Origin: a virus | Taxonomy: Duplodnaviria > Heunggongvirae > Uroviricota > Caudoviricetes | Virus record (IMG/VR): IMGVR_UViG_2579779007_000005 | DNA: 12,909 nucleotides | Reading direction: 5' to 3' (one strand) | In this document: one piece after another, positions 1-12,909 of the stretch | Position numbering within the stretch: the first letter of the stretch is position 1 | How the letters are laid out: the number at the start of each line of letters is the position of its first letter | The notes under the pieces: generated by a model | The model's database searches: none | Seen by the model: only the letters and a program-made list of their open reading frames with translations | What the model was told of the DNA's origin: nothing | Position numbers and translations under genes: made by a program

Positions 1-163
1 AGTTTGCTCCTGCCATAACGTGAAGAAGCAATGACCTGATGGTCTGTGACTTCCCTACGCTGGCATTATCCAGATCAGGTGATACGGGTATTTCTTACTA
101 ATTTTTGTTATCAGTTGATAATTAATAAGTTTTTAAGCATATAAGAATTAAAAACCTCAAAAA

Positions 164-230
164 TGACCACACAACTGACCACACATTTCGTTGAAGCCCT
201 ACGAACAACGACGAACAATAACAAACAAAA
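164..230. repeat. Tandem direct repeats near the left end: TGACCACACA x2 and 10-bp-phased ACGAACAA x2 with a degenerate third copy
   Basis: TGACCACACA at 164-173 and 176-185. ACGAACAA at 201-208 and 211-218, followed by the degenerate ACAAACAA at 221-228. Confidence 0.4.
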
Positions 231-616
231 GGGAAATTTGCTGGCAGTTTTGCTTAACCGTTATCATTTTTCGGCTATCCGCTATGAAGCTGGTGGATGA
301 TCACGGATAATCCGTTATGTGGATCCCCATATCGGCATCAGGCCCACCAGCGTGAAGCGTTTTTCATTTTTCGCGGGTATAAAAAATCGATGGGGCTGGC
401 AGTCCAGAAGACGTCAGGGTACAGAGATTTGACCCGCCCCTCCCTGTGCATAAGCACAATAAGTAACCGAAGGCGGAATTCCGCCCTCGGTACTCATATA
501 TGAGAAACGATATTTCTTCCACCGATACCCTTTATTTGGGTATCGCGAGTAAGCCCCAAAATCTGGGTGTTACTCTTACTACCCAAACTACGGGTAGTTT
601 CCGTAGTTTCATGGTC

Positions 617-636
617 GAGTTGCAGATCTGCAACTC
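617..636. repeat. Perfect 20-bp palindrome GAGTTGCAGATCTGCAACTC
   Basis: Exact dyad symmetry centred on AGATCT, in non-coding DNA, with no flanking T-run so not a typical terminator. Nearby hairpins: CGATACCC-tttattt-GGGTATCG (524-546) and AAACTAC/GTAGTTT repeats (585-609). Confidence 0.4.
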
Positions 637-775
637 ACCCACCAGCGCAAGCAGAGCCACTAAATGATACGATATGAAGTGATACAAATCAGTAAACCAC
701 TTCAATTTTAAAAGACGCTACTCAACACAGTAAAGCGCCTTTTATTATTGTTTATATGCTTTCGAAAACACAAAT

Positions 776-798
776 AAAAAGCACCAGTATGGTGCTTT
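776..798. terminator. Bidirectional rho-independent terminator downstream of the 822-1130 cargo gene
   Basis: Plus strand AAAAA-AGCACC-AGTAT-GGTGCT-TTTGTGCTTTT: 6-bp stem (780-785 / 791-796), with an A-run on one side and a T-run on the other. Confidence 0.55.
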
Positions 799-821
799 GT
801 GCTTTTAACGAGTCCAAATAC

Positions 822-1130
822 CTAGTACTCAGGAAGATTTTCTAAATTATCCTTAGATGTACCATTGGCTCTAGTTGTAATGTAATCAATGTTGTTAACA
901 CGGTCTTTAACCACTTTTTGACCCTTCTTCCACTTACCGTCATCACCTATGAAAATGGTGTAAAACGTATAACCACTATCGATCTTATTCACTACCCACT
1001 GCCGTGTTTCTGATACCCCTCCCCCAACAGTATCCCCCTTATCAACATGCACATACACATGGGTAATGTGAGTGTGCTTGTCGTTATATCGGACTTTAGA
1101 AATAAGGTAATCAGCCCATTTATCAATCAT
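822..1130 (-). CDS. AT-rich cargo gene of unknown function (about 102 aa from ATG 1130; the ORF extends to a TTG at 1184, giving 120 aa)
   Basis: ORF immediately downstream of terL, with visibly lower GC than the packaging genes. The ATG at 1130 has a GGTGG SD-like sequence; the TTG at 1184 has AGGAAG at about 9 nt. Stop TAG 824-822 is followed by a terminator. No recognisable domain. Confidence 0.45.
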   Translation of the reverse strand: MIDKWADYLISKVRYNDKHTHITHVYVHVDKGDTVGGGVSETRQWVVNKIDSGYTFYTIFIGDDGKWKKGQKVVKDRVNNIDYITTRANGTSKDNLENLPEY

Positions 1131-1279
1131 ATTCCACCATAAGTTTGAACAGGAAAAGTCCTGCAATACTCTTATAAACAACAAAACAGCGGCTTCCTAC
1201 CCCACGATGGTAATATAGTGATCTAGAGCAATTTATATTTCCGATAACATCGATATAACCCCACATTTACACTCTATTC

Positions 1280-2941
1280 TCAAATCCCATTAAATAAAGC
1301 CAACCGTTCTTTGTGGCTATCGCTCATATCGAATGCAAATTCCTCATGCTCTGCCTGGAATGTGCCAAACGCCATCAGCGCCGCAACGCTCGGGTCTATC
1401 TTGTTGGATGATTTTTTCTTGTTCGGCTTGATATTGGCGTTCGCGTCACTCTGCATCACAACATTACTCATTGACCAAGCCATCACCGGATCACCACGAT
1501 GTACAATCACCTTCCGGTTAACAAAAACTTCGAACGATTTCGCCGCCGGACTGAAACGAAGGTATGTTTGCGGGAACGGCTCCACCTCAAATCCTGCACC
1601 CTGTAGCTGCGTCCTCAAGTGCGTGGCGTTCCATGTATCGAAGCCCACCAGCCTGATATTGAAATTCTCTGCATCCACCATGATGTCATCACGGATACGG
1701 TCATAATCAATGCAGTCACCCGGTGTTGTGCGTATCCAGCCCGCCTTTACCCACTGGCGATAGATGGCGCGGTTTTTATTGGCGGGGTTCTGTAGCTGAA
1801 ATTCTGGTAGATAGTGACGGGAAACCAGCATAATCTTTTTACCGACCGGGAAGGCATAGCACACGCTGGAAATATCGCTGGTTGATGATAAGTCCAGCCC
1901 CGCGTAGCACTCCTGCCCGTATAAATCCGCCTCCGCGAACGTTCCGGCGCACTCCGCCCATGCACCGTTACCCATCCACGGCGTAGCCCCCTGACACCAG
2001 ATATTGAATCGCTTGGTGAGCATTTCCACCCACTGCGACGGAATACCCCGCGCTTTCTGGATGGTTGAGGCCAGTTTTTCACGATCTACGGAAACATCGA
2101 TATTGGGATTCGCCTTTATCCACATCGCCGGATCGTCAACCTCGCTTTCATCATCCAGCTCATAAATCAGAACGAACATGGATTCGTTCACCTCTTCACC
2201 ATCCAGTATCTGGCAGCAATAGTCGTAGTGTTGTTTACAGGCTGAAACAACGTTGCTCCCCGATGTGGTGATGGCAAATAACAGCCCCTCTGGGCGTGCC
2301 CCCATTCCCAGTTCAAGCGCGGAATAAACACCGTTGTCAGGGTGCAGGTGATATTCATCCACAATGGCAAGGCTCGGGTTTGTACCTTCAATGGTTGCCG
2401 CTTTTGCTGCCAGCGGCTTTAACAGGCTGTTGGTTTTCGGGTGTATCACCTTGTGTGCCTGAATATTTACCCGCTTTCGTAACGGTCGGGATAAAAGGCA
2501 CATCTGACGCGCATCATCAAACACGATCCGCGCCTGATCACGACTCACGGCGGCGGTGTAAATATCCTGCTGCCCGTTTTCCATAACCAGAAACCAGTTA
2601 GCCAGGATAGCGGCGACCGTGGATTTGGCATTTTTTCGCGGTACTTCAATGAATGCGCTGGTGTATTTGCGCCGTCCGGTGGCCTTAACCTTAAAGCCCA
2701 GGATGCACGCAAAGGCGAACTGCTGCCACGGCTCCAGCTCAATGGGGCTACCACGCATTGCGCCTTTTACGTGCGGACACACCCTGGAAAAGGCAATAAA
2801 CCGCTCAACGACCTCCGGATCGAACGTGTAAAGGGGGTTTTCAAGGTCAGAAAAATACCGTTTAACGGCCTGTTTCAGTCGTTTACAGGCCGTAATTTTG
2901 CCGTTTTTTACGCCTTCTGCGTACTCATGCCAGGCGGTCAA
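1280..2941 (-). CDS. terL: Terminase large subunit, HK97-like (553 aa), apparently TTG-initiated
   Basis: Conserved N-terminal region WHEYAEGVKNGKITACKRL, Walker-like VPRKNAKST, and a C-terminal nuclease-like region. The most upstream in-frame start is TTG 2941-2939, preceded by GAGGA SD at a 5-nt spacer. There is no in-frame ATG/GTG before residue 63. It overlaps terS by 17 nt. Confidence 0.9.
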   Translation of the reverse strand: MTAWHEYAEGVKNGKITACKRLKQAVKRYFSDLENPLYTFDPEVVERFIAFSRVCPHVKGAMRGSPIELEPWQQFAFACILGFKVKATGRRKYTSAFIEVPRKNAKSTVAAILANWFLVMENGQQDIYTAAVSRDQARIVFDDARQMCLLSRPLRKRVNIQAHKVIHPKTNSLLKPLAAKAATIEGTNPSLAIVDEYHLHPDNGVYSALELGMGARPEGLLFAITTSGSNVVSACKQHYDYCCQILDGEEVNESMFVLIYELDDESEVDDPAMWIKANPNIDVSVDREKLASTIQKARGIPSQWVEMLTKRFNIWCQGATPWMGNGAWAECAGTFAEADLYGQECYAGLDLSSTSDISSVCYAFPVGKKIMLVSRHYLPEFQLQNPANKNRAIYRQWVKAGWIRTTPGDCIDYDRIRDDIMVDAENFNIRLVGFDTWNATHLRTQLQGAGFEVEPFPQTYLRFSPAAKSFEVFVNRKVIVHRGDPVMAWSMSNVVMQSDANANIKPNKKKSSNKIDPSVAALMAFGTFQAEHEEFAFDMSDSHKERLALFNGI

Positions 2942-3281
2942 GCTCGTCCTCTTCCTCTGTTTCCGGTGGATTTCTGCGGCGGCTTACCGGGTCAAAACCC
3001 AGCAAAGAAGCCATTTTGATCATTATTCTTTCTGCGTCAGCCTTTGCGCTCAGTGCGGGGTTTCTGCTCTCGCTGCCCTGACTGTTAACAATGCTGAACC
3101 CGCGCGTCGCAAGGTCTTCGACGGCTTTGCGGTATATGGAGTAGTTAACACAATACAGTTCCAGATTGCTCCAGTCGGCGGGGGTAAGGTCTTCCCGCCC
3201 GGAAAGCTGGCGCGATTTTTCCTTCCACTGCCTGACCGCGATTTCATCCAGGTAAGCGGGGGCTTTTGGTGGTCTTGCCAT
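2925..3281 (-). CDS. terS: Terminase small subunit (118 aa)
   Basis: The start is taken as the internal ATG 3281-3279 (MARPPKAPAYLDEIAVRQWKE...) rather than the ATG at 3422, because the upstream 47 codons read like AT-rich intergenic DNA. P27-type TerS-like N-terminus and acidic C-terminal tail (ETEEEDELDRLA). Stop TGA 2927-2925 overlaps terL. Confidence 0.75.
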   Translation of the reverse strand: MARPPKAPAYLDEIAVRQWKEKSRQLSGREDLTPADWSNLELYCVNYSIYRKAVEDLATRGFSIVNSQGSESRNPALSAKADAERIMIKMASLLGFDPVSRRRNPPETEEEDELDRLA

Positions 3282-3332
3282 GTTCTTTTTTCGTCCAATT
3301 ATTTTCAAAAAAATTACTGTGCACAAAAATTT

Positions 3333-3392
3333 GAGGGGGCGGTCGGTGTCCGGCAGGGACGGTTTCGTCCTGAAAACCACCCCCACCCCCTC
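3333..3392. other. Candidate cos/packaging-site element in the HNH-terS intergenic region
   Basis: Inverted repeat GAGGGGGCGG (3333-3342) / CCACCCCCTC (3383-3392) with one mismatch, flanking the palindrome GGACGgtttCGTCC (3357-3370). It lies 50-110 bp upstream of terS inside a 288-bp non-coding gap (3282-3569). Confidence 0.3.
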
Positions 3393-3569
3393 TGACGGCC
3401 TCACCAGCGATTGCGAAAACATTCCATGACCTCGCGGTCACGGTCGGTTAATCGCTTCGCTGTGGTGCGTTTTGTGCGCCCTGTCCTGTTGGCTTTGTGC
3501 TCTGTCTCCTGTGTCTTCCATGTGTCACGCTGCCTTATCAGTCCACGTATCAGCCTGGTTTGCTCCTGT

Positions 3570-4010
3570 TCAGTCATCATCACCATACATCCAGTCGTTA
3601 CGGTGTGCCGCCCGTTCTTCCTGCTCGCGATACATGCCCGCTTTACGGTTTGCTTTCGTGGCTGGATCTTCCCATGTCGTCTTACGGTTGTGGCACGTCT
3701 GGCACAATGCCTGGTGATTCCACTCAGGCCAGAAGAGAACATCACCGCCGCCATTGATGGGAATGATGTGATCCACCACAAGAGCTGGTGTATAAATACC
3801 CTTAGCCAGACAACGCACGCATAACGGGTTTTTGCTCAGGTACAGGGCGCGGTATTTGTCCCACTGTCGGGAATACCCACGTGCGCGGCGGTGTCCCCGT
3901 CTGGCATCCTCTGCACGCCATGCAGCCCGCCTGTGCTCTTCACACTTGCCGGACTTCACGCGCTTATTACAGCCCGGCTCAGTGCATCGCCTTAATGGTT
4001 GCCACGGCAT
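3570..4010 (-). CDS. HNH endonuclease, terminase-associated (146 aa)
   Basis: HNH/zinc-finger motifs: CVRCL...DHIIP...N...H...CQTCHNRK and N-terminal CTEPGC...C. It lies directly upstream of terS-terL, as in HK97-like cos packaging modules. Confidence 0.85.
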   Translation of the reverse strand: MPWQPLRRCTEPGCNKRVKSGKCEEHRRAAWRAEDARRGHRRARGYSRQWDKYRALYLSKNPLCVRCLAKGIYTPALVVDHIIPINGGGDVLFWPEWNHQALCQTCHNRKTTWEDPATKANRKAGMYREQEERAAHRNDWMYGDDD

Positions 4011-4312
4011 CAGTACACCCCCACATCACGATAAACCGACCAGAGCGCAGAAATAGCCATAGGCAGTTCCGAGTGCTCAACTGGTGAAACCGCTTCCCGG
4101 TTCTCGTACAGAAAAGCGATGTACATCAGGCAACCAACACGTATTGCCGGGGTAAATTCCAGGCCGTCTTCAAAACGTTTCCCGATATGCTTCTGGCAGG
4201 CTTCCAGCGCCGCATCGGTATATATTTGCAGAAGTTCAACCTCACCATAAAAATCATCATCAAGGCGAAGATGGGCCATTACTTCATTAAGCGTAATTCT
4301 GGATTCACTCAT
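4010..4312 (-). CDS. gp6-like head-tail connector/adaptor protein (100 aa)
   Basis: ATG 4312-4310 (MSESRITLNEVMAHLRLDDD...) overlaps the portal stop by 8 nt; its TGA overlaps the HNH ATG (TGATG). Size and position match phage gp6-like connectors. Confidence 0.65.
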   Translation of the reverse strand: MSESRITLNEVMAHLRLDDDFYGEVELLQIYTDAALEACQKHIGKRFEDGLEFTPAIRVGCLMYIAFLYENREAVSPVEHSELPMAISALWSVYRDVGVY

Positions 4313-5519
4313 CTTTTTCACCTTTAATTTCCACAGTCTGCTTCCATGCCTGGCTGAACTCGTCACCCCCTTCACGCGGCGGCATACCCTCACGCTCACG
4401 GGCTTCGTTCGGATTCATGATCCCGTTCTTAATCCCTTTCTCATACGTGGCATAACGTTCGGTGGGTGTGGCGCGTAATAAATCGGCTGAATCAAACTCA
4501 ACCAGATAACGGGTACCAGGTACGGGAGAAGCCACCAGCAAAGCGGCCTTGATTTGCTGTTCGAAGTTCGCCAGCCATGGGCGCATTGTCATGGTCAGAA
4601 ACGCGCGGCTTGCCTCGCTGAAATTGCTGTAGGTGCTGTTGCTGTATTCCTGCAGAAAAATAGGCGATACGTTGAACATGCGGGCGATGTCTTCAATGGA
4701 GAAGCGACGGGAGGCCAGCCATTCCGCATCCTGGTTACTCATTCCCAGTTGCTTGTAATCCATGCCCCCTTCAAGGATTGGCGTTTTTCCGGCATTTTTC
4801 GCCCCCTTGTAGCGTTCCAGAGCATCTAATGCCTGTTTACCTTTCACGCCGTCCAGCCATTCGCCTGACGTGATAATCCCTGCCGCCATCATGCCATCTT
4901 TCATAATGCTGGCTCCGTGGCGCTGTTGAGCAAGGCCAAGCCCAAGTGCCTCACGGCAAATCGTGACGGGGGAGCGCCCCAGAAAGCCATCATCCGAGGC
5001 ATAGCGGAGATGCAGAACTTCTTCCTGTAAATACGTGCGCACCGTTCCTGTATAGGGTTCGGTGATGGTATATCGGTATTTGTGTGCGCCTGTGCGTTCC
5101 GGTACAACACACCCCGGCGCATAAGGATGAAGTGATTTTGGCTGCCCGTCCCGCCCCCACTCAATAACCGCATAGGCGTTACCGTTCAGCAGGCAGTGAC
5201 GCATCATTGTGCGTTTAAACTGGTAAGGTGTCTGGCATGAATTAGGCTGCTCATTCAGCAGAATATCTACCGGGTGACTGTCCAGCCATTCCCGCGCCTC
5301 TCTGCCCTTGTCATTACGTACCAGATACAGATAACACGGCATCGTGGCCACCGCCTCAGCGATGACAGAAACCGCGTTCATCACTGCAGGCAATGATTCA
5401 GCCGTCCCGGCAGAAACATATTCTCCGGATCCGGTATTCGGTACGCCGGACAGCGCCAGAAAATCATCAATGGACAGGTTACGCTGCTCGCTTTTTTTAC
5501 GACTAAAAGGCCACCACAT
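4305..5519 (-). CDS. HK97-family portal protein (404 aa)
   Basis: ATG 5519-5517 is tightly coupled to the protease stop; the TTG at 5609 listed in the track is rejected. Size and position fit a portal. The stop overlaps the connector ATG. Confidence 0.8.
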   Translation of the reverse strand: MWWPFSRKKSEQRNLSIDDFLALSGVPNTGSGEYVSAGTAESLPAVMNAVSVIAEAVATMPCYLYLVRNDKGREAREWLDSHPVDILLNEQPNSCQTPYQFKRTMMRHCLLNGNAYAVIEWGRDGQPKSLHPYAPGCVVPERTGAHKYRYTITEPYTGTVRTYLQEEVLHLRYASDDGFLGRSPVTICREALGLGLAQQRHGASIMKDGMMAAGIITSGEWLDGVKGKQALDALERYKGAKNAGKTPILEGGMDYKQLGMSNQDAEWLASRRFSIEDIARMFNVSPIFLQEYSNSTYSNFSEASRAFLTMTMRPWLANFEQQIKAALLVASPVPGTRYLVEFDSADLLRATPTERYATYEKGIKNGIMNPNEAREREGMPPREGGDEFSQAWKQTVEIKGEKDE

Positions 5520-5520
5520 A

Positions 5521-6081
5521 TCACAACCCCGCCAGGTCAGCCCAGCGATGACGATTATTTCCTGCCGGGCGTAATTCAGGGTGCAGTGCAAACAACGAAC
5601 GGTGGGCAATCTCCACGCCGGATTCGGGATAAGCAGGCATTGACGTTATCGTGATTTCACGGAGTTCTGCAGCGGTAACAGTGCGCAGATACGGTTTTTG
5701 CGCGATATTCCACTCCTCGCATAATGCGCGAAAGCCAAAGCTCATTCCTGTAATGTCGCCACGCTCCACCAGCGTAAGCACATCTTTTCCAAGCTGGGTA
5801 TTTGGCGGTGTCAGTTCAAAACGTAACCCGGTGTTATCCTCAGTCAATACCAGAGTGCCGGATTTGGTGCGCCCCAGCAGTTGGGTATAGTCATGCTCAT
5901 ACAGGCAGCGCACATCATTACCCGCCACCAGATAGTCAGCAAAAGCCCCCGGCGTGAACTGTTCGCGGAATTCGTCCCAGATAATTTCTGAAAGGCTGTT
6001 CCAGCGAACGGCATATCCCACCAGCTTTTTATTGCTGGCGGTCAGTTCAGATGTGCGGATTTCAAAATCGGTGTTTTTCAT
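5521..6081 (-). CDS. HK97-family prohead maturation protease (186 aa)
   Basis: ATG 6081-6079 with AGGGGA SD. The N-terminal pattern ...KLVGYAVRWNSLSEI... resembles HK97 gp4-type proteases. It sits between the capsid and portal genes; its stop (5523-5521) is 1 nt from the portal ATG. Confidence 0.8.
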   Translation of the reverse strand: MKNTDFEIRTSELTASNKKLVGYAVRWNSLSEIIWDEFREQFTPGAFADYLVAGNDVRCLYEHDYTQLLGRTKSGTLVLTEDNTGLRFELTPPNTQLGKDVLTLVERGDITGMSFGFRALCEEWNIAQKPYLRTVTAAELREITITSMPAYPESGVEIAHRSLFALHPELRPAGNNRHRWADLAGL

Positions 6082-6098
6082 CGGTGTATCCCCTGAAG

Positions 6099-6124
6099 CT
6101 AAAAAAGGAGGCCGAAGCCTCCTT
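6099..6124 (-). terminator. Intrinsic terminator with a UUCG tetraloop immediately after the capsid gene, upstream of the protease
   Basis: Minus-strand RNA reads UAA-UGAGC-AAGGAGGC-UUCG-GCCUCCUU-UUUU: an 8-bp stem (plus 6105-6112 / 6117-6124), tetraloop, then a U-run (plus A-run 6101-6106). It lies 19 nt before the protease ATG. Confidence 0.55.
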
Positions 6125-6129
6125 GCTCA

Positions 6130-7275
6130 TTACTCACCAGCCTGAATTTCCAGAATCTTGATGGCGTTCGAATCCACCACACCACCGCCCAGATATTTCT
6201 GGGTATAGATGTTAATGAATCCGGGTTCGCTGAAGTCCGGACGGGTACGCGTACCGGTTTCATGGTCAACGATGAAATAACCGCGCTTAAAGTCACCTAC
6301 TGCAATCACACCGTCCGGAATAAATTCCAGATATTCAACCGGAAGCCCCAGCAGAGAATCAGGATCACCAGCCTGTAAACGATCGCGCCAGATGTAATCA
6401 CCAGTGGCATTTTTCAGTTTTTGTGCGGAGGCGGCTGTATTTGAGTTCATCACCCATACAGCTTTTTTGCGGTACTTATTGCGCAGCGTAAATTTCAGGT
6501 CAATCAGCATGTCGGCGCTGAGACTGCCAGTAACTTTTTTCGTCTGGAGCGTACCGAAAGGACGGGTTTTGTCGTTATCCGCAGTGCGCGGGAACGCCAG
6601 GAAACCTTTAGCTTTTTTCTCGCCATCACCGGAAACCAGATCCGTTTCTTCGGTATCAACGAAAGTGTCGCCAATTTCAGAAGATAACCAGCTCATAATA
6701 TCGACTTCGGAAAAATCGATAATTTCCTGAGTGGTTTTCGGGTAAGCGTAGATCGGATACAGGCGGATGCTGACTTCGTTCAGTTTCGGCGTTGCCGTCT
6801 GGTTACGTGCCGCACCTTCCTCGCCATGCTCAACCACCGCGCCACCAGCGGAAACCAGTTGCTTAAATTCATTGCTGTGAATGGTTTTAACAGTACAGAT
6901 TTTACGCATCACCGATTCATCAGAAAGCTGACGCATAATTTCTCTGTTCAGTTCCGGGATAACCGTATAACCACCATCAGCCGGGACACTGCCGGACAGG
7001 TTGCGGGTTTCCCCGGTCAGAATGTAAGAGCGCAGTTCGTCTTTGGTGATTTTCTCTTCGACGGAAACACCTGGCTGGTTACGTTCTTCATCCGCAACAG
7101 CTTCAAGACGGGAGATTTCTGTGTCGAGGGAATCGGCTTTTGCACGCAGTTCATCAAACTGTTTGCCCTCGTCATCGTTCAGGCTGCGGTTTTCACTGTC
7201 GGCTTTTTCCAGCAGGGAGCGCATCTGGTTTTTCAGGGCGTTTTTTTGCTGGCGGAGTTCGATTAATTTCTTCAT
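6130..7275 (-). CDS. HK97-fold major capsid protein with an N-terminal coiled-coil delta (scaffold) domain; 381 aa
   Basis: The N-terminus MKKLIELRQQKNALKNQMRSLLEKA...ISRLEAVADEERN is a typical helical delta domain, followed by an HK97-like body. ATG at 7275 is chosen over the in-frame TTG 7362 and ATG 7350 on homology-type grounds; the start is uncertain. Stop TAA 6132-6130. Confidence 0.85.
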   Translation of the reverse strand: MKKLIELRQQKNALKNQMRSLLEKADSENRSLNDDEGKQFDELRAKADSLDTEISRLEAVADEERNQPGVSVEEKITKDELRSYILTGETRNLSGSVPADGGYTVIPELNREIMRQLSDESVMRKICTVKTIHSNEFKQLVSAGGAVVEHGEEGAARNQTATPKLNEVSIRLYPIYAYPKTTQEIIDFSEVDIMSWLSSEIGDTFVDTEETDLVSGDGEKKAKGFLAFPRTADNDKTRPFGTLQTKKVTGSLSADMLIDLKFTLRNKYRKKAVWVMNSNTAASAQKLKNATGDYIWRDRLQAGDPDSLLGLPVEYLEFIPDGVIAVGDFKRGYFIVDHETGTRTRPDFSEPGFINIYTQKYLGGGVVDSNAIKILEIQAGE

Positions 7276-7465
7276 GAAGGTTTTCTCGTATTGGTTAAGA
7301 TTCAGGACGTGAAACCAACACGGAGGGAGCGCGCCCGACACTCCCGGCATCTCGCAGATCAACCCAGCATCGCGCAGGGGTCAGGCGGCATTGTGGCGGC
7401 TCACGTCTGAGTGCCACGCTCCAACATATACATAAAAATCAGTATGTAAACACCTGTCAGTCAGA

Positions 7466-7493
7466 CCGAACAACCACGAAAGAACACGAACAA
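7466..7493. promoter_or_regulatory. Three 10-bp-phased direct repeats (CCGAACAA / CACGAAAG / CACGAACAA) between the divergent capsid and cargo promoters
   Basis: CGAACAA at 7467-7473, CGAAAGA at 7477-7483 and CGAACAA at 7487-7493, spaced one helical turn apart. The same ACGAACAA motif recurs in tandem at 201-218. Confidence 0.35.
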
Positions 7494-7497
7494 ATAA

Positions 7498-7528
7498 TTT
7501 ACAAAAGAAGTAAACCATGGCCTATTAT
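7498..7528 (+). promoter_or_regulatory. Candidate sigma70 promoter of the 168-aa cargo gene
   Basis: -35 TTTACA (7498-7503), 19-bp spacer, -10 TATTAT (7523-7528). The spacer is long, so this is tentative. Confidence 0.3.
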
Positions 7529-7559
7529 TGCTGTCTCTGACTACAACAAAGGACGCATC

Positions 7560-8066
7560 ATGAATTTAAGCGCAATGGCATACCCTGATACTTTCATAAT
7601 TAATGGCGAATCATTCAGAGGTAAAAGAAACGCAAAAGAAAACAAGGTATTAATTCCATATACAAATGAACCGGAAGTAACTATTGGTCAACACATTATC
7701 CAGCGTGTCGGTAAAAACGAGATAAATCTAAAAATTATAGATATGAAGTTGCTTCCCAATGGAACCCTCAGACAGGGAACCAACCATCCAAATATGTTGA
7801 CTCTCTATATTGAAAATATCACGGGAAATGAACATATGACGCCAACTAAAAGTAATACATTTAACATTGGTTCAATTAGTGGTGATCAAGTGCAGATAGG
7901 TGAGCATAACCATATGCTGGTAAACATCAGCATCACTGAACTGGTTGAAAAAGTCGCTAAATCGGGGGATGTACAAGCCAAATCAGTATTAAAGCAGTTA
8001 CTGGAAAACAGTACCGTTGCCAGCATTGTTGGGGCTGGCGCAAGTGCCCTAATAGGCTTACTGTAA
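7560..8066 (+). CDS. AT-rich cargo gene of unknown function (168 aa) with a C-terminal hydrophobic Gly/Ala-rich tail; candidate accessory or defence-type effector
   Basis: ATG 7560 with AAGGA SD at a 6-nt spacer. It is the only substantial plus-strand gene in the island and is visibly more AT-rich than its neighbours. The C-terminus STVASIVGAGASALIGLL looks like a glycine-zipper membrane segment. It is bounded by its own promoter region and a terminator. Confidence 0.7.
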   Translation: MNLSAMAYPDTFIINGESFRGKRNAKENKVLIPYTNEPEVTIGQHIIQRVGKNEINLKIIDMKLLPNGTLRQGTNHPNMLTLYIENITGNEHMTPTKSNTFNIGSISGDQVQIGEHNHMLVNISITELVEKVAKSGDVQAKSVLKQLLENSTVASIVGAGASALIGLL

Positions 8067-8072
8067 AAAAAT

Positions 8073-8093
8073 GGCCTGGATTTTACCAGGCCT
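8073..8093. terminator. Bidirectional rho-independent terminator between the convergent 82-aa gene and the 168-aa cargo gene
   Basis: Stem GGCCTGG (8073-8079), loop ATTTTAC, stem CCAGGCC (8087-8093), flanked by AAAAAAA upstream and TTTATTATTTT downstream on the plus strand. Confidence 0.55.
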
Positions 8094-8101
8094 TTATTAT
8101 T

Positions 8102-8350
8102 TTACCGTTTCACGGGATCGCGCATTCTGCGCCTTATTTTCCACAGATATTCGATCATTGCTTCCACCTGCTCACGGTTGGTTGCGAAAATTTCCCCGGT
8201 CAGTGAGCTACGCAGAAAATCATGATGATCCACAAAAAACAACGCATCGGAAGAAAGCAGACGGCGATATTTTTTTGCTGTCATGGTTTCCAGATCATCA
8301 AAATCATGAAACTTTTTATGTTGCTGGACTTCTTCAAATGTCACTGGCAT
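8102..8350 (-). CDS. Hypothetical protein (82 aa)
   Basis: ATG 8350-8348 preceded by a G-rich SD (minus strand CAGGGGGGGG); stop at 8102, followed by a hairpin terminator at 8073-8093. Confidence 0.5.
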   Translation of the reverse strand: MPVTFEEVQQHKKFHDFDDLETMTAKKYRRLLSSDALFFVDHHDFLRSSLTGEIFATNREQVEAMIEYLWKIRRRMRDPVKR

Positions 8351-8367
8351 GCCCCCCCCTGTTGTCG

Positions 8368-8793
8368 CTAAAACGGTATGTTGTCCCCGTACGGATCATC
8401 GTGCTGACCCGTCTGCTGTTTTGCCCTGTTCAGTGCGTCAGTCGCCTGGTTCTGCTGGCCTTTTTTGCCGCCTGGTCGCACCGTTCGCGCACTGATTACG
8501 CTGTCTGCGATAACCTGCCAGCCTTGCCGAGTTTCGCCGTTCTGGCCTGTCCACTGACTTACCTGCATGTTACCCGCCACGCTCACCAGTTCGCCTTTGT
8601 GGTGTTTTGCCAGTGCTTCGGCCTGTCTGCCAAACGCCAGAACAGAAAGCCACATCGTCACCGCACCATCATCAGCCTGACTGCATGGCAGGGGTACTGC
8701 CATACTTACCATCGCCATTTGTGTACCCTTGCTGGTGGTCTTTAACTGCGGGTCATTTGCCAGCCGCCCGTAAGCGGCTATCTGTGCTGTCAT
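8368..8793 (-). CDS. ssb: Single-stranded DNA-binding protein (SSB)-like, 141 aa
   Basis: ATG 8793-8791 with GGAGGG SD. OB-fold-like N-terminal segment (IAAYGRLANDPQL...WLSVLAFGRQAEALAKHHKGELVSVAGNMQVSQWTGQNGETRQGWQVIAD), a Gly/Gln-rich linker, and a C-terminal ...DDPYGDNIPF resembling the SSB acidic DDDIPF tip. Confidence 0.65.
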   Translation of the reverse strand: MTAQIAAYGRLANDPQLKTTSKGTQMAMVSMAVPLPCSQADDGAVTMWLSVLAFGRQAEALAKHHKGELVSVAGNMQVSQWTGQNGETRQGWQVIADSVISARTVRPGGKKGQQNQATDALNRAKQQTGQHDDPYGDNIPF

Positions 8794-9035
8794 GATTCCA
8801 TCCCTCCGGTGTTAACGTTGATGGTTGTCACCTGTTCCGCTTCGGCAATCTCCCGCTCTGTCAACGTGGCAAAATTTGCCGCCGCCGTGGTCATTAATGC
8901 GCTTATCAGTTCGGGATGTGCTTTCGCGTATCCTTCCCCGGCGTTGCGGTCGATGATTTTTATCGACACCCTTAACCAGTGTTCCGTCAAATCAAGAGCG
9001 TGCGATTGTGATTTTTTTGTGTGCTTCGCTGTCAT
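8790..9035 (-). CDS. Hypothetical protein (81 aa)
   Basis: ATG 9035-9033; its stop overlaps the SSB-like ATG (8793) in an ATGA arrangement, implying translational coupling. Confidence 0.5.
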   Translation of the reverse strand: MTAKHTKKSQSHALDLTEHWLRVSIKIIDRNAGEGYAKAHPELISALMTTAAANFATLTEREIAEAEQVTTINVNTGGMES

Positions 9036-9080
9036 AGGCTTTATCTCACAGCAGTAAATTAAAATTTTTGCGTTTTAACC

Positions 9081-9310
9081 CTTCACCTGTTCACCTTTTG
9101 ATATTTTCTCTTTTAATTCATAATGTTAATTGGTGAACAGTTTCACAAAAACTATTCACCAACTGTTCACCACTGTTCACCCTTGAAGCTCAATAAACAA
9201 TCAAAAAGGTGAACAGTGAATAGTTTGGTGAACAGTTCATAAATAACTGTTCACCCTATAATATACTGATATAAAAGATATTTATGACAGGGTGAACAGT
9301 GGTGAACAGT
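9081..9310. repeat. Iteron array, candidate origin of replication
   Basis: Nine perfect copies of the 9-mer GGTGAACAG or its complement CTGTTCACC: plus-strand CTGTTCACC at 9087, 9163, 9173 and 9247; GGTGAACAG at 9132, 9208, 9227, 9291 and 9301. Degenerate copies at 9081, 9152 and 9217. AT-rich spacers (for example 9256-9290) separate them. The array sits directly downstream of the primase/helicase stop. Confidence 0.6.
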
Positions 9311-9322
9311 TATTCCATAAGT

Positions 9323-11140
9323 TTAATTTTTGCTATCGTCATTAGTGACCGATACACATGATGGCATCCAGTCTTCTGATTCCTCCGTCAGTGTCACGTT
9401 TGAACGCAAACCGTGCTTCGTTTTCCGTTTCATATACTCCCTGCCATATTCCGCCATTGCCCCCGGCATATCTTTACCGAAGCGCGTCAGTGTTACAGGT
9501 TTACCAAACCCATGTGCCCTCATATAAGCCAGATAGGCATGATAGAGATACCTGCGTGGGCTGAATGGCACAATTTCAGCATTACCCACTAACAGGCCAT
9601 CACACATTACCGACGCCATGAGATAGCCGCAGAAGTCCACCAGCGAATCCCCCTCTCGCTTTATCGCCAGTGCTTCTTCAGATTTCTGCTGCTCATATAA
9701 CAGGCGTCTGGCTTCGTCCTGGTTAGCAAACCGTGTAAGCAGATGGCGAATCACTACCGCCAGCTCACCTTCTATTTTTTCCGCCAGCATTGGATCACGT
9801 TCGTTCTCCGGTACAACTTCCGAAAAATTGAATATCACCCGACGACGTGAGATCCCCCCGCTGCGGTCACTGAATGACATGGCGTTATTGTTAACCGCCA
9901 GCACTACTGCCGGAATACGCGTTGAGTAGGGGGCTTTGTGTTTCGGGTCAATTGCCACCTTGTCACCGCCTGTAATAGCCTTAATCCCTGCCCCATCACC
10001 AGCGTAGCGGGTCATATCCGGCATGATAATCAGCGAAAAGCCAACCACTAACGCGCGTTCCCTTGCATCTTCCAGCGCCTTCATGCTTGCCGATACTGTG
10101 TTGGCCTTACCCGCCAGCATGGTGCAAATCTCCGCCATCACGCTTTTACCACTTCCCCCTGGACCTGTTACCTCAATGAATAACTGCCAGTCGTACCGGT
10201 TCGCCAGCACCATGAATAATGCAGCCAGTACGCGATCCGCCTTGCGGTCATTCTCAGCCACCGAACGGCGTAACCACTTCCAGAAATTCGGCGCATGTGT
10301 TGCCAGCGTTTCCCCCTCTGCTGGTGGGCTGAAAGGTAATTCACTGGCAATTAACAACCAGTCGTTTTTGTTATGCTCCCGAAAATTACCTGTTCTGGTA
10401 TCAAATACCCCGTTACTGAATCCAATCAGGTTACGGGCTGTATTCCCCATTACAGGCAAACTTAACTTCATGGTATCGACCGCCGATTTAATGGCGTTCT
10501 GCGAATAGCTGATCTCCGCATCAATGAAAATCTGTGCCATAGCTCGCTGTAATTCTTTATCCTGTACTGGCTCCCATACAACGCCGTTGTAATGGTGAAC
10601 AGTGTCAGAGTCAGCATGAATCGCCAGTTCACCGCCATAATGTGCCAGGAGAACTTCGCCGCGTTGACTTGCTCCCATCTGGTTAAGCGCCAGTGATGAA
10701 GCGTTATCGTCTTTTACCCGCTCTTTTTTCTTTACAGGCAGTTCAACTACCTTTTTCTTTTCCGCCTGCTCTGCCCGTTCACGTTCCAGATATTCGCGCC
10801 AGTTCTCCCGTTTCTGGCTGTGCATTCCTTCAGGGTAATAATCAGCATCCCTGACACCTGCCACTGCCAGTTTCTGCCCGATGGTATTAACAAGCCCCGG
10901 ACGCAATAACCCCGCCTGATAGAGACGCACGCGATAGCGTCCGTCCGGTACGATTTGCAGGTTGTCCAGTTCGGCAAGTTGTTGCTCTCCAAGCCAGACA
11001 GGTGGCACGTTATCGCCAGCCAGTCGCCCGTCCTGTTCCTGCCACTGTTTCGCATGTGCCCACGCATCACTACCCGCAAAAATGATGACTTCCGTCATTT
11101 TGTCACGCGGCTGGTGTTTTAAATTTGGCGCTTTTTTCAT
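9323..11140 (-). CDS. P4-family primase/helicase-type replication protein (D5-like NTPase C-terminal domain); 605 aa
   Basis: Walker A GPGGSGKS and a Walker B-like LVVGFSLIIMPD are typical of the phage/plasmid primase P4-family C-terminal domain. The ATG at 11140 has a GGAGAG SD and ATGA coupling to the upstream gene, and is preferred over the GTG at 11155 listed in the ORF track. An iteron array lies immediately 3' of the gene. Confidence 0.85.
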   Translation of the reverse strand: MKKAPNLKHQPRDKMTEVIIFAGSDAWAHAKQWQEQDGRLAGDNVPPVWLGEQQLAELDNLQIVPDGRYRVRLYQAGLLRPGLVNTIGQKLAVAGVRDADYYPEGMHSQKRENWREYLERERAEQAEKKKVVELPVKKKERVKDDNASSLALNQMGASQRGEVLLAHYGGELAIHADSDTVHHYNGVVWEPVQDKELQRAMAQIFIDAEISYSQNAIKSAVDTMKLSLPVMGNTARNLIGFSNGVFDTRTGNFREHNKNDWLLIASELPFSPPAEGETLATHAPNFWKWLRRSVAENDRKADRVLAALFMVLANRYDWQLFIEVTGPGGSGKSVMAEICTMLAGKANTVSASMKALEDARERALVVGFSLIIMPDMTRYAGDGAGIKAITGGDKVAIDPKHKAPYSTRIPAVVLAVNNNAMSFSDRSGGISRRRVIFNFSEVVPENERDPMLAEKIEGELAVVIRHLLTRFANQDEARRLLYEQQKSEEALAIKREGDSLVDFCGYLMASVMCDGLLVGNAEIVPFSPRRYLYHAYLAYMRAHGFGKPVTLTRFGKDMPGAMAEYGREYMKRKTKHGLRSNVTLTEESEDWMPSCVSVTNDDSKN

Positions 11141-11436
11141 TTCTGCTCTCTCCACGCGGCAATCATGTTTTTCAGTTCCTGTAGTTTTTTATCAACATCC
11201 ATACATGACACATGGTTATTTCTGGAAAGCGGGATTTCCCGCCTGAATCTGCTAATAAAGATCTCCACGTTCAGCGAACTATGAAATGAATAGCCATCAC
11301 GAATAAAATACACACGGTCAAACATCAGTTCTTTTACCGTTACTCTGTTACCGTTCTTATCCAGATAAATAGCGCCGGGGATAATTTTGGGGTGTGCATA
11401 ACCGCTGGCAGTCAAGCCAGATAAATATGTTCTCAT
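11137..11436 (-). CDS. Hypothetical protein (99 aa)
   Basis: ATG 11436-11434 lies 6 bp after the upstream stop, with a GGGGA SD-like sequence. Its TGA (11139-11137) overlaps the primase ATG (11140-11138) in an ATGA arrangement. Confidence 0.55.
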   Translation of the reverse strand: MRTYLSGLTASGYAHPKIIPGAIYLDKNGNRVTVKELMFDRVYFIRDGYSFHSSLNVEIFISRFRREIPLSRNNHVSCMDVDKKLQELKNMIAAWREQK

Positions 11437-11442
11437 GATTAT

Positions 11443-11763
11443 TTATCCCCGATTTGAATCAGTATTCGCTTTCTTTATGGCATTTAATGCATCTGTGGCA
11501 TTTTCAATGGTGCACCGTAACGAAATATCAAACTGCCCAAGCATTGCCAGTAACAAACCGATATTACCCATATCAATGCGCATAGCCTTTTCGTCATAGT
11601 CCTCATTTTCTGACGCATGCCACATCAGGCTACCAATTGACGCAATACCCATTGATATATTGTCAGTAGCCCCATCCGCAGCGGAATAAACCTTTTTAGC
11701 AATATCATGCTCACAGTTAAAATGCGGATTAATCAGGTACTGGTAATTTGACATATCAGGCAT
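11443..11763 (-). CDS. Hypothetical protein (106 aa)
   Basis: ATG at 11763 overlaps the stop of the upstream 67-aa gene (translational coupling); stop TAA 11445-11443. No recognisable motif. Confidence 0.55.
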   Translation of the reverse strand: MPDMSNYQYLINPHFNCEHDIAKKVYSAADGATDNISMGIASIGSLMWHASENEDYDEKAMRIDMGNIGLLLAMLGQFDISLRCTIENATDALNAIKKANTDSNRG

Positions 11764-11959
11764 GGCACACCCCCTGACGAATACGGGCGGCGAATACCAT
11801 CACGCAGCCAGCCGGGGATTGCTGGCGTGCTTCCTGTTCGCTGGTGGCCACGATGTGAATCACGCGCGGTTGTGCGGTGCTCAGGGCGATAAAACGCCAG
11901 ATGTATTTATTCAGGTCGTGCGAGTCCCGCCCTTGCGGGTGTGTGGTATGATTTCTCAT
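11756..11959 (-). CDS. Hypothetical small protein (67 aa), first gene of the minus-strand early operon; faintly reminiscent of Icd-like small proteins found near primases in P4-like islands (unverified)
   Basis: ATG 11959-11957 preceded by GAGGT SD; stop TGA 11758-11756 overlaps the ATG of the next gene at 11763. This is the only credible part of the 306-aa track ORF 11756..12676. Confidence 0.45.
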   Translation of the reverse strand: MRNHTTHPQGRDSHDLNKYIWRFIALSTAQPRVIHIVATSEQEARQQSPAGCVMVFAARIRQGVCHA

Positions 11960-12055
11960 AGCTACCTCGATACGCTTTCTATCGTTGGTGGTTAGAAGCC
12001 CGGTTAGTGTTAGCGCACTGCCGGGTTTCGTCGTTTCTGCACCTTGCATCAACAA

Positions 12056-12108
12056 GGTGTTAAACACCAATTTAAGCCTAGGTGTTAAACACGTCAAGTG
12101 TTGAACAC
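12056..12108. promoter_or_regulatory. Three near-palindromic operator sites (GTGTT-N-AACAC) in the divergent intergenic region
   Basis: GTGTTAAACAC at 12057-12067, GTGTTAAACAC at 12082-12092 and GTGTTGAACAC at 12098-12108. The third overlaps the candidate -35 of the RHH promoter. Confidence 0.5.
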
Positions 12109-12129
12109 TTATTTTTTTTCCTGCATACT
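12101..12129 (+). promoter_or_regulatory. Candidate sigma70 promoter of the RHH gene
   Basis: -35 TTGAAC (12101-12106), 17-bp spacer, -10 CATACT (12124-12129); lies about 30 bp upstream of the ATG at 12159. Confidence 0.3.
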
Positions 12130-12158
12130 GCATTTGTTTTTTGTAAGGGGTACACAAC

Positions 12159-12338
12159 ATGGCGACAAAAGCAGTAAACGCAAAATCACAAACAGTTGCG
12201 GCAAGGGTTCCGCATGAAGTTATGAACAATGTTGAGGCGGTAAAAATGCCTGGTGAAAGTACAGGGCAGTTTGTAACAGCAGCATTAAAGCGAGAAGTTG
12301 AATACCGCCAGCGTCGCAAGGCCAAAGAGCAGGAGTAA
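12159..12338 (+). CDS. Small ribbon-helix-helix (Arc/CopG/MetJ-type) DNA-binding protein, putative repressor; 59 aa, below the ORF-track cutoff
   Basis: ATG at 12159 is preceded by SD AAGGGG (8-nt spacer) and an in-frame TAA at 12144-12146; stop TAA 12336-12338. The sequence TVAARVPHEVMNNVEAVKMPGESTGQFVTAALKREVEY fits the RHH pattern (beta-strand with R-V-P, helix A, G-x-S/T turn, helix B). Three palindromic operators lie directly upstream. Confidence 0.5.
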   Translation: MATKAVNAKSQTVAARVPHEVMNNVEAVKMPGESTGQFVTAALKREVEYRQRRKAKEQE

Positions 12339-12395
12339 CCATCACCAGCGCCGTGGTGCGGTGAACTGTGGCGCACAGGGTTACAGGTATCTACG

Positions 12396-12575
12396 ATGAC
12401 TGACAAATCATTAAAGAAATTATCCTCATCCAAGAAAAAACAACGCAAAAATGCGGTAAACGAACATGAACCGGAGAGATTCGCACCATGTGCGTTTATC
12501 CTTGAGAAGTACCTTAAAGAGTATTCTAGGAAAATACGCTCATTGCAGGCATGGCAGCGAATCGAGCCAGACTGA
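12396..12575 (+). CDS. Hypothetical small basic protein (59 aa), possibly co-transcribed with the RHH gene
   Basis: ATG at 12396 with only a weak AGG SD; stop TGA 12573-12575. It lies between the RHH gene and a plus-strand terminator at 12640-12667. Lys/Ser-rich N-terminus; no recognisable domain. Confidence 0.25.
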   Translation: MTDKSLKKLSSSKKKQRKNAVNEHEPERFAPCAFILEKYLKEYSRKIRSLQAWQRIEPD

Positions 12576-12639
12576 TAGCATTGCCCACCAGCCAACAACC
12601 TGGTATTCTGGATATGCTCAAGTTTAGTGTTATGCCACT

Positions 12640-12667
12640 GGCGACCGCCCTTGGTCGCCTTTGTTTT
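12640..12667 (+). terminator. Rho-independent terminator for the plus-strand RHH transcript
   Basis: Stem GGCGACC (12640-12646), loop GCCCTT, stem GGTCGCC (12653-12659), followed by TTTGTTTT. The minus strand has no T-run after the same hairpin, so it is probably unidirectional. Confidence 0.5.
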
Positions 12668-12684
12668 ATGTGTCATAGCCCCCC

Positions 12685-12909
12685 CTACGCTGCCTTACCT
12701 GAATTAACGCGGTCACGGCTTTGCACCCAGTCCATAACTTCGGAAAGCAACCAGCCTACAGAACGCCCCCCAAGATTACGGCGAGACGGAAAGCCCCCTT
12801 TCTTCTCCAGTTCGTAGCGTGTAGTACGGCTGACGCCTGTTAACTTACGACATTCATCCTCACGAATTACGCGATCTGTTAGTGATTGAAATTGTGTATT
12901 TTGATTCAT
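12685..12909 (-). CDS. alpA: AlpA-family (Xis-like winged-helix) transcriptional regulator; its ATG is the last 3 bases of the window, so the N-terminus could extend beyond the edge
   Basis: 74-aa ORF ending at TAG 12685-12687. The segment LTGVSRTTRYELEKKGGFP...GGRSVGWLLSEVMDWV matches the HTH plus Trp-containing wing pattern of prophage AlpA/Xis-like regulators. It sits at the head of the replication genes, as in PICI-type islands. Confidence 0.7.
   Translation of the reverse strand: MNQNTQFQSLTDRVIREDECRKLTGVSRTTRYELEKKGGFPSRRNLGGRSVGWLLSEVMDWVQSRDRVNSGKAA

Follow-up and report, generated by a model that had tools for sequence, protein, structure and literature searches.

Organization of the left end of the island

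The window, that is the whole stretch of 12,909 nucleotides analysed here, is the left end of an E. coli phage satellite of the capsid-forming PICI type, a family described in 10.1101/2022.09.08.507074. Over the first 1300 bases, the identity to E. coli strain A41 is 99.8%. Position 1 lies directly upstream of thiM (minus strand), and the genes to the right, all on the minus strand, encode a DUF3892 protein, TerL, TerS (P27 family), an HNH protein, a portal protein, a prohead protease, a major capsid protein (MCP) and a D5/P4-alpha-like primase. In A41 the island continues with an AlpA-like regulator and a tyrosine integrase, adjoining rcnR. Directly after DUF3892 we observed a strong bidirectional terminator hairpin (778-798). 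The only sigma-70-like site in 1-1300, TTTACT-18-TAAAAT, is located at 705-734 on the minus strand and points to the hairpin module described below and to thiM.

A preliminary description of this DNA had reported a cluster of palindromes and hairpins in the non-coding region at 440-640. This cluster is real: the four elements listed are all present and dyads are far denser than expected by chance (z about -8.8). Three dyads can be added to the list (445-458, 493-504 and 547-575), and 445-636 consists of seven local hairpins placed back to back. A phage-type cos site at 362-444, which ends where the cluster begins, had been missed. The features of this end are as follows.

82-95, no strand assigned: 14-bp att identity block ATACGGGTATTTCT (attL core), inside the thiM TPP riboswitch
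362-444, no strand assigned: phage-type cos site, 90-94% identical to the genome ends of SfII, SfV, SfIV and ST64B
445-458, minus strand: small hairpin H0, TGTGC-ATAA-GCACA, the first dyad past the end of the phage cos homology
466-491, minus strand: GC-rich near-palindrome centred on GAATTC, ACCGAAGGCGGAATTCCGCCCTCGGT, with one A.C mismatch
466-491, read as minus-strand RNA: 11/11 pairs (one G.U; 8 G-C) followed by UACUUAUUGU, giving a terminator-like hairpin
493-504, no strand assigned: perfect 12-bp palindrome CTCATATATGAG, overlapping the short hairpin GAAA-CGATA-TTTC at 504-516
523-545, minus strand: hairpin H1, CGATACCC-N7-GGGTATCG; the loop differs among copies and two stem pairs have compensatory double changes
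547-575, minus strand: hairpin H2, GAGTAA..CCCA-AAATC-TGGG..TTACTC, which includes the invariant 17-mer CCCAAAATCTGGGTGTT
578-609, minus strand: H3, two interleaved alternative hairpins (578-584/592-598 and 585-593/601-609)
617-636, no strand assigned: H4, perfect 20-bp palindrome GAGTTGCAGATCTGCAACTC
639-646, minus strand: Chi octamer GCTGGTGG, the right-hand mosaic boundary of the module

The coordinates given previously were correct for the near-palindrome (467-490, within the dyad that we delimit at 466-491) and for the 20-bp palindrome; H1, although present, had been placed one base off, at 524-546. The interleaved AAACTAC/GTAGTTT repeats correspond to H3, which is made of four ACTAC/GTAGT units, and one 9-nt unit is missing in one lineage. 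The most widely kept unit is H4, which persists alone in some helper-embedded satellites.

Folding of the hairpin region

Folding of 445-650 gave local hairpins only. For the hairpin region, the z-scores of the minimum free energy were -8.82 (RNA, plus strand), -8.80 (RNA, minus strand) and -8.68 (DNA), and none of 200 dinucleotide shuffles folded as well. In a sliding scan with 200-nt windows, 446-645 ranked second of 127 (z -7.0, for a median of -0.5), and the sole stretch above it is that of the replication origin, at about 9050-9345. The energy of the whole region was -93.6 kcal/mol on the minus strand versus -83.0 on the plus strand, and that of the 466-491 hairpin was -24.1 kcal/mol versus -19.5; in three sequence classes the GC hairpin is equally or more stable on the minus strand.

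None of the elements had been thought to be followed by a T-run. This holds for the plus strand, but on the minus strand 466-491 is followed by the T-rich tail TACTTATTGT, with 5 T in 8, and the hairpin was called terminator-like on this strand only, with a tail that is weak. The U-rich tail is kept in the diverged copies of class B (the classes are defined below); it is lacking in class C, and the remaining hairpins of the module are also without a U-run. All the hairpins are local and each has a different sequence, as would be expected of elements that act through structure and not through dimer binding.

The attachment site lies within the thiM riboswitch

The cluster had been proposed as a possible recombination or attachment site, with comparison to an empty-site chromosome named beforehand as the check. 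This comparison placed the island boundary about 350 bp to the left of the cluster, at the att block, and a boundary that maps elsewhere had been named in advance as refuting this reading. A second copy of ATACGGGTATTTCT is located just outside the integrase (positions 30716-30729 of locus L002); beyond this right-hand copy we found the 5' half of the thiM TPP riboswitch, and the 3' half lies left of the left-hand copy. The truncated TPP aptamer at 35-169 scored 34.3 bits against a gathering score of 54.3 and was the sole real Rfam match at the permissive threshold. When 1-95 of the window was joined to L002 from 30730 onward, we obtained an uninterrupted thiM riboswitch-rcnR site, annotated 'riboswitch', that exists in 4728 of the 5426 complete E. 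coli genomes; the contiguous empty site is absent from the other 698 (about 13%). In addition, the direct repeats (A/C)TGACCACACA, twice at 163-185 and also on the integrase side (L002 30565-30588), flank the att core in a segment of about 80 bp that is similar at both island ends, and they are probably the arm-type sites of the integrase. Satellites with other targets have different repeats at the arm position, for example GGTGTAGTTAAT in two copies or CTGCAATACATG in four. No tRNA or tmRNA was found by a scan of the window.

The insertion splits the aptamer of the thiM riboswitch: the 3' half stays with thiM, and the 5' half, together with the thiM promoter, is found by the integrase, about 14.7 kb away. 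Since the satellite sits inside the aptamer, thiMD must be expressed with neither its own riboswitch nor its own promoter, and the thiM promoter comes to stand upstream of int.

On the basis of the identity blocks at 82-95 and L002 30716-30729 and of the contiguous empty site in 4728/5426 genomes, we rejected 440-640 as the att site of the island. Moreover, the module is common to satellites with at least four integration sites (thiM, clpS and the lambdoid prophage genes gpA and gpE), and thus co-varies neither with the recombinase nor with the target. The satellites at gpA and gpE are the helper-embedded satellites of PMC10111431.

A phage-type cos site adjoins the module

In a search of phage genomes with 300-720, the only match was 362-444, and no match to 445-650 was detected even at E<=10. 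This segment is 82% identical to the annotated cos-site region of phiP27, whose 10-nt cos-site (a misc_feature) aligns to 392-401, and the genome ends of SfV join at 408|409 of the window. In phages of the SfII/SfV/ST64B/phiP27 type, the 83-bp segment fills the gap from the stop codon of the HNH gene to the start of terS. The TerS binding site of HK97 is 15-29 bp away from the cut, towards terS (PMC11331095); by analogy, the A-tract at 379-386, leftward of the cut, may occupy the position of TerS binding. The phage homology stops at 444, exactly at the start of the dyad cluster, and the hairpin module is also found away from cos; we therefore discarded the idea that it is part of cos.

A second cos-like site is present at about 3300-3392, in the same orientation and in the canonical HNH-terS gap, and can be aligned with the first site and with phiP27. 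The two sites differ: that of the left end is SfV/ST64B/phiP27-like, and the one between HNH and terS is diverged, of the island's own type. This suggests that two terminases, the element's own and that of a helper, could both package it. A PICI with two cos sites has a precedent in EcCICFT073 (PMC6092414).

The window is also rich in Chi octamers, with 13 in 12.9 kb versus 0.41 expected from shuffles and about 2.8 at the density of the E. coli genome. Minus-strand Chi, of which there are nine among the 13, have the orientation that is active when RecBCD enters from the cos end packaged last. Three Chi lie within 360 bp around cos, at 289-296 (plus), 344-351 (minus) and 639-646 (minus), and those at 289 and 639 each face a cos-cut end; following the orientation rule of PMC12315714, the octamer at 639-646 is oriented for activity with RecBCD entry from the cos-cut end at about 409. 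The richness in Chi resembles that of lambdoid phages without a recombination module (PMC12315714).

Distribution and classes of the module

Positions 330-660 were found in 672 of 5426 E. coli genomes (about 12%), with up to six copies per genome, and the att-proximal segment 96-330 in 134 E. coli genomes only. When IMG/VR was scanned for the 20-bp palindrome, 68 loci were obtained. In all the contexts that we examined, the module follows the last late gene of a PICI-like satellite, at the end distal to the integrase, and keeps one orientation. In most lineages it begins about 35 bp past the stop codon of this last gene, which is on the same strand and encodes a protein of 93 aa; no intrinsic terminator separates the two. 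The packaging modules that accompany it are a full capsid set with HNH, TerS and TerL, a ClpP-MCP fusion with DUF1441, or an MCP with a decoration protein and TerS.

Three classes were distinguished, with sharp boundaries at 444/445, 519 and 641-646. In class A the homology starts at 300, 330 or 361 and runs to 646, including the phage-type cos, and the module is at the last-packaged end of mature DNA. In class B it covers 444-646, without the phage-type cos. In class C it is limited to 519-641, the GC palindrome is on the opposite side of the core, and cos is 2.8 kb off in the HNH-terS gap (locus L005). A few loci retain only H4 and the next 10 bp. On the right, the homology breaks off at 641-646 at nearly every locus. 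We counted the module in 30 of 52 relatives that have the adjacent 93-aa gene in common and are sequenced far enough downstream; in the others, its place is taken by a different cos variant or by other hairpin units that each include an IHF-consensus motif. This presence in 30/52 relatives, together with the varied contexts, indicates that the module is optional and independent of cos position, integrase and terminase type.

A 25-mer from H2 had no match in 185,579 representative genomes (one per species). The 20-bp palindrome had five matches in these genomes, in unrelated MAGs with no flanking homology, and we took them as chance. The plasmid search gave three E. coli records only, all typed non-mobilizable, one of them a 10.8-kb circular (excised) PICI and another a chromosome-sized 4.9-Mb record. 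The 10.8-kb circular 'plasmid', NZ_CP148328.1, is a complete excised PICI of this satellite family, in which the hairpin module, cos and attP sit between the last gene and int.

Several loci have unusual layouts of their own. In the IMG/VR loci L014, L024, L036 and L053, about 430 bp with a third cos variant lie between two copies of the hairpin core, an arrangement that suggests tandem or recombinant satellite ends; the same 430 bp contain GCGGGTTAT iterons around an AT-rich stretch and are origin-like. Arrays of repeated units were observed in L005 (9130-9410) and, downstream of the 93-aa gene, in L120, L142 and L106. Each unit consists of the last codons and the stop of the 93-aa gene, a perfect IHF core consensus TAACNNNNTTGAT and a short hairpin such as CCTCAAATTGAGG, GCGCAAAATTGCGC or CCCCCATTGGGGG. 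These arrays resemble the scars that repeated exchange of cassettes would leave at the satellite end.

Conservation and covariation

In comparisons of loci with about 82% DNA identity in the neighbouring 93-aa gene, the identity of the core (519-636) was about 94%. The mean pairwise identity by segment is 96.5% for H2-H4 (547-636), 92.9% for H1, 92.5% for 445-518 and 72.5% for 637-646. In the 90 nt of H2-H4 only 4 columns are polymorphic, and the loops and linkers are nearly invariant. Judged from the alignment, such strong sequence conservation argues for some function or drive.

H1 shows compensatory changes, C-G to T-A via C.A and A-T to C-G, and RNAalifold identified two pairs kept through two-sided changes. 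Covariation is confined to H1: 33 of the 35 predicted pairs are without a two-sided change, most being invariant or nearly so. Since the stems other than H1 never vary, they carry no information for or against structure. The A.C/G.U position of the GC hairpin is fixed in 27 of 27 unique copies. Transitions in the predicted stems leave G.U at 7 pair positions on the minus strand versus 2-5 on the plus strand. The substitutions, with few informative changes among them, appear to lean to a structure of the minus-strand RNA.

Search for genes and known elements

The region had been described as free of a credible ORF. Two mechanical ORFs do cover it, at 500-667 (plus strand) and 532-705 (minus strand); neither has a Pfam match or a conserved stop, and RefSeq annotates no CDS at this region in the near-identical strain A41. 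Based on the alignment, we tallied 6 synonymous to 6 non-synonymous variable positions for the minus-strand ORF ending at 532, which is not significant, and 2 to 7 for the plus-strand ORF. A small protein gene was rejected, since there is no Pfam match, no Shine-Dalgarno sequence in the minus-strand ORF, and its stop is lost in class C. With Rfam 15, 445-646 gave nothing at the gathering score, and chance-level matches only at E<=10. No paper containing the palindrome sequence was found in the literature.

Other candidates were also set aside. A P4-type ori/crr, recognised through iterons that the alpha-type primase-helicase binds, did not fit, as the TGTTCACC iterons cluster at 9100-9325 and none is in 440-640. 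At 9100-9325, just downstream of the primase-helicase gene, there are dense P4-type iterons (GGTGAACAG/CTGTTCACC), direct and inverted, and this array is likely to be the replication origin. Operators in common with the island promoters were dismissed because the half-sites of the palindromes occur nowhere else in the window, and a plasmid oriT or ssi signal because the plasmid matches are the three non-mobilizable-typed records only. We looked for a partner gene by co-occurrence, and none in the upstream 2.5 kb is exclusive to the module. We know of no convincing likeness to the XerCD/dif, sigma-54, CytR, LexA and similar consensuses, with which the palindromes were compared by eye.

Possible roles of the module

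Taken together, 445-646 is a modular, hairpin-forming non-coding spacer that is specific to a family of E. coli PICI-type satellites. On one side of it is the last gene of the late (packaging) operon, and on the other the cis end region with cos, Chi and the att arms (in the excised circle, also attP and int). The spacer has the anatomy, position and conservation described above, and is distinct from both the att site and the phage-homologous cos.

We tentatively propose, as the likeliest of several possibilities but with low confidence, that the module acts in minus-strand RNA, as a hairpin array that ends in the terminator-like hairpin 466-491 and closes the late operon. The late transcript would run on the minus strand through H4, H3, H2 and H1 and would end at the GC-rich hairpin with its U-rich tail. 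The array would thereby stop late transcription ahead of cos and the att arms, and hence ahead of int in the excised element or thiMD in the integrated one, and could give the late mRNA an exonuclease-resistant 3' end. From the features of the DNA, we infer transcription of the region, termination there and any stabilising effect. The proposal is consistent with the start of the module about 35 bp past the last stop codon on the same strand, with no intrinsic terminator between in most lineages, and with a GC hairpin that pairs 11/11 and has a U-rich tail on the minus strand only, a tail still U-rich in class B. The asymmetry of the folding energies, for the GC hairpin in three classes and for the whole region, and that of the G.U pairs in the stems (7 versus 2-5 pair positions) point the same way, as do the two compensatory pairs and freely varying loop of H1 and the fact that the hairpins are all local and of unlike sequence. 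However, simple terminator or stabiliser hairpins do not need the near-invariance of H2-H4, loops and linkers included, and covariation is seen in H1 only. In addition, the lineage of the window already has a canonical terminator (778-798, minus strand) between its last gene, DUF3892, and the module; the hairpin at 466 has a weak U-tail; class C has its GC hairpin on the opposite side of the core, with no U-tail; and phage late transcripts normally read through cos, such that insulating cos is no necessity.

Two other explanations are nearly as likely as this minus-strand RNA role, each being somewhat less probable in our estimation. According to one of them, the module is a DNA-level cis site bound by proteins, for example a packaging or termination accessory by cos, a DNA-end or recombination function with Chi, or sites for host or helper factors. 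Several spacerless perfect palindromes, typical of the sites of dimeric proteins, speak for such a site, and so does a primary sequence conserved, even in the loops, well beyond the adjacent coding gene. The module also keeps company with cis sites (cos at 362-444, three Chi in 289-646 and the att arms), it is at the last-packaged end of mature DNA in class A, and other lineages have an iteron/AT-rich ori-like block at the same place. Nevertheless, each palindrome is different, no half-site recurs elsewhere in the island and no gene of the upstream 2.5 kb co-occurs exclusively with the module, which is, moreover, optional (30/52 related loci). The cos of HK97 type is compact, with TerS 15-29 bp on the other side of the cut (PMC11331095), and the module is also found 2.8 kb from cos (L005) or, in helper-embedded satellites, not adjacent to it. 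The other explanation, to which we give the same weight, is that there is no dedicated function, and that the module is a mosaic of leftover palindromic units (old terminators, scars of 3' gene ends) kept uniform by recombination or gene conversion driven by cos ends and Chi. Here the optional presence (30/52) counts in favour, along with a family that is highly mosaic, with sharp boundaries at 444/445, 519 and 641-646, a right homology boundary that falls exactly at Chi 639-646 in most loci, and 10-bp direct repeats, CCCACCAGCG, that flank the block 343-646. The neighbouring arrays of relatives, with their duplicated units of gene 3' end, hairpin and IHF consensus, look like recombination scars, and the occurrence of the module in E. 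coli-derived data only suggests a young age. But with a fold z of -8.8, seven distinct dyads need an origin; the uneven conservation within one contiguous block (96.5% versus 92.5% versus 72.5%) is not predicted by simple tract homogenisation; and the core is retained across at least four att contexts while its flanks were replaced. A little more doubtful still is the proposal that H2-H4 (547-636) form a functional core that is particular to the satellites and strongly constrained in sequence, either a structured RNA or a DNA site recognised by protein, which would act with the adjacent cos and Chi sites on packaging, on protection from RecBCD on entry or on insulation from the host or helper.

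The two remaining explanations trail. It is unlikely that the module specifies a trans-acting sRNA of about 235 nt on the minus strand, from the promoter-like site 734-705 to the hairpin at 466, or a tiny protein from the minus-strand ORF of 26-57 aa ending at 532. The sigma-70-like site at 734-705 is indeed the only one called in 1-1300, the invariant loops and linkers would suit base-pairing seeds, and 6 of 12 variable positions are synonymous in the frame of the ORF. Yet this promoter-like site is in lineage-specific DNA, with no promoter conserved on either side of the core across classes, there is no Rfam match, and the ratio of 6 to 6 is not significant; as for the ORF, it is without a Shine-Dalgarno sequence or a Pfam match, and its stop is in the variable H1 loop and lost in class C. 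An attachment or recombination site of the island is very unlikely, its own att site being already refuted for this location. The module is near the island end, its dyads resemble core-type sites and homology breakpoints cluster at its edges; against this, the identity block is at 82-95 and the arm repeats at 163-185, the reconstructed empty site exists in 4728 genomes, satellites with different integrases and targets have the module in common, and the breakpoints of the tandem copies are outside H4, not at its centre.

Comparison with known systems

The module is most like the extragenic palindromic units and terminators found at operon ends. As in the REP/BIME elements of E. coli, which are extragenic mosaics of short, unlike palindromic units directly downstream of the last gene of an operon, relatives of the module are associated with perfect IHF-consensus motifs (TAACNNNNTTGAT), and the same roles, protection of the mRNA 3' end and termination, are proposed. 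Unlike REP/BIME, the module is confined to one mobile-element family and not dispersed in the chromosome, is far more conserved in primary sequence and has no link to a RAYT transposase. We know of no sequence similarity of the module to the REP consensus.

With respect to the HNH-cos-terS arrangement of HK97/phiP27/SfV-type phages, the module adjoins a true homologue of cos (362-444), and in this lineage it is on the last-packaged side, where lambda, with its cosQ-cosN-cosB order, has cosQ. However, the phages have the 3' end of HNH where the module stands, the homology stops at 444, no phage was found with the hairpin module, and the module also exists away from cos. Like the attP arms of P4/CP4-57-like elements, the module is non-coding, repeat-rich and near the element end, but the real core and arms of the island are at 82-95 and 163-185 and the module is independent of the integrase type. 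The host element encodes MCP, protease, portal, HNH, TerS and TerL, as do the cf-PICIs (EcCIEDL933), whose published description neither maps cos nor mentions the hairpin module (10.1101/2022.09.08.507074). It also resembles the PICIs with two cos sites (EcCICFT073, SaPIbov4) in having two cos-like sites, as in EcCICFT073 (PMC6092414), but those of the island differ in specificity type, one phage-like and one its own.

Significance for the satellite family

PICIs and cf-PICIs are major gene-transfer vehicles in E. coli, and their cis-acting DNA is poorly mapped. One element is now mapped for the att core, the arm repeats, two cos-type sites, the ori iterons and the Chi sites. In addition to these, it has a conserved module of 200 bp, which is found in about 12% of E. 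coli genomes and is not accounted for by any of the att, cos, ori and Chi functions. If the module is functional, it would offer a handle on the termination of late transcription or on the management of DNA ends in satellites; if it is not, it would be a clean example of homogenisation bounded by cos and Chi. Should the reading of H2-H4 as a constrained element be true, this core would be a previously undescribed cis element of PICIs and helper-embedded satellites. As a sequence marker, the module is also convenient for tracing this satellite family.

Follow-up and report, generated by a model that had tools for sequence, protein, structure and literature searches.

The gene analysed here occupies positions 822-1130 on the minus strand of a 12,909-nucleotide stretch of DNA (the window) and follows the large terminase gene terL (1280-2941, minus; Pfam TerL_ATPase and TerL_nuclease). 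The window represents the right-hand part, 12.9 kb, of a capsid-forming phage-inducible chromosomal island (cf-PICI) from E. coli. On the minus strand, it carries alpA (12685-12909), a D5-type primase gene (9323-11155) and, in its regulation/replication part, an icd-like gene, a DUF4222 gene and an SSB gene. Seven packaging genes with Pfam matches, also on the minus strand, are arranged in the order major capsid (6130-7362), prohead protease, portal, head-tail connector, HNH (3570-4010), P27-family terS (2925-3422) and terL. This gene order matches that described for proteobacterial cf-PICIs (10.1101/2022.09.08.507074). No tail or lysis families could be found among the window ORFs scanned. 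The PICI core is represented by AlpA and the D5-type primase within the window and by a tyrosine integrase situated just beyond it in E. coli A41. Positions 1-3000 of the window are 99.9% identical to this strain, in which the island lies between thiM and rcnR with the integrase at its end.

The island sits inside the thiM TPP riboswitch (window 35-169, minus strand, core 82-95; positions 26666-26765 of the A41 locus L001). A TPP aptamer remnant adjoining thiM scored 34.3 bits, which is below the gathering score of 54.3, and the same island in E. coli A41 has a weaker fragment, of 18.9 bits, at its integrase end; a 14-nt core, ATACGGGTATTTCT, is common to both island ends. Since the island is integrated in this riboswitch, thiMD regulation may be altered in island carriers. 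A tandem motif, TGACCACACAAC-TGACCACACAT, is found near the thiM end (164-190); the identical 27-mer is present near the integrase end of the A41 island (L001 26566-26592), and a diverged version in the clpS-site island. This motif may be a candidate for arm-type recombinase binding sites.

Region 330-665 is unannotated and strongly structured, with a z-score of -6.8 for the minus-strand RNA fold and a terminator-like hairpin at 466-491; no Rfam match was obtained for it. With 758 places in 672 of 5426 E. coli genomes, a larger number than that of genomes with this terL, it is conserved in the species; the thiM and clpS islands have it in common, and it was not encountered in loci from other genera. 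A sub-part (approximately 519-641) is found alone elsewhere, e.g. in O157:H7, and twice in a sister island (L003), which suggests a palindromic repeat or MITE-like element. Three plus-strand ORFs of 45, 68 and 55 aa (163-300, 297-503 and 500-667) are joined by ATGA start/stop overlaps, as in translationally coupled operons, and showed no Pfam, PHROG, NCBIfam or PADLOC matches. RefSeq annotates nothing in this region in A41; in two sister genomes it calls a 90-aa hypothetical protein at the position equivalent to 31-300. A second AT-rich variable region (7400-8100) lies between the capsid gene and the SSB and primase genes. It contains a plus-strand ORF of 168 aa (7560-8066, phrog_5789, GC content 38%) that is missing from the otherwise near-identical A41 island, and its position is that of the 'new accessory region next to pri' where Tai anti-phage genes have been reported (PMC11364771). 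The neighbouring plus-strand ORF 8071-8745, antisense over the SSB gene, is probably spurious.

At the locus under study, a mechanical ORF extends over 822-1184 (minus) and yields 120 aa if read from TTG, while the coding sequence from ATG 1130-1128 to the stop codon TAG 824-822 encodes a stand-alone protein of 102 aa. A preceding sequence-only reading of this DNA had called its function unknown, a description that no longer wholly applies since the protein is a DUF3892 domain. The Pfam match (PF13031) has an E-value of 9.6e-10 and a score of 39.2 bits against a cut-off of 22.3, and covers residues 10-100 and profile positions 2-71 of 71; the subfamily of the window carries an insertion relative to this 71-position profile. 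The 102-aa protein also matched phrog_32719 with an E-value of 3e-54, and its homologue set at E<=1e-19 comprises 48 proteins. Compared to three diverged copies (E. coli 873.10, Klebsiella and Morganella), dN/dS values of 0.07-0.21 were obtained, with synonymous sites near saturation, indicating strong purifying selection across genera. Based on both profile matches, the 48 homologues and these dN/dS values, the ORF is real, far beyond chance.

The start codon, described earlier as ambiguous between TTG 1184 and ATG 1130 (102-120 aa), could be assigned by comparison. RefSeq calls an identical 309-nt coding sequence at the same coordinates in E. coli A41 (WP_024226535.1), and the N-terminus M-x-x-KWADY is shared by all 30 aligned homologues. 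Five of the eight cassette copies have an in-frame TGA two codons 5' of the ATG (GGTGAAATATG); the window has TGG at this codon, so a single substitution (TGA to TGG) would have opened its frame back to TTG 1184. Based on the start of the 30 homologues, the upstream TGA codons and the RefSeq annotation, ATG 1130 is assigned as the true start and 822-1130, not 822-1184, as the coding sequence. A Shine-Dalgarno-like GGTGG, read from the sequence, is situated at 1134-1138 (minus), 3 nt before this ATG; in its place, five copies have GGTGA and Pectobacterium has GGAGG. A longer product, of 120 aa from TTG 1184 or 114 aa from TTG 1166, would fit the open frame of the window up to 1184 and the length of the phrog_32719 profile, which has 114 positions and is entered by the 102-aa protein at position 13. 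It is nevertheless very improbable, as the equivalents of ATG 1130 are used throughout the homologues, the TGA codons lie in its path in most copies, GGTGG is placed for the ATG, and TTG 1184 falls inside the spacer of the putative promoter described below. The 120-aa form was rejected based on the homologue starts and the TGA codons. A 47-aa ORF overlapping the leader (1123-1266) was discarded as spurious, having no family match and a 5' part that is unconserved in the Klebsiella, Pectobacterium and Pantoea copies.

ATG 1130 is located 149 nt downstream of the terL stop codon. The position after terL stands as first described, but the close coupling of the two genes does not, since a conserved 149-nt leader separates them. 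Within this leader, the inverted repeat GCAGGA-CTTT-TCCTGT (1149-1164, minus) could form a 5'-UTR stem-loop or serve as an operator. A hairpin was found at this site in 8/8 copies, each folded alone, and both arms have changed to match in the Pectobacterium (GCAGAA/TTCTGC) and Pantoea (CAGC/GCTG) copies. The covariation is weak and not significant, with one pair changed on both sides, a count reached by 49 of 500 shuffles, and a claim of RNA structure was dropped for this reason. Upstream of the hairpin, a weak candidate for a sigma-70 promoter is formed by TAGGAA (1199-1194) and TATAAG (1176-1171) with a 17-nt spacer (1171-1199, minus); its assignment is drawn from conservation, the position of a TATA(A/T)(A/G) box and a (T)GGGAA/TAGGAA block being kept in the eight copies. 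A consensus scan found no sigma-70 promoter in the leader at its threshold, and for that reason expression in the lysogenic state is something we infer. In the Klebsiella hpt-site islands, the preceding gene is divergently oriented, which requires a promoter belonging to the DUF3892 gene itself. A distal conserved block, TTGCTCTAGATCACTATATT (1212-1231, minus), is possibly a regulator site, and its TTG(N7)TCA(N)T pattern is kept in 8/8 copies from four kinds of genomic context. The leader stays with the gene in all four, one of which has the divergent upstream gene.

Downstream, a terminator scan identified an intrinsic terminator with a 9-bp stem and a 3-nt loop followed by TTATTTGTGT (778-798, minus), 23 nt past the stop codon. 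A hairpin with a U tract occupies this position in 8/8 copies, with stem sequences that differ between them, in agreement with the earlier proposal that the gene carries its own terminator. The same scan found no terminator between terL and the DUF3892 gene, so read-through from the packaging operon is likely after induction.

Region 822-1130 has a GC content of 39.2% and the block 666-1290 one of 37.1%, compared to 49.5-56.2% across terL, terS, HNH, portal, protease and capsid genes; the lower GC noted before in relation to the packaging genes is thus borne out. DNA alignment with four sister thiM-site islands (L002-L005) defined the whole replaced block, i.e. the cassette with its flanks, as 666-1290 (minus). 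The block joins the island within the final codons of terL on the right and near 650-666 on the left. Where the window has this block, the sister islands have a gene of 93-95 aa (WP_001353111, phrog_1561) which starts 5 nt past terL (e.g. L004 2290-2571). A 73-aa relative (L011 6300-6521) follows the TerS-like gene of Klebsiella hpt-site PICIs that also hold DUF3892, and the displaced gene may be a conserved PICI late gene.

The sequence-only reading had placed an accessory gene in the slot after the last packaging gene, naming a comparison of gene content across related islands as the way to check this and conservation in all related elements as the outcome that would speak against it. The comparison showed that the slot is variable. 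Of 5426 complete E. coli genomes, 532 contain a terL of the window type, with 577 places in all, and a DUF3892 gene is next to it at 15 of these places; among 80 loci from other species with TerL proteins 70-92% identical, no DUF3892 gene was present within 4 kb of terL (0/80). The distribution is therefore the opposite of general conservation, and in related islands the gene is swapped for others. In the 80 loci, the slot is occupied by a phrog_1561 gene (8 loci), a lambda tail-I-like protein, tail-fibre genes, PD-T7-4 (DUF4145), PDC-S13 (Bro-N), PDC-S15 (FRG), PDC-S49 or unknown genes. A few of these 80 loci are complete prophages. Some of the TerL relatives that are 72-79% identical (L078, L085 and L089) are followed by Baseplate_J, tape-measure or tail-U genes and are probably prophages, and several Xenorhabdus loci (L052, L062, L063 and L082) have tail-fibre genes directly after terL.

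Based on this distribution, the idea that the cf-PICI lineage keeps the gene as a conserved late part of its packaging or head-completion module was rejected, and we assign very little probability to it. Such a role would agree with the orientation shared with terL, the position directly after it with no terminator between, and the recurrence of the gene behind terL in E. coli, Morganella and Klebsiella modules of the cf-PICI type. The counts of 15/577 and 0/80 argue against it, as do the sister islands, whose terL is 96-98% identical to that of the window and is followed by unrelated genes in the slot, and so do the presence of the cassette in non-packaging contexts and its essential absence from phage genomes: the gene was present in one of 50,697 phage records, and that one is a 1.9-kb fragment. 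It is well supported instead that the gene belongs to an autonomous accessory cassette, which entered the 3' variable region of the cf-PICI by recombination and is kept there by selection.

In complete E. coli genomes, the DUF3892 block is present in 18 of 5426 and adjoins terL in 15 of these 18. The ORF together with a leader of approximately 100 nt and the terminator follows terL in islands at thiM (the window and A41), at clpS (L006) and at fis (E. coli 873.10, L007, and Morganella, L022), and also in a Klebsiella cf-PICI-type module whose record was deposited as a plasmid (L023). The cassette is the last gene of Klebsiella hpt-site PICIs (L009-L016), with the divergent gene upstream; it stands alone beside fis in Pectobacterium (L017-19), and is found in Pantoea elements with three integrase-like genes (L021 and L116). 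A classification of the Klebsiella hpt-site islands as P4-like satellites was discarded, as PHROG matches indicate a PICI with TerS-like and tail-fibre genes. In E. coli Ec1120 (L008 8999-9244), an 81-aa protein named 'DUF3892 domain-containing protein' in RefSeq (WP_072752455.1) is encoded beside a BREX-1 island and IS debris. It is a 5'-truncated remnant, whose homology to the cassette starts only mid-gene.

The 102-aa protein is hydrophilic and soluble by computation, with a GRAVY value of -0.75 and a pI of approximately 7.9. No signal peptide or membrane segment was predicted in it, no enzymatic or effector domain could be recognised, and no partner gene was found in the window. The AlphaFold2 model, based on an alignment of 30 sequences, reached a pLDDT of 91.7 and a pTM of 0.82, and predicts three strands, one helix, three further strands and an ordered C-terminal tail with DNLxNLP. 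Foldseek searches with this model gave nothing significant against the PDB (best E-value 0.44), and comparison with the BFVD viral library gave nothing significant either (best E-value 0.17). PDB sequence and profile searches with the protein also yielded no significant match, and the DUF3892 fold is therefore one without a solved representative. In 30 homologues, residues D94, N95, L96, N98, L99 and P100 are invariant and all proteins end in PE[FY]; the C-terminal DNLxNLP corresponds to the family motif DNLxxLP. K4, W5, D30, R43 and W67 are further invariant positions. An interpretation of the NLPE[FY] end as a mimic of the SSB tail was dropped, as the tail is ordered in the model (pLDDT 87-91) and no other support for mimicry was found.

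A profile search placed 1519 representative clusters at 50% identity in the DUF3892 family, nearly all of them stand-alone proteins of approximately 100 aa, and their range extends from Enterobacterales to Lactobacillales and haloarchaea. Homologous genes reside in defence-type neighbourhoods; this is guilt by association, read from individual loci. Among more distant homologues (50-82% identical), one is situated between type I and type IIG restriction-modification systems, and another is flanked by a Gabija-like pair of OLD-type ATPase and UvrD helicase on one side and by a further OLD-type ATPase on the other. Others adjoin a type ISP restriction enzyme (restriction-modification) and PemK, or AAA_13, an FRG protein and a cytosine methylase with HNH, or SEFIR/TIR, reverse transcriptase or DUF4238 cargo. 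In Lactiplantibacillus, the neighbours of the plasmid-borne DUF3892 gene are TIR and SIR2 genes and a HigB-like killer gene. Two contexts, the lone Pectobacterium copy and the P0037 loci, have no recognisable defence neighbours. In one metagenomic relative (P0089, 451 aa), AbiJ_NTD5 and TIR domains are fused to a C-terminal DUF3892, which puts DUF3892 where sensor domains sit in TIR-type defence proteins. Searches of PADLOC-DB 2.0 with both the 102-aa and the 120-aa forms gave no match at E<=0.01, and those of NCBIfam gave only a chance-level match far below cut-off.

Burroughs and Aravind reportedly predicted DUF3892 in 2020 as a conflict-system domain. In the literature searched, DUF3892 is mentioned by seven papers, which offer predictions and no experimental study of it. 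The domain has been predicted to be linked to defence and occurs in operons controlled by CapH/CapP (Lau et al. 2022). Its core, a three-stranded meander and a helix, has been likened to dsRBD and to HPF, ribosome hibernation factors, and the domain also occurs fused to Min-Wnt effectors (10.1101/2025.01.14.632903). RNA or the ribosome was proposed as its target by Aravind's group. [quoted passage not shown] 2022, describes PICI ends as immune hotspots.

The best explanation of the locus, to which we give somewhat less than an even chance, is a self-contained cassette whose DUF3892 product interferes with competing phages. The moron-type cassette consists of approximately 100 nt of conserved leader, the 102-aa DUF3892 gene and the intrinsic terminator, and recombination has placed it in the variable 3' end of the cf-PICI, between terL and the attachment site. 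Neither capsid formation nor DNA packaging involves its product, which would be a small soluble binding protein without enzymatic activity. While the island is integrated, the gene is probably expressed from its own weak putative promoter, and after induction probably also by read-through of the packaging operon. The DUF3892 protein could then bind an infection-associated target, be it RNA, the ribosome or a phage protein, and by this binding interfere with competing phages or sense the infection, which would make the gene defence cargo of the satellite. This anti-phage reading is based on the defence neighbourhoods, the TIR fusion, the PD-T7-4 and PDC genes in the same slot and the literature on immune hotspots.

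Anti-defence and other mobile-element genes also gather in such islands, which counts against the defence reading. A counter-defence factor, or one that manipulates host or helper to aid the establishment or spread of the satellite, might neutralise a host immune sensor or modulate the helper phage rather than protect the cell. A small single gene with own expression signals at the extreme end of several kinds of mobile island, lacking an effector domain, often adjacent to restriction-modification systems and open to co-transcription with the late packaging operon after induction, would suit such a role. We consider it unlikely, since the domain is fused elsewhere to defence-type effectors (TIR with AbiJ_NTD5, and Min-Wnt) and its CapH/CapP control is damage-inducible, like that of other defence operons. 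Moreover, anti-defence genes are common in bona fide phage genomes, from which the gene is nearly absent, and the pI of approximately 7.9 is not acidic like that of DNA-mimic anti-restriction proteins.

Less probable still is a neutral selfish passenger, or else a factor of the growth-arrest or addiction type, which would persist through linkage to the ends of mobile islands and not through a benefit against phages. The lone persistence next to fis in Pectobacterium, the truncated remnant beside the BREX island of Ec1120 and the HigB-like killer gene adjacent on the Lactiplantibacillus plasmids are in line with this. A passenger is hard to reconcile with the low dN/dS across genera at near-saturated synonymous sites and with a family that is large and ancient, and no antitoxin-like partner gene or membrane segment accompanies the protein.

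For the cassette with an interfering product, the preferred reading, several known systems offer comparison. The window protein is like the Pfam DUF3892 family in its match over residues 10-100, its stand-alone form of approximately 100 aa, its C-terminal DNLxNLP and its defence-type neighbourhoods. It lacks the effector to which the domain is joined in the Min-Wnt and TIR fusions. Unlike the CapH/CapP-regulated DUF3892 operons (Lau et al. 2022), the window has neither an HTH/metallopeptidase pair nor a second DUF3892 gene; no metallopeptidase family was found among the window ORFs scanned, and the neighbours of the gene are terL upstream and non-coding DNA downstream. Like the immune cargo at the 3' end of PICIs, the gene lies after the last packaging gene and before the attachment site, is sporadic, has a foreign GC content and is swapped in relatives, whereas it matches no described defence-system model. 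The single-gene anti-phage protein PD-T7-4 (DUF4145) is also small and takes the equivalent slot after terL, but has no sequence or fold relationship to the DUF3892 protein.

Phage morons are autonomous transcription units between conserved late genes, defined in lambdoid and HK97-like phages. The cassette resembles them in that it comprises one gene, ends in a terminator of its own and has a leader that seems independent, in a GC content below that of its neighbours and in its presence or absence between near-identical genomes. It differs in residing in a satellite, not a phage, and in having a promoter inferred from conservation.

The DUF3892 domain had already been catalogued and the PICI hotspot was known, so that the novelty is modest in these respects. 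New are the role of DUF3892 as mobile, ready-made cargo of cf-PICIs and other islands, the resolved start codon and the defined boundaries of the cassette. With its 309 nt, its native expression signals and its origin from E. coli, the gene is cheap to test. If no effect on phages were seen, the locus would still be a clean example of the exchange of terminal cargo by satellites, with one junction in the last terL codons. More broadly, stand-alone DUF3892 could represent a widespread single-protein, non-enzymatic anti-phage or infection-sensing module, shuttled as a promoter-gene-terminator cassette among satellites, plasmids and defence islands, a generalisation that we regard as rather unlikely; the copy in the window would then offer an E. 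coli example open to direct testing. If the gene proves protective, it would be the first defined cargo of such type for the cf-PICI 3' variable region, and a very small, effector-less and structurally uncharacterised family would join the bacterial immune repertoire.

Follow-up and report, generated by a model that had tools for sequence, protein, structure and literature searches.

The window, by which we mean the whole 12,909-nucleotide stretch of DNA that was analysed, comprises the greater part of a capsid-forming phage-inducible chromosomal island (cf-PICI) that is integrated in its host and belongs to the Escherichia/Klebsiella clade, an assignment to which we give a probability of roughly 0.93. 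With the same confidence, and by analogy with characterised homologues, it appears to be an intact Escherichia-type cf-PICI, which would build its own small capsids and complete them with helper-phage tails. The island belongs to a published family and is not a new kind, since its capsid protein is ~75–80% identical to the solved capsid of EcCIEDL933 (PDB 9GYI) and all 57 related loci, the two experimentally studied cf-PICIs among them, share its gene order; both the family and this order were published in 2022–2025. Three features may be new, namely a sub-lineage without the head-closure gene Hc1, an att site inside the thiM TPP riboswitch and an oppositely oriented cargo gene for a 168-aa protein. 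The preliminary description had proposed a cf-PICI rather than a prophage, and this is backed by the related island of E. coli A41, the match to the 9GYI capsid, the gene order of EcCIEDL933 and KpCIDSM30104, and the dN/dS values.

The genes named in that description are all present and intact on the minus strand, as judged from ORF calls and from profile matches in Pfam and NCBIfam, and each head protein gave strong matches. Unless stated otherwise, features other than the att core, the arm-type repeat and the origin are on the minus strand. The HK97-fold major capsid protein (6130–7275; PF05065, E = 6e-60; TIGR01554) matches the T=4 capsid of EcCIEDL933 in PDB 9GYI with an E value of 1e-185. 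It is followed by an S78 prohead serine protease (5521–6081; PF04586, E = 2e-45), a portal (4305–5519; PF04860, E = 6e-93; dN/dS 0.02–0.10) and a gp6-like head-tail adaptor, Ad1 (4010–4312; PF05135, 7e-5; TIGR01560; phrog_40, 8e-30). The HNH endonuclease (3570–4010; PF01844), 85% identical to the EDL933-type protein, is by analogy the packaging cofactor of HK97-type cos systems. Between it and terS lies a gene for a 61-aa protein (3401–3586; phrog_3173), 77% identical to its EcCIEDL933 homologue; judging from gene numbering, it is probably the gene called ‘1792’, mutation of which severely reduced transfer of EcCIEDL933 in published genetics. TerS is of the P27 family (2925–3281; PF05119, 4e-23; 89% identical to the EDL933-type protein), and TerL (1280–2941) has nuclease (4e-52) and ATPase (4e-26) domains, is 93% identical to the EDL933-type protein and has a dN/dS of 0.07–0.10. 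None of the eight head and packaging genes is truncated, and with dN/dS values of 0.02–0.26 they are under purifying selection. The head set had been called complete; this stands for capsid, protease, portal, gp6, HNH, TerS and TerL, but the Hc1 gene of the prototype is missing.

The non-coding segment at 3282–3400 is a candidate for cos together with the TerS recognition site. Its mean column identity is 84% across islands whose synonymous sites are saturated, the arrangement of HNH, genome ends and terS in HK97 is the same as around this segment, and the deposited record of KpCIDSM30104 (‘vB_KppS-Ant’) opened within its equivalent. From conservation and synteny, cos probably lies here.

The regulatory and replicative half begins with an AlpA regulator (12685–12909; PF05930, E = 5e-16), at whose start codon the window ends; alpA is needed for induction of EcCIEDL933. 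A divergently transcribed gene for a small YlcI/YnfO-family protein (12159–12338, plus strand; NF041551) is followed by genes for an Icd-like protein (11756–11959; NF033153), annotated likewise in A41, a 106-aa hypothetical protein (11443–11763; phrog_15327), a DUF4222 protein (11137–11436; PF13973) and a primase/replicative helicase of the P4 alpha/D5 family (9323–11140; D5_N, DUF5906, Pox_D5). The C-terminal domain of the latter matches the ‘P4 family’ model TIGR01613 with E = 3e-27, which is under that model's curated cut-off. Directly downstream of the primase gene, AT-rich DNA at 9086–9310 carries 10 copies of GGTGAACAGT in both orientations. With one mismatch allowed, there are 12 copies in the window against 0.75 expected, so that the iteron origin recognised earlier is real; its position agrees with published PICI origins, which lie downstream of pri-rep (PMC6092414). 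Then come an 81-aa conserved hypothetical protein (8790–9035; phrog_1231; 69% identical to the EDL933-type protein), a single-strand DNA-binding protein, SSB (8368–8793; PF00436, E = 1e-16), and an 82-aa conserved hypothetical protein (8102–8350; phrog_1957; 45% identical to the product of the EDL933-type gene). The head genes had been placed directly after the regulator, primase and origin. They do belong to the same element, but SSB, small genes and a cargo gene on the opposite strand intervene before the capsid gene.

The element had been taken to span 1280–12909. Its left end in fact reaches about position 96, and its right end lies beyond the edge of the window. Positions 1–95 are host flank, in which lie the expression platform of the thiM TPP riboswitch and the 3′ two-thirds of its aptamer, with the thiM start codon just left of the first position. 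With a gathering score of 54.3, the Rfam TPP model gives 34.3 bits for these positions and 71.2 bits for the unbroken riboswitch of K-12. The att site is inside the riboswitch and splits it. The 14-bp att core (attR in prophage convention; 82–95) is ATACGGGTATTTCT. In the A41 island it recurs at the end that carries the integrase (L001 22712–22725); it is present as a single copy in K-12 and is the reverse complement of the core listed for EcCI224 under ‘frmR-thiM’ (PMC6092414 Table S1). A repeat at 155–228, with tandem TGACCACACA at 164–185, has an 87–93% identical direct repeat adjoining int in A41 and EcCI224, and is probably an integrase arm-binding site of attP.

The island of E. coli A41, 97.8% identical to the window and ~14.6 kb long, is flanked by thiM and rcnR. 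Just past alpA it encodes a tyrosine integrase and a DUF6387 protein, and each of its ends carries a copy of the 14-bp direct repeat, so the integrase and att repeats expected of such an element are found by proxy. The window copy is 555 bp longer because of a cargo insertion, and adding this ~0.56 kb gives an estimated whole-island size of ~15.2 kb, which fits a small capsid (about 15 kb) and compares with 15.4–15.5 kb for EcCIEDL933. Taken together, the elements of a cf-PICI are found: an integrase and second att copy (via A41), AlpA, a primase-replicase with adjoining origin, and the island's own capsid, prohead protease, portal, HNH, TerS and TerL. In terms of the SatelliteFinder cfPICI model, 10 of the 11 core components are present and Hc1 is the absent one; the model accepts 10/11 as ‘Type B’, and the gap does not rule out membership. 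No tail or holin/lysis genes were detected in the window (ORFs, Pfam, PHROG) or between the att repeats of the A41 island, where lambdoid regulatory genes are absent too.

EcCIEDL933 of E. coli O157:H7 is the prototype cf-PICI (10.1101/2022.09.08.507074, Alqurainy et al.; 10.1101/2025.02.11.637232, He et al.). Published genetics and cryo-EM of cf-PICI homologues established alpA dependence, the requirement for all packaging genes, helper tails, T=4 capsids and cos ends. Synteny with the EcCIEDL933-type island extends by tblastn from alpA through terL, in the shared order alpA, icd-like, DUF4222, primase, ssb, capsid, protease, portal, Ad1, HNH, small ORF, terS, terL and cargo, and EcCIEDL933 is likewise without tail or lysis genes. 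Identities are 93% for TerL, 89% for TerS, 85% for HNH, 81% for the portal, 75% for the capsid and 60% for the protease. The two islands differ in att site (phoQ-roxA (ycfD) in EcCIEDL933, the thiM riboswitch here), in primase allele (DUF927 type versus D5/P4 type), in cargo genes, in Ad1 (only 58% identical) and in Hc1, which EcCIEDL933 has between portal and Ad1. KpCIDSM30104, deposited as ‘Escherichia phage vB_KppS-Ant’ (LR881103) and related to EcCIGN02175, has the packaging order of the window, with TerL 82% and Ad1 63% identical; both it and EcCIGN02175 carry variable cargo hotspots before and after the packaging operon. It differs in having Hc1 (‘gp9’), a 765-aa cargo gene after terL, another integrase and a Klebsiella host. 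HK97 shares the HK97-fold capsid, S78 protease, portal, gp6 adaptor, TerS/TerL pair and HNH next to cos, but its order is terS, terL, portal, protease, capsid, Ad1, Hc1 and tail genes, whereas that of the island is capsid, protease, portal, Ad1, HNH, terS and terL, and the island lacks genes for tails, lysis or immunity. The island had been described as the mirror of HK97, which holds for the reversed capsid-protease-portal block; however, terS still precedes terL, HNH is next to terS and the adaptor comes after the portal. The capsid-first order is indeed present, although it is not special to the window but is the published invariant order of the cf-PICI clade.

Could the HK97-type genes instead be the remains of a prophage? 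A temperate HK97-like prophage was rejected, as no tail, lysis or immunity modules are contiguous with the head genes. A decayed one, which has lost its tail, lysis and regulatory genes and retains a non-functional head remnant, would explain both the HK97-type head and packaging genes and the missing neck gene. We consider it very improbable. The degraded head genes that it calls for are not seen, given that all eight are full length at the low dN/dS given above; the compact, att-bounded architecture recurs in hundreds of genomes, and 534 of the 5426 complete E. coli genomes contain related capsid-protease-portal blocks; the half that serves replication and regulation is of PICI type, not lambdoid; and the gene order is unlike that of HK97. 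Moreover, the best-matching TerL proteins in the phage collection come from satellites or from records that resemble them (70–83% identity), and TerL of the nearest true phages is at most 37% identical.

The other half of the island gives rise to a second alternative, in which the element would be a classical PICI, or a satellite like P4, and would remodel capsids made by the helper. The primase is of the P4 family, and the half with int, alpA, primase and origin is near-identical to that of EcCI224, a classical PICI carried by E. coli Ecol_224 (PMC6092414, Fillol-Salom et al. 2018): the block at 9014–12060 is 98.9% identical, the alpA-primase-ori block and attR-proximal spacer together are 98–99% identical, and the two islands share an att core (AGAAATACCCGTAT) and a location at thiM-rcnR. 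The right half, however, is a cf packaging module, in place of which EcCI224 (10.6 kb) carries genes for a protease/capsid fusion and a DUF1441 protein. As capsid, protease, portal, adaptor, HNH and TerL are all encoded by the island itself, and no homologues of P4 psu, delta or sid were found among the scanned ORFs (Pfam, PHROG), this alternative, too, is very improbable. Against the cf-PICI reading itself can be set that the integrase and second att copy are seen in the close relative A41 and not in the window, that cos is placed from conservation and synteny, and that the island is without the Hc1 that both studied cf-PICIs carry. Its behaviour is read from its genes by analogy with EcCIEDL933 and KpCIDSM30104, in which induction, capsids and tail-dependent transfer were demonstrated.

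The absence of Hc1 bears on how much is taken from the helper. Ad1 is the sole neck gene in the window. A search of all frames of the window and of the complete A41 island turned up no Hc1, the best E value being 1.5 where positive controls reached 3e-46. Thirty-nine of the 57 related loci are likewise without it. Their Ad1 proteins fall into an allele group of their own, which shares at least 86% identity with the Ad1 of the window and always occurs without Hc1, and Ad1 alleles at most 66% identical to that of the window nearly always occur with Hc1. Portal and TerL are 99% identical in islands both with and without Hc1, and the Ad1 gene has a dN/dS of ~0.2. With Hc1 missing, the statement that such satellites take only tails may not hold exactly. 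One sub-variant of the cf-PICI explanation, not an alternative to it and rather less likely than not, is that the island is a functional but more helper-dependent cf-PICI, needing either helper Hc1 (the stopper) plus a tail or an Hc1-independent tail type. The distribution of Hc1 and the Ad1 alleles is consistent with this, as is published work in which adaptor/connector proteins set tail specificity. On the other side, the case for the sub-variant is drawn from genome comparisons, SatelliteFinder ‘Type B’ already catalogues such islands, and Ad1 by itself might be enough. A wider claim, that the adaptor-only neck defines a widespread cf-PICI sub-lineage using helper Hc1 and tail or another tail class and that, separately, thiMD is freed from thiamine feedback, we regard as somewhat doubtful. 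If true, the Hc1-less neck would alter both what these satellites take from a helper and the range of helpers open to them, and integration in the aptamer would release thiMD from thiamine feedback in ~1.4% of complete E. coli genomes.

By extension from the characterised homologues, a life cycle can be proposed in which a helper phage would switch on alpA and the island would be excised by its own tyrosine integrase, encoded just beyond the window. It would replicate from the iteron origin by means of its primase/helicase and SSB, and a single rightward operon would supply the HK97-fold capsid, protease and portal for small (T=4) procapsids. HNH, TerS and TerL would then cut the cos site, probably in 3282–3400, and package island DNA alone. 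Finally, the gp6-type adaptor would cap the portal and helper-phage tails would join, giving infectious particles.

Two variable hotspots carry cargo. Before the capsid gene, the 168-aa gene (7560–8066, plus strand; 37% GC) lies within a 579-bp insertion relative to A41 according to indel mapping. Its product matches phrog_5789 only, with no match in Pfam, NCBIfam or PADLOC, and belongs to a conserved 115-member protein family found across Gammaproteobacteria; the predicted structure is a β-barrel followed by C-terminal helices. After terL is a DUF3892 gene (822–1130; PF13031, E = 2e-9; phrog_32719), AT-rich (~38% GC), annotated as DUF3892 in A41 and TUM9754, and without a PADLOC or PDB sequence match. 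As stated in the preliminary description, no tail, lysis or lambdoid regulatory genes follow terL; only this gene, a terminator, a non-coding spacer and the att core do. The intrinsic terminator (778–798), a stem-loop and then a T run, is predicted to end both the packaging operon and the DUF3892 gene. The spacer (330–780) is a string of near-perfect hairpins, with a minimum free energy of −171.5 kcal/mol versus −122.6 for shuffles (z = −8.3) and no Rfam match. Positions 1–645 are 98% identical to EcCI224, and the segments 317–405 and 519–646 recur in other islands, at times duplicated.

Nearly all long ORFs of the window were located on the minus strand by an ORF scan, and a profile search of the window ORFs gave a strong match for each gene named in the preliminary description, which had read the DNA as a tail-less satellite with a capsid-first gene order. 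The matches are AlpA (12685–12909), a primase/helicase with D5_N, DUF5906 and Pox_D5 domains (9323–11140), SSB (8368–8793), the HK97-type major capsid protein (6130–7275), the S78 prohead protease (5521–6081), the portal (4305–5519), the gp6-type head-tail adaptor Ad1 (4010–4312), an HNH endonuclease (3570–4010), a P27-family TerS (2925–3281) and TerL (1280–2941). The primase/helicase fits the P4-family primase C-terminal model with E = 3e-27, which lies below the curated cut-off of the model. The AT-rich gap directly downstream of the primase gene bears out the proposed iteron origin: GGTGAACAGT occurs there ten times, in both orientations. Chance alone predicts 0.75 matches in the entire window, which holds 12. 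Beyond terL, only an AT-rich DUF3892 gene (822–1130), an intrinsic terminator (778–798) and non-coding DNA were found, in agreement with the small AT-rich cargo gene described there in place of tail, lysis or lambdoid regulatory genes. A PDB sequence search with the DUF3892 protein gave no match, nor did a PADLOC search with any of the small or cargo proteins. None of the head and packaging genes is truncated, and their dN/dS values against four relatives (0.02–0.26) indicate that they are not decaying.

A 306-aa minus-strand ORF (11756–12676) joins, in frame, a region resembling a 247-aa hypothetical protein of the EDL933-type island to an Icd-like gene, and overlaps a plus-strand YlcI/YnfO-family gene (12159–12338) in antisense. 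Apart from its Icd-like C-terminal part, this ORF may be an artefact over conserved DNA, and the real gene upstream of the Icd-like gene may be the plus-strand ylcI/ynfO gene.

The integrase and att repeats, which were to be sought on both sides of the window, are present in a close relative. An E. coli A41 region aligns to 96% of the window length at 97.8% identity, and in A41 a DUF6387 gene and then a tyrosine integrase follow beyond alpA, with the whole element lying between thiM and rcnR. The 14-bp direct repeat ATACGGGTATTTCT, defined from island-free K-12, the A41 integrase end and the window left end, occurs at window 82–95 and at 22712–22725 of the A41 region (L001), and is single-copy in K-12. 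The window contains no tRNA or tmRNA gene, which rules out a tRNA as the att site. The island is ~14.6 kb long in A41; since a 579-bp segment of the window (7507–8085) replaces 24 bp of A41, it should be ~15.2 kb in the window's own genome. Between the att repeats, the tail, lysis and lambdoid regulatory genes of an ordinary prophage are absent. A 76-bp direct repeat with tandem TGACCACACA motifs is also present at window 155–228 and L001 22555–22630. In the circular form these repeats flank the att core on both sides, and they are likely candidates for the integrase arm-binding site.

The element is a capsid-forming phage-inducible chromosomal island (cf-PICI), a satellite that builds its own small capsids and takes tails from a helper phage, as the preliminary description had proposed. 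The capsid protein matches PDB 9GYI with E = 1e-185, a structure identified as the EcCIEDL933 capsid by He et al. (10.1101/2025.02.11.637232). An EcCIEDL933-type island in an O157:H7 genome shares its gene order with the window from alpA through terL, with identities of 93% for TerL, 89% for TerS, 85% for HNH, 81% for the portal, 75% for the capsid and 60% for the protease. The nearest TerL matches in the phage collection are not true phages: they are 'Escherichia phage vB_KppS-Ant' (82%) and then two small Pasteurella elements (70%), whereas genuine phages reach 37% or less. In published experiments on cf-PICI homologues, induction was dependent on alpA, each packaging gene was required for transfer of the island and not for that of the helper, the tail genes of the helper were required, and the island made T=4 capsids of 47.5 nm and was packaged by cos ends. 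By homology with these studied cf-PICIs, we infer that the window island would propagate by the same mechanism. The family was described in 2022–2025, and the element is one of its ordinary members. The finding correctly annotates an already published type of satellite, which is of use for cataloguing and is not a discovery; the side observations reported here are likewise modest leads.

The vB_KppS-Ant record (LR881103.1, 16.5 kb) has a counterpart of >99% identity in the K. pneumoniae DSM 30104 genome. The gene content of the record makes it a cf-PICI, and we take it to be KpCIDSM30104. It was deposited as a phage, and its own paper calls it a filamentous ssDNA phage. The tape-measure annotation of its 765-aa gene after terL is probably wrong.

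The classical PICI EcCI224 has an att core that is the reverse complement of that of the window, tabulated as 'frmR-thiM' (PMC6092414). It shares window positions 1–645 at 98.3% identity and 9014–12060, from the origin to the icd-like gene, at 98.9%, but its right half is different and capsid-redirecting. The combination of an EcCI224-like left half with an own packaging module fits the published picture, in which a PICI left half was joined to an HK97-derived module. In HK97 the order is terS, terL, portal, protease, capsid, Ad1, the head-closure gene Hc1 and tail genes, and the map closes on the right with HNH, beside cos, whereas the island order is capsid, protease, portal, Ad1, HNH, a small ORF, terS and terL. 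The claim that the island mirrors HK97 therefore holds for capsid, protease and portal, which are reversed, but not for HNH-(cos)-terS-terL, whose arrangement matches the circular phage map, and the mirror is only approximate. The capsid-first order itself is confirmed but is not peculiar to the window: it is identical in published maps and in all 57 related loci containing both portal and HNH. The packaging module is mosaic: with the E. coli 042 island the window shares 99.5% portal identity and only ~69% capsid identity, whereas its capsid is ~99% identical to the A41 capsid, a pattern that points to recombination within the operon.

EcCIEDL933 and KpCIDSM30104 both carry Hc1 between portal and Ad1 (compare 8630–8968 in the O157:H7 locus L003 and 15296–15637 in the KpCIDSM30104 record), but the window does not, its portal/Ad1 junction lying at 4305–4312. 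Hc1 was not found by tblastn, nor by an Hc1 HMM run on all frames of the window and the entire A41 island (best E = 1.5; positive controls 3e-46). Hc1 is missing in 39 of the 57 related loci, and the Ad1 proteins of these 39 constitute an allele group of their own, which has at least 86% identity to the window Ad1 and never co-occurs with Hc1. Where Ad1 is at most 66% identical to that of the window, Hc1 is almost always present. Among islands whose portal and TerL are 99% identical, some have Hc1 and others lack it. From these sequence comparisons the neck looks like a swappable cassette. Published work indicates that tail compatibility is decided by adaptor and connector proteins, so the islands lacking Hc1 may also depend on the Hc1 of the helper, or may use other tails. 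SatelliteFinder 'Type B' covers such islands, and in the parts of the cf-PICI literature that were consulted we found no discussion of the absence. Does an adaptor-only neck change the helper or tail dependence?

The 119 bp of non-coding DNA that separate the small ORF from terS (3282–3400) are 84% conserved, even against an island with saturated synonymous sites, and their conservation exceeds that of neighbouring synonymous sites. This gap is the likeliest candidate for the cos and TerS site. Its invariant blocks are GGGGTGGGGG..GTTTTCAGGAC and CCTCAAATTTTT. The IMG/VR contigs all show the integrated arrangement and are therefore uninformative on the packaged form and cos ends. The lambda/PICI-type cosN GGGCGGCGACCT was absent with up to 2 mismatches allowed, which argues against a lambda-type cos in the spacer that the classical PICI also has. 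The non-coding spacer from the operon terminator to attR (330–780) folds into a chain of near-perfect hairpins far better than shuffled controls do (z = −8.3) and matches no Rfam family; its sub-segments 317–405 and 519–646 recur in other islands and are duplicated in some.

The att core (82–95) sits within the aptamer of the thiM TPP riboswitch (as seen from window 1–169, L001 22700–22760 and 837–933 in the K-12 locus L002). Integration leaves thiMD with the 3′ part of the aptamer only; P1-5′, P2-5′, P3, part of the CUGAGA motif and also the native upstream region now lie ~15 kb away, beside the integrase. With the Rfam TPP model, the score is 71.2 bits for the intact K-12 aptamer and 34.3 for the window copy, against a gathering score of 54.3; for the entire window, Rfam at the gathering threshold returned nothing, and at an E-value threshold only this broken aptamer. 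The island/riboswitch junction is present in 76 of 5426 complete E. coli genomes. The 2018 EcCI224 paper tabulates the att site and nowhere mentions a riboswitch (PMC6092414), and a literature search pairing thiM with either PICI or integrase found nothing relevant. A satellite inserted in a riboswitch raises the question of whether thiamine salvage and biosynthesis genes are deregulated.

An AT-rich 168-aa gene (7560–8066, plus strand) lies on the opposite strand in the pre-capsid hotspot, within the 579-bp insertion relative to A41. This hotspot is expected to hold immune systems (He et al., 10.1101/2025.02.11.637232). The protein belongs to a family conserved across Gammaproteobacteria (115 homologues) with no Pfam or PADLOC match. 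In its structure model, an N-terminal β-barrel with weak similarity to phage stopper proteins precedes C-terminal helices; a profile comparison of the family with Hc1 was null, and no function is therefore claimed. A Pseudomonas homologue adjoins a HEPN-like gene in the cargo region of a P2-like prophage. The role of this conserved cargo gene is a concrete, testable question.

Related capsid-protease-portal blocks were found in 534 of the 5426 complete E. coli genomes, 51 of them at 95–99% identity, and IMG/VR holds dozens more. SatelliteFinder reported 969 cfPICI, present in 13% of Enterobacteriaceae genomes. Such islands move DNA across species by joining their own capsids to the tails of other phages. 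A scan of genome contigs with a single protein gave only one close relative, Rosenbergiella sp. YN46 (Erwiniaceae), whose capsid protein is 90% identical to that of the window, which fits a spread of this capsid lineage from genus to genus.

Follow-up and report, generated by a model that had tools for sequence, protein, structure and literature searches.

Where is the DNA of this island cut for packaging? The window (the whole stretch of 12,909 nucleotides analysed, to which all positions refer) carries head and terminase genes, and a preliminary description had singled out the interval 3282-3569 as a long non-coding gap with a candidate cos site. The interval lies where it had been placed, between the stop codon of the HNH gene (3572-3570) and the ATG of terS (3281-3279). 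A cos site very probably does lie within it, in a gap that is much shorter than had been supposed.

The island and its packaging module

The module is encoded entirely on the minus strand and begins with capsid, protease, portal, connector and HNH; a 61-aa open reading frame, a 119-bp gap, terS and terL follow. Genes for an SSB and a D5-type primase lie upstream of the capsid-to-terL module.

6130-7362, minus strand: capsid
5521-6081, minus strand: prohead protease
4305-5609, minus strand: portal
4010-4399, minus strand: head-tail connector
3570-4010, minus strand: HNH endonuclease, packaging accessory nuclease (PF01844, E=1.7e-9; phrog_144, E=2e-45)
3401-3586, minus strand: small conserved open reading frame, 61 aa from the ATG at 3586 (58 aa from the ATG at 3577), phrog_3173
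2925-3281, minus strand: terS, P27-family small terminase (PF05119, E=1.6e-23; phrog_83)
1280-2941, minus strand: terL, HK97-type large terminase (PF03354 and PF20441)

E. coli KSC9 has a 99%-identical locus that starts with an integrase gene, a gene lying outside the window, and extends one gene beyond terL, with the chromosomal hpt gene next to it. Gene annotation and Pfam/PHROG matches revealed no tail or lysis genes either in the window or in the KSC9 island. The gene set and its order, the lack of tail and lysis genes and a length within ~10-18 kb agree with the published description of capsid-forming PICIs (cf-PICIs; bioRxiv 10.1101/2022.09.08.507074). Judged by its genes, the element is a cf-PICI of the EcCIEDL933/KpCIDSM30104 family. 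The region around the candidate cos is found in 491 of 5,426 complete E. coli genomes.

TerS, TerL and HNH are all encoded by a cf-PICI itself, and the helper supplies tails only (bioRxiv 10.1101/2022.09.08.507074). EcCIEDL933 and KpCIDSM30104 are induced by helper phages and transferred in their own small capsids with helper tails (bioRxiv 10.1101/2022.09.08.507074; 10.1101/2025.02.11.637232), and cf-PICI DNA is reported to concatemerise via cohesive cos ends (bioRxiv 10.1101/2025.02.11.637232). The remark that the sequence of the site would determine whether helper terminases can package the island is therefore ill suited to an element equipped with all three proteins. Sites of this kind are familiar and one was to be expected here, and what can be added is its position at the level of single bases; no base-level map of any cf-PICI cos was found in the literature searched.

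Much of the interval is coding. The 61-aa open reading frame overlaps the HNH stop codon, its ATG at 3586 lying within the last hnh codons, and it has a full-length match in phrog_3173 (E=5e-27), so that the supposed 288-bp non-coding gap shrinks to a true intergenic space of 119 bp, 3282-3400. All 22 database homologues of the protein are named ‘hypothetical protein’, at least 46 intact variants share an invariant C-terminus, ...RDRE(V/L)xECFRNR, and PGAP annotates the frame as a CDS in relatives including E. coli KSC9. The protein has no Pfam match and its PHROG carries a function-unknown label. An AF2 model gives two helices with a disordered basic linker between them (pLDDT 77, pTM 0.35).

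This gene also accounts for the strand-skewed pyrimidine tract described at 3430-3560. The skew is real, the minus strand being 65.6% purine and ranking among the highest 3% of the 131-nt windows in the gene block, and it arises because K, R, E, T and Q are abundant in the encoded protein. The reiterated unit noted within it is a 19-nt direct repeat of 79% identity. As read from its coding capacity, the tract is the complement of the phrog_3173 gene and no cis element. The local annotation is thus corrected by a conserved 61-aa gene where the tract had been read as non-coding.

Conserved blocks in the 119-bp gap

Two sets of gap sequences were compared. One comprised 80 IMG/VR loci from among at least 120 TerS matches, with 47 distinct sequences; the other was drawn from GTDB at one genome per species and comprised 31 loci, from Klebsiella, Citrobacter, Serratia, Photorhabdus, Aeromonas and others through to the Pasteurellaceae. 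Mean pairwise identities were taken from 28 species-level loci, which span Enterobacteriaceae to Pasteurellaceae, and an ungapped alignment from 26 species. Reading along the minus strand from the small gene towards terS, the gap divides as follows.

3377-3392, minus strand: G block, GAGGGGGTGGGGGTGG, pairwise identity 0.72
3367-3376, minus strand: flank of the G block, TTTTCAGGAC, identity 0.70
3348-3366, minus strand: variable spacer of free sequence, identity 0.48, approximately neutral, containing the right half of the inner palindrome
3336-3347, minus strand: AC followed by the predicted core CGACCGCCCC (core 3336-3345), identity 0.83
3325-3335, minus strand: CTCAAATTTTT block, identity 0.89
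3315-3324, minus strand: GCAC-bearing GTGCACAGTA block, identity 0.72
3299-3314, minus strand: ATTTTTTTGAAAATAA block, identity 0.92
3282-3298, minus strand: variable terS leader and ribosome-binding region, identity 0.36

In the same loci the first, second and third codon positions of terS have identities of 0.82, 0.85 and 0.46. The conserved non-coding blocks are thus comparable with the first two positions and under a constraint equal to that on sites that determine amino acids, and the spacer and leader change at the rate of synonymous sites. The same alternation of conserved and free segments appears in the 47 further IMG/VR variants, and the blocks are kept in Pasteurellaceae (Pasteurella) although TerS identity there is only ~60%. 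The G-run core of the G block is invariant or nearly so in the 26 species. The 75 nt from the G block to the T run align in these species without a gap, and the distance from G block to core is therefore fixed, at 31 nt, across a spacer whose sequence is free. The core motif CGACCGCCCC is unique within the window. The window's core departs from the family majority in reading CGACC for CGCCC or CACCC, and close relatives read CCTCC where the window has CCCCC.

The dyads to which the preliminary description gave prominence fare differently from the blocks. The outer inverted repeat, GAGGGGGCGG (3333-3342) and CCACCCCCTC (3383-3392), is present and complementary at nine of 10 positions, and on the plus strand its left arm overlaps the predicted cohesive-end core and its right arm lies within the G block. 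At least one repeat of this type occurs in 18% of dinucleotide shuffles of the region, however, and although the arms are paired in 77% of cells across the 26 species, covariation is not clearly above that in shuffles (41 of 500 reach the observed score); the pairing follows from the conservation of the G run and the C run, each for itself. The inner palindrome GGACGgtttCGTCC is likewise present, at 3357-3370, but such features occur in 12% of shuffles and it is paired in only 25% of cells in the same species. Its distribution marks it as lineage-specific, situated in the free spacer and outside the cos elements. The dyads were consequently rejected as stand-alone evidence for cos, being at chance level. 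What survives of the elements originally offered is that the arms of the outer repeat coincide with conserved blocks; the central palindrome and the pyrimidine tract fall outside the site.

Such figures invite the reading that repeat and palindrome alike are chance features of a decaying, non-functional spacer, and the shuffles of the single sequence and the poor conservation of the palindrome agree with it. The arms of the outer repeat, on the other hand, lie within blocks that are conserved across two bacterial families at the level of codon positions 1 and 2, and the region persists in 491 of 5,426 complete E. coli genomes. The chance reading is refuted for the conserved blocks and holds only for the inner palindrome; as an account of the whole gap it is scarcely credible.

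Conservation of a G run and a C run that can pair also raises the matter of RNA structure. On the minus-strand transcript GAGGGGGUGG pairs with CCGCCCCCUC, with one G-U pair, and AAAUUUUU follows, so the stem might serve as an intrinsic terminator or attenuator between the head and terminase genes. The 77% pairing and some weak terminator-like sites that the scan placed nearby on the minus strand would suit this role, but the loop would be 40 nt and AAA intervenes between the stem and the T run, which is not the arrangement of a canonical terminator: the G/C stem has neither the small loop nor the direct U run of the Rho-independent class. The scan did not report the G/C stem itself, and terminator and promoter scans gave nothing convincing on the coding strand. 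Covariation, as noted, is not clearly above that in shuffles, and Rfam returned no match at E<=1 on either strand. Furthermore, conservation continues for 35 nt beyond the stem, in an A/T block that has no pairing partner, and the same blocks are found where HK97 DNA physically ends and at the cos sites of SfI and P27. A terminator here is very unlikely. An RNA element more generally was rejected, given the lack of an Rfam match, an inner palindrome that is not kept and an outer repeat without covariation.

Position directly upstream of terS suggests yet another function. The blocks could be a promoter or operator of terS-terL, for example the site of a late activator, with packaging initiated elsewhere or by a headful mechanism. 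The region is A/T-rich and contains TTGAAA, and hnh-terS-terL stand at the start of the operon in some cf-PICI lineages (bioRxiv 10.1101/2022.09.08.507074). The TTGAAA, however, is only 17 nt before the ATG, too close for a -10 element and a leader to fit in between, and the sole promoter-like match is on the plus strand, which is the wrong one. An HNH protein together with a P27-family TerS and an HK97-type TerL is a mark of cos packaging, and the core equals cohesive ends mapped or annotated in SfI and P27, as described in the next section. A purely regulatory site is thus improbable, and a regulatory role alongside cos could still be accommodated. The rival explanations taken together retain a small share of our belief.

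Cohesive-end sites of related phages and a particle-derived contig

The family consensus was compared by blastn with 50,697 phage records. Beyond members of the family it matched phiP27, exactly on the feature annotated by its depositors as ‘cos-site’ (E=6e-3). This feature, at 21806-21815 of AJ298298, is CGCCCGCCCC and is followed by GTCAAATTTTTAC. The P27 layout is GGGGAGGGGCGGG, 31 nt ending in GGGAC, CGCCCGCCCC, GTCAAATTTTTAC and then terS; that of the window is GAGGGGGTGGGGGTGG, 31 nt ending in GGACAC, CGACCGCCCC and CTCAAATTTTTGT. Nine of the 10 core positions are shared with P27. The HNH protein is 38% identical to P27 L34 (both phrog_144) and TerS is 32% identical to P27 L35 (both phrog_83), and the DNA site is therefore conserved more strongly than these two proteins.

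Other phages with the same packaging genes as P27 have the same arrangement: SfV reads GGGGAGGGGCGGG, 31 nt, TGCCCGCCCC, and ST64B reads GGGAAGGGGCGGG, 31 nt, TGCCCGCCCC. In SfI the ends have been determined directly. SfI virion DNA, run-off sequenced at both ends, lacks exactly the 10 nt TGCCCGCCCC with respect to the prophage (PMC3636060); as these bases are missing from the reads at both ends, a 3' overhang is inferred. With its core and flank, CGACCGCCCC-CTCAAATTTTTG, and a G block 31 nt upstream, the window fits this P27/SfV-type pattern. It has in common with P27, SfV, SfI and ST64B the location between hnh and terS, the G block, a 31-nt spacer ending in ..GGAC or ..AC, a core of the form YGCCCGCCCC and the flank (C/G)TCAAATTTTTA(C/T). 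Past +13 the flank diverges, the island having GCACAGTAATTTTTTTGAAAATAA and the phages ACCCGCGAAA(T/A)T.AAA, and this is where the specificity of TerS would be expected to reside. The two types differ also in that the island has an extra small open reading frame between hnh and cos, and is a tail-less satellite rather than a phage. The same layout is seen in AbIPP1, an Acinetobacter phage whose TerS is of the P27 family, and there too a small open reading frame lies between hnh and the site.

The interval +1..+13 contains a possible IHF-like motif, WATCAANNNNTTR, which the Pasteurellaceae copies fit (AATCAAATTTTTA) and from which the window departs by two mismatches.

A more distant correspondence is found in HK97. 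The deposited record ends in ...GGGGGGGGG, 32 nt ending in ATGAC and the terminal CGCCGCCAAA, and it begins with GTTTGAATTT...GATTTTTTTAGTTTTAAGG (GTTTGAATTTAACGCTAACCCGATTTTTTTAGTTTTAAGG..ATG of terS). When the family profile HMM was run on the rotated HK97 genome, the top match spanned the cos junction in the right orientation. This match is weak (E=0.071) and is the best in the 79 kb searched, its position being the telling part. For HK97 a 10-nt 3' overhang and a TerS site at +15..+29, with an A-tract at +24..+29, have been reported (PMC11331095); an earlier paper from the same group gives the overhang as 12 nt. The T7 tract of the island's ATTTTTTTGAAAATAA block lies at +23..+29 from the predicted cut and so overlaps the position mapped for HK97 TerS binding. 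The island's TerL aligns with HK97 gp2 along its whole length at 28% identity (E=6e-49), and no sequence relation was detectable between TerS and HK97 gp1 (BLASTP E=4; phrog_83 versus phrog_5601).

Particle-derived DNA from a homologous island provides evidence of another kind. vB_KppS-Ant (LR881103), deposited as a phage, is the induced island of K. pneumoniae DSM 30104 (= ATCC 13883) and carries int, primase, capsid, portal, HNH, terS and terL. Particle DNA was sequenced by Nextera XT and SPAdes was used for the assembly, of which no re-ordering is mentioned (PMC8006926). The contig is permuted with respect to the integrated copy: it ends in ...GGTTTTCAGGAC, within the TTTTCAGGAC flank, and starts 22 nt before terS. 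On either side of a gap of exactly 69 nt, which is made up of 21 nt, the core CACCCGCCCC and 38 nt, the contig is identical to the chromosome over 2 kb. The contig lacks a terminal k-mer overlap and is therefore not a circular assembly. In transposase libraries the final tens of bases of a linear molecule are under-represented, and for this reason the break fits physical ends at the core. Alternatively it could be a gap in coverage, since the missing 69 nt are extreme in composition, with a C run and T runs, and transposase libraries are biased.

Other contigs bear less directly on the ends. No pile-up of contig ends at the site was seen in the 80 IMG/VR loci listed among at least 120 matches to TerS and the motif TCAAATTTTTNNGCACN5T7GAAAATAA, a search that is uninformative because most of these loci come from isolate genomes and are integrated copies. 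One contig of low coverage, obtained with a phage preparation on strain EDL933, crosses the site unbroken and may be host DNA. Klebsiella phage P12620-1 (PQ569648) was considered as a second virion-derived copy and set aside, its 106-kb record being a chimera joined at the terS ATG and for that reason useless for mapping ends.

Predicted cos map and comparison with known systems

Gene order, conservation of the blocks, their fixed spacing, the matches to mapped or annotated cos sites and the contig break in a homologue are all observed, and they give the proposed placing of cos between hnh and terS solid comparative support. On these grounds we are confident, short of certainty, that 3299-3392 is the cos site of a cf-PICI and of the HNH-dependent type found in P27, SfV and HK97. 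That 3336-3345 is exactly the cohesive-end core is a narrower claim and a somewhat less secure one, which we nevertheless consider probable. From the same comparisons we infer the exact nick positions, the polarity of the overhang, the assignment of proteins to blocks and the direction of packaging. The predicted elements, from upstream to downstream, are as follows.

3377-3392, minus strand: G block, a partial inverted copy of the core and an upstream conserved subsite
3336-3345, minus strand: CGACCGCCCC, predicted cosN-like core, with nicks on either side that would leave a 10-nt 3' overhang
3299-3335, minus strand: CTCAAATTTTT-GTGCACAGTA-ATTTTTTTGAAAATAA, predicted cosB-like TerS site for recognition of the left end

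After excision and replication, the island's own P27-family TerS would bind the block comprising GCAC and T7GA4TAA, 3299-3324. TerL would thereby be positioned and, with HNH, would nick both strands on the flanks of CGACCGCCCC to give ends with a 10-nt 3' protrusion. The terS-proximal end, CTCAAATTTTT... (from 3335 downward), would enter the island-made capsid first. Packaging would end at the next cos, and the G block, 31 bp upstream of the core, would enter last; it probably acts in termination or cleavage, in the manner of lambda cosQ as far as position goes.

The G block deserves separate mention. Equivalent blocks occur in P27, SfV, ST64B, HK97 and AbIPP1, and in P27 and SfV the block is an exact inverted copy of the core, GGGGCGGG as against CCCGCCCC. 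We put forward only tentatively, as a possibility that we rate below even, that it is a third, so far undescribed subsite of cos, which in cf-PICIs, P27/SfV/ST64B, AbIPP1 and HK97 keeps a distance of 30-32 bp upstream of the core, and that the packaging of cf-PICIs and of P27/SfV-type phages is then split only by the diverged TerS block at +13..+37. As such a subsite it could dock HNH or a second TerL protomer, or signal termination in the manner of cosQ. Were this reading true, cf-PICIs and P27/SfV phages would have near-identical cohesive ends, and the phrog_3173 protein encoded beside cos might be an added specificity factor.

These predictions supply a base-level cos map for a widespread family of satellites: core at 3336-3345, recognition region at 3299-3335 and G block with its flank at 3367-3392. 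Three features are the least ordinary: the phase-locked G block common to elements from HK97 to the cf-PICIs; the core, nearly identical to that of P27/SfV although the TerS flank has diverged; and the conserved 61-aa gene beside cos. A core approximately the same as that of the P27/SfV type, joined to a presumed TerS flank that differs, bears on the mutual exclusion of satellite and phage packaging, and the near-identity of the core bears also on the source of the satellite's packaging module.

Among known systems HK97, too, is close in layout. In both, hnh lies upstream of the site and terS downstream, and HK97 gp74, an HNH protein, stimulates cleavage. The HK97 G run is 32 nt upstream of the C-rich terminal 10-mer (after GAC), as compared with 31 nt in the island, P27 and SfV, and its T7 tract is at +24..+30, as compared with +23..+29 in the island when counted from the cut based on P27 and SfI. 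The core sequence, however, is different (CGCCGCCAAA in HK97) and the overall similarity of the DNA is marginal.

The cos of lambda has the order cosQ-cosN-cosB, that is, an upstream element that is packaged last, the nicking core and a region beside the gene for the small terminase to which that protein binds. The order in the island, with G block, core and downstream region next to terS, matches it by position. Lambda differs in its 12-nt 5' overhangs and in its use of gpNu1 and IHF with no HNH, and the likeness is one of position only, the two sites not being known to share any sequence similarity.

Other satellites also bear cos. The packaging of SaPIbov5 is described as dependent on HNH (bioRxiv 10.1101/2022.09.08.507074). 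SaPIbov5 (with phi12/phiSLT) and P4 (with P2) borrow the terminase of the helper and copy its cos. The present island encodes its own TerS, TerL, HNH and capsid, and its predicted cos would therefore serve its own enzymes.

Natural variation at the predicted packaging site

The predicted packaging site (cos) of this capsid-forming PICI (cf-PICI), which lies between hnh and terS, varies among its relatives in sequence and in its distance from terS. At position 3337 of the window, within the predicted cohesive end, the alignment of relatives shows CCCCC in the window vs CCTCC in most of the closest Escherichia coli islands, and the T is also common to Serratia and Rahnella; this difference would make the ninth base of the predicted overhang polymorphic. 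The copy in Bisgaard taxon 46 (L112) carries an insertion of ~110 nt, containing palindromic sequence, between the conserved A/T block and the terS start; a wide separation of terS from the presumed TerS site is therefore tolerated.

In Shigella flexneri SFBU1023 (L102, 2480-2510), the copy has lost everything from the variable spacer to about terS codon 6, including the A/T block, the core of cos and the start of terS. A pair of 14-nt direct repeats, GGGGGCGGTCGGTG and GGGGGCTTTTGGTG (repeat family D3), seems to flank the deleted stretch, and two window regions correspond to this deletion:

3258-3271, region given for the Shigella deletion and its direct repeats
3335-3348, second such region

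The SFBU1023 island is a natural cos-less copy, presumably immobile.

Two Klebsiella records

The 106.5-kb record PQ569648.1 (Klebsiella phage P12620-1; L084 and L003) is labelled ‘complete genome’ and is a chimera. At the terS ATG, a cf-PICI segment of ~16 kb has been fused with sequence unrelated to it; the end of the record falls within the small ORF found between hnh and cos. The second record, vB_KppS-Ant (LR881103.1; L001), was called a filamentous ssDNA prophage in its source paper (PMC8006926); the whole record is instead the cf-PICI of K. pneumoniae DSM 30104. Directly after terL comes an ORF of 766 aa that is labelled tape-measure protein (LR881103.1 2036-4333), an odd annotation for a type of element said to be without tail genes.

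Accessory genes and the small ORF

Three further genes of the island have PHROG assignments:

822-1184, minus strand, DUF3892 protein gene (phrog_32719), just past terL at the island edge
3401-3586, minus strand, conserved small ORF of 61 aa (phrog_3173, labelled unknown function)
7560-8066, plus (opposite) strand, 168-aa ORF between the capsid and SSB genes, matching phrog_5789 (labelled unknown function) over its full length

The 168-aa ORF, which is without a Pfam match, may be a cargo gene; the same place in the relative from E. coli KSC9 holds only a 249-nt hypothetical gene.

The small ORF is found in enterobacterial cf-PICIs. Its C-terminus is invariant (RDRE..ECFRNR), and for its product a pair of helices joined by a basic linker is predicted. 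The ORF is absent from the Pasteurellaceae copies of the island and from phages P27, SfV and ST64B. Acinetobacter phage AbIPP1 has at the same position an ORF of 72 aa that looks unrelated to it.

Follow-up and report, generated by a model that had tools for sequence, protein, structure and literature searches.

The window, that is, the whole 12,909-nt stretch of DNA analyzed here, comes from a virus of the class Caudoviricetes, and all genes in the neighborhood of the site described below are on its minus strand (Table 1). The gene for a major capsid protein of the HK97 fold, whose RefSeq relatives are annotated as 'phage major capsid protein', is followed by genes for an HK97-family prohead protease, portal, head-tail connector, HNH, TerS, and TerL. 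The operon map from 1280 to 5519 rests on Pfam, on the map of open reading frames, and on the RefSeq annotation of a 97%-identical relative (L001). Apart from the HNH-TerS interval, the genes downstream of the hairpin overlap or abut, and the capsid-protease spacer is the sole sizeable gap from the capsid gene through HNH. The window also encodes a D5-type primase and an SSB (Pfam), and it has no tail genes. The accessory ORFs on either side of the operon gave no informative matches in Pfam or PADLOC.

Table 1. Genes and sequence features around the capsid-protease junction and along its transcription unit
Feature	Position	Strand	Details
Major capsid protein gene (HK97 fold)	6130..7275	minus	PF05065, E = 5e-60; stop codon TAA at 6132-6130
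HK97-family prohead protease gene	5521..6081	minus	PF04586, E = 2e-45; first gene past the hairpin
Portal gene	5519-4305	minus	Pfam match
Head-tail connector gene	4315-4010	minus	Pfam match
HNH gene	4010-3570	minus	Pfam match
TerS gene	ORF 3422-2925	minus	Pfam match
TerL gene	2941-1280	minus	Pfam match
Capsid-protease spacer	between stop codon (6132-6130) and protease ATG (6081-6079)	minus	48 nt
Linker UGAGC	6125..6129	minus	5 nt, capsid stop to hairpin; from sequence
RNA hairpin AAGGAGGC-UUCG-GCCUCCUU	6105..6124	minus	8 bp, 5 of them G-C
Hairpin 5' arm AAGGAGGC	6124-6117	minus	UUCG loop at 6116-6113, C-G closing pair
Hairpin 3' arm GCCUCCUU	6112-6105	minus	from sequence
U-run	6101..6106	minus	six T, then AGCUUC; from sequence
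SD-like AGGGGA of the protease gene	6089..6094	minus	from sequence and alignment
Promoter-like site TTTACA-16-TATGTT	7423..7450	minus	about 150 nt before the capsid ATG; consensus scan and sequence
Bidirectional strong terminator	8073..8092	both	seven U's; scans
Terminator-like hairpin	778..798	minus	9-bp stem, then UUAUUUG; after the last gene (DUF3892)

By its gene content the element is a tail-less phage satellite, a capsid-forming PICI (cf-PICI). The cf-PICI gene set is complete, with seven Pfam matches (capsid, protease, portal, connector, HNH, TerS, and TerL), and EcCIEDL933 has been described with a matching gene list (10.1101/2022.09.08.507074). The backbone criterion for a cf-PICI was an integrase, regulators, and a primase/rep within about 10-15 kb, and absence of tail or lysis genes. 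L001 is an island of about 15 kb between hpt and gcd that runs from the integrase to TerL plus one small gene and contains no tail or lysis genes; a second relative (L005) is similar. The relative in K. pneumoniae ATCC 13883 (L006), which we take to be the same strain as DSM 30104, bears the hairpin GAGGGGC-UUCG-GCCCCUU. Helper-phage-dependent induction and tail piracy have been shown experimentally for KpCIDSM30104 and EcCIGN02175. A terminator is nowhere mentioned in the cf-PICI papers.

The first-pass annotation, made from the sequence of the window, had proposed a near-ideal intrinsic terminator at 6079-6132, and this interval is exactly the stop-to-start spacer from the capsid gene to the protease gene. 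A stem with a UUCG loop and a six-T run do lie directly after the capsid gene, and in isolation the hairpin folds with -13.3 kcal/mol (z = -3.3 against dinucleotide shuffles). The loop is of the extra-stable C(UNCG)G type (GGC-UUCG-GCC, closed by C-G). Directly 3' of the GC core is UUUUUUAG, in which six of eight residues are U. Two of these (6106-6105) pair with the AA at 6124-6123 of the 5' arm, so that UUUUAGCU with four unpaired U's remains. The U-tract of a canonical intrinsic terminator was taken to span about 7-9 nt directly behind the hairpin; the run here is shorter than that of a strong terminator like the site at 8092..8073. The anatomy of a terminator on the coding strand stands, but 'near-ideal' is too strong for a site with only four unpaired U's, three A-U pairs among the eight of the stem, and a hairpin 5 nt past the stop codon. 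On the opposite strand the hairpin is present but the U-run is not, and thus the site is unidirectional; for the same reason a plus-strand terminator at this position was rejected. The 5' arm is polypurine and resembles a Shine-Dalgarno (SD) sequence (AAGGAGG), while the 3' arm is anti-SD-like (CCUCCUU). The 5' arm was rejected as a genuine ribosome-binding site, since no AUG, GUG, or UUG is found at a usable distance. The SD-like motif of the protease gene is not occluded by the hairpin, and the protease ATG is 23 nt downstream of it.

The earlier view of the capsid gene as the first of its unit agrees with what lies upstream of it: the promoter-like site, a divergent ORF, and the bidirectional terminator, which ends the replication module upstream on the minus strand as well as the divergent 168-aa ORF on the plus strand. 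The promoter-like site is a candidate operon promoter, and the hairpin after the DUF3892 gene is likely to be the end of the transcription unit. A consensus scan of the minus strand from 7423 to the operon end, including the capsid gene, found no sigma-70-like sites, although weak or activator-dependent promoters may escape such a scan. The part of the spacer downstream of the hairpin is too short for a promoter. Since the genes are tightly packed and the hairpin is so close to the protease ATG, the genes from protease to TerL would be reached by read-through only.

We asked how often terminator-like sites arise by chance. A strict scan (dG <= -11 and at least five U's among the 8 nt that follow the GC core) gave five distinct sites in the window, each of them at the end of a gene, whereas shuffles gave 0.35 +/- 0.81; terminator-grade sites are thus enriched about 15-fold in the window relative to shuffles. 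A loose scan, which lists the hairpin, was weakly specific (23 sites against 14.6 +/- 3.9 expected). No Rfam family matched the whole window at the gathering threshold. A permissive Rfam scan of 5950-6300 gave a sole match, to a Brucella sRNA model at its 3' terminator hairpin (18.5 bits against a gathering score of 382), which is generic terminator likeness to an unrelated model. The 81-nt context in the window had an MFE z of -1.6. The whole spacers of relatives likewise gave a moderate signal against dinucleotide shuffles (median z = -1.57; z < -2 in 39%), because a G-run and a C-run fold well even when shuffled. MAFFT with RNAalifold on 107 distinct spacers recovered only three pairs and hardly any covariation, since loops of different length shift the arms out of register in the alignment. 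Structure-anchored counts were used in place of the alignment consensus, and these are fitted to the hairpin and hence biased towards it.

The sample comprised 335 relatives from Enterobacteriaceae, Morganellaceae, and Pasteurellaceae, with 223 non-redundant capsid-protease junctions. The capsid gene precedes the protease gene in 335/335. A strong hairpin is present in 212/223 junctions, within a spacer of 43-63 nt; it is weakened in four and absent from seven, and all such counts come from relatives of shared ancestry and are not independent events. The seven junctions without it show that the hairpin is not strictly required. Where it is found, 38 distinct stems and 33 loops occur. Relative to the GGGGC/GCCCC core, the stem in the window's clade is longer by one A-U pair (GGAGGC/GCCUCC). 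Compensatory changes are seen in variants such as GGGGU/ACCCC, GGGAU/AUCCC, and GGGUG/CACCC, and the Proteus clade has a different stem of 13-15 bp. In another type (L069), an A-to-G change gives a G-U pair. These variants indicate that structure rather than sequence is kept. The distance from stop codon to hairpin is 1-15 nt in 100/100 distinct hairpin-bearing spacers, and that from hairpin to protease ATG is 12-27 nt, mostly 16-24. UNCG loops occur in 28 distinct spacers (UUCG 20, UGCG 4, UACG 2, UCCG 2) and GAAA in five. In the enterobacterial clades loop variation is almost confined to the N, with one UACA besides, while other clades have GAAA or loops of 5-7 nt. Judging from these loops, the UNCG tetraloop is a within-clade preference and not a requirement of the family.

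The hairpin might instead be a neutral passenger, either carried along when the end of a capsid gene was inherited from an ancestral phage or a chance palindrome, with no present function in the island. Its loss at seven junctions would fit such a history, and the similar GGGGC/GCCCC core across clades could partly reflect common descent. Nevertheless, the pairing is kept despite strong divergence of loops, stem lengths, and flanks, there are compensatory changes and a two-sided base-pair insertion, and the spacer persists as the one sizeable capsid-to-HNH gap in an otherwise overlapping operon. Together with the non-homologous hairpins at the same position in distant phages (see below), this makes the passenger explanation highly improbable. 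A DNA-level or protein-binding site for packaging, replication, or a regulator is barely credible, although an inverted repeat can bind a dimeric protein and the core sequence is well conserved. The loop is free in sequence and length (3-7 nt) while the arms stay complementary, the G-U pairs of the L069 type would be mismatches in DNA, and the asymmetry of the U-run is strand-specific. Moreover, the packaging site of an HNH-type cos system would be expected close to the HNH and TerS genes rather than at the hairpin.

Over 100 distinct spacers, the uninterrupted U-run on the 3' side of the GC core has a mean length of 3.5 nt, compared with 1.26 nt for the A-run on the 5' side, and U exceeds A in 71 of the 100. 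This asymmetry fits a terminator better than a simple extension of the stem. The number of U's after the stem ranges from 2 to 7, and many relatives have a poor U-tract (GCCCCUUUCCAAG, GUCCCUUGUUGGG, GCCCCUUUCUGCC). Thus, what is conserved among the relatives is the hairpin more than the U-tract, a pattern that would also fit a pure RNA-stability element.

The first-pass annotation had further suggested that the hairpin may be a consequence of the capsid-first gene order. This is contradicted by HK97-like phages of the standard order (portal-protease-capsid), seven of nine of which have a strong hairpin directly after the capsid gene. In the GenBank record of HK97, a 'putative terminator' is annotated at 5192-5213 after gp5, and the hairpin there is GGGGGCGGG-GAAA-CCCGCCC-TTTTAA. 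Similar post-capsid hairpins are found in ST64B, vB_CB2a, Vibrio K254, Azospirillum Cd, phiC31, and RHph_X2_25. We found no experimental tests of these seven sites in the literature. Like the window, these phages have a homologous head module (HK97-fold capsid and S78 protease), and a GC hairpin whose arms are G-rich (5') and C-rich (3') begins a few nucleotides past the stop codon of the capsid gene, with T's after it. Unlike in the window, portal, protease, and terminase genes are upstream of the hairpin, and connector and tail genes are downstream. The hairpin thus travels with the capsid gene, independent of gene order. Since the low-copy genes lie upstream of the hairpin in the standard-order phages, it cannot set the capsid-to-portal ratio there, and therefore stoichiometry relative to portal, protease, and terminase cannot be its general purpose. 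In lambdoid phages, HK97 among them, late transcription is expected to be Q-antiterminated, and so the post-capsid hairpins may not terminate in those phages.

The same comparison bears on whether the hairpin serves translation of the protease, by insulating its ribosome-binding site from upstream structure or as a 5' stabilizer or standby site. The narrow range of distances to the protease ATG, the near-invariant GGAG of the downstream SD motif in the alignment of relatives, and the polypurine, SD-like 5' arm are all in keeping with such a role. However, the same kind of hairpin precedes an unrelated connector or hypothetical gene in other phages, the SD-like arm has no start codon within reach, and the predicted pairing of the protease SD and start codon lies at an intermediate level and differs from relative to relative in no consistent way. 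We consider this role very unlikely. In the MFE fold, the end of the capsid gene also pairs over a long range with the start of the protease gene. This helix was considered as a device for translational coupling and was dropped because of these intermediate and inconsistent pairing probabilities.

Leaky terminators after phage capsid genes are an already known kind of element, and the window's site would be a further member. In T7, the only terminator for the phage RNA polymerase (Tphi) is directly after capsid gene 10; it is incomplete, and genes 11-12 are expressed only by read-through (10.1101/106799). Like the window's site, Tphi comes right after the structural gene with the highest expression, but it acts on T7 RNA polymerase whereas the host enzyme is presumed here, and gene 10 is not the first structural gene, while in the window all other packaging genes are downstream of capsid. 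In phiX174, the weak Rho-independent terminators T_J, T_F, and T_G were measured to block 20-40% of transcription (10.1101/2020.03.05.979765). They too follow structural genes, including the major capsid gene F, and grade mRNA levels, although phiX174, an ssDNA phage, is unrelated and has non-homologous terminators, and its gene F is not first. In SPP1, a terminator is predicted at 8775-8815 after the major capsid gene 13 (PMC6316719). As in the window, its hairpin has a polypurine 5' arm (GAGAGGGGC...GCCTCTC) and is followed by T's, seven in SPP1; it starts at the stop codon of gene 13 (gene end at 8777), within the late structural cluster. SPP1 differs in that its host is Gram-positive, gene 13 is preceded by a scaffold gene, and the site is a prediction only. 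In phage LUZ7, more than 60% of the terminators are leaky.

We infer, with a probability of roughly 0.6, that the hairpin and U-run are an internal, deliberately inefficient Rho-independent terminator at the 3' end of the capsid gene. RNA polymerase would initiate upstream of the capsid gene. Some polymerases would release at the U-run and leave a short mRNA for capsid alone, with the stable C(UUCG)G hairpin closing off its 3' end, and the others would continue into the protease, portal, connector, HNH, TerS, and TerL genes. As a result, the capsid message would exceed the message for the low-copy proteins. Attenuation that favors capsid is plausible and is the most economical reading, since the downstream genes would be reachable by read-through alone, and it agrees with the measured precedents in T7 and phiX174. 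One source of leakiness would be the short U-tract. The other would be the ribosome at the capsid stop codon, which would cover the 5' arm and block folding of the hairpin when translation is closely coupled to transcription.

With a linker of 5 nt, the 5' arm falls under a ribosome positioned at the stop codon. When the lambda terminator tR2 was placed 5 bp past a stop codon, its efficiency in E. coli fell from about 90% to less than 10% (PMC4824070). This repression depends on translation of the upstream gene and is relieved by uncoupling, and the effect of distance is sequence-dependent (PMC4824070). The tR2 series matches the window in the spacing of 5 between stop and hairpin, although it is a synthetic reporter construct. 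On this precedent, a ribosome at the capsid stop codon should suppress termination. A further and more tentative suggestion, which we think rather unlikely to be correct, is that the post-capsid terminator is a translation-sensing attenuator in which coupling between capsid translation and transcription sets the share of read-through. The spacings of 1-15 nt between stop codon and hairpin in the family all fall in the range in which a ribosome would hinder folding, and the pairing of the SD-like 5' arm with the anti-SD-like 3' arm might contribute to such sensing. If so, the output of low-copy assembly and packaging proteins would be tied to successful capsid synthesis, and a helper-phage or island factor acting on coupling or on RNA polymerase could also set read-through. 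A translation-sensing attenuator may even be a general, unrecognized design rule of HK97-type head modules.

The low efficiency of tR2 at this spacing can also be read the other way, namely that the hairpin hardly terminates, ribosome repression aiding read-through, and is mainly an element of mRNA stability or processing. After endonucleolytic cleavage downstream, 3'-exonucleases would halt at the C(UUCG)G hairpin, and the capsid mRNA would outlive the distal part. The hairpin is indeed kept more strictly than the U-tract, with only 2-3 U's past the stem in many relatives; extra-stable tetraloops (the UNCG and GAAA spacers counted above) dominate several clades; and the hairpin trails the capsid gene regardless of the gene downstream. 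On the other hand, a barrier to exonucleases needs no U-run, the directional U-run of the relatives goes beyond what pairing with the A's would need, and the window's copy has a canonical six-T run. We therefore regard stabilization with little termination as a considerably less likely account. The two functions are compatible, since termination itself makes a protected 3' end.

The principle of a leaky terminator after a capsid gene has long been known from T7 and phiX174, and thus the gain in that respect is incremental. If the terminator reading is confirmed, the site would be a natural case in which the spacing to a stop codon tunes a terminator, and its hairpin would be a mutable handle on capsid-to-portal stoichiometry in tractable satellites such as KpCIDSM30104 and EcCIGN02175. 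An HK97-type capsid contains hundreds of capsid subunits and 12 portal subunits, and terminase is needed in catalytic amounts. The cf-PICIs have to assemble whole small capsids out of a single compact operon and lack the elaborate late regulation of phages, and placing capsid first with a leaky terminator behind it would be the simplest DNA-encoded way to fix the capsid ratio.

The genes around the post-capsid hairpin, a hairpin with a U-run at 6124-6101 (-) between the capsid and protease genes, are all on the minus strand. By Pfam they run in the order D5-type primase, SSB, HK97-type major capsid (PF05065), S78 prohead protease, portal, gp6-like connector, HNH, TerS (Terminase_4), TerL, and DUF3892 protein. 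Of 5,426 complete E. coli genomes, 160 have chromosomal islands that match the window DNA at 92-97% identity. The island of strain B1172, located between hpt and gcd, spans about 15 kb from an integrase to TerL and one small gene and lacks tail and lysis genes; a similar island adjoins rcnR in strain ST648. This gene content matches the published capsid-forming PICIs (cf-PICIs), tail-less elements with int, alpA, rep, major capsid, protease, portal, connectors, HNH, TerS, and TerL (10.1101/2022.09.08.507074; 10.1101/2025.02.11.637232). The word "terminator" is absent from both descriptions.

The capsid gene is the first gene of its own transcription unit (see table). The terminator behind the replication module is bidirectional and clean (GGCCUGG, 6 nt, CCAGGCC, each strand with a U-run) and separates that module from a divergent accessory ORF. 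Immunity genes are expected by the cf-PICI authors in accessory slots beside the packaging operon; the 168-aa ORF had no match in Pfam or PADLOC, and the DUF3892 protein had none in PADLOC. Past the hairpin, each gene overlaps or adjoins the next up to HNH, and thus the 48-nt capsid-protease spacer is the sole real gap in the head module. A second hairpin at 3424-3443 (-), CCGUGACC-GCGA-GGUCAUGG with a GNRA loop and then AAUGUUUUCG, lies in the HNH-TerS interval, within a small ORF that RefSeq calls hypothetical in a 97%-identical relative (L001). A cos site is expected around this interval in HNH-dependent packaging systems.

Features of the capsid transcription unit and its flanks
Feature	Position	Strand	Basis
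Strong terminator, seven U's, closing the upstream replication module	8092..8073
Divergent 168-aa ORF between that terminator and the capsid unit	7560-8066	+	ORF
Promoter-like site upstream of capsid	7450..7423
Capsid stop codon	6132-6130	-	sequence
Hairpin, 8 bp (5 G-C), C(UUCG)G tetraloop	6124-6105	-	sequence
T-run, six T's, the first two pairing with AA of the 5' arm	6106-6101	-	sequence
Protease ATG	6081-6079	-	sequence
Accessory slots flanking the packaging operon	7560-8066 and 822-1184	+ and -

The interval marked in the first-pass annotation is exactly the spacer from capsid stop to protease start. In the direction of transcription, minus-strand 6140-6079 reads CUGGUGAG UAA UGAGC AAGGAGGC UUCG GCCUCCUU UUUU AGCUUC AGGGGA UACACCG AUG. 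On its own the hairpin has a folding energy of -13.3 kcal/mol (z = -3.3). A general terminator scan includes it at low specificity (23 sites against 14.6 +/- 3.9 expected). A stricter scan (dG <= -11 and at least 5 U within 8 nt after the GC core) returned five distinct sites in the window, each at a gene end, while dinucleotide shuffles gave 0.35 +/- 0.81. The anatomy, the fold energy, and the stricter scan against shuffles confirm a hairpin with a U-run between the two genes. On the opposite (plus) strand the hairpin is present and the U-run is absent. The arms pair a perfect Shine-Dalgarno AAGGAGG with CCUCCUU, the anti-SD core of the 16S rRNA 3' end; no start codon follows the SD-like 5' arm. 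A G-rich polypurine 5' arm pairs with a C-rich polypyrimidine 3' arm throughout the family and in HK97, SPP1, and vB_CB2a; the opposite orientation never occurs among them.

Relatives were gathered from annotated genomes, from a set with one genome per species, and from IMG/VR, the last queried with the protease and three divergent capsids. Capsid was followed by protease in all 335 fetched loci, which represent 223 non-redundant junctions with 117 distinct spacers, mostly of 43-63 nt. A strong hairpin was found in 212 of the 223 junctions and a weakened one in 4. The remaining seven have no hairpin and spacers of 10-25 nt: 24 nt in loci L132, L136, and L151, 10 nt in L138, 11 nt in L139, 25 nt in L143, and 14 nt in L217 and three identical loci. 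These collapsed spacers are natural variants of a Morganellaceae/Xenorhabdus-type clade and are ready comparators for testing the role of the hairpin. The hairpins share the core (A)AGGGGC/GCCCCU(U), and outside it they are diverse (38 distinct stems, 33 distinct loops). The clade of the window has one additional A-U pair within the stem (GGAGGC/GCCUCC), which is G-U in a sister clade. Compensated variants include GGGGU/ACCCC, GGGAU/AUCCC, GGGUG/CACCC, and GGGGUA/UGCCCC, and a Proteus clade has a different stem of 13-15 bp. Pasteurellaceae loops are GAAA or AU-rich loops of 5-6 nt. In the enterobacterial clades the loop changes almost solely at the second base (UUCG, UGCG, UACG, UCCG), which fits selection for a UNCG tetraloop. 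MAFFT/RNAalifold of the spacers could not bring the two arms into register and yielded little, so the evidence for covariation comes from structure-anchored counts, with their bias towards the hairpin, and from sequences sharing ancestry. The post-capsid hairpin is real and selected, and the first-pass annotation described it correctly.

Several records among the relatives are unusual. In L242 (= L146), downstream of the capsid stop at ~2653, the hairpin and the protease start are about 587 nt apart, and an ORF starts exactly at the usual position of the protease ATG; this looks like a gene insertion right behind the terminator. "Escherichia phage vB_KppS-Ant" (L002, LR881103.1, 16.5 kb), deposited as a phage, is an entire cf-PICI-like element, and its 2.3-kb gene after TerL is annotated "tape measure protein". 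"Klebsiella phage P12620-1" (L004, PQ569648.1, 106 kb), also deposited as a phage, carries a cf-PICI block at one end and may be a co-assembly; the annotations of both records are worth checking. A 798-nt contig labelled Flammeovirga aprica, Bacteroidota (L020, NZ_JABANE010000336.1), has a junction identical to the Klebsiella type, with the spacer of L004, and is probably contamination.

Among 100 distinct spacers, the mean length of the unbroken U-run 3' of the GC core is 3.5 nt, against 1.26 nt for the mirror 5' A-run, and the U-run is the longer in 71. The U's thus do more than lengthen the stem, and the element has the directionality expected of a terminator. Poor U-tracts are frequent in relatives (GCCCCUUUCCAAG, GUCCCUUGUUGGG, GCCCCUUUCUGCC); the six T's of the window are among the longest of the enterobacterial clades, and 6-7 are routine only in Pasteurellaceae. 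By its anatomy the site is a putative intrinsic terminator with a shortish U-tract, so "near-ideal" was too strong, and the family as a whole looks like weak-to-moderate terminators. The main rival, that the hairpin chiefly stabilises mRNA, is compatible with a terminator role and seems rather unlikely as the chief function. We favor, at a probability of roughly 0.6, a leaky terminator, probably ribosome-gated, that would enrich capsid mRNA.

The hairpin is 23 nt from the protease ATG, and a scan found no sigma-70-like site within the capsid gene on the minus strand; therefore protease, portal, and terminase are probably reachable by read-through alone. Since these proteins are required for making and filling capsids, a post-capsid terminator would have to leak. 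The hairpin begins 5 nt past the capsid stop codon, and this distance is 1-15 nt in all 100 distinct hairpin-bearing spacers. In E. coli, the lambda terminator tR2 terminates at ~90% when at least 30 bp from the upstream stop codon and at < 10% when 5 bp away; a ribosome over the 5' arm represses it, and uncoupling translation relieves the repression (PMC4824070). By analogy, we infer that a ribosome near the capsid stop codon would cover the 5' arm and turn a good-looking terminator leaky.

Nine HK97-type phages of the standard order portal-protease-capsid were compared. A strong post-capsid hairpin is present in seven (HK97, ST64B, Burkholderia vB_CB2a, Vibrio K254, Azospirillum Cd, phiC31, and Rhizobium RHph_X2_25); a post-capsid spacer is lacking in Streptococcus Javan8 and Campylobacter CJIE4-2. 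The HK97 GenBank record has a "putative terminator" at 5192-5213 right after gp5 (GGGGGCGGG-GAAA-CCCGCCC-TTTTAA), and the predicted terminator of SPP1 begins right at the capsid gene 13 stop (PMC6316719). Behind its capsid gene, Azospirillum phage Cd (L340, 1762-1830) carries GGCGGCC-UUCG-GGCCGCC, an independent case of the C(UUCG)G cap at the same position, and phiC31 (L341, 1546-1617) has a very long hairpin, with the surrounding 87 nt folding at about -52 kcal/mol. The hairpin travels with the capsid gene regardless of the next gene, and its proposed origin in the capsid-first order is not supported, as seven of nine standard-order phages and, by prediction, SPP1 share it. The order alters only the consequence: in the cf-PICI all other packaging genes sit behind the hairpin.

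Functionally, the closest counterparts are the leaky terminators of T7, phiX174, and LUZ7. T7 Tphi likewise comes directly behind the capsid gene (10), with read-through as the sole route to genes 11-12 (10.1101/106799). T_J, T_F, and T_G of phiX174 block 20-40% of transcription (10.1101/2020.03.05.979765). In phage LUZ7 more than 60% of the terminators leak, and weak ones are seen as a means to balance expression (PMC9163698). The earlier proposal that this terminator sets the capsid-to-portal/terminase stoichiometry is a plausible hypothesis. As a leaky internal terminator and 3' hairpin behind a major capsid gene, the site would be ordinary in kind, a previously undescribed cf-PICI instance of a classical phage device.

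Follow-up and report, generated by a model that had tools for sequence, protein, structure and literature searches.

Vis, the P4 homolog of AlpA, acts both in excision and in control of the late promoter, and Cox activates the P4 late promoter. As a rule, excisionases occupy tandem repeats spaced by one turn of the DNA, and several of them also regulate transcription (PMC7498355; PMC11963761). Apl of phage 186, Cox of P2, Vis of P4 and RdfS of an ICE bind direct repeats spaced at 10-11 bp cooperatively and head-to-tail, with sites at att and at promoters, as is the case for the arrays described below (PMC7498355), and RdfS activates transcription (PMC11963761). Apl and Cox, however, come from a different sequence family and act mainly as repressors of the lysis-lysogeny switch, whereas the target considered here is a satellite's capsid/terminase operon. 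The winged-helix excisionase TorI of KplE1 has five binding sites in attL, with the cores GTTCG, GATCG and GTCCG (PMC2951348). Genetic evidence makes AlpA the master switch of phage-inducible islands in Gram-negative bacteria: it is the master activator in these PICIs, is required for induction and activates its own promoter (PMC6092414). Overexpression of AlpA in EcCICFT073 leads to int-dependent excision with int expression unchanged (PMC6092414), which implies a direct, excisionase-like role. We searched the literature and found no description of an AlpA operator or of the capsid promoter of a capsid-forming PICI.

The 12,909-nucleotide stretch of DNA that was analyzed (the window) is a capsid-forming phage-inducible chromosomal island (cf-PICI) of Escherichia coli that has integrated in the thiM riboswitch, with thiM on one side and rcnR on the other. 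The island has the int/alpA/pri-rep module and its own capsid, protease, portal, connector, HNH, TerS and TerL genes (Pfam) and, as the definition of a cf-PICI requires, it lacks tail and lysis genes; the int gene was observed in near-identical relatives. The window ends at the alpA start codon, and the int-side arm and the alpA leader were observed in relatives. Window AlpA matches PDB 8c3t, an AlpA family protein (E 1.4e-7), and is 66% identical to the AlpA of Gram-negative PICIs (EcCICFT073; cf-PICI EcCIEDL933), which also belongs to Phage_AlpA. The features of the window, with the strand where one applies, are:

82-95: att core identity block ATACGGGTATTTCT, 14 bp, at the island/chromosome junction in the thiM TPP riboswitch.
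164-185, plus strand: doubled motif, TGACCACACA twice with a 12-bp period.
201-230, plus strand: left att-arm array of three 10-bp units, ACGAACAACG, ACGAACAATA and ACAAACAAAA (sequence, matrix scan).
822-7275, minus strand: packaging operon with major capsid, prohead protease, portal, head-tail connector, HNH, TerS, TerL and DUF3892 (Pfam and annotation of relatives).
7393-7417, minus strand: invariant 25-nt hairpin, GTGGCACTCAGACGTGAGCCGCCAC as RNA, at the predicted 5' end of the capsid mRNA.
7423-7428, minus strand: predicted -10 hexamer TATGTT (promoter scan; T-A-T-x-T-T conserved across lineages).
7445-7450, minus strand: predicted -35 hexamer TTTACA (promoter scan; TTT at 7448-7450 conserved at 1.8-1.9 bits).
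7466-7495, plus strand: capsid-upstream array of three 10-bp units, CCGAACAACC, ACGAAAGAAC and ACGAACAAAT (sequence, matrix scan, relatives).
7496-7506, plus strand: conserved block AATTTACAAAA, with TTTACA at 7498-7503 invariant, the right edge of the conserved region upstream of the capsid module.
7560-8066, plus strand: single cargo gene, phrog_5789, outside the conserved module.
8073-8092: intrinsic terminator, bidirectional, separating the early operon (alpA to phrog_1957) from the convergent cargo gene.
12909 to 8102, minus strand: early operon with AlpA, a 306-aa protein, two small proteins, a D5-type primase-helicase, the origin, phrog_1231, SSB and phrog_1957.
12685-12909, minus strand: alpA, 74 aa, of the Phage_AlpA winged-helix family, with recognition helix SRTTRY (Pfam PF05930, 58.8 bits).

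The C-terminus of the 306-aa protein is repressor-like, making it a putative repressor, and the origin (9088-9308) contains nine exact TGTTCACC iterons with a period of about 10 bp. An open reading frame at 8071-8745 on the plus strand overlaps two minus-strand genes, SSB (8368-8793) and phrog_1957 (8102-8350), and is probably spurious. No family reached its gathering threshold in an Rfam search of the window.

All six units of the two arrays lie on the plus strand in the same orientation and keep an exact 10-bp period. The original prediction had described three repeats 10 bp apart at 7467, 7477 and 7487 and the same motif as a 10-bp tandem at 201-218, and both are present: CGAACAA stands at 7467 and 7487 as the canonical outer units on either side of a degenerate CGAAAGA at 7477, and ACGAACAA begins at 201 and at 211, with an additional, degenerate third unit, ACAAACAA, at 221. 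Four of the five exact copies of CGAACAA in the window fall inside the arrays. Defining a phased cluster by a spacing of 10 or 20 bp, no second-order Markov simulation among 1000 yielded a 7-mer with two such clusters more than 500 bp apart, and a six-unit matrix gives the two arrays 37.5 and 34.9 bits, the next best site in the window reaching 14.2 bits. The repeats are therefore real and non-random. The succession CGAACAA/CGAAAGA/CGAACAA resembles the X1-X1.5-X2 sites of lambda Xis, where three phased sites include a degenerate middle one with fewer specific contacts (PMC7498355), but lambda has Xis sites in one arm only and gives Xis no role at a late promoter.

Because bases 1-95 belong to the host (5425 of 5426 complete E. 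coli genomes contain them, with a riboswitch annotation), the left array begins some 105 bp inside the island junction; its units lie 106-135 bp inside and 16 bp past the doublet at 164-185. The ATACGGGTATTTCT block is found again at the opposite end of the island. In SMS-3-5 and strain A41 the doublet and array block has a co-oriented twin just upstream of the int start, and in the islands L001 and L006 twin blocks stand at both ends, one of them beside int. As this block recurs beside int in relatives, 201-230 can be assigned to one att arm and its twin to the other. The expectation that the 201-218 copy belongs to the island end is thus upheld, and the suggestion that it acts on a gene beyond the window was dropped because what lies past the junction is the host thiM riboswitch.

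The doublet itself is a separate element. Islands with other integrases have different doublets, TGACTGCAC, TGTTTATACA, GCAATACAC, GATTGATACAC or GGTGTAGTTAAT, and since the doublet changes with integrase type, doubled TGACCACACA probably represents integrase arm-type sites. It matches the doubled 8-10-mer that occurs twice, co-oriented around the attP center, in helper-embedded PICIs (HE-PICIs) (Tommasini et al. 2023, PMC10111431). Adjacent 10-bp phased units were not reported in that study, which stated that the doubled motif is absent from other PICIs; in the islands here, unlike that statement, each integrase type has its own doublet. In islands with a long AlpA, the att-arm repeats go with the type of integrase, without clearly resembling the capsid units.

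How is the packaging operon transcribed? The terminator at 8073-8092 insulates it from the early alpA-replication operon, so it must have a promoter of its own. TTTACA-16-TATGTT on the minus strand was the sole sigma-70-like site in a scan of 7200-7650, and the capsid-upstream array would occupy approximately -51 to -80 of its predicted start, ending 15 bp upstream of the -35 hexamer; if transcription starts near 7416, the unit centers fall near -54, -64 and -74. An activator-dependent sigma-70 promoter of the upstream, class I-like type would combine a recognizable -10 and a weak -35 with activator sites centered upstream of -40 on a single DNA face. The leftward capsid promoter originally proposed was a different one, with a -35 of CTGACA and a -10 of TTTTAT. 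CTGACA is indeed present at 7460-7455, but 7438-7433 reads TTTTTA, TTTTAT being found at 7437-7432, and these columns are not conserved in relatives and were not picked up by the scan, the conserved pair being TTTACA/TATGTT. Nor did the scan of 7200-7650 find the rightward cargo-gene promoter that had been postulated. The invariant TTTACA at 7498-7503 is not a general -35 for cargo genes, because in L003 it lies only 19 nt ahead of the cargo ATG.

Homology with other E. coli islands extends from the capsid start to 7506 and ends where the cargo differs, which makes the array part of the capsid module. A capsid-protein scan of genome contigs gave one close relative only, and the diversity of relatives was therefore taken from a scan of viral contigs with the hairpin sequence, which gave more than 120 loci. 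Viral-contig and E. coli loci together amounted to 126 with both the hairpin and TTTACA, with 76 distinct unit sets, and their aligned upstream regions reduce to 99 unique sequences. Three 10-bp units occur at a fixed position in these 99 sequences, within a shared layout of fixed length that consists of the hairpin, the -10, the -35, about 15-20 variable bases, the three units and AATAATTTACAAA; the spacing from hairpin to TTTACA is 100 or 101 nt in 123 of the 126 loci. The A at 7470, 7480 and 7490 is near-invariant (1.8-1.9 bits), and the G two bases earlier is partly conserved. The sequence of the units is specific to lineage (YGAAC, AAACAG, GGGTAA, RGTA or AACATGA), with the periodic G-x-A retained. 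Phasing that is kept family-wide while the sequence differs between lineages is, judged from the alignment, the signature of a co-evolving DNA-binding protein. Many of the other lineages have a terminator-like hairpin between unit 1 and the -35 that is absent in the window lineage.

The type of unit follows the recognition helix of the AlpA/Xis-type regulator and not the integrase or the replicase. The helix [CS]RTTRY pairs with YGAAC units, SRSTRW with AAACAG units, SRSSRW and SRSAR with GGGTAA units, and the HTH_17 Xis type (QTLANW) with RGTA units at ten of ten loci. Over the 20 nt of units 1-2, the average distance is 6.3 where loci share the AlpA helix and differ in integrase, but 11.4 where the helix differs and the integrase is the same; the corresponding values are 8.3 for the same helix with a different Rep and 11.1 for a different helix with the same Rep. 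Permutation of the helix labels reached the observed contrast in none of 5000 trials, on pairs that are phylogenetically non-independent through shared ancestry. There are exceptions. The HE-PICIs L002, L020 and L116 have window-like CGAACAAC units despite the AlpA helices SRSRRW and GRRHRA, L037 has AlpA types as in these three and yet different units, and GGGTAA units accompany two different regulator types. An unbiased search for a protein common to the GGGTAA-unit islands with different regulators found only Rep.

Further sites of this kind are found where an excisionase-like regulator might be expected to act. The pair YGAAC-N5-YGAAC occurs at 1.74 per 10 kb in islands with a short AlpA, at 0.43 in those with a long AlpA and at 0.08 in those of the Xis type, and in the short-AlpA islands the matches, ori iterons aside, lie in the att arms, at the capsid promoter and in an alpA-proximal pair. 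An exact pair is present just upstream of alpA in 12 of 13 short-AlpA loci. This clear alpA-proximal pair is confined to the short-AlpA class, and a crude comparison of own versus cross 20-mer identity in the 450 bp upstream of regulator genes (12.98 versus 12.73) gave no general signal. EcCICFT073, an experimentally studied island, has phased arrays of this kind by the integrase doublets and upstream of alpA: xAACAAC units stand beside the doublets in both att arms, and a further six lie between int and alpA, but it has no such array upstream of its capsid gene, which is a different one. In L089, an island of the Xis type, RGTA units are present at the capsid promoter as well as in the int-proximal arm, the only such triple in a scan of 97 dereplicated loci totaling about 1.2 Mb. 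The arrays of the window also occur in L001 and L006, which lack the window's 306-aa putative repressor, and EcCICFT073 is without DUF6387, so neither protein is necessary to explain the arrays.

The arrangement at the capsid promoter is reminiscent of that of TorI in KplE1/CPS-53. The K-12 TorI sites I3-I5 (L136, 255-279) read GTTCG/GTTCG/GATCG, repeat exactly every 10 bp and run up to the -35 of PintS; their core is the complement of CGAAC and has the same orientation towards the promoter. TorI is a small winged-helix excisionase that acts in recombination and in transcription, the role proposed here for window AlpA. However, the TorI sites abut the -35 of an integrase promoter and repress it, whereas 15 bp lie between the window array, on the upstream side, and the predicted -35 of a structural operon. 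TorI is also only distantly similar to window AlpA (31% over 51 aa), falls below the Pfam Phage_AlpA threshold, and, unlike in the island, arrays in both arms are not reported for KplE1. As an analogy, TorI is a functional parallel and not proof of shared specificity.

An operator array of the excisionase or recombination-directionality (RDF) class would consist of direct repeats one helical turn (10-11 bp) apart, in an element with a small winged-helix RDF gene, would be positioned in an att arm near integrase arm-type sites, and would covary with the recognition helix; the RDF protein would bind the repeats and stimulate excision. Both arrays consist of such repeats, alpA at 12685-12909 is such a gene, 201-230 is placed in an att arm near the candidate arm sites, and the repeat covaries with the helix, the HE-PICIs L002 and L037 being exceptions. 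We consider that the chances are somewhat better than even that both are AlpA operator arrays, coupling excision with activation of the capsid operon. We infer AlpA as the binder, activation rather than repression as its effect, and the exact transcription start. The original attribution to control sites of the Xis/AlpA type would seem to fit the comparative evidence (the att-arm twin, helix covariation and TorI), unlike the details of its promoters and its gene beyond the window.

In the mechanism that we propose, induction by a helper phage would lead to alpA expression, and AlpA monomers would accumulate and bind the CGAAC(A) units head-to-tail, one per helical turn. The filament formed at 201-230 and at the twin array by int, beside the integrase arm-type doublet, would bend the att arms and steer Int into excision. 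A filament on 7466-7495 would switch on the weak sigma-70 promoter TTTACA-16-TATGTT of the capsid/terminase operon, and AlpA accumulation would thereby couple excision with capsid production. Activation is likelier than repression at this promoter, because 15 bp separate the array from the weak -35 and leave that hexamer unobstructed, whereas TorI represses from sites that abut the -35.

Could the units be bound by some other factor, whether an island protein, a late activator of the helper phage or a host regulator, with AlpA only a correlated marker? The AATAATTTACAAA block and the third unit are conserved in all lineages whatever their AlpA type, suggesting a shared factor, and both the HE-PICI exception and the two regulator types found with GGGTAA units also speak for a binder other than AlpA. 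Moreover, cf-PICIs reportedly produce packaged capsids without an inducing phage (bioRxiv 10.1101/2025.02.11.637232), so that the capsid promoter may not strictly need high AlpA. Units 1-2, on the other hand, vary between lineages and track the AlpA helix across integrase and Rep backgrounds, and a host factor leaves lineage-specific units and the att-arm copies unexplained. Among individual candidates, the neighboring phrog_1957 was rejected as the binder because it is acidic and nearly invariant across lineages with different units, as were the 306-aa putative repressor and DUF6387, which are missing from islands with the same arrays and are dispensable for the pattern. A late promoter of the P2 Ogr/P4 Delta kind, marked by a conserved TGT-N12-ACA centered near -55, was likewise set aside: this motif does occur at 7455-7472, but its 6 copies in the window, where 3.7 are expected, are not significant, and relatives such as L002-L005 lack it. 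The AlpA of Pseudomonas is Q-like, acts at a single element between -35 and -10 and contacts DNA through residues 128-142 (PMC9371919); this antiterminator model was rejected for a 74-aa AlpA with triple repeats upstream of the -35, the name alone being shared. On balance, some other binder in place of AlpA appears unlikely to us.

The position of the units in both att arms beside int is that of integrase arm-type sites, and the arm repeats of long-AlpA islands follow integrase type, as they should if the N-terminal domain of Int bound the units and Int, not AlpA, regulated the packaging operon. But the separate doublet with the 12-bp period, which changes with integrase type, is the better candidate for an arm site, GAAC units persist across three integrase types with the doublets TGACCACACA, TGACTGCAC and GGTGTAGTTAAT, and capsid units differ between islands whose integrases are at least 85% identical (the distance of 11.4 given above) and agree where the AlpA helix is shared (6.3), which leaves binding by Int quite improbable. 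Still less credible is a phased, A-rich intrinsic bend or UP-like element that would aid RNA polymerase and intasome assembly with no dedicated protein. The arrays are A-rich and helically phased, and they are found upstream of a weak -35 and in att arms, where bending matters; the units (AACAA), however, contain no true A-tracts, the periodic conserved letters are G-x-A, the variants GGGTAA and AGGTA are not A-tracts, and pure curvature is not expected to covary with a protein helix. We attach hardly any weight to the arrays being iteron-like sites of Pri-Rep, analogues of P4 crr. The pentamer TGTTC/GAACA is common to the units and the ori iterons GGTGAACAGT, and the nine exact TGTTCACC copies at 9088-9308 have a period of about 10 bp. 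A reading as P4-type ori/crr type I iterons, octamers TGTTCACC that the replication protein binds, was nevertheless rejected. The canonical units read on the complementary strand are TTGTTCG(T/G) and not TGTTCACC; L003 and L005, with a RepA-type helicase and the unrelated iterons TGCCGCAYTTAG, keep GAAC capsid units and att-arm arrays; and units do not track Rep, as the distance of 11.1 for the same Rep with a different AlpA indicates.

In the light of the lineage-specific units, the AlpA operator reading could be extended to a family-wide address code, in which a periodic G-x-A scaffold has at least four or five lineage-specific variants (YGAAC, AAACAG, GGGTAA, RGTA and others), each matched to the AlpA/Xis helix of its island. 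One protein of 70-90 aa would then couple excision, its own expression and the firing of the capsid operon, satellites residing in the same cell would be regulatorily orthogonal, and the invariant TTTACA block and the 5' hairpin would bring in a second, shared input coming from the host or the helper phage. We regard this extension as speculative and rather doubtful in its entirety.

The comparison provides a concrete candidate operator, CGAAC with a 10-bp period, and a conserved promoter architecture for the packaging operon in 126 related loci. The predicted AlpA regulon comprises four sites: the two att arms, the alpA leader and the capsid promoter. Current views are not overturned, and the arrangement fits the known dual-purpose excisionase operators of Apl, Cox, Vis, TorI and RdfS. 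The family would also offer matched pairs of protein and operator with differing predicted specificity. If the AlpA operator reading is true, one small protein times both the excision of the island and the production of its capsids.

The upstream boundary of the capsid module is sharply defined, and a structured element lies at what is predicted to be the start of the capsid transcript. The features of this region and of the adjoining early operon are as follows.

7393-7417, minus strand RNA: hairpin of 25 nt, GTGGCGGCTCACGTCTGAGTGCCAC, where the capsid mRNA is predicted to start
7496-7506: block AATTTACAAAA, containing an invariant TTTACA
8073-8092: bidirectional intrinsic terminator, separating the early operon from the convergent cargo gene
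8102-8350, minus strand: phrog_1957
8368-8793, minus strand: SSB
8790-9035, minus strand: phrog_1231
9088-9308: replication origin, in which TGTTCACC occurs nine times without mismatch, in direct and inverted orientation
11756-12676, minus strand: 306-aa ORF directly after alpA

Across over 120 viral contigs the hairpin does not vary, even at five bases beyond the search pattern, and the 147-nt capsid leader is more stably folded than its shuffled versions (z = -2.8); the hairpin could be an mRNA stabiliser or the target of a protein. Further upstream, AATTTACAAAA forms the exact border between the conserved capsid module and the variable cargo. Its TTTACA was considered as a general cargo -35 element and rejected, because in the related locus L003 only 19 nt separate it from the cargo ATG.

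Which genes lie at the cargo-side end of the early operon? The 224-aa ORF on the plus strand at 8071-8745 is probably spurious, and the opposite strand encodes phrog_1957, SSB and phrog_1231. In the relatives checked, phrog_1957 (82 aa) is the final gene ahead of the capsid module. The origin is positioned downstream of the D5-type primase-helicase, and its repeated unit is the same octamer as in the type I iterons of phage P4. In the 306-aa ORF, the C-terminal 90 aa resemble the phage "transcriptional repressor" families phrog_6196 and phrog_1743; otherwise near-identical islands have an Icd-like/YlcI region in its place.

Outside the window, in relatives, the DNA upstream of alpA also carries 10-bp-period repeats. 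Directly in front of short-type alpA genes stand a terminator-like hairpin (L001 16759-16800; L003 about 17392-17430) and a T-run that reaches the start codon, with a CGAAC-N5-CGAAC pair located in the stem and loop. This hairpin appears to sequester the alpA ribosome-binding site and could be an autoregulatory attenuator. Long-AlpA islands have extended arrays of the same period about 270 bp upstream of alpA (L029 8560-8830; L004 18760-18810), comprising GATGAACCGT (three copies), GGTGCTGTTA (three) and TGAATGCTGT (ten), and the L004 stretch GAATAACCAT GAACAAAGAT is closely similar to that locus's own capsid-upstream units.

The island integrates within the aptamer of the thiM TPP riboswitch, whose halves match RF00059 in the window at 35-169 (the real part being about 35-95) and in L001 at 19066-19171. 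The 3′ half remains with thiM (34.3 bits, below the gathering score of 54.3), and the 5′ half and promoter side are displaced by about 15 kb to the opposite island end (20.6 bits); thiMD is therefore severed from its native leader. The genome of Rosenbergiella sp. YN46 (L007) encodes a capsid protein with 90% identity to that of the window, consistent with the reported cross-genus spread of cf-PICIs.

Follow-up and report, generated by a model that had tools for sequence, protein, structure and literature searches.

What does a single AT-rich gene, transcribed oppositely to its neighbors between a phage satellite's capsid and replication modules, contribute to the element that carries it? The window analyzed here (12,909 nucleotides; IMG/VR record IMGVR_UViG_2579779007_000005) comes from a capsid-forming phage-inducible chromosomal island (cfPICI), a satellite of E. 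coli. An earlier note, prepared from the letters of the window only, pointed to the gene at 7560-8066 as accessory cargo. Comparative and profile analyses assign its product to an undescribed modular protein family and make the gene a candidate one-gene suicide defence against phages.

Identification of the gene and its expression signals

The open reading frame is a real, conserved gene, with 115 full-length homologs of 165-171 aa (47-92% identity) and a RefSeq entry. It starts with ATG on the plus strand, encodes a 168-aa protein with the Gly/Ala-rich C-terminus described before, and is located between the major capsid gene on one side and the minus-strand genes for an 82-aa protein, SSB and primase on the other. 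Its designation as the only substantial plus-strand gene was essentially right, since the remaining genes of this orientation are YlcI/YnfO-like ORFs of ~59-100 aa near 12.1-12.6 kb. The reported AT-richness was also borne out: the gene has a GC content of 38.3% (GC3 36%; 38.6% for the whole cassette), compared with 49% in the capsid gene, 52% in the downstream genes and 50.6% in the rest of the island. Features of the locus are summarized in Table 1.

Table 1. Features of the cargo locus and its flanks (positions within the window).
Feature	Position	Strand	Basis or remark
Gene for the major capsid protein (HK97 fold), which opens the packaging operon	6130..7275	-	Pfam Phage_capsid, E 6e-60
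Conserved intergenic region, common to islands without the gene; contains a promoter-like site	7276..7506	.	Alignment and consensus scan
Exchangeable cargo cassette (RBS, ORF, terminator)	7507..8099	+	Alignment with B1172, OkiPb01701 and KFu019
Shine-Dalgarno-like AAGGA, with the ATG six bases further on	7549..7553	+	Read off the sequence
CDS, 168-aa protein, WP_001053662, phrog_5789	7560..8066	+	ATG start
N-terminal six-stranded beta-barrel domain, residues 9-91; proposed specificity/sensor domain	7584..7832	+	
RHIM-like N/Q/G-rich motif, residues 100-125, TFNIGSISGDQVQIGEHNHMLVNISI	7857..7934	+	Pfam RHIM, motif profile
Motif core VQIG-EH-N, residues 111-117	7890..7910	+	Homolog alignment
Two amphipathic helices, residues ~126-150	7935..8009	+	Structure model, homolog alignment
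Hydrophobic helix at the C-terminus, rich in Gly/Ala (residues 151-168, STVASIVGAGASALIGLL); may serve as a tail anchor or line a pore	8010..8063	+	
Bidirectional intrinsic terminator hairpin	8073..8092	.	Called on both strands
82-aa conserved gene, phrog_1957; flanks the cassette	8102..8350	-	Also in empty-slot islands

The earlier note had credited the gene with its own promoter and a bidirectional terminator, and only the second of these was confirmed. The terminator (GGCCTGG-ATTTTA-CCAGGCC, with an A-run and a T-run on its two sides) has a folding energy of -17.1 kcal/mol (z = -4.4 versus shuffles). A consensus scan revealed no sigma-70-like promoter on the plus strand upstream of the gene; the sole match there, at 7450..7423 on the minus strand, faces the capsid operon. 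An Rfam scan of the window gave no matches.

The gene is cargo in an exchangeable slot

Alignment with near-identical E. coli islands, in which several packaging proteins (terminase small subunit, HNH and connector) have the same accessions in RefSeq, showed that the slot is empty in B1172 and OkiPb01701 and holds an unrelated 157-aa gene in KFu019. The cassette junctions are sharp, with shared flanks that stop at ~7506-7507 and restart at ~8099-8100 relative to both the empty and the alternative-cargo islands. The 82-aa gene is placed outside the cassette because the empty-slot islands have it too. The unrelated cassette of KFu019 is closed by a nearly identical hairpin.

In a survey of 80 species-level, capsid-anchored cfPICI loci, 68 of which extend 2.6 kb or more beyond the capsid gene on its upstream side, a homolog was found in eight, always in this slot, immediately upstream of the capsid gene and transcribed away from it. 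No homolog was present in EDL933-type islands or in sister islands sharing the backbone. The slot is also used in Klebsiella, Serratia and other cfPICIs, and its contents in other islands include DRT UG17+SLATT (E 5e-161 and 2e-57) and PDC-M18 A+B; related islands, which the earlier note had proposed to compare, do carry different genes at this position. The slot thus qualifies as a hotspot for defence genes. As previously surmised, the gene was acquired later as accessory cargo and is not part of the cfPICI core; conservation in all related islands, which had been named as evidence against such a role, is not seen, and the cargo status therefore stands. Homologs located outside satellites adjoin a HEPN protein at the end of a P2-like prophage, adjoin a DUF2971 protein, or occupy a moron site of a lambdoid phage between Rz and terminase.

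Modular architecture of the protein family

Proteins of this family follow a common plan, in which a variable N-terminal domain is followed by a RHIM-like motif, a pair of helices and a conserved hydrophobic tail rich in Gly/Ala. Matches were found in 266 representative clusters, many of them only over positions ~90-168, and in many clusters unrelated N-terminal domains, including a zinc ribbon, precede the common C-terminal part. Even among cfPICIs, different N-terminal domains precede a retained C-terminal module. The family is distributed in E. coli, Klebsiella, Serratia and Pseudomonas, as well as in satellites and phages. Two-gene forms, composed of a family protein and a paralog with a degenerate copy of the motif, were distinguished in Klebsiella, Enterobacter soli and Winslowiella. 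A second homolog search, with the C-terminal module as query, returned mostly fragments, and an apparent 79-aa "mini" member proved to be a mis-called start of a 173-aa ORF. Proteins encoded upstream of family members in Pseudomonas (HEPN), Xanthomonas (DUF2971) and Shewanella were considered as motif partners; the motif is absent from them, so they are regarded as mere neighbors.

The small Gly/Ala hydrophobic tail, which the earlier note recognized after an amphipathic helix, corresponds to the best-conserved part of the family. Within the two amphipathic helices, D137, A140 and N150 are invariant and K141 is near-invariant. The C-terminal helix, helical in the AF2 model, has the lowest column entropy (0.79 bits) and a small-xxx-small spacing (G158/S162/G166). 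The mean Kyte-Doolittle value of the last 17 residues is 1.91, the maximum of the protein, while over a 19-residue window it is just 1.48, which makes a membrane-spanning helix plausible yet borderline; the ~17-residue hydrophobic tail may simply be a buried helix.

A RHIM-like motif within the conserved module

Between the N-terminal domain and the helices lies a segment (residues 100-125) which is better conserved than the N-terminal domain (column entropy 1.07 versus 1.36 bits) and is unstructured in the model, with a pLDDT of 57-61 that is the lowest of the chain. N, Q, G, I and V are abundant in it, and only 4.6% of its residues are charged, against 19.5% of the whole protein. The (I/V)-Q-(I/V)-G tetrad at the core of the RHIM, with an N two or three positions further on, is present as V111-Q-I-G114-E-H-N117, and Q112, G114 and N117 are invariant among 86 homologs. 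The statement that the product has no recognizable motif thus overlooked this core. The sole Pfam match of the window protein is RHIM (PF12721; residues 110-119, E 0.014), at 15.4 bits below the gathering cut-off of 20. The same model matches 18 of the 86 homologs (best E 0.003), with the individually inspected matches below the cut-off, and one distant member is named "RIP homotypic interaction motif-containing protein" by NCBI.

A superfamily-wide profile built from 88 motif segments retrieved six sequences from the PDB, all of them RHIM chains (RIPK1, E 1.8e-4; M45, 0.066; RIPK3, 0.077-0.12), and a flank column-permuted version of this profile retrieved no PDB chain. A motif profile from the close family alone also retrieved no PDB chain, which indicates a RHIM likeness that is short and sensitive to profile construction. 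The close-family core is G-x-Q-V-Q-phi-G, and the canonical G-phi-Q-phi-G is shorter by two residues. At the sequence level the motif resembles the RHIM, a likeness that would fit common descent and convergence alike. The best match of a full-length profile against the PDB was CsrA, weak (E 0.054) and obtained partly via a His-tag; given this match, the segment could be an ordinary beta-hairpin oligomerization element. L1R_F9L matches over the motif region, below the cut-off where inspected individually, and EAD10 matches (best E 0.015) in some homologs were judged uninformative.

Searches for known protein families

No match to the whole protein was obtained at default thresholds of Pfam and NCBIfam, or at E <= 0.1 among the 5027 defence-protein models of PADLOC-DB v2.0.0, and PHROGs contained it only as a family of unknown function, phrog_5789. 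Foldseek searches of BFVD and the PDB gave no significant match. No sequence or profile likeness to head-closure proteins (Phage_HCP, PF05521) was found, with no Pfam match even at E <= 10 and an hhalign probability of 0.1 against seven cfPICI head-closure proteins. In a comparison with stopper-type barrels, PilZ and split-barrel folds scored nearly as high. The PilZ c-di-GMP receptor reading of the barrel was discarded in turn, as the RxxxR ... D/NxSxxG motifs are not conserved and no Pfam match was found. EDL933-type cfPICIs possess a Phage_HCP gene that is missing from the island of the window, and we considered whether the 168-aa protein substitutes for it. This reading was rejected: sister islands on the same backbone, with the slot empty or otherwise filled, also lack the Phage_HCP gene, and Klebsiella and Serratia islands carry both that gene and a homolog.

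Tai (tail assembly inhibition; He et al. 2024, PMC11364771), known from PICIs and phages, resembles the window protein in being a single gene product of unknown fold from the mid-island accessory region of PICIs, and it likewise occurs in phage moron sites upstream of packaging genes. However, phi80 Orf63 (TaiEcA, 204 aa) has no RHIM-like motif and no hydrophobic tail; hhalign gave a probability of 0.1 for a relation, and a tblastn search of 50,697 phage records with the window protein as query did not match phi80.

Comparison with amyloid-controlled effectors

One of the closest known systems is Bab/Agp, an amyloid-signaling abortive infection system of E. coli whose effector carries a hydrophobic helix at one end of a small helical domain (10.1101/2024.11.07.622273). 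Both occur in E. coli at a mobile-element or defence-island locus, and both carry a conserved N/G-rich segment of ~20-25 residues, predicted to be unstructured, beside a small helical domain (for Bab, by its description) with a hydrophobic terminal helix that contains many small residues. The proposed logic, in which motif assembly would switch on a membrane-acting killer, is also the same. The order of the parts is reversed, since Bab (109 aa) has its hydrophobic helix at the N-terminus and its motif at the C-terminus. Moreover, Bab requires a separate 1094-aa sensor, Agp (TPR, GreA/B-C, PIN), with a matching motif, whereas the window protein has a sensor-like domain on the same chain, and the motifs belong to different families (BASS11 and RHIM-like, respectively).

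RHIM-like motifs of the BASS3 type are known in bacteria, with reports mainly from multicellular ones, at the C-termini of Bell domains and the N-termini of NB-ARC/NACHT proteins (Dyrka et al., 10.1101/2020.01.06.895854). The window family shares with the BASS3/Bell-NLR systems a RHIM-related core (G-phi-Q-phi-G) joined to a putative membrane-targeting helical domain and, in its two-gene variants, neighboring genes with a common motif. In contrast to BASS3, its hosts are unicellular Gammaproteobacteria, along with the phages and satellites of these bacteria; its motif lies mid-chain, it has no NLR partner, and its close members contain the two-residue insertion. No NLR, STAND or TPR gene or other motif-bearing partner was found in the island, and no HeLo, Hell or Bell model was among the Pfam matches of the window protein. 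Its hydrophobic helix is C-terminal, where Bell/HeLo-like proteins have an N-terminal pore-lining helix. The cassette is a single gene, where a BASS pair has one motif on two adjacent genes, and the motif is internal, not at an effector C-terminus and an NLR/STAND/TGP sensor N-terminus.

Metazoan and viral RHIMs share with the family the core phi-Q-phi-G-x-x-N-x-(M/L/Q) (RIPK1 ...SSGIQIGNHNYM, window protein ...SGDQVQIGEHNHM), although the likeness to RIPK1, RIPK3 and M45/vIRA is limited to ~16-22 residues, with no kinase or other common domain. Fungal HET-S and HELLP also combine an amyloid motif (prion-forming or PP) with a helical domain (HeLo or Hell), whose hydrophobic, small-residue-rich terminal helix is regarded in the literature as inserting into the membrane. 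There, the HeLo transmembrane helix lies at the N-terminus and the motif at the C-terminus, and the trigger is an NLR or a prion instead of a domain on the same chain. To our knowledge, the polarity of the window protein is opposite to that of all characterized amyloid-controlled effectors.

Proposed function and alternatives

We suggest, with a probability of roughly 0.4, that the gene encodes a self-contained abortive-infection protein with an amyloid switch, new in its architecture and akin in principle to Bab/Agp and HET-S. The variable N-terminal domain would be the sensor or specificity part, the conserved unstructured N/Q/G-rich segment with its phi-Q-phi-G-x-x-N core would act as the amyloid switch, and the Gly/Ala hydrophobic C-terminal helix would be the membrane-acting killer part. 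What we infer for the 168-aa protein is that it forms amyloid, inserts into the membrane, responds to a trigger and acts against phages. A neck-sensing version, which we regard as doubtful, is a one-polypeptide RHIM-type switch whose barrel, similar to phage neck or stopper proteins, would be clustered by an assembling phage structure; this clustering would induce cross-beta stacking of the RHIM-like segment, and the tail-anchored helix would then enter the membrane and kill the cell. Of the head-closure and stopper group, which includes SPP1 gp16-like neck proteins, the cfPICI head-closure proteins show no sequence or profile relation to the window protein.

A rather unlikely alternative is a membrane-anchored moron without any amyloid switch, expressed in the integrated state, which as a tail-anchored inner-membrane protein would block superinfection at DNA entry or alter the envelope; the conserved middle would then be only a beta-hairpin oligomerization or linker element. 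The opposite orientation and own terminator are what lysogenic-conversion genes would have, homologs are placed as morons in a lambdoid phage and in a P2-like prophage, and the conserved hydrophobic helix suits such a role, as do the close-family profile that retrieved no RHIM chains and the CsrA-like beta-strand match over the motif segment. This explanation leaves open why the least structured segment, with its invariant Q-x-G-x-x-N, is better conserved than the N-terminal domain, and why the superfamily profile retrieves RHIM chains exclusively, with a clean permutation control. In addition, since the protein has no signal peptide or periplasmic domain, most of it would lie on the cytoplasmic side, an unusual arrangement for an injection blocker. 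The hydrophobic helix could also suggest a lysis accessory (a holin or antiholin modulator) travelling with late genes, and in phage vB_EcoM-689R6 a homolog directly follows holin, lysin and Rz in late-gene orientation. We consider this highly improbable: the position after Rz is a classic moron site, transcription in the satellite opposes the late operon, the island has no lysis genes, and no likeness to holin families was seen in Pfam or PHROGs.

Two further readings give the protein a role in the satellite's own life cycle or in counter-defence. As a neck mimic, its stopper-like barrel could cap or sequester helper heads or connectors, freeing tails for cfPICI capsids, or time lysis. That a life-cycle function of this kind would be missing from ~90% of cfPICI loci, including sister islands with the same backbone, and would occur in non-satellite contexts makes it quite unlikely; the backbone without head closure is found both with and without the gene, the N-terminal domain is exchanged while the C-terminal module stays, cfPICIs included, and Foldseek and hhalign offer no support for a neck-protein relation. 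A RHIM-type counter-defence decoy that co-assembles with and poisons a host amyloid-signaling defence, like M45 or ICP6, seems less probable still. The superfamily profile does retrieve the viral decoy M45 besides RIPK1 and RIPK3, pathogens are known from the literature to use RHIM motifs against immune signaling, and phages and satellites carry the gene. Nevertheless, no host system with a matching RHIM-like motif was found in these bacteria, all motif-bearing proteins recovered being members of the family; a conserved tail of membrane type behind variable N-terminal domains better suits an effector or sensor, and the slots are otherwise occupied by defence systems.

Significance

That amyloids can control cell death is established for animals (RHIM, RIPK1/RIPK3) as well as for fungi (HET-S, PP motif). 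For bacteria, Bab/Agp (BASS11) is so far the one experimentally characterized amyloid-controlled anti-phage case known to us, and we know of no function assigned to the RHIM-like BASS3 motifs found mainly in multicellular Actinobacteria and Cyanobacteria. Should the amyloid reading fail, the proteins described here would still constitute a widespread, unannotated and modular cargo family worth screening. If it is correct, a RHIM-like motif class would be available in genetically tractable hosts, in which phage challenge, mutagenesis and imaging are routine, together with a minimal one-gene combination of sensor, switch and effector for studying how assembly triggers membrane attack. The region between the capsid promoter and the replication module would be a previously unmapped cfPICI defence hotspot, already containing DRT and PDC-M18. 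Necroptosis-type RHIM logic would then be at work in E. coli as a single-gene defence against phages, with a polarity the reverse of that of HET-S and Bab.

Organization of the island

The window comprises most of an E. coli capsid-forming phage-inducible chromosomal island (cfPICI). On its minus strand, the genes for the large and small terminase subunits are followed by those for an HNH endonuclease, head-tail connector, portal, prohead protease and major capsid protein; beyond the plus-strand gene ORF168 lie, also on the minus strand, an 82-aa gene, SSB, an 81-aa gene, a D5-type primase, a DUF4222 gene, an Icd-like gene and an AlpA-type regulator. E. coli SMS-3-5 carries a nearly identical island, flanked by thiM and rcnR, in which ORF168 is annotated as hypothetical protein WP_001053662, and the related EDL933-type cfPICIs show the same layout. 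Coordinates are summarized in the table.

The first 95 nt match a stretch of essentially all E. coli genomes that carries a riboswitch annotation there and adjoins thiM in SMS-3-5; they mark the chromosomal edge of the island. An Rfam scan of the whole window gave no match at the gathering threshold, including at this riboswitch, which may extend past the window and be only partly contained in it. In AT-rich DNA just past the terminase large subunit gene, a DUF3892 protein is encoded (Pfam E 2e-9); the E. coli cfPICIs inspected all have a comparably sized ORF (~93 aa) here, so the gene may be a conserved one at the end of the island. The 82-aa gene (phrog_1957), with a sub-threshold Pfam match to Imm15 (E 0.003), is kept in islands with and without ORF168; KFu019 has it together with a PerC-family gene.

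Features of the window and of comparison loci
Feature	Locus	Position	Strand
Chromosomal edge	window	1-95	
DUF3892 protein	window	822-1184	-
Terminase large subunit	window	1280-2941	-
Connector to portal junction	window	4010-5609	
Major capsid protein, HK97-type	window	6130-7275	-
Cargo cassette	window	~7507-8099	
ORF168	window	7560-8066	+
CsrA match, residues ~69-139	window	7764-7976	
Terminator region compared with KFu019	window	8064-8099	
Terminator hairpin	window	8073-8092	
82-aa gene	window	8102-8350	-
Phage_HCP gene, EDL933-type cfPICI	L002	5992-6330	
Empty site	L102, L103	about 1810-1850 (L102)	
157-aa alternative cargo, KFu019	L104	1871-2344	+
Terminator region, KFu019	L104	about 2345-2380	
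DRT and PDC-M18 A+B loci	L035, L085	3662-5559, 3085-4642	
228-aa gene (with 143-aa gene in four of six)	L036, L043, L056, L072, L076, L088		
257-aa TM protein	L089, L095		
159-aa gene	L091		
Split homolog, Photorhabdus temperata	L064	5109-5724	
Apparent Hcp-type and GH19 or lysozyme-like proteins	L078	4616-5682	
~250-aa upstream paralog	L013, L081, L079	7230-7997, 5015-5779, 5001-5738	
P0264 (family member)	L107	114-635	

ORF168 is cargo in a defence hotspot

The gene described in the earlier note is present. ORF168 has an ATG start after AAGGA, encodes 168 aa ending in STVASIVGAGASALIGLL, and is AT-rich (GC 38.3%, GC3 36%; the capsid gene has 49% GC and the remainder of the island 50.6%). The proposed bidirectional terminator was called on both strands: a GGCCTGG-ATTTTA-CCAGGCC hairpin (folding -17.1 kcal/mol, z = -4.4) bordered by an A-run and, at its opposite end, a T-run. 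Only the gene's own promoter was not recovered, since a consensus scan found no sigma-70-like site on the plus strand and the sole match faces the capsid operon.

The view that ORF168 is later-acquired cargo is well supported. Among 5,426 complete E. coli genomes, the flanks are common to 156 and the full segment is present in just 51. Strains B1172 and OkiPb01701 carry the same backbone, with terminase small subunit, HNH endonuclease and connector identical in RefSeq protein accession to those of SMS-3-5, and an empty site. In KFu019, an unrelated 157-aa gene lies at the same junctions, followed by almost the same terminator. Alignment of these islands defined the cassette bounds; in the empty sites only a short hairpin, CCCGGA-AAAA-TCCGGG, occupies exactly the cassette position. 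This hairpin and the nearly shared terminator suggest that cargo is exchanged by recombination between the conserved left flank and the shared terminator.

In a survey anchored on the capsid protein (one genome per species), ORF168 homologs were found in 8 of the best 80 cfPICI loci, one of them frameshifted; with sister sites empty, the gene is not a core component of related islands. All eight are divergent from the capsid gene and immediately upstream of it. The homolog of Photorhabdus temperata, split into two ORFs, is probably a frameshifted pseudogene. By exact-sequence look-up, further enterobacterial cfPICIs, including those of Klebsiella and Serratia, also carry homologs at this position.

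Different genes at this position, which the earlier note had proposed looking for, occur in other cfPICIs as well as in KFu019: Xenorhabdus lircayensis has a DRT system (UG17 reverse transcriptase with a SLATT partner), and a Citrobacter freundii MAG has a PDC-M18 A+B pair. The capsid-proximal slot is therefore a cfPICI defence hotspot, of which no description was found in the literature searched. Several recurrent one- and two-gene cassettes at this position in other cfPICIs, including those with the 228-, 257-, 159- and 157-aa genes of the table, have no Pfam or PADLOC match and are candidates for further unannotated cargo systems. In an Erwinia typographi cfPICI, the slot appears, by eye only, to encode an Hcp-type protein and, after it, one resembling GH19 or lysozyme.

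Outside satellites, homologs end a Pseudomonas P2-like prophage (adjoining a HEPN protein), adjoin a DUF2971 protein in Xanthomonas, lie in chromosomal islands of Shewanella, and are found between the Rz and terminase genes of a lambdoid phage.

Architecture of the protein family

An AlphaFold2 model of ORF168 built from 86 homologs (mean pLDDT 80.8) comprises a six-stranded beta-barrel (residues 9-91), a coil (residues ~92 to 124, pLDDT 57-61) and three helices (residues 125-135, 138-149 and 151-167), of which the third forms the hydrophobic Gly/Ala tail. Conservation shows the opposite trend to model confidence, with mean column entropies of 1.36 bits for the N-terminal domain, 1.07 for residues 100-125 and 0.79 for the C-terminal tail. 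In residues 100-125, N, Q, G, I and V are abundant and charged residues scarce (4.6% versus 19.5% overall); Q112, G114 and N117 are invariant.

A complete HMM search across 1.84 billion representative proteins matched 266 clusters. Many of them match only over positions ~90-168, their N-terminal domains being unrelated (a zinc ribbon among them); two such members occupy the same cfPICI slot. The family plan is thus a variable N-terminal domain, a conserved motif, two helices and a hydrophobic tail. In two-gene variants from Klebsiella, Enterobacter soli and Winslowiella cfPICIs, the homolog is preceded by a ~250-aa paralog whose N-terminal domain differs and whose motif copy is degenerate (e.g. 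YAQFGTNN), the tail being absent in two of three. This paralog, with its decaying motif and tail, may regulate the downstream protein or act as its co-sensor; its N-terminal domain also occurs in the free-standing full-module proteins P0171 and P0210. The 79-aa database member P0264 comes from a 173-aa ORF whose start was mis-called, so short "mini" members in public collections call for caution.

A RHIM-like motif

The earlier note recognised no motif in the product; a RHIM-like motif in mid-protein was the unexpected result of this analysis. At a permissive threshold, RHIM (PF12721) was the sole Pfam family matching ORF168 (residues 110-119, E 0.014, 15.4 bits against a Pfam cut-off of 20 bits) and the family matched by most homologs (18 of 86). 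A superfamily profile of the 28-residue segment around the core (88 non-redundant copies), searched against 177,635 distinct PDB sequences, gave six matches at E <= 10, all RHIM chains: two RIPK1 sequences (E 1.8e-4 and 2e-4), the M45 viral decoy (E 0.066) and three RIPK3 sequences (E 0.077-0.12). A control profile with permuted flanking columns and an intact seven-residue core matched nothing in the PDB, which indicates that the similarity reaches beyond the core. A close-family profile, HMM-aligned without a pattern, also had no PDB match; the resemblance is therefore short and comes mainly from distant members. The core of these is S-Q-G-I-Q-I-G-D-x-N, and one is named "RIP homotypic interaction motif-containing protein" by NCBI. 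The close-family core, G-x-Q-V-Q-phi-G, exceeds the canonical G-phi-Q-phi-G of RHIM, PP and BASS3 (10.1101/2020.01.06.895854) by two residues. We consider the motif RHIM-like at the sequence level with a probability of about 0.8.

The full-length family profile weakly matched CsrA (PDB 1vpz, E 0.054), partly via a His-tag. This match spans the motif and first helix and is probably noise, but no other structural template offers an alternative for the motif region.

Possible mode of action

In HET-S and E. coli Bab/Agp, a signal turns a short motif into a cross-beta form; this activates a small helical domain, and the hydrophobic helix at its end attacks the membrane (10.1101/2024.11.07.622273). 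The anatomy of ORF168 fits the logic of such amyloid-controlled cell-death effectors. Its domains come in the opposite order, and the chain itself includes a sensor-like domain. The analysis established the cargo status, the hotspot, the architecture and the resemblance of the motif; for the mode of action, we infer that a phage product would cluster the N-terminal domains, the RHIM-like segments would stack into a cross-beta assembly, and the C-terminal helices would thereby be gathered, their tails entering the membrane and aborting infection.

Under the rival explanations, ORF168 would be a tail-anchored moron that forms no amyloid (a superinfection-exclusion protein, for instance), a RHIM decoy acting in counter-defence, a lysis accessory, or a satellite-specific neck mimic that disturbs helper head-tail joining. 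The likeness of the barrel to a neck protein is a lead only: PilZ and split-barrel flavoproteins score almost as well as neck/stopper proteins, Foldseek searches of the PDB and BFVD returned nothing significant, and hhalign against cfPICI head-closure proteins was null. The connector to portal junction of the window contains no Phage_HCP gene, whereas EDL933-type cfPICIs have one. This gene is likewise absent from B1172, KFu019 and locus L105, which reveals a head-closure-less cfPICI sublineage; replacement of the head-closure gene by ORF168 was rejected, because sisters with empty or other-cargo slots lack that gene too.

ORF168 matched no PADLOC v2 model, and a relationship to phi80 Tai was ruled out. 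In the literature searched, we found neither a mention of WP_001053662 or its PHROG nor, in accounts of amyloid signalling, its architecture or its hosts. ORF168 differs from BASS gene pairs in position and partner and scores below the RHIM threshold, so it was assigned to neither. A defence role for this putative effector is plausible, and the protein would most likely work like BASS and RHIM proteins.

Follow-up and report, generated by a model that had tools for sequence, protein, structure and literature searches.

The 141-aa gene described here encodes a true but divergent bacterial-type SSB, which probably works as an auxiliary replication factor of the E. coli island that carries it, helpful but not essential. 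Its gene directly follows the replicase, a putative iteron origin and a small gene, p81. Compared across related islands, it is a conserved hinge, on one side of which the replicase can be exchanged and on the other the packaging module. The window, i.e., the whole stretch of DNA that was analyzed (12,909 nt), was recognized from its genes as a capsid-forming PICI (cf-PICI) of E. coli.

The minus strand of the window carries, in order, alpA, an icd-like region, a 106-aa gene (p106), a DUF4222 gene, the primase-helicase gene, an AT-rich gap, p81, the SSB gene, and an 82-aa gene (p82). Beyond p82 lies a convergent 168-aa gene (p168) on the plus strand, followed by genes for an HK97-type capsid (PF05065, 6e-60), a protease, a portal, a head-tail connector, an HNH protein, terS, terL, and a DUF3892 protein. 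The p168 gene, which adjoins the SSB region, is AT-rich and resembles an inserted accessory gene. Capsid-forming PICIs are elements of 10-18 kb with int, alpA, a replication module, and their own genes from capsid to terL, and without tail or lysis genes (10.1101/2025.02.11.637232). The window contains alpA, the primase, capsid, protease, portal, connector, HNH, terS, and terL, and the integrase is found in a 98.7% identical copy of the island in E. coli B1W1. There, a tyrosine integrase is added, the order reads int-alpA-primase-...-capsid-protease-portal-HNH-terS-terL, and the island, flanked by clpS and cspD, lacks genes for tail and lysis. An earlier note on this DNA, made from the sequence alone, had called the SSB satellite-encoded, and the complete int-to-terL island between clpS and cspD bears this out. 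The sizes and positions it gave for the 81-, 141-, and 82-aa minus-strand genes were likewise correct (Table 1). Searches with PADLOC (E<=0.1) returned no match for p81, SSB, p82, p168, or p106, NCBIfam contained nothing for p81, p82, or p168, and Rfam nothing within the window. At the DNA level, the p81-SSB-p82 region had no match among deposited phages.

Table 1. Features of the replication region of the island, in window coordinates.
Feature	Position	Strand	Basis or remark
Primase-helicase (D5_N / DUF5906 / Pox_D5), 610 aa	9323..11155	-	Pfam, PHROG
Origin-like region	9087..9309	both orientations	ten GGTGAACAG iterons, in the 287-nt gap between primase and p81
p81 (phrog_1231), 81 aa	8790..9035	-	PHROG; stop overlaps SSB start (ATGA)
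SSB, 141 aa	8368..8793	-	PF00436, TIGR00621, PDB SSBs
SSB, OB core (residues ~4-109)	~8784-8467	-	
SSB, linker (~27-35 aa)		-	
SSB, tip (GDNIPF)	8388-8371	-	
p82 (phrog_1957), 82 aa	8102..8350	-	PHROG; 17 nt past the SSB stop, G8 tract upstream
Bidirectional intrinsic terminator	8073..8092	both	between convergent p82 and p168

The assignment of the 141-aa protein is carried by several profile and structure matches. The protein scored above the cut-offs of both Pfam PF00436 (E=1.4e-16, 60.8 bits, cut-off 26) and TIGR00621 (64.6 bits, cut-off 53.95), and residues 4-109 matched 27 solved SSB structures (PDB chains; best E=3e-12). The absence of an OB fold had been named in the earlier note as one outcome that would speak against its reading; the fold follows from homology to these solved structures, and the OB-like core and GDNIPF tip that it described are both in place. 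By every sequence criterion applied, the protein belongs to the SSB family. Identity to E. coli SSB (EcSSB) is 26%. Three of the four aromatic residues that stack on ssDNA are retained, as the invariant W48, F54, and W81 align with W54, F60, and W88 of EcSSB, and the counterpart of W40 is an invariant cysteine, Cys37. H55 of EcSSB, a position relevant to tetramer stability, is replaced by leucine, a change that speaks neither for nor against a tetramer. By homology, the protein would form tetramers and bind ssDNA; given the W40-to-Cys and H55-to-Leu replacements and a linker of about half the length, its binding modes and cooperativity may differ from those of EcSSB.

The C-terminus of the protein reads ...HDDPYGDNIPF. 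Within the tip, D137, I139, and F141 never vary in this lineage, P140 is kept in at least 90% of the sequences, and position 138 varies between N, G, D, and E, so that the tips mostly follow the pattern [G/D/E/S]D[N/G/D/E]IPF. From this conservation pattern, GDNIPF is an ordinary host-type SSB-Ct (D-x-I-P-F) and no special variant. A GGAGGG Shine-Dalgarno sequence is located 9 nt upstream of the SSB start codon. The dN/dS of the gene is 0.05-0.12, indicating strong and uniform purifying selection. Together with the invariant functional residues, this low value means that selection acts on the SSB protein, beyond the DNA.

The replicase that precedes these genes matched the Pfam families D5_N (1.5e-13), Pox_D5 (2.9e-12), and DUF5906 (1.4e-10), as well as phrog_864, a DNA primase (4e-192), and its counterpart in the B1W1 copy is named "DNA primase family protein" by PGAP. 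The gap between this gene and p81 has a GC content of 0.32 (32%) and contains ten GGTGAACAG iterons, nine of them exact, in two sets (9087-9181 and 9208-9309) around AT-rich spacers. The whole window contained 15 near-matches to this motif against 2.8 expected, a number reached in 0 of 200 shuffles. Origins of Gram-negative PICIs have the same layout as this gap (PMC6092414). The order expected of a PICI replicon, pri/rep and then an iteron origin, is found in the window with both its iterons and AT-rich spacers, and we consider the region a putative origin; the description of the SSB as lying after the origin, also made in the earlier note, agrees with this. In related islands whose replicase is of another kind, the iterons found at this position are different ones. 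As the island encodes only a primase-helicase, and no polymerase, clamp, or clamp loader, it needs the host replisome.

In the window, the stop codon of p81 overlaps the SSB start by 4 nt (TCAT at 8790-8793, ATGA on the coding strand). All but one of 59 related loci (58/59) share this overlap, which had been pointed out before, and the SSB gene lies directly 3' of p81 in 69 of 73 p81 loci. p81 had no Pfam match, and was assigned to phrog_1231 (7.7e-47, profile positions 3-82 of 83). A profile search recovered 643 representative clusters that share the motif ID..FG.GYAK.HPEL.AAFM.TAA.DF, and all 51 distant relatives taken from it (51/51) also matched phrog_1231. The AF2 model of p81 is a helical hairpin with a pLDDT of 67, for which Foldseek found no PDB structure with an E value under 5, and its dN/dS is 0.15-0.25. 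Searches of deposited phages gave no protein match for p81, with one Pseudomonas phage matching a distant relative.

The presence of p81 varies with the type of replicase: it was found with 31 of 32 D5-type primases, 19 of 23 RepA-type helicases, and 7 of 38 DUF927 proteins. In islands of Klebsiella, Buttiauxella, and Rahnella, its overlapping position is taken by an unrelated gene of 132-142 aa. Among distant viral contigs, 27 of 28 p81-family loci had no SSB within 5 kb, which rules out p81 as a dedicated SSB partner. At all six distant loci that were scanned, the gene comes after a primase-helicase and an origin-sized gap, with DUF927+Toprim, DUF5906, Prim-Pol+VapE, or Toprim+D5_N architectures of the replicase. 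Its link to the replicase type, and its position after primase-helicases that have no SSB nearby, both show that p81 belongs with the replicase and origin as one unit. In three of the six scanned loci, antiterminator Q comes after the p81-like gene.

The third gene, p82, belongs elsewhere. It was assigned to phrog_1957 (5e-37), has a dN/dS of 0.12, and was present in 43 of the 44 cf-PICI loci selected by their capsid, with or without an SSB. By best-hit labels, p82 had seemed to be absent from lambda-type loci (0/34); this was contradicted by a relative, 39-46% identical, in the small gene upstream of the capsid of one lambda-type PICI (L018). p82 is therefore a member of a wider gene family located upstream of the capsid, and its distribution shows that it goes together with the head operon of cf-PICIs. 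What lies between the SSB gene and p82 is variable: nothing in the window, and PerC or a ProQ/FinO protein in other islands. p82 itself is not PerC, to which it showed no similarity (E=2), and a match to the Imm15 family of Pfam was dismissed, as it fell under the cut-off (18 bits vs 22.9). An AF2 model built on a 10-sequence alignment reached a pLDDT of 50.6, too low for a fold search, and deposited phages contained no protein match for p82.

Between p82 and p168, the terminator folds into a stem of 7 bp, 6 of them G-C, and has T-runs on both strands (-18.9 kcal/mol, z = -4.4; equal folding in 0 of 200 shuffles). No terminator was found on the coding strand in the stretch from the primase to p82, and p82 would be the last gene of a primase-p81-SSB-p82 transcription unit in the window. 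The three small genes had been proposed to form a module. This part of the earlier note did not hold, since p81 goes with the replicase and origin, p82 goes with the cf-PICI head operon, and the slot between SSB and p82 is variable.

About a third of the complete E. coli genomes (about 1788 of 5426) contained relatives of the SSB, with up to six copies per genome, and the lineage also occurs in Klebsiella, Leclercia, Buttiauxella, Pantoea, Rahnella, Rosenbergiella, and others. The genes of the window were mapped onto 98 loci found via the SSB, 79 via p81, and 44 usable loci via the capsid; many of these loci are closely related and not independent, and counts taken from them are descriptive. 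In the capsid-based set, whose selection is not biased towards the SSB, 38 of the 44 cf-PICI loci carried it. In E. coli, Klebsiella, Leclercia, Buttiauxella, and others, the replicase and iteron origin were never followed by more than one gene before the SSB, whatever the iteron sequence. Deposited phages contained nothing closer than about 31% identity, the best matches being full-length at about 28-31%, which points to a lineage specific to islands. The plasmid records examined that contain an SSB of about 65% identity turned out to be PICI or cf-PICI circles, at least one of which included flanking chromosomal genes. All neighborhoods examined were PICI-type islands without conjugation genes, and the SSB was not found in the leading region of a conjugative plasmid.

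Within these islands, the SSB assorts separately from its surroundings. Identical SSB proteins were found with three unrelated replicase families (D5-type, RepA-type, and DUF927-type) and with HK97-type, lambda-type, or other downstream modules, and the same protein was seen in every combination of the three replicases and three packaging types. The SSB gene and the 3' part of p81 are among the few segments that can be aligned between dissimilar islands, at 80-86% DNA identity, and homology breakpoints recur inside p81, at window positions 8989 and 8972. The alleles of the SSB are associated somewhat more closely with the packaging module downstream than with the replicase. This association could be due to physical linkage, and is not predicted by a role in replication only.

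Some islands do without the SSB. Two intact cf-PICIs (L278 and L280) share with the window their primase (99% identity) and their origin (95%). In both, a p82-like gene follows immediately on the first ~21 codons of p81, and a reading frame resembling an SSB was found nowhere in the sequence examined. A third locus (L295), with a RepA-type helicase, likewise passes from the start of p81 into a p82-like gene without an SSB. For the related island EcCICFT073, rep and ori are sufficient for plasmid maintenance in DH5alpha (PMC6092414). The auxiliary status of the SSB fits both the sufficiency of rep and ori in EcCICFT073 and the existence of intact SSB-less cf-PICIs. The island SSB is dispensable, and its role is independent of the replicase type. 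If the host SSB suffices and SSB-less islands exist, this also counts against the proposed role, in so far as it gives the island SSB no evident selective benefit.

A sequence of events for such an auxiliary role can be proposed. Upon induction of the island by a helper phage, a unidirectional operon from alpA to the primase would be transcribed through the origin into p81, SSB, and p82, until transcription halts at the terminator at 8073-8092. The primase-helicase would open the iteron origin, and the SSB, whose synthesis would be tied to that of p81 by the ATGA overlap and would occur only after induction, would coat the single strands exposed there with its OB fold. Its D-x-I-P-F tip would recruit host SSB-interacting proteins that are not encoded by the island, such as Pol III (through chi), PriA, and others. 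A private SSB would provide extra SSB capacity at the time when helper and island replicate together. We infer the recruitment of partners, the co-transcription, and the benefit under SSB limitation, and treat SSB limitation during induction as an assumption.

In a bolder version of this role, which we consider unlikely, the SSB would be an adaptor that lets D5-, RepA-, and DUF927-type primase-helicases use the host Pol III without DnaB, DnaC, or DnaG, with the tip perhaps also engaging recombination proteins of the helper, and p81 serving as an origin-proximal cofactor. If true, satellites of enterobacteria would exchange their replicases and head modules around the SSB as the one invariant "socket", and p81 (phrog_1231) would be a widespread, unrecognized replication cofactor of primase-helicase replicons.

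The tip has also been read as a hub for hijacking or interference, which would capture proteins of replication and recombination, from host or helper, on behalf of the island, or would starve the helper of them and lower its replication. The conserved tip is indeed a docking site for many partners (PMC10164576, PMC7145534), phage SSBs coordinate with phage annealases via their C-termini (PMC11846896), and lambdoid helpers encode Red-type recombinases, with bet and exo seen in a CFT073 prophage. However, SSBs bind DNA without sequence specificity and the island SSB alone therefore cannot steer partners to island DNA, and the identity of SSBs that serve three unrelated replicase families excludes replicase-specific targeting. 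The tip, moreover, is host-like rather than specialized. In EcCICFT073, which carries an orthologous p81-SSB pair, deletion of rpp (c1503) alone restores lambda plaquing nearly to the island-free level; the single-gene screen of that island covered only c1499-c1503, so that the SSB was never expressed alone there (PMC6739421). The prototype cf-PICI EcCIEDL933, in which carriage of the SSB is unconfirmed, does not block its helpers, and PADLOC, as noted, did not recognize the SSB. The proposal in the earlier note that the SSB redirects host or helper proteins, or interferes with the helper, finds no support in these results; the unrelated replicases served by identical SSBs, the host-type tip, and the rpp result argue against it, and we regard it as quite improbable. 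By analogy with the cooperation between SSB tail and annealase in staphylococcal phages (PMC11846896), a minor role of the SSB with helper recombinases is possible.

Another reading starts from the hinge itself, and holds that the SSB persists chiefly as a stretch of DNA homology for recombination, with the protein being secondary, or that it aids recombination or circularization together with helper annealases. The alignable SSB and 3' p81 segment, the recurrent breakpoints, and the occurrence of one SSB protein across all combinations of replicase and packaging type would be in line with this. Yet the low dN/dS and invariant functional residues speak for selection on the protein, a hinge role would be a consequence of conservation and not its cause, and the island encodes no recombinase, which leaves this explanation with little probability. 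Least probable of all is a mainly protective or counter-defence role, in which the SSB shields island ssDNA or cos ends from nucleases, or acts as a decoy or trigger for host systems that sense foreign SSBs: PICIs are known to carry accessory and defence genes, p168 nearby looks like an inserted accessory gene, and the SSB lineage is specific to islands, but neither the SSB nor p81, p82, or p168 matched PADLOC, the SSB sits in the conserved replication zone outside the variable accessory slots, its post-origin position is kept across genera, and its strong and uniform purifying selection is unlike the diversifying pattern common for arms-race genes.

As for the auxiliary replication SSB that we favor, the finding is already known in kind, as the gene already has the name "single-stranded DNA-binding protein" in RefSeq and "Primase, SSB and DUF5906", which colocalize with mapped origins, have been listed as replication genes of Gram-negative PICIs (PMC10111431). 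A search of the PICI and satellite literature found no functional test of the SSB, and the cf-PICI and satellite-survey literature, as far as accessible, contained no discussion of it. The SSB is an ordinary feature, and the mechanism set out above is plausible. The new elements are descriptive, namely that p81, SSB, and p82 assort separately, that the SSB is a conserved hinge, that the p81 family is broad, and that SSB-less islands exist in nature. The p81 family is large and uncharacterized, and follows units of primase-helicase and origin in viral contigs and satellites alike. The SSB-less islands with the same replicase are ready-made controls, and an answer to why satellites so often keep a private SSB would be modestly informative on the competition for resources between helper and satellite.

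Compared with E. coli SSB (1EYG, 1EQQ), the island SSB has the same single OB fold of similar length, the counterparts of W54, F60, and W88, and a flexible tail with an acidic I-P-F tip. It differs in its overall length (141 vs 178 aa) and low identity, in a linker of about half the length that is not rich in Gly, Gln, and Pro, in an L23 loop that is three residues shorter, in the Cys and Leu at the positions of W40 and H55, and in its tip (G-D-N-I-P-F vs D-D-D-I-P-F). Also, it is encoded by an island and presumably expressed only after induction. The island EcCICFT073 has an SSB of the same lineage in the same synteny, and shares a primase, a 288-nt origin gap, and a p81 homolog (83%) that overlaps an SSB (66%, tip GDDIPF) by 4 nt; downstream, it carries PerC and a lambda-type capsid, a decoration protein, and rpp, whereas the window has an HK97 head module with p82.

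Among plasmid-borne SSBs, those of the F ssb type are similarly auxiliary proteins on a mobile element, non-essential since the host SSB can substitute for them, and equipped with a host-compatible tip. F-type SSBs are close to the host SSB, in contrast to the roughly 26% identity of the island SSB. Unlike the SSBs of conjugative leading regions, the island SSB has no psiB or ardA neighbors, and the island has no conjugation genes. The SSB of the staphylococcal phage 80alpha, which acts with the Sak annealase (PMC11846896), is comparable as an SSB of a mobile element whose C-terminal tail contacts partners. The SSBs of temperate phages differ from the island SSB, which has no adjacent recombinase and whose coupling is to a unit of replicase and origin, not to a recombination module.

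DNA homology between the islands breaks off repeatedly at window positions 8972-8989, inside the gene for p81, the 81-aa protein encoded directly upstream of the SSB gene, at about codons 15 to 21. The end point lies at 8989 for three of the related island loci (L018, L101, and L020) and at 8972 for a fourth, L278. As these breakpoints recur, and the first ~15 residues of p81 differ between islands in step with the replicase and the origin, the data suggest that 8972-8989 is a preferred recombination junction.

Three apparently intact cf-PICIs (L278, L280, and L295) lack both p81 and the SSB. The primases of L278 and L280 are 99% identical to that of the window, and the origin of L278 is 95% identical. 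In both loci, homology to the window stops at ~8972, with a gene resembling that of p82 (39% identical) immediately beyond this point. These SSB-less islands are useful natural controls. In islands of Buttiauxella, Rahnella, and Klebsiella, p81 is replaced by a second, unrelated protein family of 132-142 aa, for which no Pfam match was found and whose gene overlaps the start of the SSB gene (see table).

The ribosome-binding region of p82, the 82-aa protein encoded after the SSB, (window 8351-8367) is formed by a run of 8 G residues on the coding strand, located 1 base 5' of the ATG. Across the four loci in which the SSB and p82 genes are adjacent, this run reads G8, G6, G5, or GAGGGG, and such variation could tune p82 translation.

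Convergent with p82 lies the gene for p168, a 168-aa protein, which looks like an accessory gene inserted between the replication and head operons. Its GC content is 36-38%, against ~50-55% in the adjoining genes, and only 14 of the 44 related cf-PICIs carry it; on Klebsiella plasmids, DNA of ~78% identity is present. The protein ends in a hydrophobic C-terminal tail (VASIVGAGASALIGLL), and searches against Pfam and PADLOC returned no matches.

Coordinates of features in the window and related loci
Feature	Position	Strand	Remarks
Long mechanical ORF, 306 aa	11756-12676	-	
Long mechanical ORF, 224 aa	8071-8745	+	
p168, 168 aa	7560-8066	+ (opposite to SSB/p82)	phrog_5789; terminator at 8073-8092 alongside
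p81-replacing gene, 132-142 aa	L008:9576-10004; L014:9606-10004; L102:7194-7592		4-nt overlap with SSB start
ProQ/FinO-family gene	L002:10462-10998; L003:10453-10923		directly after SSB
PerC-family gene	L018:10636-10908; L101:9415-9696; L014:10474-10698; L258:11960-12208		after SSB, before capsid genes

The two long mechanical ORFs of the window probably do not represent genes. Where the 306-aa ORF would lie, the PGAP annotation of L001, a near-identical copy of the island, instead has small hypotheticals along with an Icd-like gene of 67 aa and a YlcI/YnfO gene; in the region of the 224-aa ORF, the SSB and p82 are its only calls. In L101 (CP088587.1, 32.5 kb), deposited as a plasmid, a complete cf-PICI is flanked by pntB and mdtJI, which are chromosomal genes. 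The record probably represents a piece of chromosome that was circularised or mis-assembled, rather than a plasmid.

In many related islands from several genera, the SSB gene is directly followed by a gene for a ProQ/FinO-family protein of 156-180 aa (PF04352, E=9.6e-25), one copy of which contains FinO_N; in ~15 E. coli cf-PICI loci, this gene lies between those of the SSB and p82. An RNA chaperone is a repeated neighbour of the satellite SSB. The slot 3' of the SSB, ahead of the capsid genes, often holds a PerC-family transcriptional activator, which is absent from the window and present in the known PICI EcCICFT073; activation of the LEE pathogenicity island by some of the PerC homologues of PICIs is noted in PMC6092414.

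Follow-up and report, generated by a model that had tools for sequence, protein, structure and literature searches.

The repeat array at positions 9079–9309 of the window, which is the whole 12,909-nucleotide stretch of viral DNA that was analysed, is most probably a satellite replication origin, or at minimum a cis-acting replication site bound by the neighbouring Rep protein. We put the probability of this reading at roughly 85%. A satellite iteron origin just 3′ of the primase/helicase gene was the original prediction, and three independent lines of homology and comparative evidence argue for it. First, the repeat is the 'ori type 1 repeat' of P4, and the half next to the gene aligns colinearly with P4 ori1, spacer included. 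Second, the adjacent protein possesses the origin-binding winged-helix domain of P4 alpha. Third, the architecture and the alignment match the origin of the PICI EcCICFT073, which was shown to drive plasmid maintenance (PMC6092414).

The window is 99–100% identical to E. coli chromosomal islands. The island of strain B1W1 sits between clpS and cspD, with the gene order integrase, HTH regulator, Icd-like, DUF4222, 'DNA primase family protein', the array, a hypothetical gene and SSB, followed by HK97 capsid, prohead protease, portal, connector, HNH, TerS, TerL and DUF3892. No tail genes were found in the B1W1 island by annotation and Pfam. The window is an E. coli capsid-forming PICI (cf-PICI), because the element has its own HK97 capsid, protease, portal, connector, HNH, TerS and TerL, lacks tail genes and belongs to an island of about 13–15 kb; the definition and architecture of cf-PICIs were taken from bioRxiv 10.1101/2022.09.08.507074. 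The window itself ends before int. The island context of a PICI, with int, an alpA-type regulator and a unidirectional operon at a chromosomal att site, was found in NZ_CP117720. Its 99%-identical island, flanked by clpS and cspD, has int as well as the HTH regulator. Of 5,426 complete E. coli genomes, at least 671 carry the 401-bp array region. A median of two 'places' per genome was considered as a sign of co-resident P4-type origins and was discarded, as the simpler cause is a quasi-palindromic query matching both strands at one locus. The rep–array cassette was also found in classical PICIs carrying PerC/ProQ.

A pattern scan of the whole window was carried out with the 9-mer GGTGAACAG. 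Nine perfect copies were found in 9087–9309, five on the plus strand (starts at 9132, 9208, 9227, 9291 and 9301) and four on the minus strand (9087, 9163, 9173 and 9247). Three degenerate copies bring the iteron sites in 9079–9309 to twelve. One of them, at 9152–9160 (−), has a single mismatch, and two copies read from the sequence have two mismatches each, CCCTTCACC at 9079–9087 (−) and AGTGAATAG at 9215–9223 (+). By simple arithmetic, about 0.1 perfect copies are expected by chance in 12.9 kb. Sites with at most one mismatch number 15 across the window, compared with 2.8 ± 1.6 (maximum 7) in 200 dinucleotide-preserving shuffles. The true repeat unit is the 10-mer GGTGAACAGT, the tenth base being T in eight of the nine perfect copies. 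The iterons of the 9163/9173 and 9291/9301 doublets are spaced by 10 bp, and those at 9152/9163 by 11 bp. The GC content is 22–28% in 9100–9139 and 9240–9299, compared with 45–57% in the flanks. The whole array is located within a 287-bp gap, which reaches from the stop of the minus-strand gene 9323–11155 to the start of ORF 8790–9035, and 13 nt separate the rep stop codon from the nearest iteron. The original prediction had described nine perfect and about three degenerate 9-mers in both orientations, AT-rich stretches among them, a place 3′ of the helicase gene and two doublets near the helical repeat, and each of these points agrees with the exact values. Its interval of 9081–9310 clips the first two bases (9079–9080) of the degenerate copy at 9079–9087.

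The array is composed of two inverted copies of one module, as the left half aligned with the reverse complement of the right half gave a score of 59 against a null of 17 ± 2.5. The plan of the module is an iteron doublet, an AT-rich spacer of about 35 bp, one inverted iteron and then two to three more iterons. In gene orientation, the proximal module starts with the doublet 9301–9309 and 9291–9299 and continues through the AT-rich spacer to the inverted iteron 9247–9255, followed by 9227–9235, the degenerate 9215–9223 and 9208–9216. The order in the distal module is the doublet of 9079–9087 (degenerate) and 9087–9095, the AT-rich spacer 9096–9131, then 9132–9140 (+), 9152–9160 (one mismatch), 9163–9171 and 9173–9181. 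The EcCICFT073-type plan of iterons and AT-rich DNA occurs twice in this way, once per module, with both spacers (9096–9131 and 9256–9290) at a GC content of 22–28%. The least stable 30-bp duplex of the 12.9-kb window is 9256–9285, with a ΔG of –27.0 compared with a mean of –40.9 ± 3.6 kcal/mol, and 9101–9130 in the distal spacer is the fourth least stable 30-mer of the window. The stretch 9256–9290 is most likely the DNA unwinding element. No DnaA boxes were found in the array. The coordinates of the array and of the neighbouring genes are collected in Table 1.

Table 1. Features of the putative replication origin and of the genes around it (positions of the window).
Feature	Position	Strand	Remarks
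Whole iteron array, putative replication origin	9079–9309		12 copies of GGTGAACAG(T), 9 perfect
Gene-proximal module	9208–9309	−	Colinear with P4 ori1 and EcCICFT073 ori
Proximal AT-rich spacer, 35 bp	9256–9290		GC about 22–28%; same place as the inter-iteron AT-rich spacer of P4 ori1
Gene-distal module, inverted relative to the proximal one	9079–9181	−	Doublet and spacer part best matches the P4 crr 120-bp unit
Central spacer between the inverted modules	9182–9207		Approximate dyad centre near 9195; weakly conserved in relatives
Rep ('Pri-Rep', annotated 'DNA primase family protein'), 610 aa	9323–11155	−	Pfam D5_N, DUF5906, Pox_D5
Winged-helix origin-binding domain, predicted iteron reader	9362–9652	−	Codons 502–598; PDB 1KA8, E = 1.8e-24
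Rep N-terminal domain, Toprim-like fold	10721–11140	−	Codons 6–145; common to several PICI Rep alleles; no zinc finger
81-aa ORF, phrog_1231, directly downstream of the array	8790–9035	−	Part of the conserved rep-ori-orfX-ssb block
Island-encoded single-stranded DNA-binding protein	8368–8793	−	Pfam SSB, E = 1.4e-16

Inside rep, an inverted iteron pair was observed at 10594–10602 (+) and 10625–10633 (−), about codons 174–187. One of its copies is perfect, the other has one mismatch, and they are 31 bp apart. The pair was considered as a P4 'ori2-like' site. It is present in close E. coli copies and missing from all diverged relatives, and it was therefore treated as chance. It is probably a chance occurrence, and it could be a weak autoregulatory site.

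The domains of Rep are arranged in the order of N-terminal Toprim-like domain, D5_N, SF3 helicase and C-terminal winged helix. Residues 150–600 are 50% identical to residues 320–771 of P4 alpha, which form its helicase and origin-binding part. Residues 502–598 match PDB 1KA8, the origin-binding winged-helix domain of P4 alpha itself. This C-terminal domain is the predicted iteron binder, and not the primase N-terminal domain that the original prediction had proposed for a binding test. The name 'primase/helicase' holds for the helicase, but the primase label is doubtful, as a P4-type primase domain is missing. Rep showed no similarity to alpha residues 1–320, hhalign of its N-terminal domain against the P4 primase domain gave a probability of 0.3%, and neither Pfam nor NCBIfam detected a primase domain in Rep, where just a 145-aa Toprim-like fold is present. 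Because Rep has no recognisable active primase domain, the P4 mechanism is not wholesale transferable to the window. With the P4-type domain absent, Rep may depend on host DnaG or on a helper function. The primase activity of Rep may have been lost with a small Toprim-like remnant left behind, which may make priming dependent on the host or the helper.

The genes around rep were also inspected. A gene at the orfX position was found in the relative L001, Sakai Sp7, EcCICFT073 and EcCIIHE3034 as well. No homologue of Cnr (DUF5375) was detected, and the ORFs upstream of rep are DUF4222 and a 106-aa protein. The latter was considered as a Cnr equivalent for its length and neighbourhood and was rejected, as it has no similarity to P4 ORF106; the DUF4222 ORF has none either. 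The longest ORF at 11756–12676 (−) encodes 306 aa, and its matches are confined to the last ~90 residues (Icd-like cell-division inhibitor / phrog 'transcriptional repressor'). The Icd-like gene annotated in related islands has just 67 aa. The N-terminal extension of the 306-aa ORF may be an ORF-calling artefact or a fusion specific to the window copy. Two opposite-strand ORFs of 168 and 224 aa are present at 7560–8066 (+) and 8071–8745 (+), in the AT-rich gap between ssb and the capsid gene. Pfam, NCBIfam and PADLOC gave no match for either of them, and the 168-aa ORF is phrog_5789. The 224-aa ORF is missing from the 99%-identical B1W1 island, which has a small minus-strand gene instead. The ssb–capsid gap looks like a variable accessory (cargo) slot.

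The comparison with P4 extends from the repeat to the protein. The reverse complement of GGTGAACA is TGTTCACC, and this 8-mer is annotated as 'ori type 1 repeat' in the P4 record NC_001609, both in the origin and in crr ('cis required region for replication'). A full-text literature search for TGTTCACC returned primer noise only. The copies in the P4 ori are also GGTGAACAG, including the same 10-bp doublet GGTGAACAGTGGTGAACAG. Local alignment of the proximal module with P4 9309–9413 (ori1) gave a score of 64 against a null of 16 ± 2.4, with spacer bases included in the alignment. The distal module scored 52–53 with P4 crrA/crrB against a null of 16 ± 2.6, and this alignment includes the non-iteron TTTTCTCTTTTAATT-CA. 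The two systems share the doublet, the AT-rich spacer of about 35 bp, the inverted iteron and the further two to three iterons, the near-helical spacing of multiple type I iterons, and an initiator with a D5_N-SF3 helicase and a C-terminal alpha-type winged helix. In P4, the winged helix of alpha binds the origin repeats, and unwinding and priming follow; the primase of alpha is of the bacterial (Toprim) type and N-terminal (PMC4234260, PMC2777425). On the other hand, there are clear differences. The ori1 and crr of P4 are 4.5 kb apart and crr consists of two direct 120-bp repeats, whereas the modules of the window are adjacent and inverted within 230 bp. Unlike P4, the window has no bipartite origin, a single cluster being found in the window and in the full island. 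Its Rep carries the 145-aa Toprim-like domain in place of the 320-aa DnaG-type primase domain of alpha, Cnr/DUF5375 is missing upstream of the initiator gene, and the element lacks sid/delta/psu and builds its own capsid. The minimal ori1 of P4 reportedly measures 123 bp, with six iterons and a 35-bp AT-rich region, and is said to be DnaA/DnaG independent.

In a P4 alpha-like locus of Erwinia rhapontici (L017), the 700 bp that follow the gene contain no iterons. Its GGTGAACA clusters are located at 52–144 and 6508–6610, about 3 kb upstream and about 2 kb downstream of the gene. The layout of this locus is a split P4-like ori and crr rather than the fused PICI arrangement.

The position of the array 3′ of the initiator gene is that of crr in P4. 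The crr, just 3′ of alpha, is a cis-required auxiliary site, and the actual P4 start is ori1, 4.5 kb away. Because the syntenic P4 site is crr and not ori1, the place of the array does not by itself prove that initiation occurs there. In an alternative reading, the array would be only a crr-like auxiliary or copy-control site, acting by looping, handcuffing or titration by Rep, and replication would start elsewhere, as in the ori1/crr split of P4. Besides the synteny, the best alignment of the distal module with the P4 crr unit fits such a role, and copy control is a frequent role of iteron clusters that lie outside a minimal origin. However, a second iteron cluster was found neither in the window nor in the complete island of 99% identity. 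The proximal module also aligns colinearly with both P4 ori1 and the validated ori of EcCICFT073, and the least stable duplex of the window is inside this module. The auxiliary role alone is thus unlikely. A split role, in which the proximal module is the ori and the distal module is the crr equivalent, is compatible with the array being the satellite origin.

The origin of EcCICFT073 provides the experimental reference. Fillol-Salom et al. 2018 (PMC6092414) place Gram-negative PICI origins immediately 3′ of the initiator gene, always with two iteron sets flanking an AT-rich region, and describe SaPI and PICI origins alike as iteron sets flanking an AT-rich region. In the same paper, pri-rep-ori of EcCICFT073 maintained a thermosensitive plasmid, and loss of either ori or rep abolished the maintenance. 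The EcCICFT073 Pri-Rep is a full-length homologue of the window Rep including the N-terminal domain, with 48% identity over 596 aa. About twelve GGTAGA(C/T)AG sites follow its stop codon within 288 bp, ordered and oriented as in the window, and a three-way DNA alignment showed that EcCICFT073 ori, the window array and P4 ori1 are colinear. Because the Rep proteins are full-length homologues and the ori sites are colinear, the window array appears to be an allelic variant of this experimentally validated origin. The ori directly 3′ of rep, the twelve-site architecture, the downstream orfX-ssb block and the DUF4222 gene before rep are common to both. In contrast, the iteron is GGTAGA(C/T)AG in EcCICFT073 and GGTGAACAG in the window, and the wing sequences differ. 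EcCICFT073 is a classical PICI hijacking helper capsids, whereas the window is a capsid-forming one. Autonomous replication was demonstrated by experiment for the EcCICFT073 allele only.

Sakai Sp7, the equivalent of EcCIEDL933 and the prototype cf-PICI, was compared in the same way; the PMC6092414 supplement identifies Sp7 as the EcCIEDL933 island. It has rep, ori, orfX, ssb, capsid, protease, portal, HNH, terS and terL like the window, with the ori at the equivalent position, and over the first 143 aa its Rep is 69% identical to that of the window. Beyond this part, its 710-aa Rep is unrelated to the window protein: it is a DUF927 helicase, and its C-terminal HTH differs as well. On the 3′ side, its rep is followed by about ten ATAACCCGCA iterons, which face both ways (L076 7234–7603). 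Sakai Sp7 thus combines the same N-terminal domain with another rep-ori cassette. The cf-PICI preprint describes its rep as identical to that of EcCICFT073 (bioRxiv 10.1101/2022.09.08.507074), which is at odds with the DUF927 Rep of Sp7.

The surroundings of the array were also considered for roles other than replication. The array lies between co-directional genes, and iteron-binding initiators commonly autoregulate. Both points fit a reading of the repeats as operators only, serving rep autoregulation or gating read-through into orf81-ssb. However, no sigma-70-like promoter and no intrinsic terminator was found on either strand in 8700–9600 (1.7 and 0.6 expected), and the array, with its twelve sites, its bracketed AT-rich spacers and its colinearity with two origins defined by experiment, goes far beyond the needs of an operator. 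An exclusively regulatory function is therefore very unlikely, while a secondary regulatory effect of the array is possible. A packaging site (cos/pac) must exist somewhere in the satellite, as the element has its own TerS, TerL and HNH. It is extremely unlikely that the array is this site or a recombination site. For the related induced particle vB_KppS-Ant, the linear record begins 22 nt ahead of terS and the iteron array is internal, at 11721–11949; the repeats match the initiator-binding motif; and the att site is at the island ends, beside int. Finally, the single strand of the array folds far better than shuffles (z = –7.5) and has weak matches to hairpin models in Rfam, as might be seen if the region encoded a structured RNA or a hairpin and were not a DNA site bound by a protein. 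The strong fold is explained by the inverted orientation of the iterons, however, and all of the Rfam matches are eukaryotic miRNA-precursor models far under their gathering scores (35 bits vs 249). Moreover, the conservation in relatives tracks the 9-mer units and not base-paired partners. We give an RNA element almost no credence, and the array as a satellite origin is the reading kept here.

A scan of one genome per species was performed to collect relatives and gave 72 loci. The array architecture after the stop codon is kept across about 30 relatives, and the iteron word varies by lineage, the words being GGTGAACAG, GGTAGACAG, GCGGACAGT, GGTAGAGAG, GGTGCACAG, GGTGTACAG and GATGTATAG. The form GGTGAACA(G/C) is found in E. 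coli, Klebsiella, Citrobacter, Raoultella, Pluralibacter, Rahnella and P4-like elements, and GGTAGACAG in E. ruysiae, Kluyvera georgiana and Enterobacter. Serratia has G(C/T)GGACAGT, Symbiopectobacterium GGTAGAGAG and Proteus GGTGCACAG, and both GGTGTACAG and G(A/G)TGTATAG occur in Xenorhabdus and Photorhabdus. Among ten diverged relatives sharing the GGTGAACA core, 71% of the iteron columns are invariant compared with 26% of the other intergenic columns. In the alignment of the C-terminal domains, the part of the winged helix that changes together with the iteron is its wing, which reads YxKRKTKHG-LRSN in the window. The GGTAGACAG and GCGGACAGT groups have a 5-residue insertion in the wing. 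Compared with the window Rep, the Rep of the E. ruysiae locus L007 is 97% identical in the helicase and 84–87% in helices 1–3 of the winged helix, and its wing, of the type KRAKCTKGPDKGRVITN, is only 32% identical, with the iteron changed from GGTGAACAG to GGTAGACAG. In relatives with the GGTGAACA iteron, the wing identity is 75–80% at 92% helicase identity; the co-variation counts rest on related sequences, and the events are not independent. Two different wings were observed with nearly the same iteron GGTAGACAG. One carries the 5-aa insertion GPDKGR (L007, L011 and L012; E. ruysiae, Kluyvera and Enterobacter), and the other is the short RKVKGVTQTN (L080; EcCICFT073). Because two wing types go with nearly one iteron, the wing is not the sole specificity determinant. 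The two types suggest independent routes to one specificity.

For the understanding of how such an origin may work, we propose the following model. Rep monomers would use their C-terminal winged helix to dock on the twelve GGTGAACAG(T) sites. The phasing of 10–11 bp would place the bound domains on one helix face, which may allow cooperative loading or nucleation of the SF3 hexamer. The bracketed AT-rich spacer of about 35 bp would then melt, with 9256–9290 as the likeliest first site. The inverted modules would suit two oppositely oriented hexamers and thus bidirectional replication, and the opened strands would be covered by the SSB that the island encodes two genes downstream. Transcription of the upstream operon would pass through the origin, because no promoter or terminator was found. 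As a sub-hypothesis, the distal module may be the functional equivalent of P4 crr moved beside ori1. We infer the binding, the melting site, the double-hexamer loading and the primer source from the comparisons above. In SF3-helicase viral origins, such as those of papillomavirus E1 and SV40 large T, the initiator-helicase sites are likewise inverted beside AT-rich DNA. The window is likened to these origins and to SaPI origins only as a mechanistic analogy.

PICI origins with iterons 3′ of rep have been published before, and the binding site and its domain are classical P4 biology. The basic picture is unchanged, that is, a replication origin of known type, which is notable just for having sites identical to those of P4. 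In PMC6092414 and PMC10085698, satellite Pri-Rep proteins and P4 alpha are described as only distantly related or as analogues, and the primase-replicases of satellites across families are suggested to be analogues and not homologues (PMC10085698). No statement was found in the literature, as far as the sources were accessible, that a common PICI/cf-PICI rep-ori allele is the P4 replicon except for the primase domain; Figure 2a of PMC6092414, a list of iteron sequences, may already show the allele. The present comparison shows that a common PICI/cf-PICI replication cassette is homologous to the P4 replicon down to the binding site. It would also assign a function and a binding domain to a non-coding block that at least 671 of the 5,426 complete E. 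coli genomes carry. The natural variants of iteron and wing form a series for studying how SF3-helicase initiators change their origin specificity.

It is possible, although rather doubtful, that the P4-like satellites and this widespread PICI/cf-PICI lineage share one initiator–iteron specificity (identical GGTGAACAGT sites and a homologous winged helix). If this is true, co-resident satellites could cross-fire or compete, giving replication cross-talk or incompatibility between the families. P4 alpha could activate or titrate the window origin, the window Rep could act on P4 ori1 and crr, and P4 Cnr might inhibit the window Rep. New specificities would then arise by swapping the wing together with the iterons.

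What the first reader, a model, noticed from the sequence alone, without database searches (positions are those of the whole stretch)
11137..11959. Three translationally coupled small genes of unknown function between the switch and the primase
Genes of 67, 106 and 99 aa are linked by overlapping stop/start codons (11763/11756 and 11140/11137) and sit exactly where satellites usually encode derepression, helper-sensing or helper-interference factors. None has a motif I can assign.
Basis: inference. Interest (0 to 1): 0.4.

Follow-up and report, generated by a model that had tools for sequence, protein, structure and literature searches.

The report
Small early genes of phage satellite
The three small genes are real, conserved parts of the early (replication) operon of a capsid-forming phage satellite of E. 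coli; two belong to known families, so the genes are fairly ordinary, but an apparently undescribed antisense small RNA sits over the start of the first one.

Summary
Genes of 67, 106 and 99 aa lie on the minus strand at 11959-11756, 11763-11443 and 11436-11137. Their junctions are an 8-nt overlap, a 6-nt gap, and a 4-nt ATGA overlap with the primase. RefSeq annotates the same genes.

"No motif" is wrong for two of them. Gene 1 is an Icd-like protein (NF033153), the same family as P4 Kil. Gene 3 is a DUF4222 protein, 31-35% identical to RgdR/ECs1581 and c1493, which occupy the same position in EcCIEDL933 and EcCICFT073. Gene 2 belongs to an unnamed Enterobacterales family of about 100 aa, predicted to form a helical hairpin.

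The layout alpA, long ORF/Icd-like, small genes, primase mirrors the P4 left operon.

Two further features emerged:
- The 67-aa gene is the 3' end of a maintained long ORF (306 codons here). It is open for at least 100 codons in 30 of 37 loci, against 1 and 0 in the other two frames.
- A roughly 78-nt structured RNA is encoded antisense across the Icd-like start (11959-12036, plus strand). It is found in 50 of 76 related loci, has strong covariation and an invariant -10 element.

Likely mechanism: a translational gate at the Icd-like start controls the coupled downstream genes. The biochemical roles of genes 2 and 3 remain inferred.

The parts
11756..11959 (-). Gene 1: Icd-like / P4 Kil-family ORF (67 aa), the first short ORF of the early operon.
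   Evidence: NF033153 at 5.3e-20. phrog_6196 at 1e-43. 94% identical to the Icd-like protein of EcCICFT073. P4 Kil hits the same HMM at 7.8e-21.
11443..11763 (-). Gene 2: 106-aa protein of an unnamed Enterobacterales satellite family, predicted to be a two-helix hairpin.
11137..11436 (-). Gene 3: DUF4222 protein (99 aa), the positional counterpart of RgdR/ECs1581 and c1493. Its stop overlaps the primase ATG.
   Evidence: PF13973 at 7.4e-17. 31% identical to RgdR and 35% to c1493. The same ATGA overlap with the primase occurs in Sakai, CFT073, L005, L008 and L012.
9323..11140 (-). P4-alpha-type primase/helicase, the last gene of the coupled chain (ATG at 11140).
   Evidence: D5_N, DUF5906, Pox_D5 and TIGR01613 hits. 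The PGAP start matches.
11756..12676 (-). Long ORF (306 codons) whose last 67 codons are gene 1. It starts 8 nt after the alpA stop (TAGGGGGGGCTATG) and is analogous to P4 eta with nested kil.
   Evidence: The in-frame upstream region is open for at least 100 codons in 30 of 37 loci, against 1/37 and 0/37 for the other frames. The ORF is 428 codons in EcCICFT073. Non-overlapped parts show no third-position bias.
11959..12036 (+). Predicted cis-antisense small RNA of about 78 nt covering the Shine-Dalgarno and start region of gene 1. It has a 5' stem-loop and a 3' GC hairpin followed by a U-rich tail.
   Evidence: Sub-threshold SymR hit. Covariance model hit at 87.7 bits. Minimum free energy -36.5 kcal/mol, z -4.8. 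Covariation and G-U asymmetry support this strand.
11944..11952 (+). Extended -10-like promoter element (TGgTATGAT) for the antisense RNA, inside the first codons of gene 1.
   Evidence: Read from the sequence. T-12, A-11 and T-7 are invariant in 46 of 46 distinct loci.
12058..12109 (.). Three palindromic operator-like sites, GTGTTAAACAC (twice) and GTGTTGAACAC, in the divergent control region.
   Evidence: Read from the sequence. Not tested further.
12069..12097 (-). Sigma-70-like promoter (TTGACG, 17 nt, TAAATT) that could drive the short Icd-like transcript.
   Evidence: Consensus scan. This is a consensus match only.
12159..12338 (+). Divergent YlcI/YnfO-family gene (59 aa, ribbon-helix-helix-like), a candidate repressor. 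It lies antisense to the long ORF.
   Evidence: NF041551 at 2.1e-16. Substitutions against CFT073 fit selection on this gene rather than on the long ORF.
12396..12575 (+). Second plus-strand small gene (59 aa), conserved in Sakai Sp7 and CFT073.
   Evidence: phrog_21027 at 5e-30. Homologues appear.
12685..12909 (-). alpA (74 aa), the first gene of the long transcript.
   Evidence: PF05930 at 4.8e-16.

Best explanation
The three ORFs are the promoter-proximal small genes of the early (replication) operon of a capsid-forming PICI. The operon is built like the P4 left operon (vis, eta/kil, epsilon, ..., alpha).

Gene 1 encodes an Icd/Kil-family peptide and also acts as the operon's gate. Its ribosome-binding region is covered by a constitutively made cis-antisense small RNA. 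Genes 2 and 3 and the primase are chained to it by stop/start overlaps or near-abutment. Blocking initiation at gene 1 should therefore silence the whole replication module in the resident state.

After a helper phage induces alpA, transcription from upstream brings ribosomes through the long ORF that starts 8 nt after alpA. These ribosomes read through the blocked site. That yields an Icd-like C-terminus, re-initiation on genes 2 and 3 and the primase, and island replication.

The Icd-like product probably arrests host division or is toxic. Gene 3 (RgdR family, a small beta-barrel plus a helix) probably modulates host or island transcription, or assists the primase. Gene 2 (helical hairpin) probably binds a protein partner in the way antirepressors do at this position.

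Shown here: gene families, synteny, conserved junctions, the maintained long ORF, and the conserved RNA structure and -10 element.
Inferred: that the RNA is made and represses, that coupling is obligatory, and every biochemical activity.
For: Families and synteny:
- RefSeq gives the same gene calls.
- Sakai Sp7 (EcCIEDL933) and EcCICFT073 have the same layout.
- P4 Kil is in the Icd-like family, and kil overlaps epsilon by the same 8 nt.
- P4 Kil also matches the icd genes of N15 and PY54.

Coupling:
- 33 of 38 loci have the -8 junction with a Shine-Dalgarno sequence.

Long ORF:
- It is maintained in 30 of 37 loci, against 1 and 0 in the control frames.
- Its sequence is not under protein-level selection. 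This fits a requirement for ribosome transit, as reported for P4 eta (PMC10111431).

Antisense RNA:
- It is found in 50 of 76 loci, always opposite the operon, and also in CFT073.
- 92-94% of cells are paired, and 14-17 of 27 pairs show compensatory changes; 0 of 500 shuffles reach this.
- The antisense strand folds at -35.3 kcal/mol against -21.8 for the sense strand, in 20 of 20 sequences, with many G-U pairs.
- The TAnnnT element is invariant in 46 of 46 loci, including a synonymous codon position.

Experimental precedents:
- RgdR has a pleiotropic regulatory phenotype.
Against: - No expression data were available. The small RNA, its promoter and its terminator are predictions.
- The U-tail is interrupted (UUUCGUCGUUUCU) and failed the simple terminator scan.
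- The Rfam SymR match is below threshold (32.8 bits against 61).
- The gene 2 to gene 3 junction is a 6-nt gap, so coupling there is weaker.
- A protein repressor (YlcI/YnfO family) and operator-like palindromes are also present. They could be the main or only switch.
- The RgdR RGD motif is PGA here.
- The DUF4222 model is of low confidence (pLDDT 58).
- Gene 2 shows no similarity to P4 epsilon.
- In Xenorhabdus and Photorhabdus the Icd-like ORF shrinks to 41 codons. The peptide's own activity may therefore be dispensable.
Confidence: 0.6

Rival explanations
1. The module is mainly an abortive-infection or superinfection-exclusion device. A phage protein triggers expression, and the Icd-like peptide, with the linked small proteins and primase, kills or arrests the cell to block competing phages.
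For: In ECOR61 a prophage locus of six linked genes causes cell death when a T7-group accessory protein is expressed. [quoted passage not shown] Removing the Icd-like gene abolishes the effect. P4 Kil is reported to function in cell killing (PMC10111431).
Against: I could not show that the ECOR61 locus is homologous to this one. PADLOC models give no hit. The module is a fixed part of the replication operon in every satellite examined, which fits a life-cycle role. The two readings are compatible.
Confidence: 0.2
2. Genes 2 and 3 are helper-directed factors (antirepressor, helper-sensing or interference proteins). Gene 1 is only their leader.
For: The gene directly coupled to kil or icd is an antirepressor in P4 (epsilon) and, from my knowledge, in P1 and N15. 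The small genes between the Icd-like gene and the primase are mosaic and number 2 to 5, as expected for partner-specific factors. Gene 2 is a helical hairpin typical of small binding proteins.
Against: Gene 2 shows no sequence or profile similarity to epsilon or to the small genes of Sakai or KppS-Ant. DUF4222 is conserved next to the primase regardless of the capsid module or likely helper, which argues for a general role. RgdR acts on host promoters without a helper.
Confidence: 0.3
3. Gene 3, and perhaps gene 2, is host-directed cargo: a regulator of host virulence and motility genes kept because it benefits the bacterium, like RgdR.
For: RgdR (ECs1581) activates LEE1 and type III secretion, represses motility and affects colonisation. 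c1493 of CFT073 does the same (PMC3378721).
Against: The window protein is only 31-35% identical and lacks the RGD residues that matter for type III secretion activation. The family occurs in many strains and genera without LEE. Its invariable ATGA coupling to the primase suggests an island function, with the host effects as a side-product.
Confidence: 0.15
4. The conserved RNA structure belongs to the sense mRNA leader (a cis-acting element for a protein or for attenuation), not to an antisense RNA.
For: The element lies in the 5' leader of the Icd-like ORF. In one subgroup the Shine-Dalgarno sequence sits in the loop of the second hairpin.
Against: All mismatches in the sense orientation are A-C or C-A, which are G-U pairs on the other strand. 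The antisense fold is more stable in 20 of 20 sequences. An invariant -10 element and a U-rich tail flank the element on the antisense strand.
Confidence: 0.1

Closest known systems
Phage P4 left operon (vis, eta with nested kil, CI RNA, epsilon, orf151, orf106, alpha)
   Same: The gene order matches: an AlpA/Vis homologue, a long ORF ending in an Icd/Kil-family peptide, small coupled genes, then an alpha-type primase. The kil-to-next-gene overlap of 8 nt is identical in type. Kil and gene 1 hit the same NCBIfam model.
   Different: P4 controls kil through a same-strand, processed CI RNA (Rfam C4 and isrK). Neither is present here. Here there is a cis-antisense RNA plus divergent protein genes. 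Epsilon, orf151 and orf106 have no homologues in the window.
EcCIEDL933 (CP-933C / OI-51 / Sakai Sp7) and EcCICFT073, the model cf-PICI and PICI of E. coli
   Same: The module is the same: alpA, two opposite-strand small genes, Icd-like gene, small genes, DUF4222 gene overlapping the primase. The Icd-like protein is 94% identical to that of CFT073. The antisense RNA model hits both islands.
   Different: Those islands carry three or four different small genes where the window has one (gene 2). The window's DUF4222 protein is only 31-35% identical. The long ORF is split in Sakai but is 428 codons in CFT073.
RgdR (ECs1581), prophage regulator of type III secretion
   Same: Both are 99 aa with a DUF4222 domain, share the position and the ATGA overlap with the primase, and align end to end.
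   Different: Identity is 31%, and residues 20-22 are PGA instead of RGD. No LEE context is known for the window. Function was not tested.
P1 immI (c4-icd-ant) and N15 / PY54 icd anti-immunity operons
   Same: An Icd-family leader ORF is controlled by an antisense RNA at its translation start, with downstream genes depending on its translation. P4 Kil matches N15 gp32 and PY54 icd. The mechanism is from my knowledge of Riedel 1993 and Ravin 1999.
   Different: Those RNAs are trans-acting, same-strand and processed. The downstream genes there are antirepressors of the phage's own repressor. P1 Icd itself was not compared here.
SymR-SymE type I toxin-antitoxin pair
   Same: SymR is a roughly 77-nt cis-antisense RNA starting at the start codon of a toxic protein gene. 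It has a two-hairpin architecture and a similar loop sequence, GUGUUxGCGCAC.
   Different: The score is 32.8 bits against a gathering score of 61, so this is not a member by Rfam's criterion. SymE, from my knowledge an AbrB-fold protein, has no known relation to Icd-like peptides; the two were not compared here.

Membership tests
Icd-like protein family (NCBIfam NF033153; includes P4 Kil) | Match to the family HMM above the curated cut-off | tested here: met
   71.2 bits against a cut-off of 25, residues 19-62. P4 Kil scores 73.9 bits.
Icd-like protein family (NCBIfam NF033153; includes P4 Kil) | First translated short ORF of an early or anti-immunity operon, with the next gene coupled to its stop | tested here: met
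   8-nt overlap with gene 2. The same junction occurs in 33 of 38 loci and in P4.
Icd-like protein family (NCBIfam NF033153; includes P4 Kil) | Inhibition of cell division, or killing, when expressed | not testable with these tools
   Known for P1 Icd and P4 Kil from the literature (PMC10111431 and my knowledge). Needs an expression experiment.
P4 eta/kil nested-gene arrangement | The short ORF is the in-frame 3' end of a long ORF that begins just after the alpA/vis homologue | tested here: met
   A 306-codon ORF starts 8 nt after the alpA stop. It is maintained in 30 of 37 loci, against 1 and 0 in the control frames.
P4 eta/kil nested-gene arrangement | Translation of the long ORF prevents termination or overrides immunity | not testable with these tools
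   Only indirect support: the ORF is kept open without protein-level selection.
C4 / CI antisense RNA (Rfam RF01695) | Covariance-model match upstream of the icd/kil ORF on the same strand | tested here: not met
   No hit in the window at E up to 1. Present in P4 and the Erwinia locus L018.
SymR antitoxin RNA (Rfam RF01809) | Score at or above the gathering threshold | tested here: not met
   32.8 bits against 61, E 0.0049. The architecture is similar.
DUF4222 / RgdR family (Pfam PF13973) | Match to the Pfam model above the gathering score | tested here: met
   61.1 bits against 27, residues 16-67.
DUF4222 / RgdR family (Pfam PF13973) | RGD motif at residues 20-22, shown to matter for type III secretion activation | tested here: not met
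   The window has PGA at the aligned positions. The motif's role is described in PMC3378721.
DUF4222 / RgdR family (Pfam PF13973) | Activates LEE1 and represses motility | not testable with these tools
   Needs reporter assays.
P4 epsilon-type or Ant-type antirepressor (considered for gene 2) | Sequence or profile similarity to a known antirepressor | tested here: not met
   hhalign probability is 0.1% against P4 epsilon. There are no Pfam, NCBIfam or PADLOC hits.
P4 epsilon-type or Ant-type antirepressor (considered for gene 2) | Binds and inactivates a helper-phage repressor | not testable with these tools
   Only the position supports this.
Capsid-forming PICI (cf-PICI) | alpA and a P4-type primase together with the island's own capsid, protease, portal, connector, TerS and TerL genes, and no tail or lysis genes | tested here: met
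   Pfam hits. The integrase lies outside the window but is present in the identical locus L001.

The most novel reading that the evidence does not exclude
PICI-type satellites of Enterobacterales and Orbales, including the model islands EcCICFT073 and EcCIEDL933, keep their replication operon shut with a previously undescribed, SymR-like cis-antisense small RNA. This RNA masks the start of an Icd/Kil-family toxic leader ORF. The helper-induced alpA transcript escapes the block because ribosomes arrive through a long ORF maintained only for that purpose. This would be the missing 'immunity' mechanism of Gram-negative PICIs, and a type I toxin-antitoxin-like gate built into a satellite life cycle.
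Probability: 0.4. Interest if true: 0.7.

Novelty: new member of a known kind. Interest (0 to 1): 0.45.

Why it matters
As stated, the finding concerns ordinary members of known or annotated families, in a module that also exists in the two best-studied E. coli PICIs.

Its value is that it ties three literatures together: P4 eta/kil immunity, the EHEC regulator RgdR, and PICI biology. It also exposes a testable control point.

How Gram-negative PICIs stay silent and how alpA induction turns on replication is not understood. The following give precise mutations to test in EcCICFT073 or EcCIEDL933:
- a conserved antisense RNA over the Icd-like start;
- a long ORF kept open without protein-level selection;
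- a stereotyped Shine-Dalgarno/ATG/stop coupling cassette.

The analysis also suggests that the host-virulence effects of RgdR are a side-effect of a satellite replication-operon protein.

Tried and rejected
- **Defence models.** PADLOC gave no hit for any of the small proteins.
- **Gene 2 homology.** Single-sequence searches found only close relatives: 19 clusters and 18 hits among 1.84 billion representatives.
- **Gene 2 versus other small genes.** Profile comparisons with P4 epsilon, Sakai ECs1580 and the 72-aa gene of KppS-Ant were negative.
- **P4-type immunity RNA.** I looked for C4 and isrK in the window and found none.
- **Long ORF N-terminus.** I first took the conserved 'KTKA..GR' N-terminus as protein conservation. 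I rejected this because it is the complement of the plus-strand terminator.
- **Long ORF selection.** Codon-position counts show no protein-level selection on the long ORF.
- **Experimental support for the small RNA.** The Hfq-CRAC supplement for Sakai contained nothing for this locus. Literature searches for a PICI antisense RNA found nothing.
- **P4 paper.** Forti 1999 on eta/kil is not held, so its content is cited through PMC10111431 and my own knowledge.
Full report
**Observation.** They are followed by a 605-aa primase whose ATG is at 11140. Gene 1 and gene 2 overlap by 8 nt (ATGCCTGA). Gene 3 and the primase overlap by 4 nt (ATGA). Gene 2 and gene 3 are separated by 6 nt, so that junction is close but not overlapping. 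Each start has a purine-rich Shine-Dalgarno-like sequence. RefSeq annotates the same three CDSs in identical loci. The 901-bp segment matches 1460 of 5426 complete E. coli genomes, and 445 of these cover at least 80% of it. The simple scan finds no promoter-like or terminator-like site on the minus strand inside the three genes.

**Context.** The window is a capsid-forming PICI. It carries alpA, a P4-alpha-type primase and SSB. It also has its own major capsid, prohead protease, portal, gp6-like connector, HNH, TerS and TerL genes, and no tail or lysis genes. In an identical ST131 locus the module is preceded by an integrase and a DUF6387 gene.

**Gene 1.**
- It matches NCBIfam NF033153, 'host cell division inhibitor Icd-like', at 71 bits against a cut-off of 25.
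- The PHROG label 'transcriptional repressor' probably derives from the obsolete protein annotation of P4 cI, which RefSeq still labels 'transcriptional repressor'. The C-terminal part of that P4 ORF hits the same model at 7.8e-21.
- The last 65 codons of that ORF are, from my knowledge of Forti 1999, the known Kil peptide, nested in the longer eta ORF (summarised in PMC10111431).
- P4 Kil in turn matches the icd genes of N15 and PY54.
- The window protein is 94% identical to the Icd-like protein of EcCICFT073.

**Gene 3.**
- It carries DUF4222 (PF13973, 61 bits against 27).
- The one studied member is RgdR (ECs1581) of O-island 51 / CP-933C / Sp7, which is the cf-PICI EcCIEDL933. RgdR is a 99-aa protein that activates LEE1 and type III secretion, represses motility and binds DNA non-specifically (PMC3378721).
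- In Sakai and in CFT073 (c1493) this gene sits immediately upstream of the primase with the same ATGA overlap.
- The window protein aligns end to end at 31% and 35% identity. It has PGA where RgdR has the functionally important RGD.

**Gene 2.**
- It has no Pfam, NCBIfam or PADLOC match and only an unannotated PHROG.
- Single-sequence searches find only close relatives.
- A profile built from homologues that I found upstream of primases in other genera retrieves 197 clusters of about 100 aa. They come from Klebsiella, Citrobacter, Proteus, Morganella, Xenorhabdus, Photorhabdus, Yersinia and others, and all are 'hypothetical'.
- AF2 with that alignment gives a two-helix hairpin (pLDDT 79).
- Fold matches are generic.
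- It is unrelated to P4 epsilon or to the small genes at the same place in Sakai or KppS-Ant.

**Comparative anatomy.**
- I anchored 72 loci on the primase in one genome per species and walked upstream.
- The Icd-like ORF is the constant first member. Next come 2 to 5 small genes in mosaic combinations, and then the primase.
- The junction after the Icd-like ORF is an 8-nt overlap in 33 of 38 loci, and in P4.
- Across 74 distinct -8 junctions the sequence approximates CAGGAGGTGnnCCATGnnTGA. This is a Shine-Dalgarno sequence, a start and a stop packed together, and it explains the recurrent '..EV.HA' C-termini.
- Full-length DUF4222 genes always abut the primase with ATGA.

**The 67-aa gene is nested.**
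- Its frame is open upstream to an ATG at 12676, which lies 8 nt after the alpA stop (TAGGGGGGGCTATG). This gives a 306-codon ORF that runs antisense to the two plus-strand genes.
- In 37 loci the Icd-like frame is open upstream for a median of 186 codons, and for at least 100 codons in 30 loci. The other two frames have medians of 5 and 9 codons, with 1 and 0 loci reaching 100.
- The ORF is 428 codons in EcCICFT073 and split in Sakai.
- Substitutions between the window and CFT073 show no third-position bias in the parts not overlapped by other genes (39, 37 and 33 at positions 3, 1 and 2). Within the YlcI/YnfO overlap they fit selection on that gene.
- An ORF kept open without selection on its product is what the P4 eta precedent predicts. 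There, ribosome transit, not the protein, prevents termination.

**An antisense RNA.**
- An Rfam scan gave a sub-threshold SymR match at 11960-12032 on the plus strand.
- This roughly 80-nt segment, and little else of the control region, is conserved at DNA level in Serratia, Klebsiella, Raoultella, Proteus, Xenorhabdus and Photorhabdus loci.
- The sequences fold into one two-domain structure only in the antisense orientation. Mean energy is -35.3 against -21.8 kcal/mol, the antisense is more stable in 20 of 20, and it has 3-8 G-U pairs against 0-3.
- Every 'broken' pair in the sense orientation is A-C.
- On a MAFFT alignment, 93.8% of cells pair and 14 of 27 pairs show compensatory changes; none of 500 shuffles reach this, and slid controls pair at 30-52%.
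- A covariance model finds the element in 50 of 76 sources, always opposite the operon. These include Sakai Sp7, Gilliamella and Frischella. It also finds the element in EcCICFT073, but not in true P4-likes, and P4 itself and the Erwinia locus carry Rfam C4 and isrK instead.
- Upstream, T-12, A-11 and T-7 are invariant in 46 of 46 distinct loci. A-11 falls on a synonymous third position of a His, Tyr or Ser codon of the Icd-like ORF. The window has an extended -10, TGgTATGAT, at 11944-11952.
- The Icd-like ATG lies at a fixed offset from the RNA's 5' end. The window RNA folds at -36.5 kcal/mol, z -4.8.
- I found no description of it in the literature searched.

**Mechanism proposed.**
- In the resident island, the antisense RNA masks the Shine-Dalgarno and AUG of the Icd-like ORF. 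The YlcI/YnfO-family protein may also act at three GTGTTnAACAC palindromes (12058-12109).
- Because genes 2 and 3 and the primase are chained to that ORF, the replication module stays off.
- Helper-induced alpA transcription enters the long ORF. Its ribosomes read through the masked site and re-initiate downstream.
- Shown: homologies, synteny, junction conservation, the maintained ORF, RNA structure and promoter conservation.
- Inferred: expression of the RNA, repression, obligatory coupling, toxicity of the peptide, and the activities of genes 2 and 3.

**Comparison and novelty.** The genes are new members of known kinds: Icd/Kil, DUF4222/RgdR and an unnamed PHROG. They sit in a module shared with EcCICFT073 and EcCIEDL933. 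The control logic resembles P1 c4-icd-ant, N15 cA-icd-antA and P4 CI-kil-epsilon. It differs in using a cis-encoded, SymR-like RNA. That variant, if real, is the interesting part.

Noticed in passing
window 11959-12036 (+); -10 element at 11944-11952: A conserved, structured RNA of about 78 nt lies antisense to the start region of the Icd-like ORF. It is present in 50 of 76 related loci, including EcCICFT073 and Sakai Sp7, has strong covariation and an invariant TAnnnT upstream. Rfam gives only a sub-threshold SymR match.
   Followed up: yes
window 11756-12676 (-): The Icd-like gene is the 3' end of a 306-codon ORF that starts 8 nt after alpA and runs antisense to two plus-strand genes. The frame is kept open across genera, but its sequence shows no protein-level selection.
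   Followed up: yes
window 12058-12068, 12083-12093, 12099-12109: Three palindromic sites (GTGTTAAACAC twice, GTGTTGAACAC once) lie between the Icd-like gene and the YlcI/YnfO-family gene and overlap a TTGACG-17-TAAATT promoter-like site. They are probably operators of the switch.
   Followed up: no
window 35-169 (-): Sub-threshold TPP riboswitch match (34 bits against 54). The 3' half is intact, while the 5' half is divergent or interrupted by a 48-nt insertion. In the identical locus L001, thiM is the nearest chromosomal gene on the corresponding side of the island, so the attachment site may lie in or beside the riboswitch.
   Followed up: no
window 7560-8066 (+): A 168-aa ORF on the opposite strand between the capsid and SSB genes has no Pfam or PADLOC hit. 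Satellites often carry accessory or defence cargo at such a place.
   Followed up: partly
related loci L005-L066; window 11756-11790: The small genes of the operon are joined by a stereotyped cassette, roughly CAGGAGGTGnnCCATGnnTGA. Unrelated proteins therefore share '..EV.HA' C-termini. The cassette may also serve as a recombination joint for the mosaic gene sets.
   Followed up: partly
P0113; L054 5875-7287: A 167-aa protein cluster fuses a gene-2-like N-terminus to a short DUF4222 domain. In Photorhabdus temperata, a gene-2-like N-terminus is fused to a truncated primase. In the window, genes 2 and 3 are in the same frame, separated by one stop and two codons.
   Followed up: no
Xenorhabdus and Photorhabdus loci, e.g. 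L037, L024, L041: The Icd-like ORF is reduced to 41 codons. It keeps the conserved N-terminus (which overlaps the antisense promoter) and the coupling cassette but loses the family core. This suggests the leader role can outlive the peptide's own activity.
   Followed up: partly
L077 4707-4940 (EcCICFT073): The 77-aa gene just upstream of c1493 starts MRDIYH, like the conserved N-terminus of the gene 2 family. It may be a short, distant relative.
   Followed up: no
L077 2767-3130 (EcCICFT073 long ORF, N-terminal part): The N-terminal extension of the CFT073 long ORF contains a stretch (..NMSIISESGFYKLIKTK..) reminiscent of Bro-N/KilA-N-type domains. This agrees with the 'Bro zone' description in PMC10111431. 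It was not tested with a profile.
   Followed up: no

Follow-up and report, generated by a model that had tools for sequence, protein, structure and literature searches.

A candidate ribbon-helix-helix repressor with putative operators at the early promoter of a capsid-forming phage-inducible chromosomal island of Escherichia coli

Comparison of related loci strongly supports the view that a ribbon-helix-helix (RHH) protein of 59 residues would occlude the early promoter of a capsid-forming phage-inducible chromosomal island (cf-PICI) by occupying short palindromic operators on it. On the evidence of the compared sequences, the protein and its putative operators are strong candidates for a repressor of Gram-negative PICIs, for which none was known. 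Understanding of the satellites of Gram-positive bacteria (SaPIs and PICIs) is built on a master repressor, Stl, and on its inactivation by phage proteins. The founding paper on Gram-negative PICIs calls a global repressor in these elements "unclear" and states that the reason for the differing induction strategies of Gram-negative and Gram-positive PICIs "is a mystery" (PMC6092414). The activator AlpA is induced by helper phages; its overexpression alone induces EcCICFT073, and deletion of alpA abolishes induction (PMC6092414). The founding preprint on cf-PICIs makes no mention of a repressor (10.1101/2022.09.08.507074), and a later survey reports C4/isrK-type immunity RNAs in some Gram-negative PICIs and no protein repressor (PMC10111431). 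A literature search on PICI together with 'ribbon-helix-helix' found nothing relevant.

The island and its genes

The stretch of DNA analysed here (12,909 nucleotides; hereafter the window) is a 12.9-kb cf-PICI of Escherichia coli, as judged from its open reading frames and the RefSeq annotation of the island in strain A41. On the same basis, it agrees with the definition of a cf-PICI in the founding preprint (10.1101/2022.09.08.507074). The minus-strand genes are arranged in the order alpA, a 67-aa Icd-like gene, a 106-aa gene, DUF4222, a D5-type primase and ssb, followed by major capsid, prohead protease, portal and head-tail connector; HNH, TerS and TerL are also found. Positions 11700-12909 are 100% identical to the chromosome of strain A41, in which the island is flanked by thiM and rcnR and extends into a DUF6387 gene and a tyrosine integrase. 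In the RefSeq annotation of A41, int and alpA are on the minus strand, while the RHH gene is on the plus strand. The alpA gene has the same orientation as the early operon, upstream of which it lies, and converges on the RHH unit. We propose that the region 11944-12668 is a maintenance, or immunity-like, module of the cf-PICI. The genes and RNA features are as follows.

11756..11959, minus strand: Icd-like 67-aa gene, first of the early operon (NF033153, E=5e-20; RefSeq)
11960..12038, plus strand: candidate cis-antisense sRNA with two stem-loops (11960-11993 and 11995-12029) and a U-rich tail
12159..12338, plus strand: 59-aa YlcI/YnfO-family RHH protein, the proposed repressor; AAGGGG 8 nt before the ATG
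12396..12575, plus strand: orf59b, second small gene of the RHH transcription unit, 59 aa (phrog_21027, E=5e-30)
12640..12668, plus strand: intrinsic terminator closing the RHH-orf59b unit; 8-bp stem with 6 G-C pairs, tail TTTGTTTT
12685..12909, minus strand: alpA, the known activator of Gram-negative PICIs (Pfam Phage_AlpA, E=5e-16)

The terminator should be active on the plus strand only, because the minus strand has no T-run. A minus-strand open reading frame of 306 aa (11756-12676) was rejected as an artefact; it runs antisense to the RHH unit, and the Icd-like gene corresponds only to its last 67 codons.

Palindromes on two divergent promoters

Three exact copies of GTGTT-N-AACAC, beginning at 12057, 12082 and 12098, are present in the island, and no others. 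Even when one mismatch was allowed, these were the sole three matches within the window. In 200 dinucleotide shuffles of its sequence, three or more matches at the same tolerance never occurred (mean 0.38), and no further copy was found in 29 kb comprising the near-identical A41 island and its flanks. The sites (operators O1 to O3) and the promoters around them are listed below.

12057..12067: operator O1, GTGTTAAACAC; begins 1-2 nt downstream of the early promoter -10
12082..12092: operator O2, GTGTTAAACAC; within the 17-nt spacer of the early promoter, abutting its -35
12098..12108: operator O3, GTGTTGAACAC; just upstream of the early -35 and on the -35 of the RHH promoter
12069..12097, minus strand: early promoter; TTGACG (12097-12092), 17 nt, TAAATT (12074-12069)
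12101..12129, plus strand: RHH gene promoter; TTGAAC (12101-12106), 17 nt, CATACT (12124-12129)

The early promoter is a near-consensus sigma-70 promoter pointing into the icd-like gene, the 106-aa gene, DUF4222 and the primase gene, and it was the only promoter-like site that the scanner reported in 11700-12909. The minus-strand transcript is predicted to start within O1. The RHH promoter was read from the sequence, not by the scanner, whose threshold it does not reach because it scores 8/12. Both promoters recur in related loci. TTGACG is present in 65 of 73 distinct upstream regions, most of which have a TAnnnT-type hexamer 17 nt away, and about 60 of the 73 have a plus-strand -10 of the form [T/C]ATACT at -35/-36 relative to the start codon of RHH. 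The original prediction had placed three such palindromes between the RHH gene and the divergent early operon (67-, 106- and 99-aa genes and primase), the third of them over the -35 of the RHH promoter. This description was borne out in each respect, O3 overlapping the TTGAAC at 12101-12106.

On these predicted promoters, the sites sit on elements of both divergent units, and these are repressor positions. Since the early promoter matches the consensus at 5/6 positions of the -35 and has a 17-nt spacer, it should be active without an activator and would thus need a repressor. The sign of the regulation, namely repression, is in this way deduced from the promoter geometry. The centre-to-centre spacings of the sites are 25 and 16 bp here and 22-25 bp elsewhere. 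They are not helically phased, so that cooperative binding is uncertain.

The 59-residue protein

The original prediction had described the plus-strand open reading frame as unannotated, with a strong Shine-Dalgarno sequence and the sequence signature of an RHH repressor. The reading frame is present at 12159-12338, with AAGGGG 8 nt 5' of its ATG, but it is not unannotated: RefSeq already carries it as 'YlcI/YnfO family protein' (NCBIfam NF041551), and the window protein scores 59.7 bits against a cutoff of 30. The name YlcI/YnfO carries no function, and our literature search found no functional study of YlcI, YnfO or DUF3950. In a 2026 survey, the cf-PICI gene is listed merely as a 'prophage-associated protein' (PMC13612085). 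The window protein does not match Pfam DUF3950; a homologue at the same position in a Klebsiella island (L029) does, with 29.9 bits against 25.

The assignment to the RHH fold is upheld by the fold model and by the residue pattern of the strand, whereas sequence models give no RHH for the window protein. The AlphaFold monomer model resembles RHH proteins such as Arc, CopG and TacA, and contains the RHH fold of about 45 residues, consisting of an N-terminal beta-strand, helix A, a turn and helix B. The matches of the model include TacA2 (4.1) and Arc (4.0, 19% identity), and further Rv0298, CopA(SO), MazE4, ParD2, NikR, PrpA and TraM. A Foldseek search of the 59-aa protein against the PDB gave no match. 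Pfam RHH matched neither the window protein nor 33-34 aligned homologues, and searches of PDB sequences with phmmer and with a profile returned nothing for the window protein. In the hhalign comparison with Arc, the probability was 5%; the register was nevertheless as expected, with R16-x-P18-x-E20 on R13-x-P15-x-E17 of Arc. P0152, a distant member of the same HMM family, reaches Pfam RHH_1 exactly at the gathering score (20.5 bits). Among 1.84 billion representatives, an exhaustive profile search for the family yielded only 81 clusters. Neither tblastn against 50,697 phage genomes nor PADLOC gave a match.

The family alignment has hydrophobic or small residues at positions 13, 15 and 17 and an invariant R16; the residues at positions 12 and 14 are polar and vary among members. 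This is the pattern of an RHH strand with a DNA-reading outward face. The variable outward positions track the operator sequence, as described below. The putative DNA-reading part is residues 1-18, that is, the N-terminal arm and the beta-strand with residues 12, 14 and 16 outward. The protein has no further domain; only a basic tail of 10 residues extends beyond the fold. The dyad symmetry of the sites (5-1-5) and their free central base are compatible with an RHH dimer whose antiparallel sheet lies in the major groove.

Site layout and site classes in related loci

We fetched 31 loci from contigs of a one-genome-per-species set and 80 from IMG/VR. With partial loci set aside, 106 remained in the first tabulation and 102 in the quantitative analysis. 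They come from many Enterobacterales, among them Edwardsiella, Pectobacterium, Kosakonia, Yokenella, Serratia, Xenorhabdus, Proteus and Klebsiella. All share one layout, with sites at about -102 and -77 from the RHH start codon, the latter in almost all loci. The -77 site, which corresponds to O2, has GTCAA after it in every case, and on the opposite strand this is the -35. Most loci have a further copy directly 3' of the plus-strand -10, at about -32, which most other classes carry in place of O3.

Could the palindromes and the small reading frame be chance features of an AT-rich intergenic region? Short palindromes are common, and the reading frame has just 59 codons and no Pfam family. However, the shuffles never produced three copies, 102 loci from different genera keep the layout, the protein family is conserved, and the operator arms are invariant within a class. 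A chance origin is refuted by these facts, and we give it practically no credence.

The sequence of the sites differs among loci. The 102 usable loci comprise 66 distinct combinations and 11 site classes (at least 10 classes overall), and each site class is paired with one type of RHH N-terminus. The pairs, given as RHH residues 11-16 and site, are as follows.

QT[VLI]AAR: GTGTTRAACAC, the class of the window (QTVAAR in the window)
[KR]KLEAR: GTGTCAGCCAC (KKLEAR in locus L106)
QALKAR/QSLKSR: GTGTGGYCCAC
QALKAR in the RHH protein of CFT073: GTGTGGCCCAC
QSVTAR: GTGTCTTACAC
KR[IF]D[AV]R: GTGTSGGACAC
KKIDVR: GTGTCAGACAC
QK[LV]Q[AT]R: GTGGAYTCCAC
N-terminal arm MTRD.. (versus MATK/G..): outer bases CTGG..CCAG (versus GTG..CAC)

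When RHH residues 1-18 are given, the uncertainty left about the site class is 0.12 bit in the 102 loci. Other features leave more: helix A 0.55 bit, the C-terminal part 0.63, the sRNA hairpin 25 bp from O1 0.53 and the Icd-like protein 1.07. Within the class of the window, which is represented by 27 distinct upstream sequences, the arms of O1-O3 are invariant while the flanks vary. The central base is the sole varying position of O1, and O3 is invariant at all 11 positions.

These site positions also bear on a narrower role of the protein. RHH may bind the sites mainly as an autoregulator, or fine-tuner, of itself and orf59b, induction being controlled essentially by AlpA alone. In its favour, EcCICFT073, a carrier of the module, cannot be induced without AlpA and is induced by its overexpression, and most classes have one site directly on the start of the RHH promoter, which is classic autoregulation. 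However, two of the three sites in the window, and the two positions best conserved across all classes (-102 and -77), are on the early promoter and not on that of RHH. The need of the early promoter for a repressor, argued above from its -35 and spacer, also points away from mere fine-tuning. We regard this narrower role as unlikely.

The second gene of the unit, orf59b, encodes a basic product with the motif ERFAPCAF-LE-FLKE. Its 27 distinct homologues have a median dN/dS of 0.35, and it is annotated as hypothetical in CFT073. It might be thought that RHH and orf59b form a toxin-antitoxin-like pair, in which RHH would be an autoregulating antitoxin and the sites would have no relation to the early operon. 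However, orf59b-like genes were found only in loci of the E. coli type (57/81), and orf59b is missing from most of the non-E. coli loci that keep RHH and the sites; for this reason in particular the pair is unlikely to be of this kind. RHH also lacks a C-terminal toxin-binding extension, a gap of 57 nt separates the two genes, orf59b has no match in PADLOC or Pfam, and the site positions fit the early promoter. We consider this explanation very improbable.

Linkage and other possible binders

Since the operators and the RHH gene are only 50-100 bp apart, some co-inheritance is expected from linkage alone. The extent of linkage was visible in a comparison of the window with locus L106. The two share the 106-aa protein (99% identity), DUF4222 (94%) and the primase (99.5%), yet L106 belongs to the KKLEAR/GTGTCAGCCAC class. 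In the pairwise alignment, identity is about 99% at 11300-12003, falls to about 55% at 12004-12300, and is nearly complete at 12305-12338. The divergent cassette of about 300 bp contains the terminator hairpin of the sRNA, the operators, both promoters and RHH residues 1-48.

Among the loci, the types of sRNA hairpin are shuffled relative to the site classes, which indicates that recombination separates features only 25 bp to the left of O1. In our sample, the operators were never separated from the RHH N-terminal codons, which lie 60-150 bp to their right. The argument from co-variation rests on this asymmetry, the linkage having been lost about 25 bp left of O1 but in no case between the operators and the N-terminal codons.

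The same comparison allows other binders to be considered. The palindromes might be bound by AlpA as activator sites, by the Icd-like protein, or by the primase/initiator as origin iterons. AlpA is the published regulator, phrog_6196 and phrog_1743 (Icd-like) are labelled 'transcriptional repressor' in PHROGs, and iterons are present in PICI origins (PMC6092414). However, the site class is independent of all three proteins. AlpA proteins 92% (L098) and 86% (L093) identical to that of the window occur with other site classes, whereas within the class of the window AlpA identity is anywhere between 27 and 100%. One and the same Icd-like protein (M[RL]NHTTHPQGRDSHNLNKYIWRF...) is found with five operator classes and is therefore not the binder. 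The nearly identical primase of L106 is likewise accompanied by a different class. Lacking any co-variation with the site class, AlpA, the Icd-like protein and the primase were rejected as binders, and there is little chance that the sites belong to any of them.

A candidate antisense RNA

Between the Icd-like gene and O1, the plus strand contains a candidate sRNA that is complementary to the icd-like leader, its Shine-Dalgarno sequence and the start codon region. Its likely promoter has an extended -10, TGGTATGAT, at 11944-11952, 7 nt upstream. The 81-nt segment 11960-12040 folds with an MFE of -35.1 kcal/mol (z=-4.9). In 32 diverse loci, compensatory changes are found in 13 of the 20 predicted pairs. 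The two helices have 53 and 62 G.U pairs when read on the plus strand versus 1 and 1 on the minus strand, which argues that the structured RNA is the plus-strand one. The plus-strand segment 11960-12032 matches SymR of Rfam (RF01809) with 32.8 bits (E=5e-4), below the gathering score of 61. The Rfam scan of the window gave no family at its gathering score, and no C4 or isrK immunity RNA. The antisense sRNA is a candidate for a second layer of control on the icd-like gene.

Proposed mechanism

Taken together, we think it probable that the RHH-operator module represses the early operon and regulates itself and that the sRNA adds a further lock; read-through driven by AlpA might bring about induction. 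The three 11-bp dyad sites would be occupied by dimers of the 59-aa protein, whose antiparallel beta-ribbon (residues about 11-17, with 12, 14 and 16 outward) would read the inner bases and whose N-terminal arms would read the outer ones. As O1 lies on the start site and O2 on the spacer, their occupancy should block RNA polymerase, and the early promoter would be occluded. The icd-like/DUF4222/primase operon, and hence replication of the island, would then be silent during integration. Binding to O3 on its own -35, or to the +1 site in other classes, would cause negative autoregulation of the RHH gene. The plus-strand antisense sRNA, which covers the icd-like ribosome-binding site, may act as a post-transcriptional lock on leaky translation. 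We infer the binding, the repression, the autoregulation and the action of the sRNA from the features described above.

Induction by the helper phage would proceed via AlpA, as published. AlpA-dependent minus-strand transcription might read through the convergent RHH-orf59b unit and its one-way terminator into the early operon. Such read-through would provide early transcripts independent of the repressed promoter and would at the same time interfere with RHH expression. This route of induction is a conjecture.

The original prediction had proposed a repressor-operator switch acting in addition to, or instead of, activation by AlpA. The switch itself is supported by the positions of the sites on both promoters and by their co-variation with the N-terminal 18 residues of RHH. 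As for AlpA, the words "in addition" stand, but "instead" does not, since AlpA is required and sufficient in EcCICFT073. Because overexpression of AlpA alone induces that island and deletion of alpA abolishes induction, RHH is not the sole control and may be a minor one.

Distribution and significance

In EcCICFT073, the interval between alpA and the Icd-like gene contains two GGTGTGGCCCAC sites, an orf59b homologue and a YlcI/YnfO gene, the last belonging to the QALKAR class. Lower-ranked genome matches with about 94% identity, for example strain 09-00049, a lettuce isolate, have the same genes. If these islands are taken as EcCIEDL933-like, the cf-PICI prototype EcCIEDL933 apparently carries the module too. 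The cassette class of the window is found at 505 places in 494 of 5,426 complete E. coli genomes.

A wider proposal may be put forward tentatively. The RHH-operator cassette could be the master repressor (or immunity determinant) that Gram-negative PICIs and cf-PICIs, EcCICFT073 and EcCIEDL933 among them, have seemed to lack, with at least 10 orthogonal specificities that are moved by recombination between otherwise identical islands. AlpA would then induce by transcription through and against the cassette and not by simple promoter activation. We regard this as possible, though somewhat less than an even bet.

If RHH is the repressor, this would be the first function for the YlcI/YnfO (DUF3950) family, for which the present reading is the first functional hypothesis. 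It would also explain the silence of a near-consensus early promoter, and it predicts orthogonal pairs of about 60 residues and 11 bp that are possibly useful as genetic parts. If the cassette reading is true, co-resident satellites could be regulated independently. How AlpA overcomes quiescence becomes a defined experimental question.

Comparison with known systems

The closest analogues are P22 immI (Arc/Mnt and sar RNA), copy-number control in pMV158 (CopG and RNA II) and P1 immI (Op51, c4 and icd-ant). P22 immI has the RHH repressors Arc and Mnt, the divergent promoters Pant and Pmnt and the antisense RNA sar. It has no detectable sequence homology with the window protein (hhalign 5%), however, and has two RHH genes where the window has one. 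Its operon encodes an antirepressor, whereas that of the window begins with the Icd-like gene and encodes a replication primase. The P22 operator is a single 21-bp element bound by a tetramer, in contrast to the three single 11-bp dyads here.

In pMV158, the RHH repressor CopG works together with antisense RNA II, which acts on repB. As in the module proposed here, an RHH repressor and a small antisense RNA restrain a replication-initiator operon. However, copG is the first gene of the operon that it represses, whereas the RHH gene of the window is divergent. CopG has one 13-bp pseudo-symmetric element, and pMV158 has no layer of helper phage or AlpA.

The immI region of P1 comprises the C1 operator Op51, the c4 antisense RNA, icd and ant. 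P1 immI and the CI RNA of P4 resemble the model proposed for the window, in which an operon with an Icd-type gene first is restrained at two levels, at the promoter and through a small RNA that acts on the leader. The immunity RNAs of P1 and P4 are processed from the sense leader, whereas the candidate in the window is cis-antisense on the opposite strand, and no match to C4 or isrK is found in the window. The protein repressor of P1 is C1, whereas the candidate here is RHH. The candidate sRNA also resembles SymR (RF01809). Both have about 77-80 nt, two stem-loops and a similar terminal-loop sequence, and both are transcribed within the 5' end of the target and are complementary to its Shine-Dalgarno sequence and start codon. 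However, the target of SymR is symE and not an Icd-like gene, and the 32.8 bits are far below the gathering score.

In its proposed role, the RHH protein is most like Stl of the SaPIs, which belongs to a different family. Like the role proposed for RHH, Stl (Rpr) is a satellite repressor that is divergent from the replication operon and keeps the island quiescent (PMC6092414). The RHH gene is likewise divergent from the replication operon, with the sites in the intergenic region. It does not share the other features of the Stl type, namely the same direction as int and a helix-turn-helix with a sensor domain. Stl is a larger helix-turn-helix protein whose sensor domain is bound by a helper-phage protein and whose gene runs in the direction of int, whereas RHH has 59 aa and no sensor domain, and its gene is opposite to int and alpA. 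The known induction signal here is helper-dependent expression of alpA (PMC6092414). The type of mechanism, an RHH repressor with dyad operators, is already well known; its interest here is in the satellite context and the exchangeable specificity cassettes.

A candidate antisense RNA and small genes of the island

Two features were found on either side of the operators and the gene for RHH, the putative ribbon-helix-helix repressor of the YlcI/YnfO family:

11944-12038, plus strand: putative cis-antisense sRNA, about 80 nt long, with two stem-loops and a U-rich tail; the coordinates include the extended -10
12396-12575, plus strand: orf59b, a basic 59-aa protein with the conserved motif ERFAPCAF-LE-FLKE, encoded 3' of the RHH gene

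The icd-like gene is the first of the early operon, and the candidate sRNA, with the extended -10 TGGTATGAT, overlies its Shine-Dalgarno sequence and start region. Since compensatory changes were found in its helices (32 loci) and G.U pairs were strongly biased by strand (115 for the plus strand versus 2 for the minus strand), the structured RNA can be assigned to the plus strand. The candidate is similar to SymR, yet it scored 32.8 bits against the Rfam threshold of 61 bits.

The orf59b gene is without annotation in the RefSeq record of E. coli A41, which carries a near-identical island, and its homologue in CFT073 is labeled "hypothetical". It matched phrog_21027, and no match was found in Pfam or PADLOC. 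The median dN/dS over 27 distinct homologues was 0.35. The orf59b protein did not track the operator class, that is, the variant of the site sequence paired with the RHH N-terminus.

The ORF list also contained a 306-aa minus-strand ORF (11756-12676) antisense across the RHH transcription unit. It was rejected as a single gene: its final 67 codons alone (11756-11959) are the annotated Icd-like gene, and the remainder is an unsupported open frame.

A further ORF lies beside the capsid gene:

7560-8066, plus strand: 168-aa ORF within a gap of 740 bp that separates the capsid gene from the next gene on the minus strand

In the A41 island, which is similar in other respects, the equivalent gap measures only about 270 bp, and the ORF therefore appears to be a cargo gene that was inserted here. 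No match to it was found in Pfam or PADLOC.

Frequency of the cassette in E. coli

Among 5,426 E. coli genomes, the operator-RHH cassette of the window's class (query 12040-12305) was found at 505 places in 494 genomes, nearly always as one copy per genome. A 1.2-kb query including the shared flanks matched 1,868 places in 1,517 genomes. This hints that islands sharing a cell may tend toward different classes, as far as can be judged from counts in a listing of one place per record.

The module in other islands

Related modules were compared at three loci:

L002 3740-4180: module of Edwardsiella hoshinae NBRC 105699
L029 3740-4210: Klebsiella pneumoniae ATCC 13883 homologue, at the position equivalent to the RHH gene
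L114 12180-12900: EcCICFT073 module (E. coli CFT073, NC_004431.1 1380179-1380899)

In Edwardsiella hoshinae, another genus, 58 of the 59 RHH residues and all three operators are identical to those of the window. The AlpA-type protein, the Icd C-terminus and the early genes are all very different, and an additional 231-aa gene separates the RHH gene from alpA. This sequence comparison indicates that the operator-RHH cassette moves independently of the remaining island.

The Klebsiella homologue matches Pfam DUF3950, the YlcI/YnfO domain proper. Since it occupies the same position and is accompanied by three 13-bp sites (GGTGCACCCCCAC, GGTGGGGGTACAC in inverted orientation, and GGTGTACCCTCAC), the DUF3950 family can be tied to the same putative operator-binding role.

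The same module, including an orf59b homologue, lies between alpA and the Icd-like gene in EcCICFT073, the prototype Gram-negative PICI. Its YlcI/YnfO gene belongs to a specificity class (QALKAR) different from that of the window, and its sites are two copies of GGTGTGGCCCAC.
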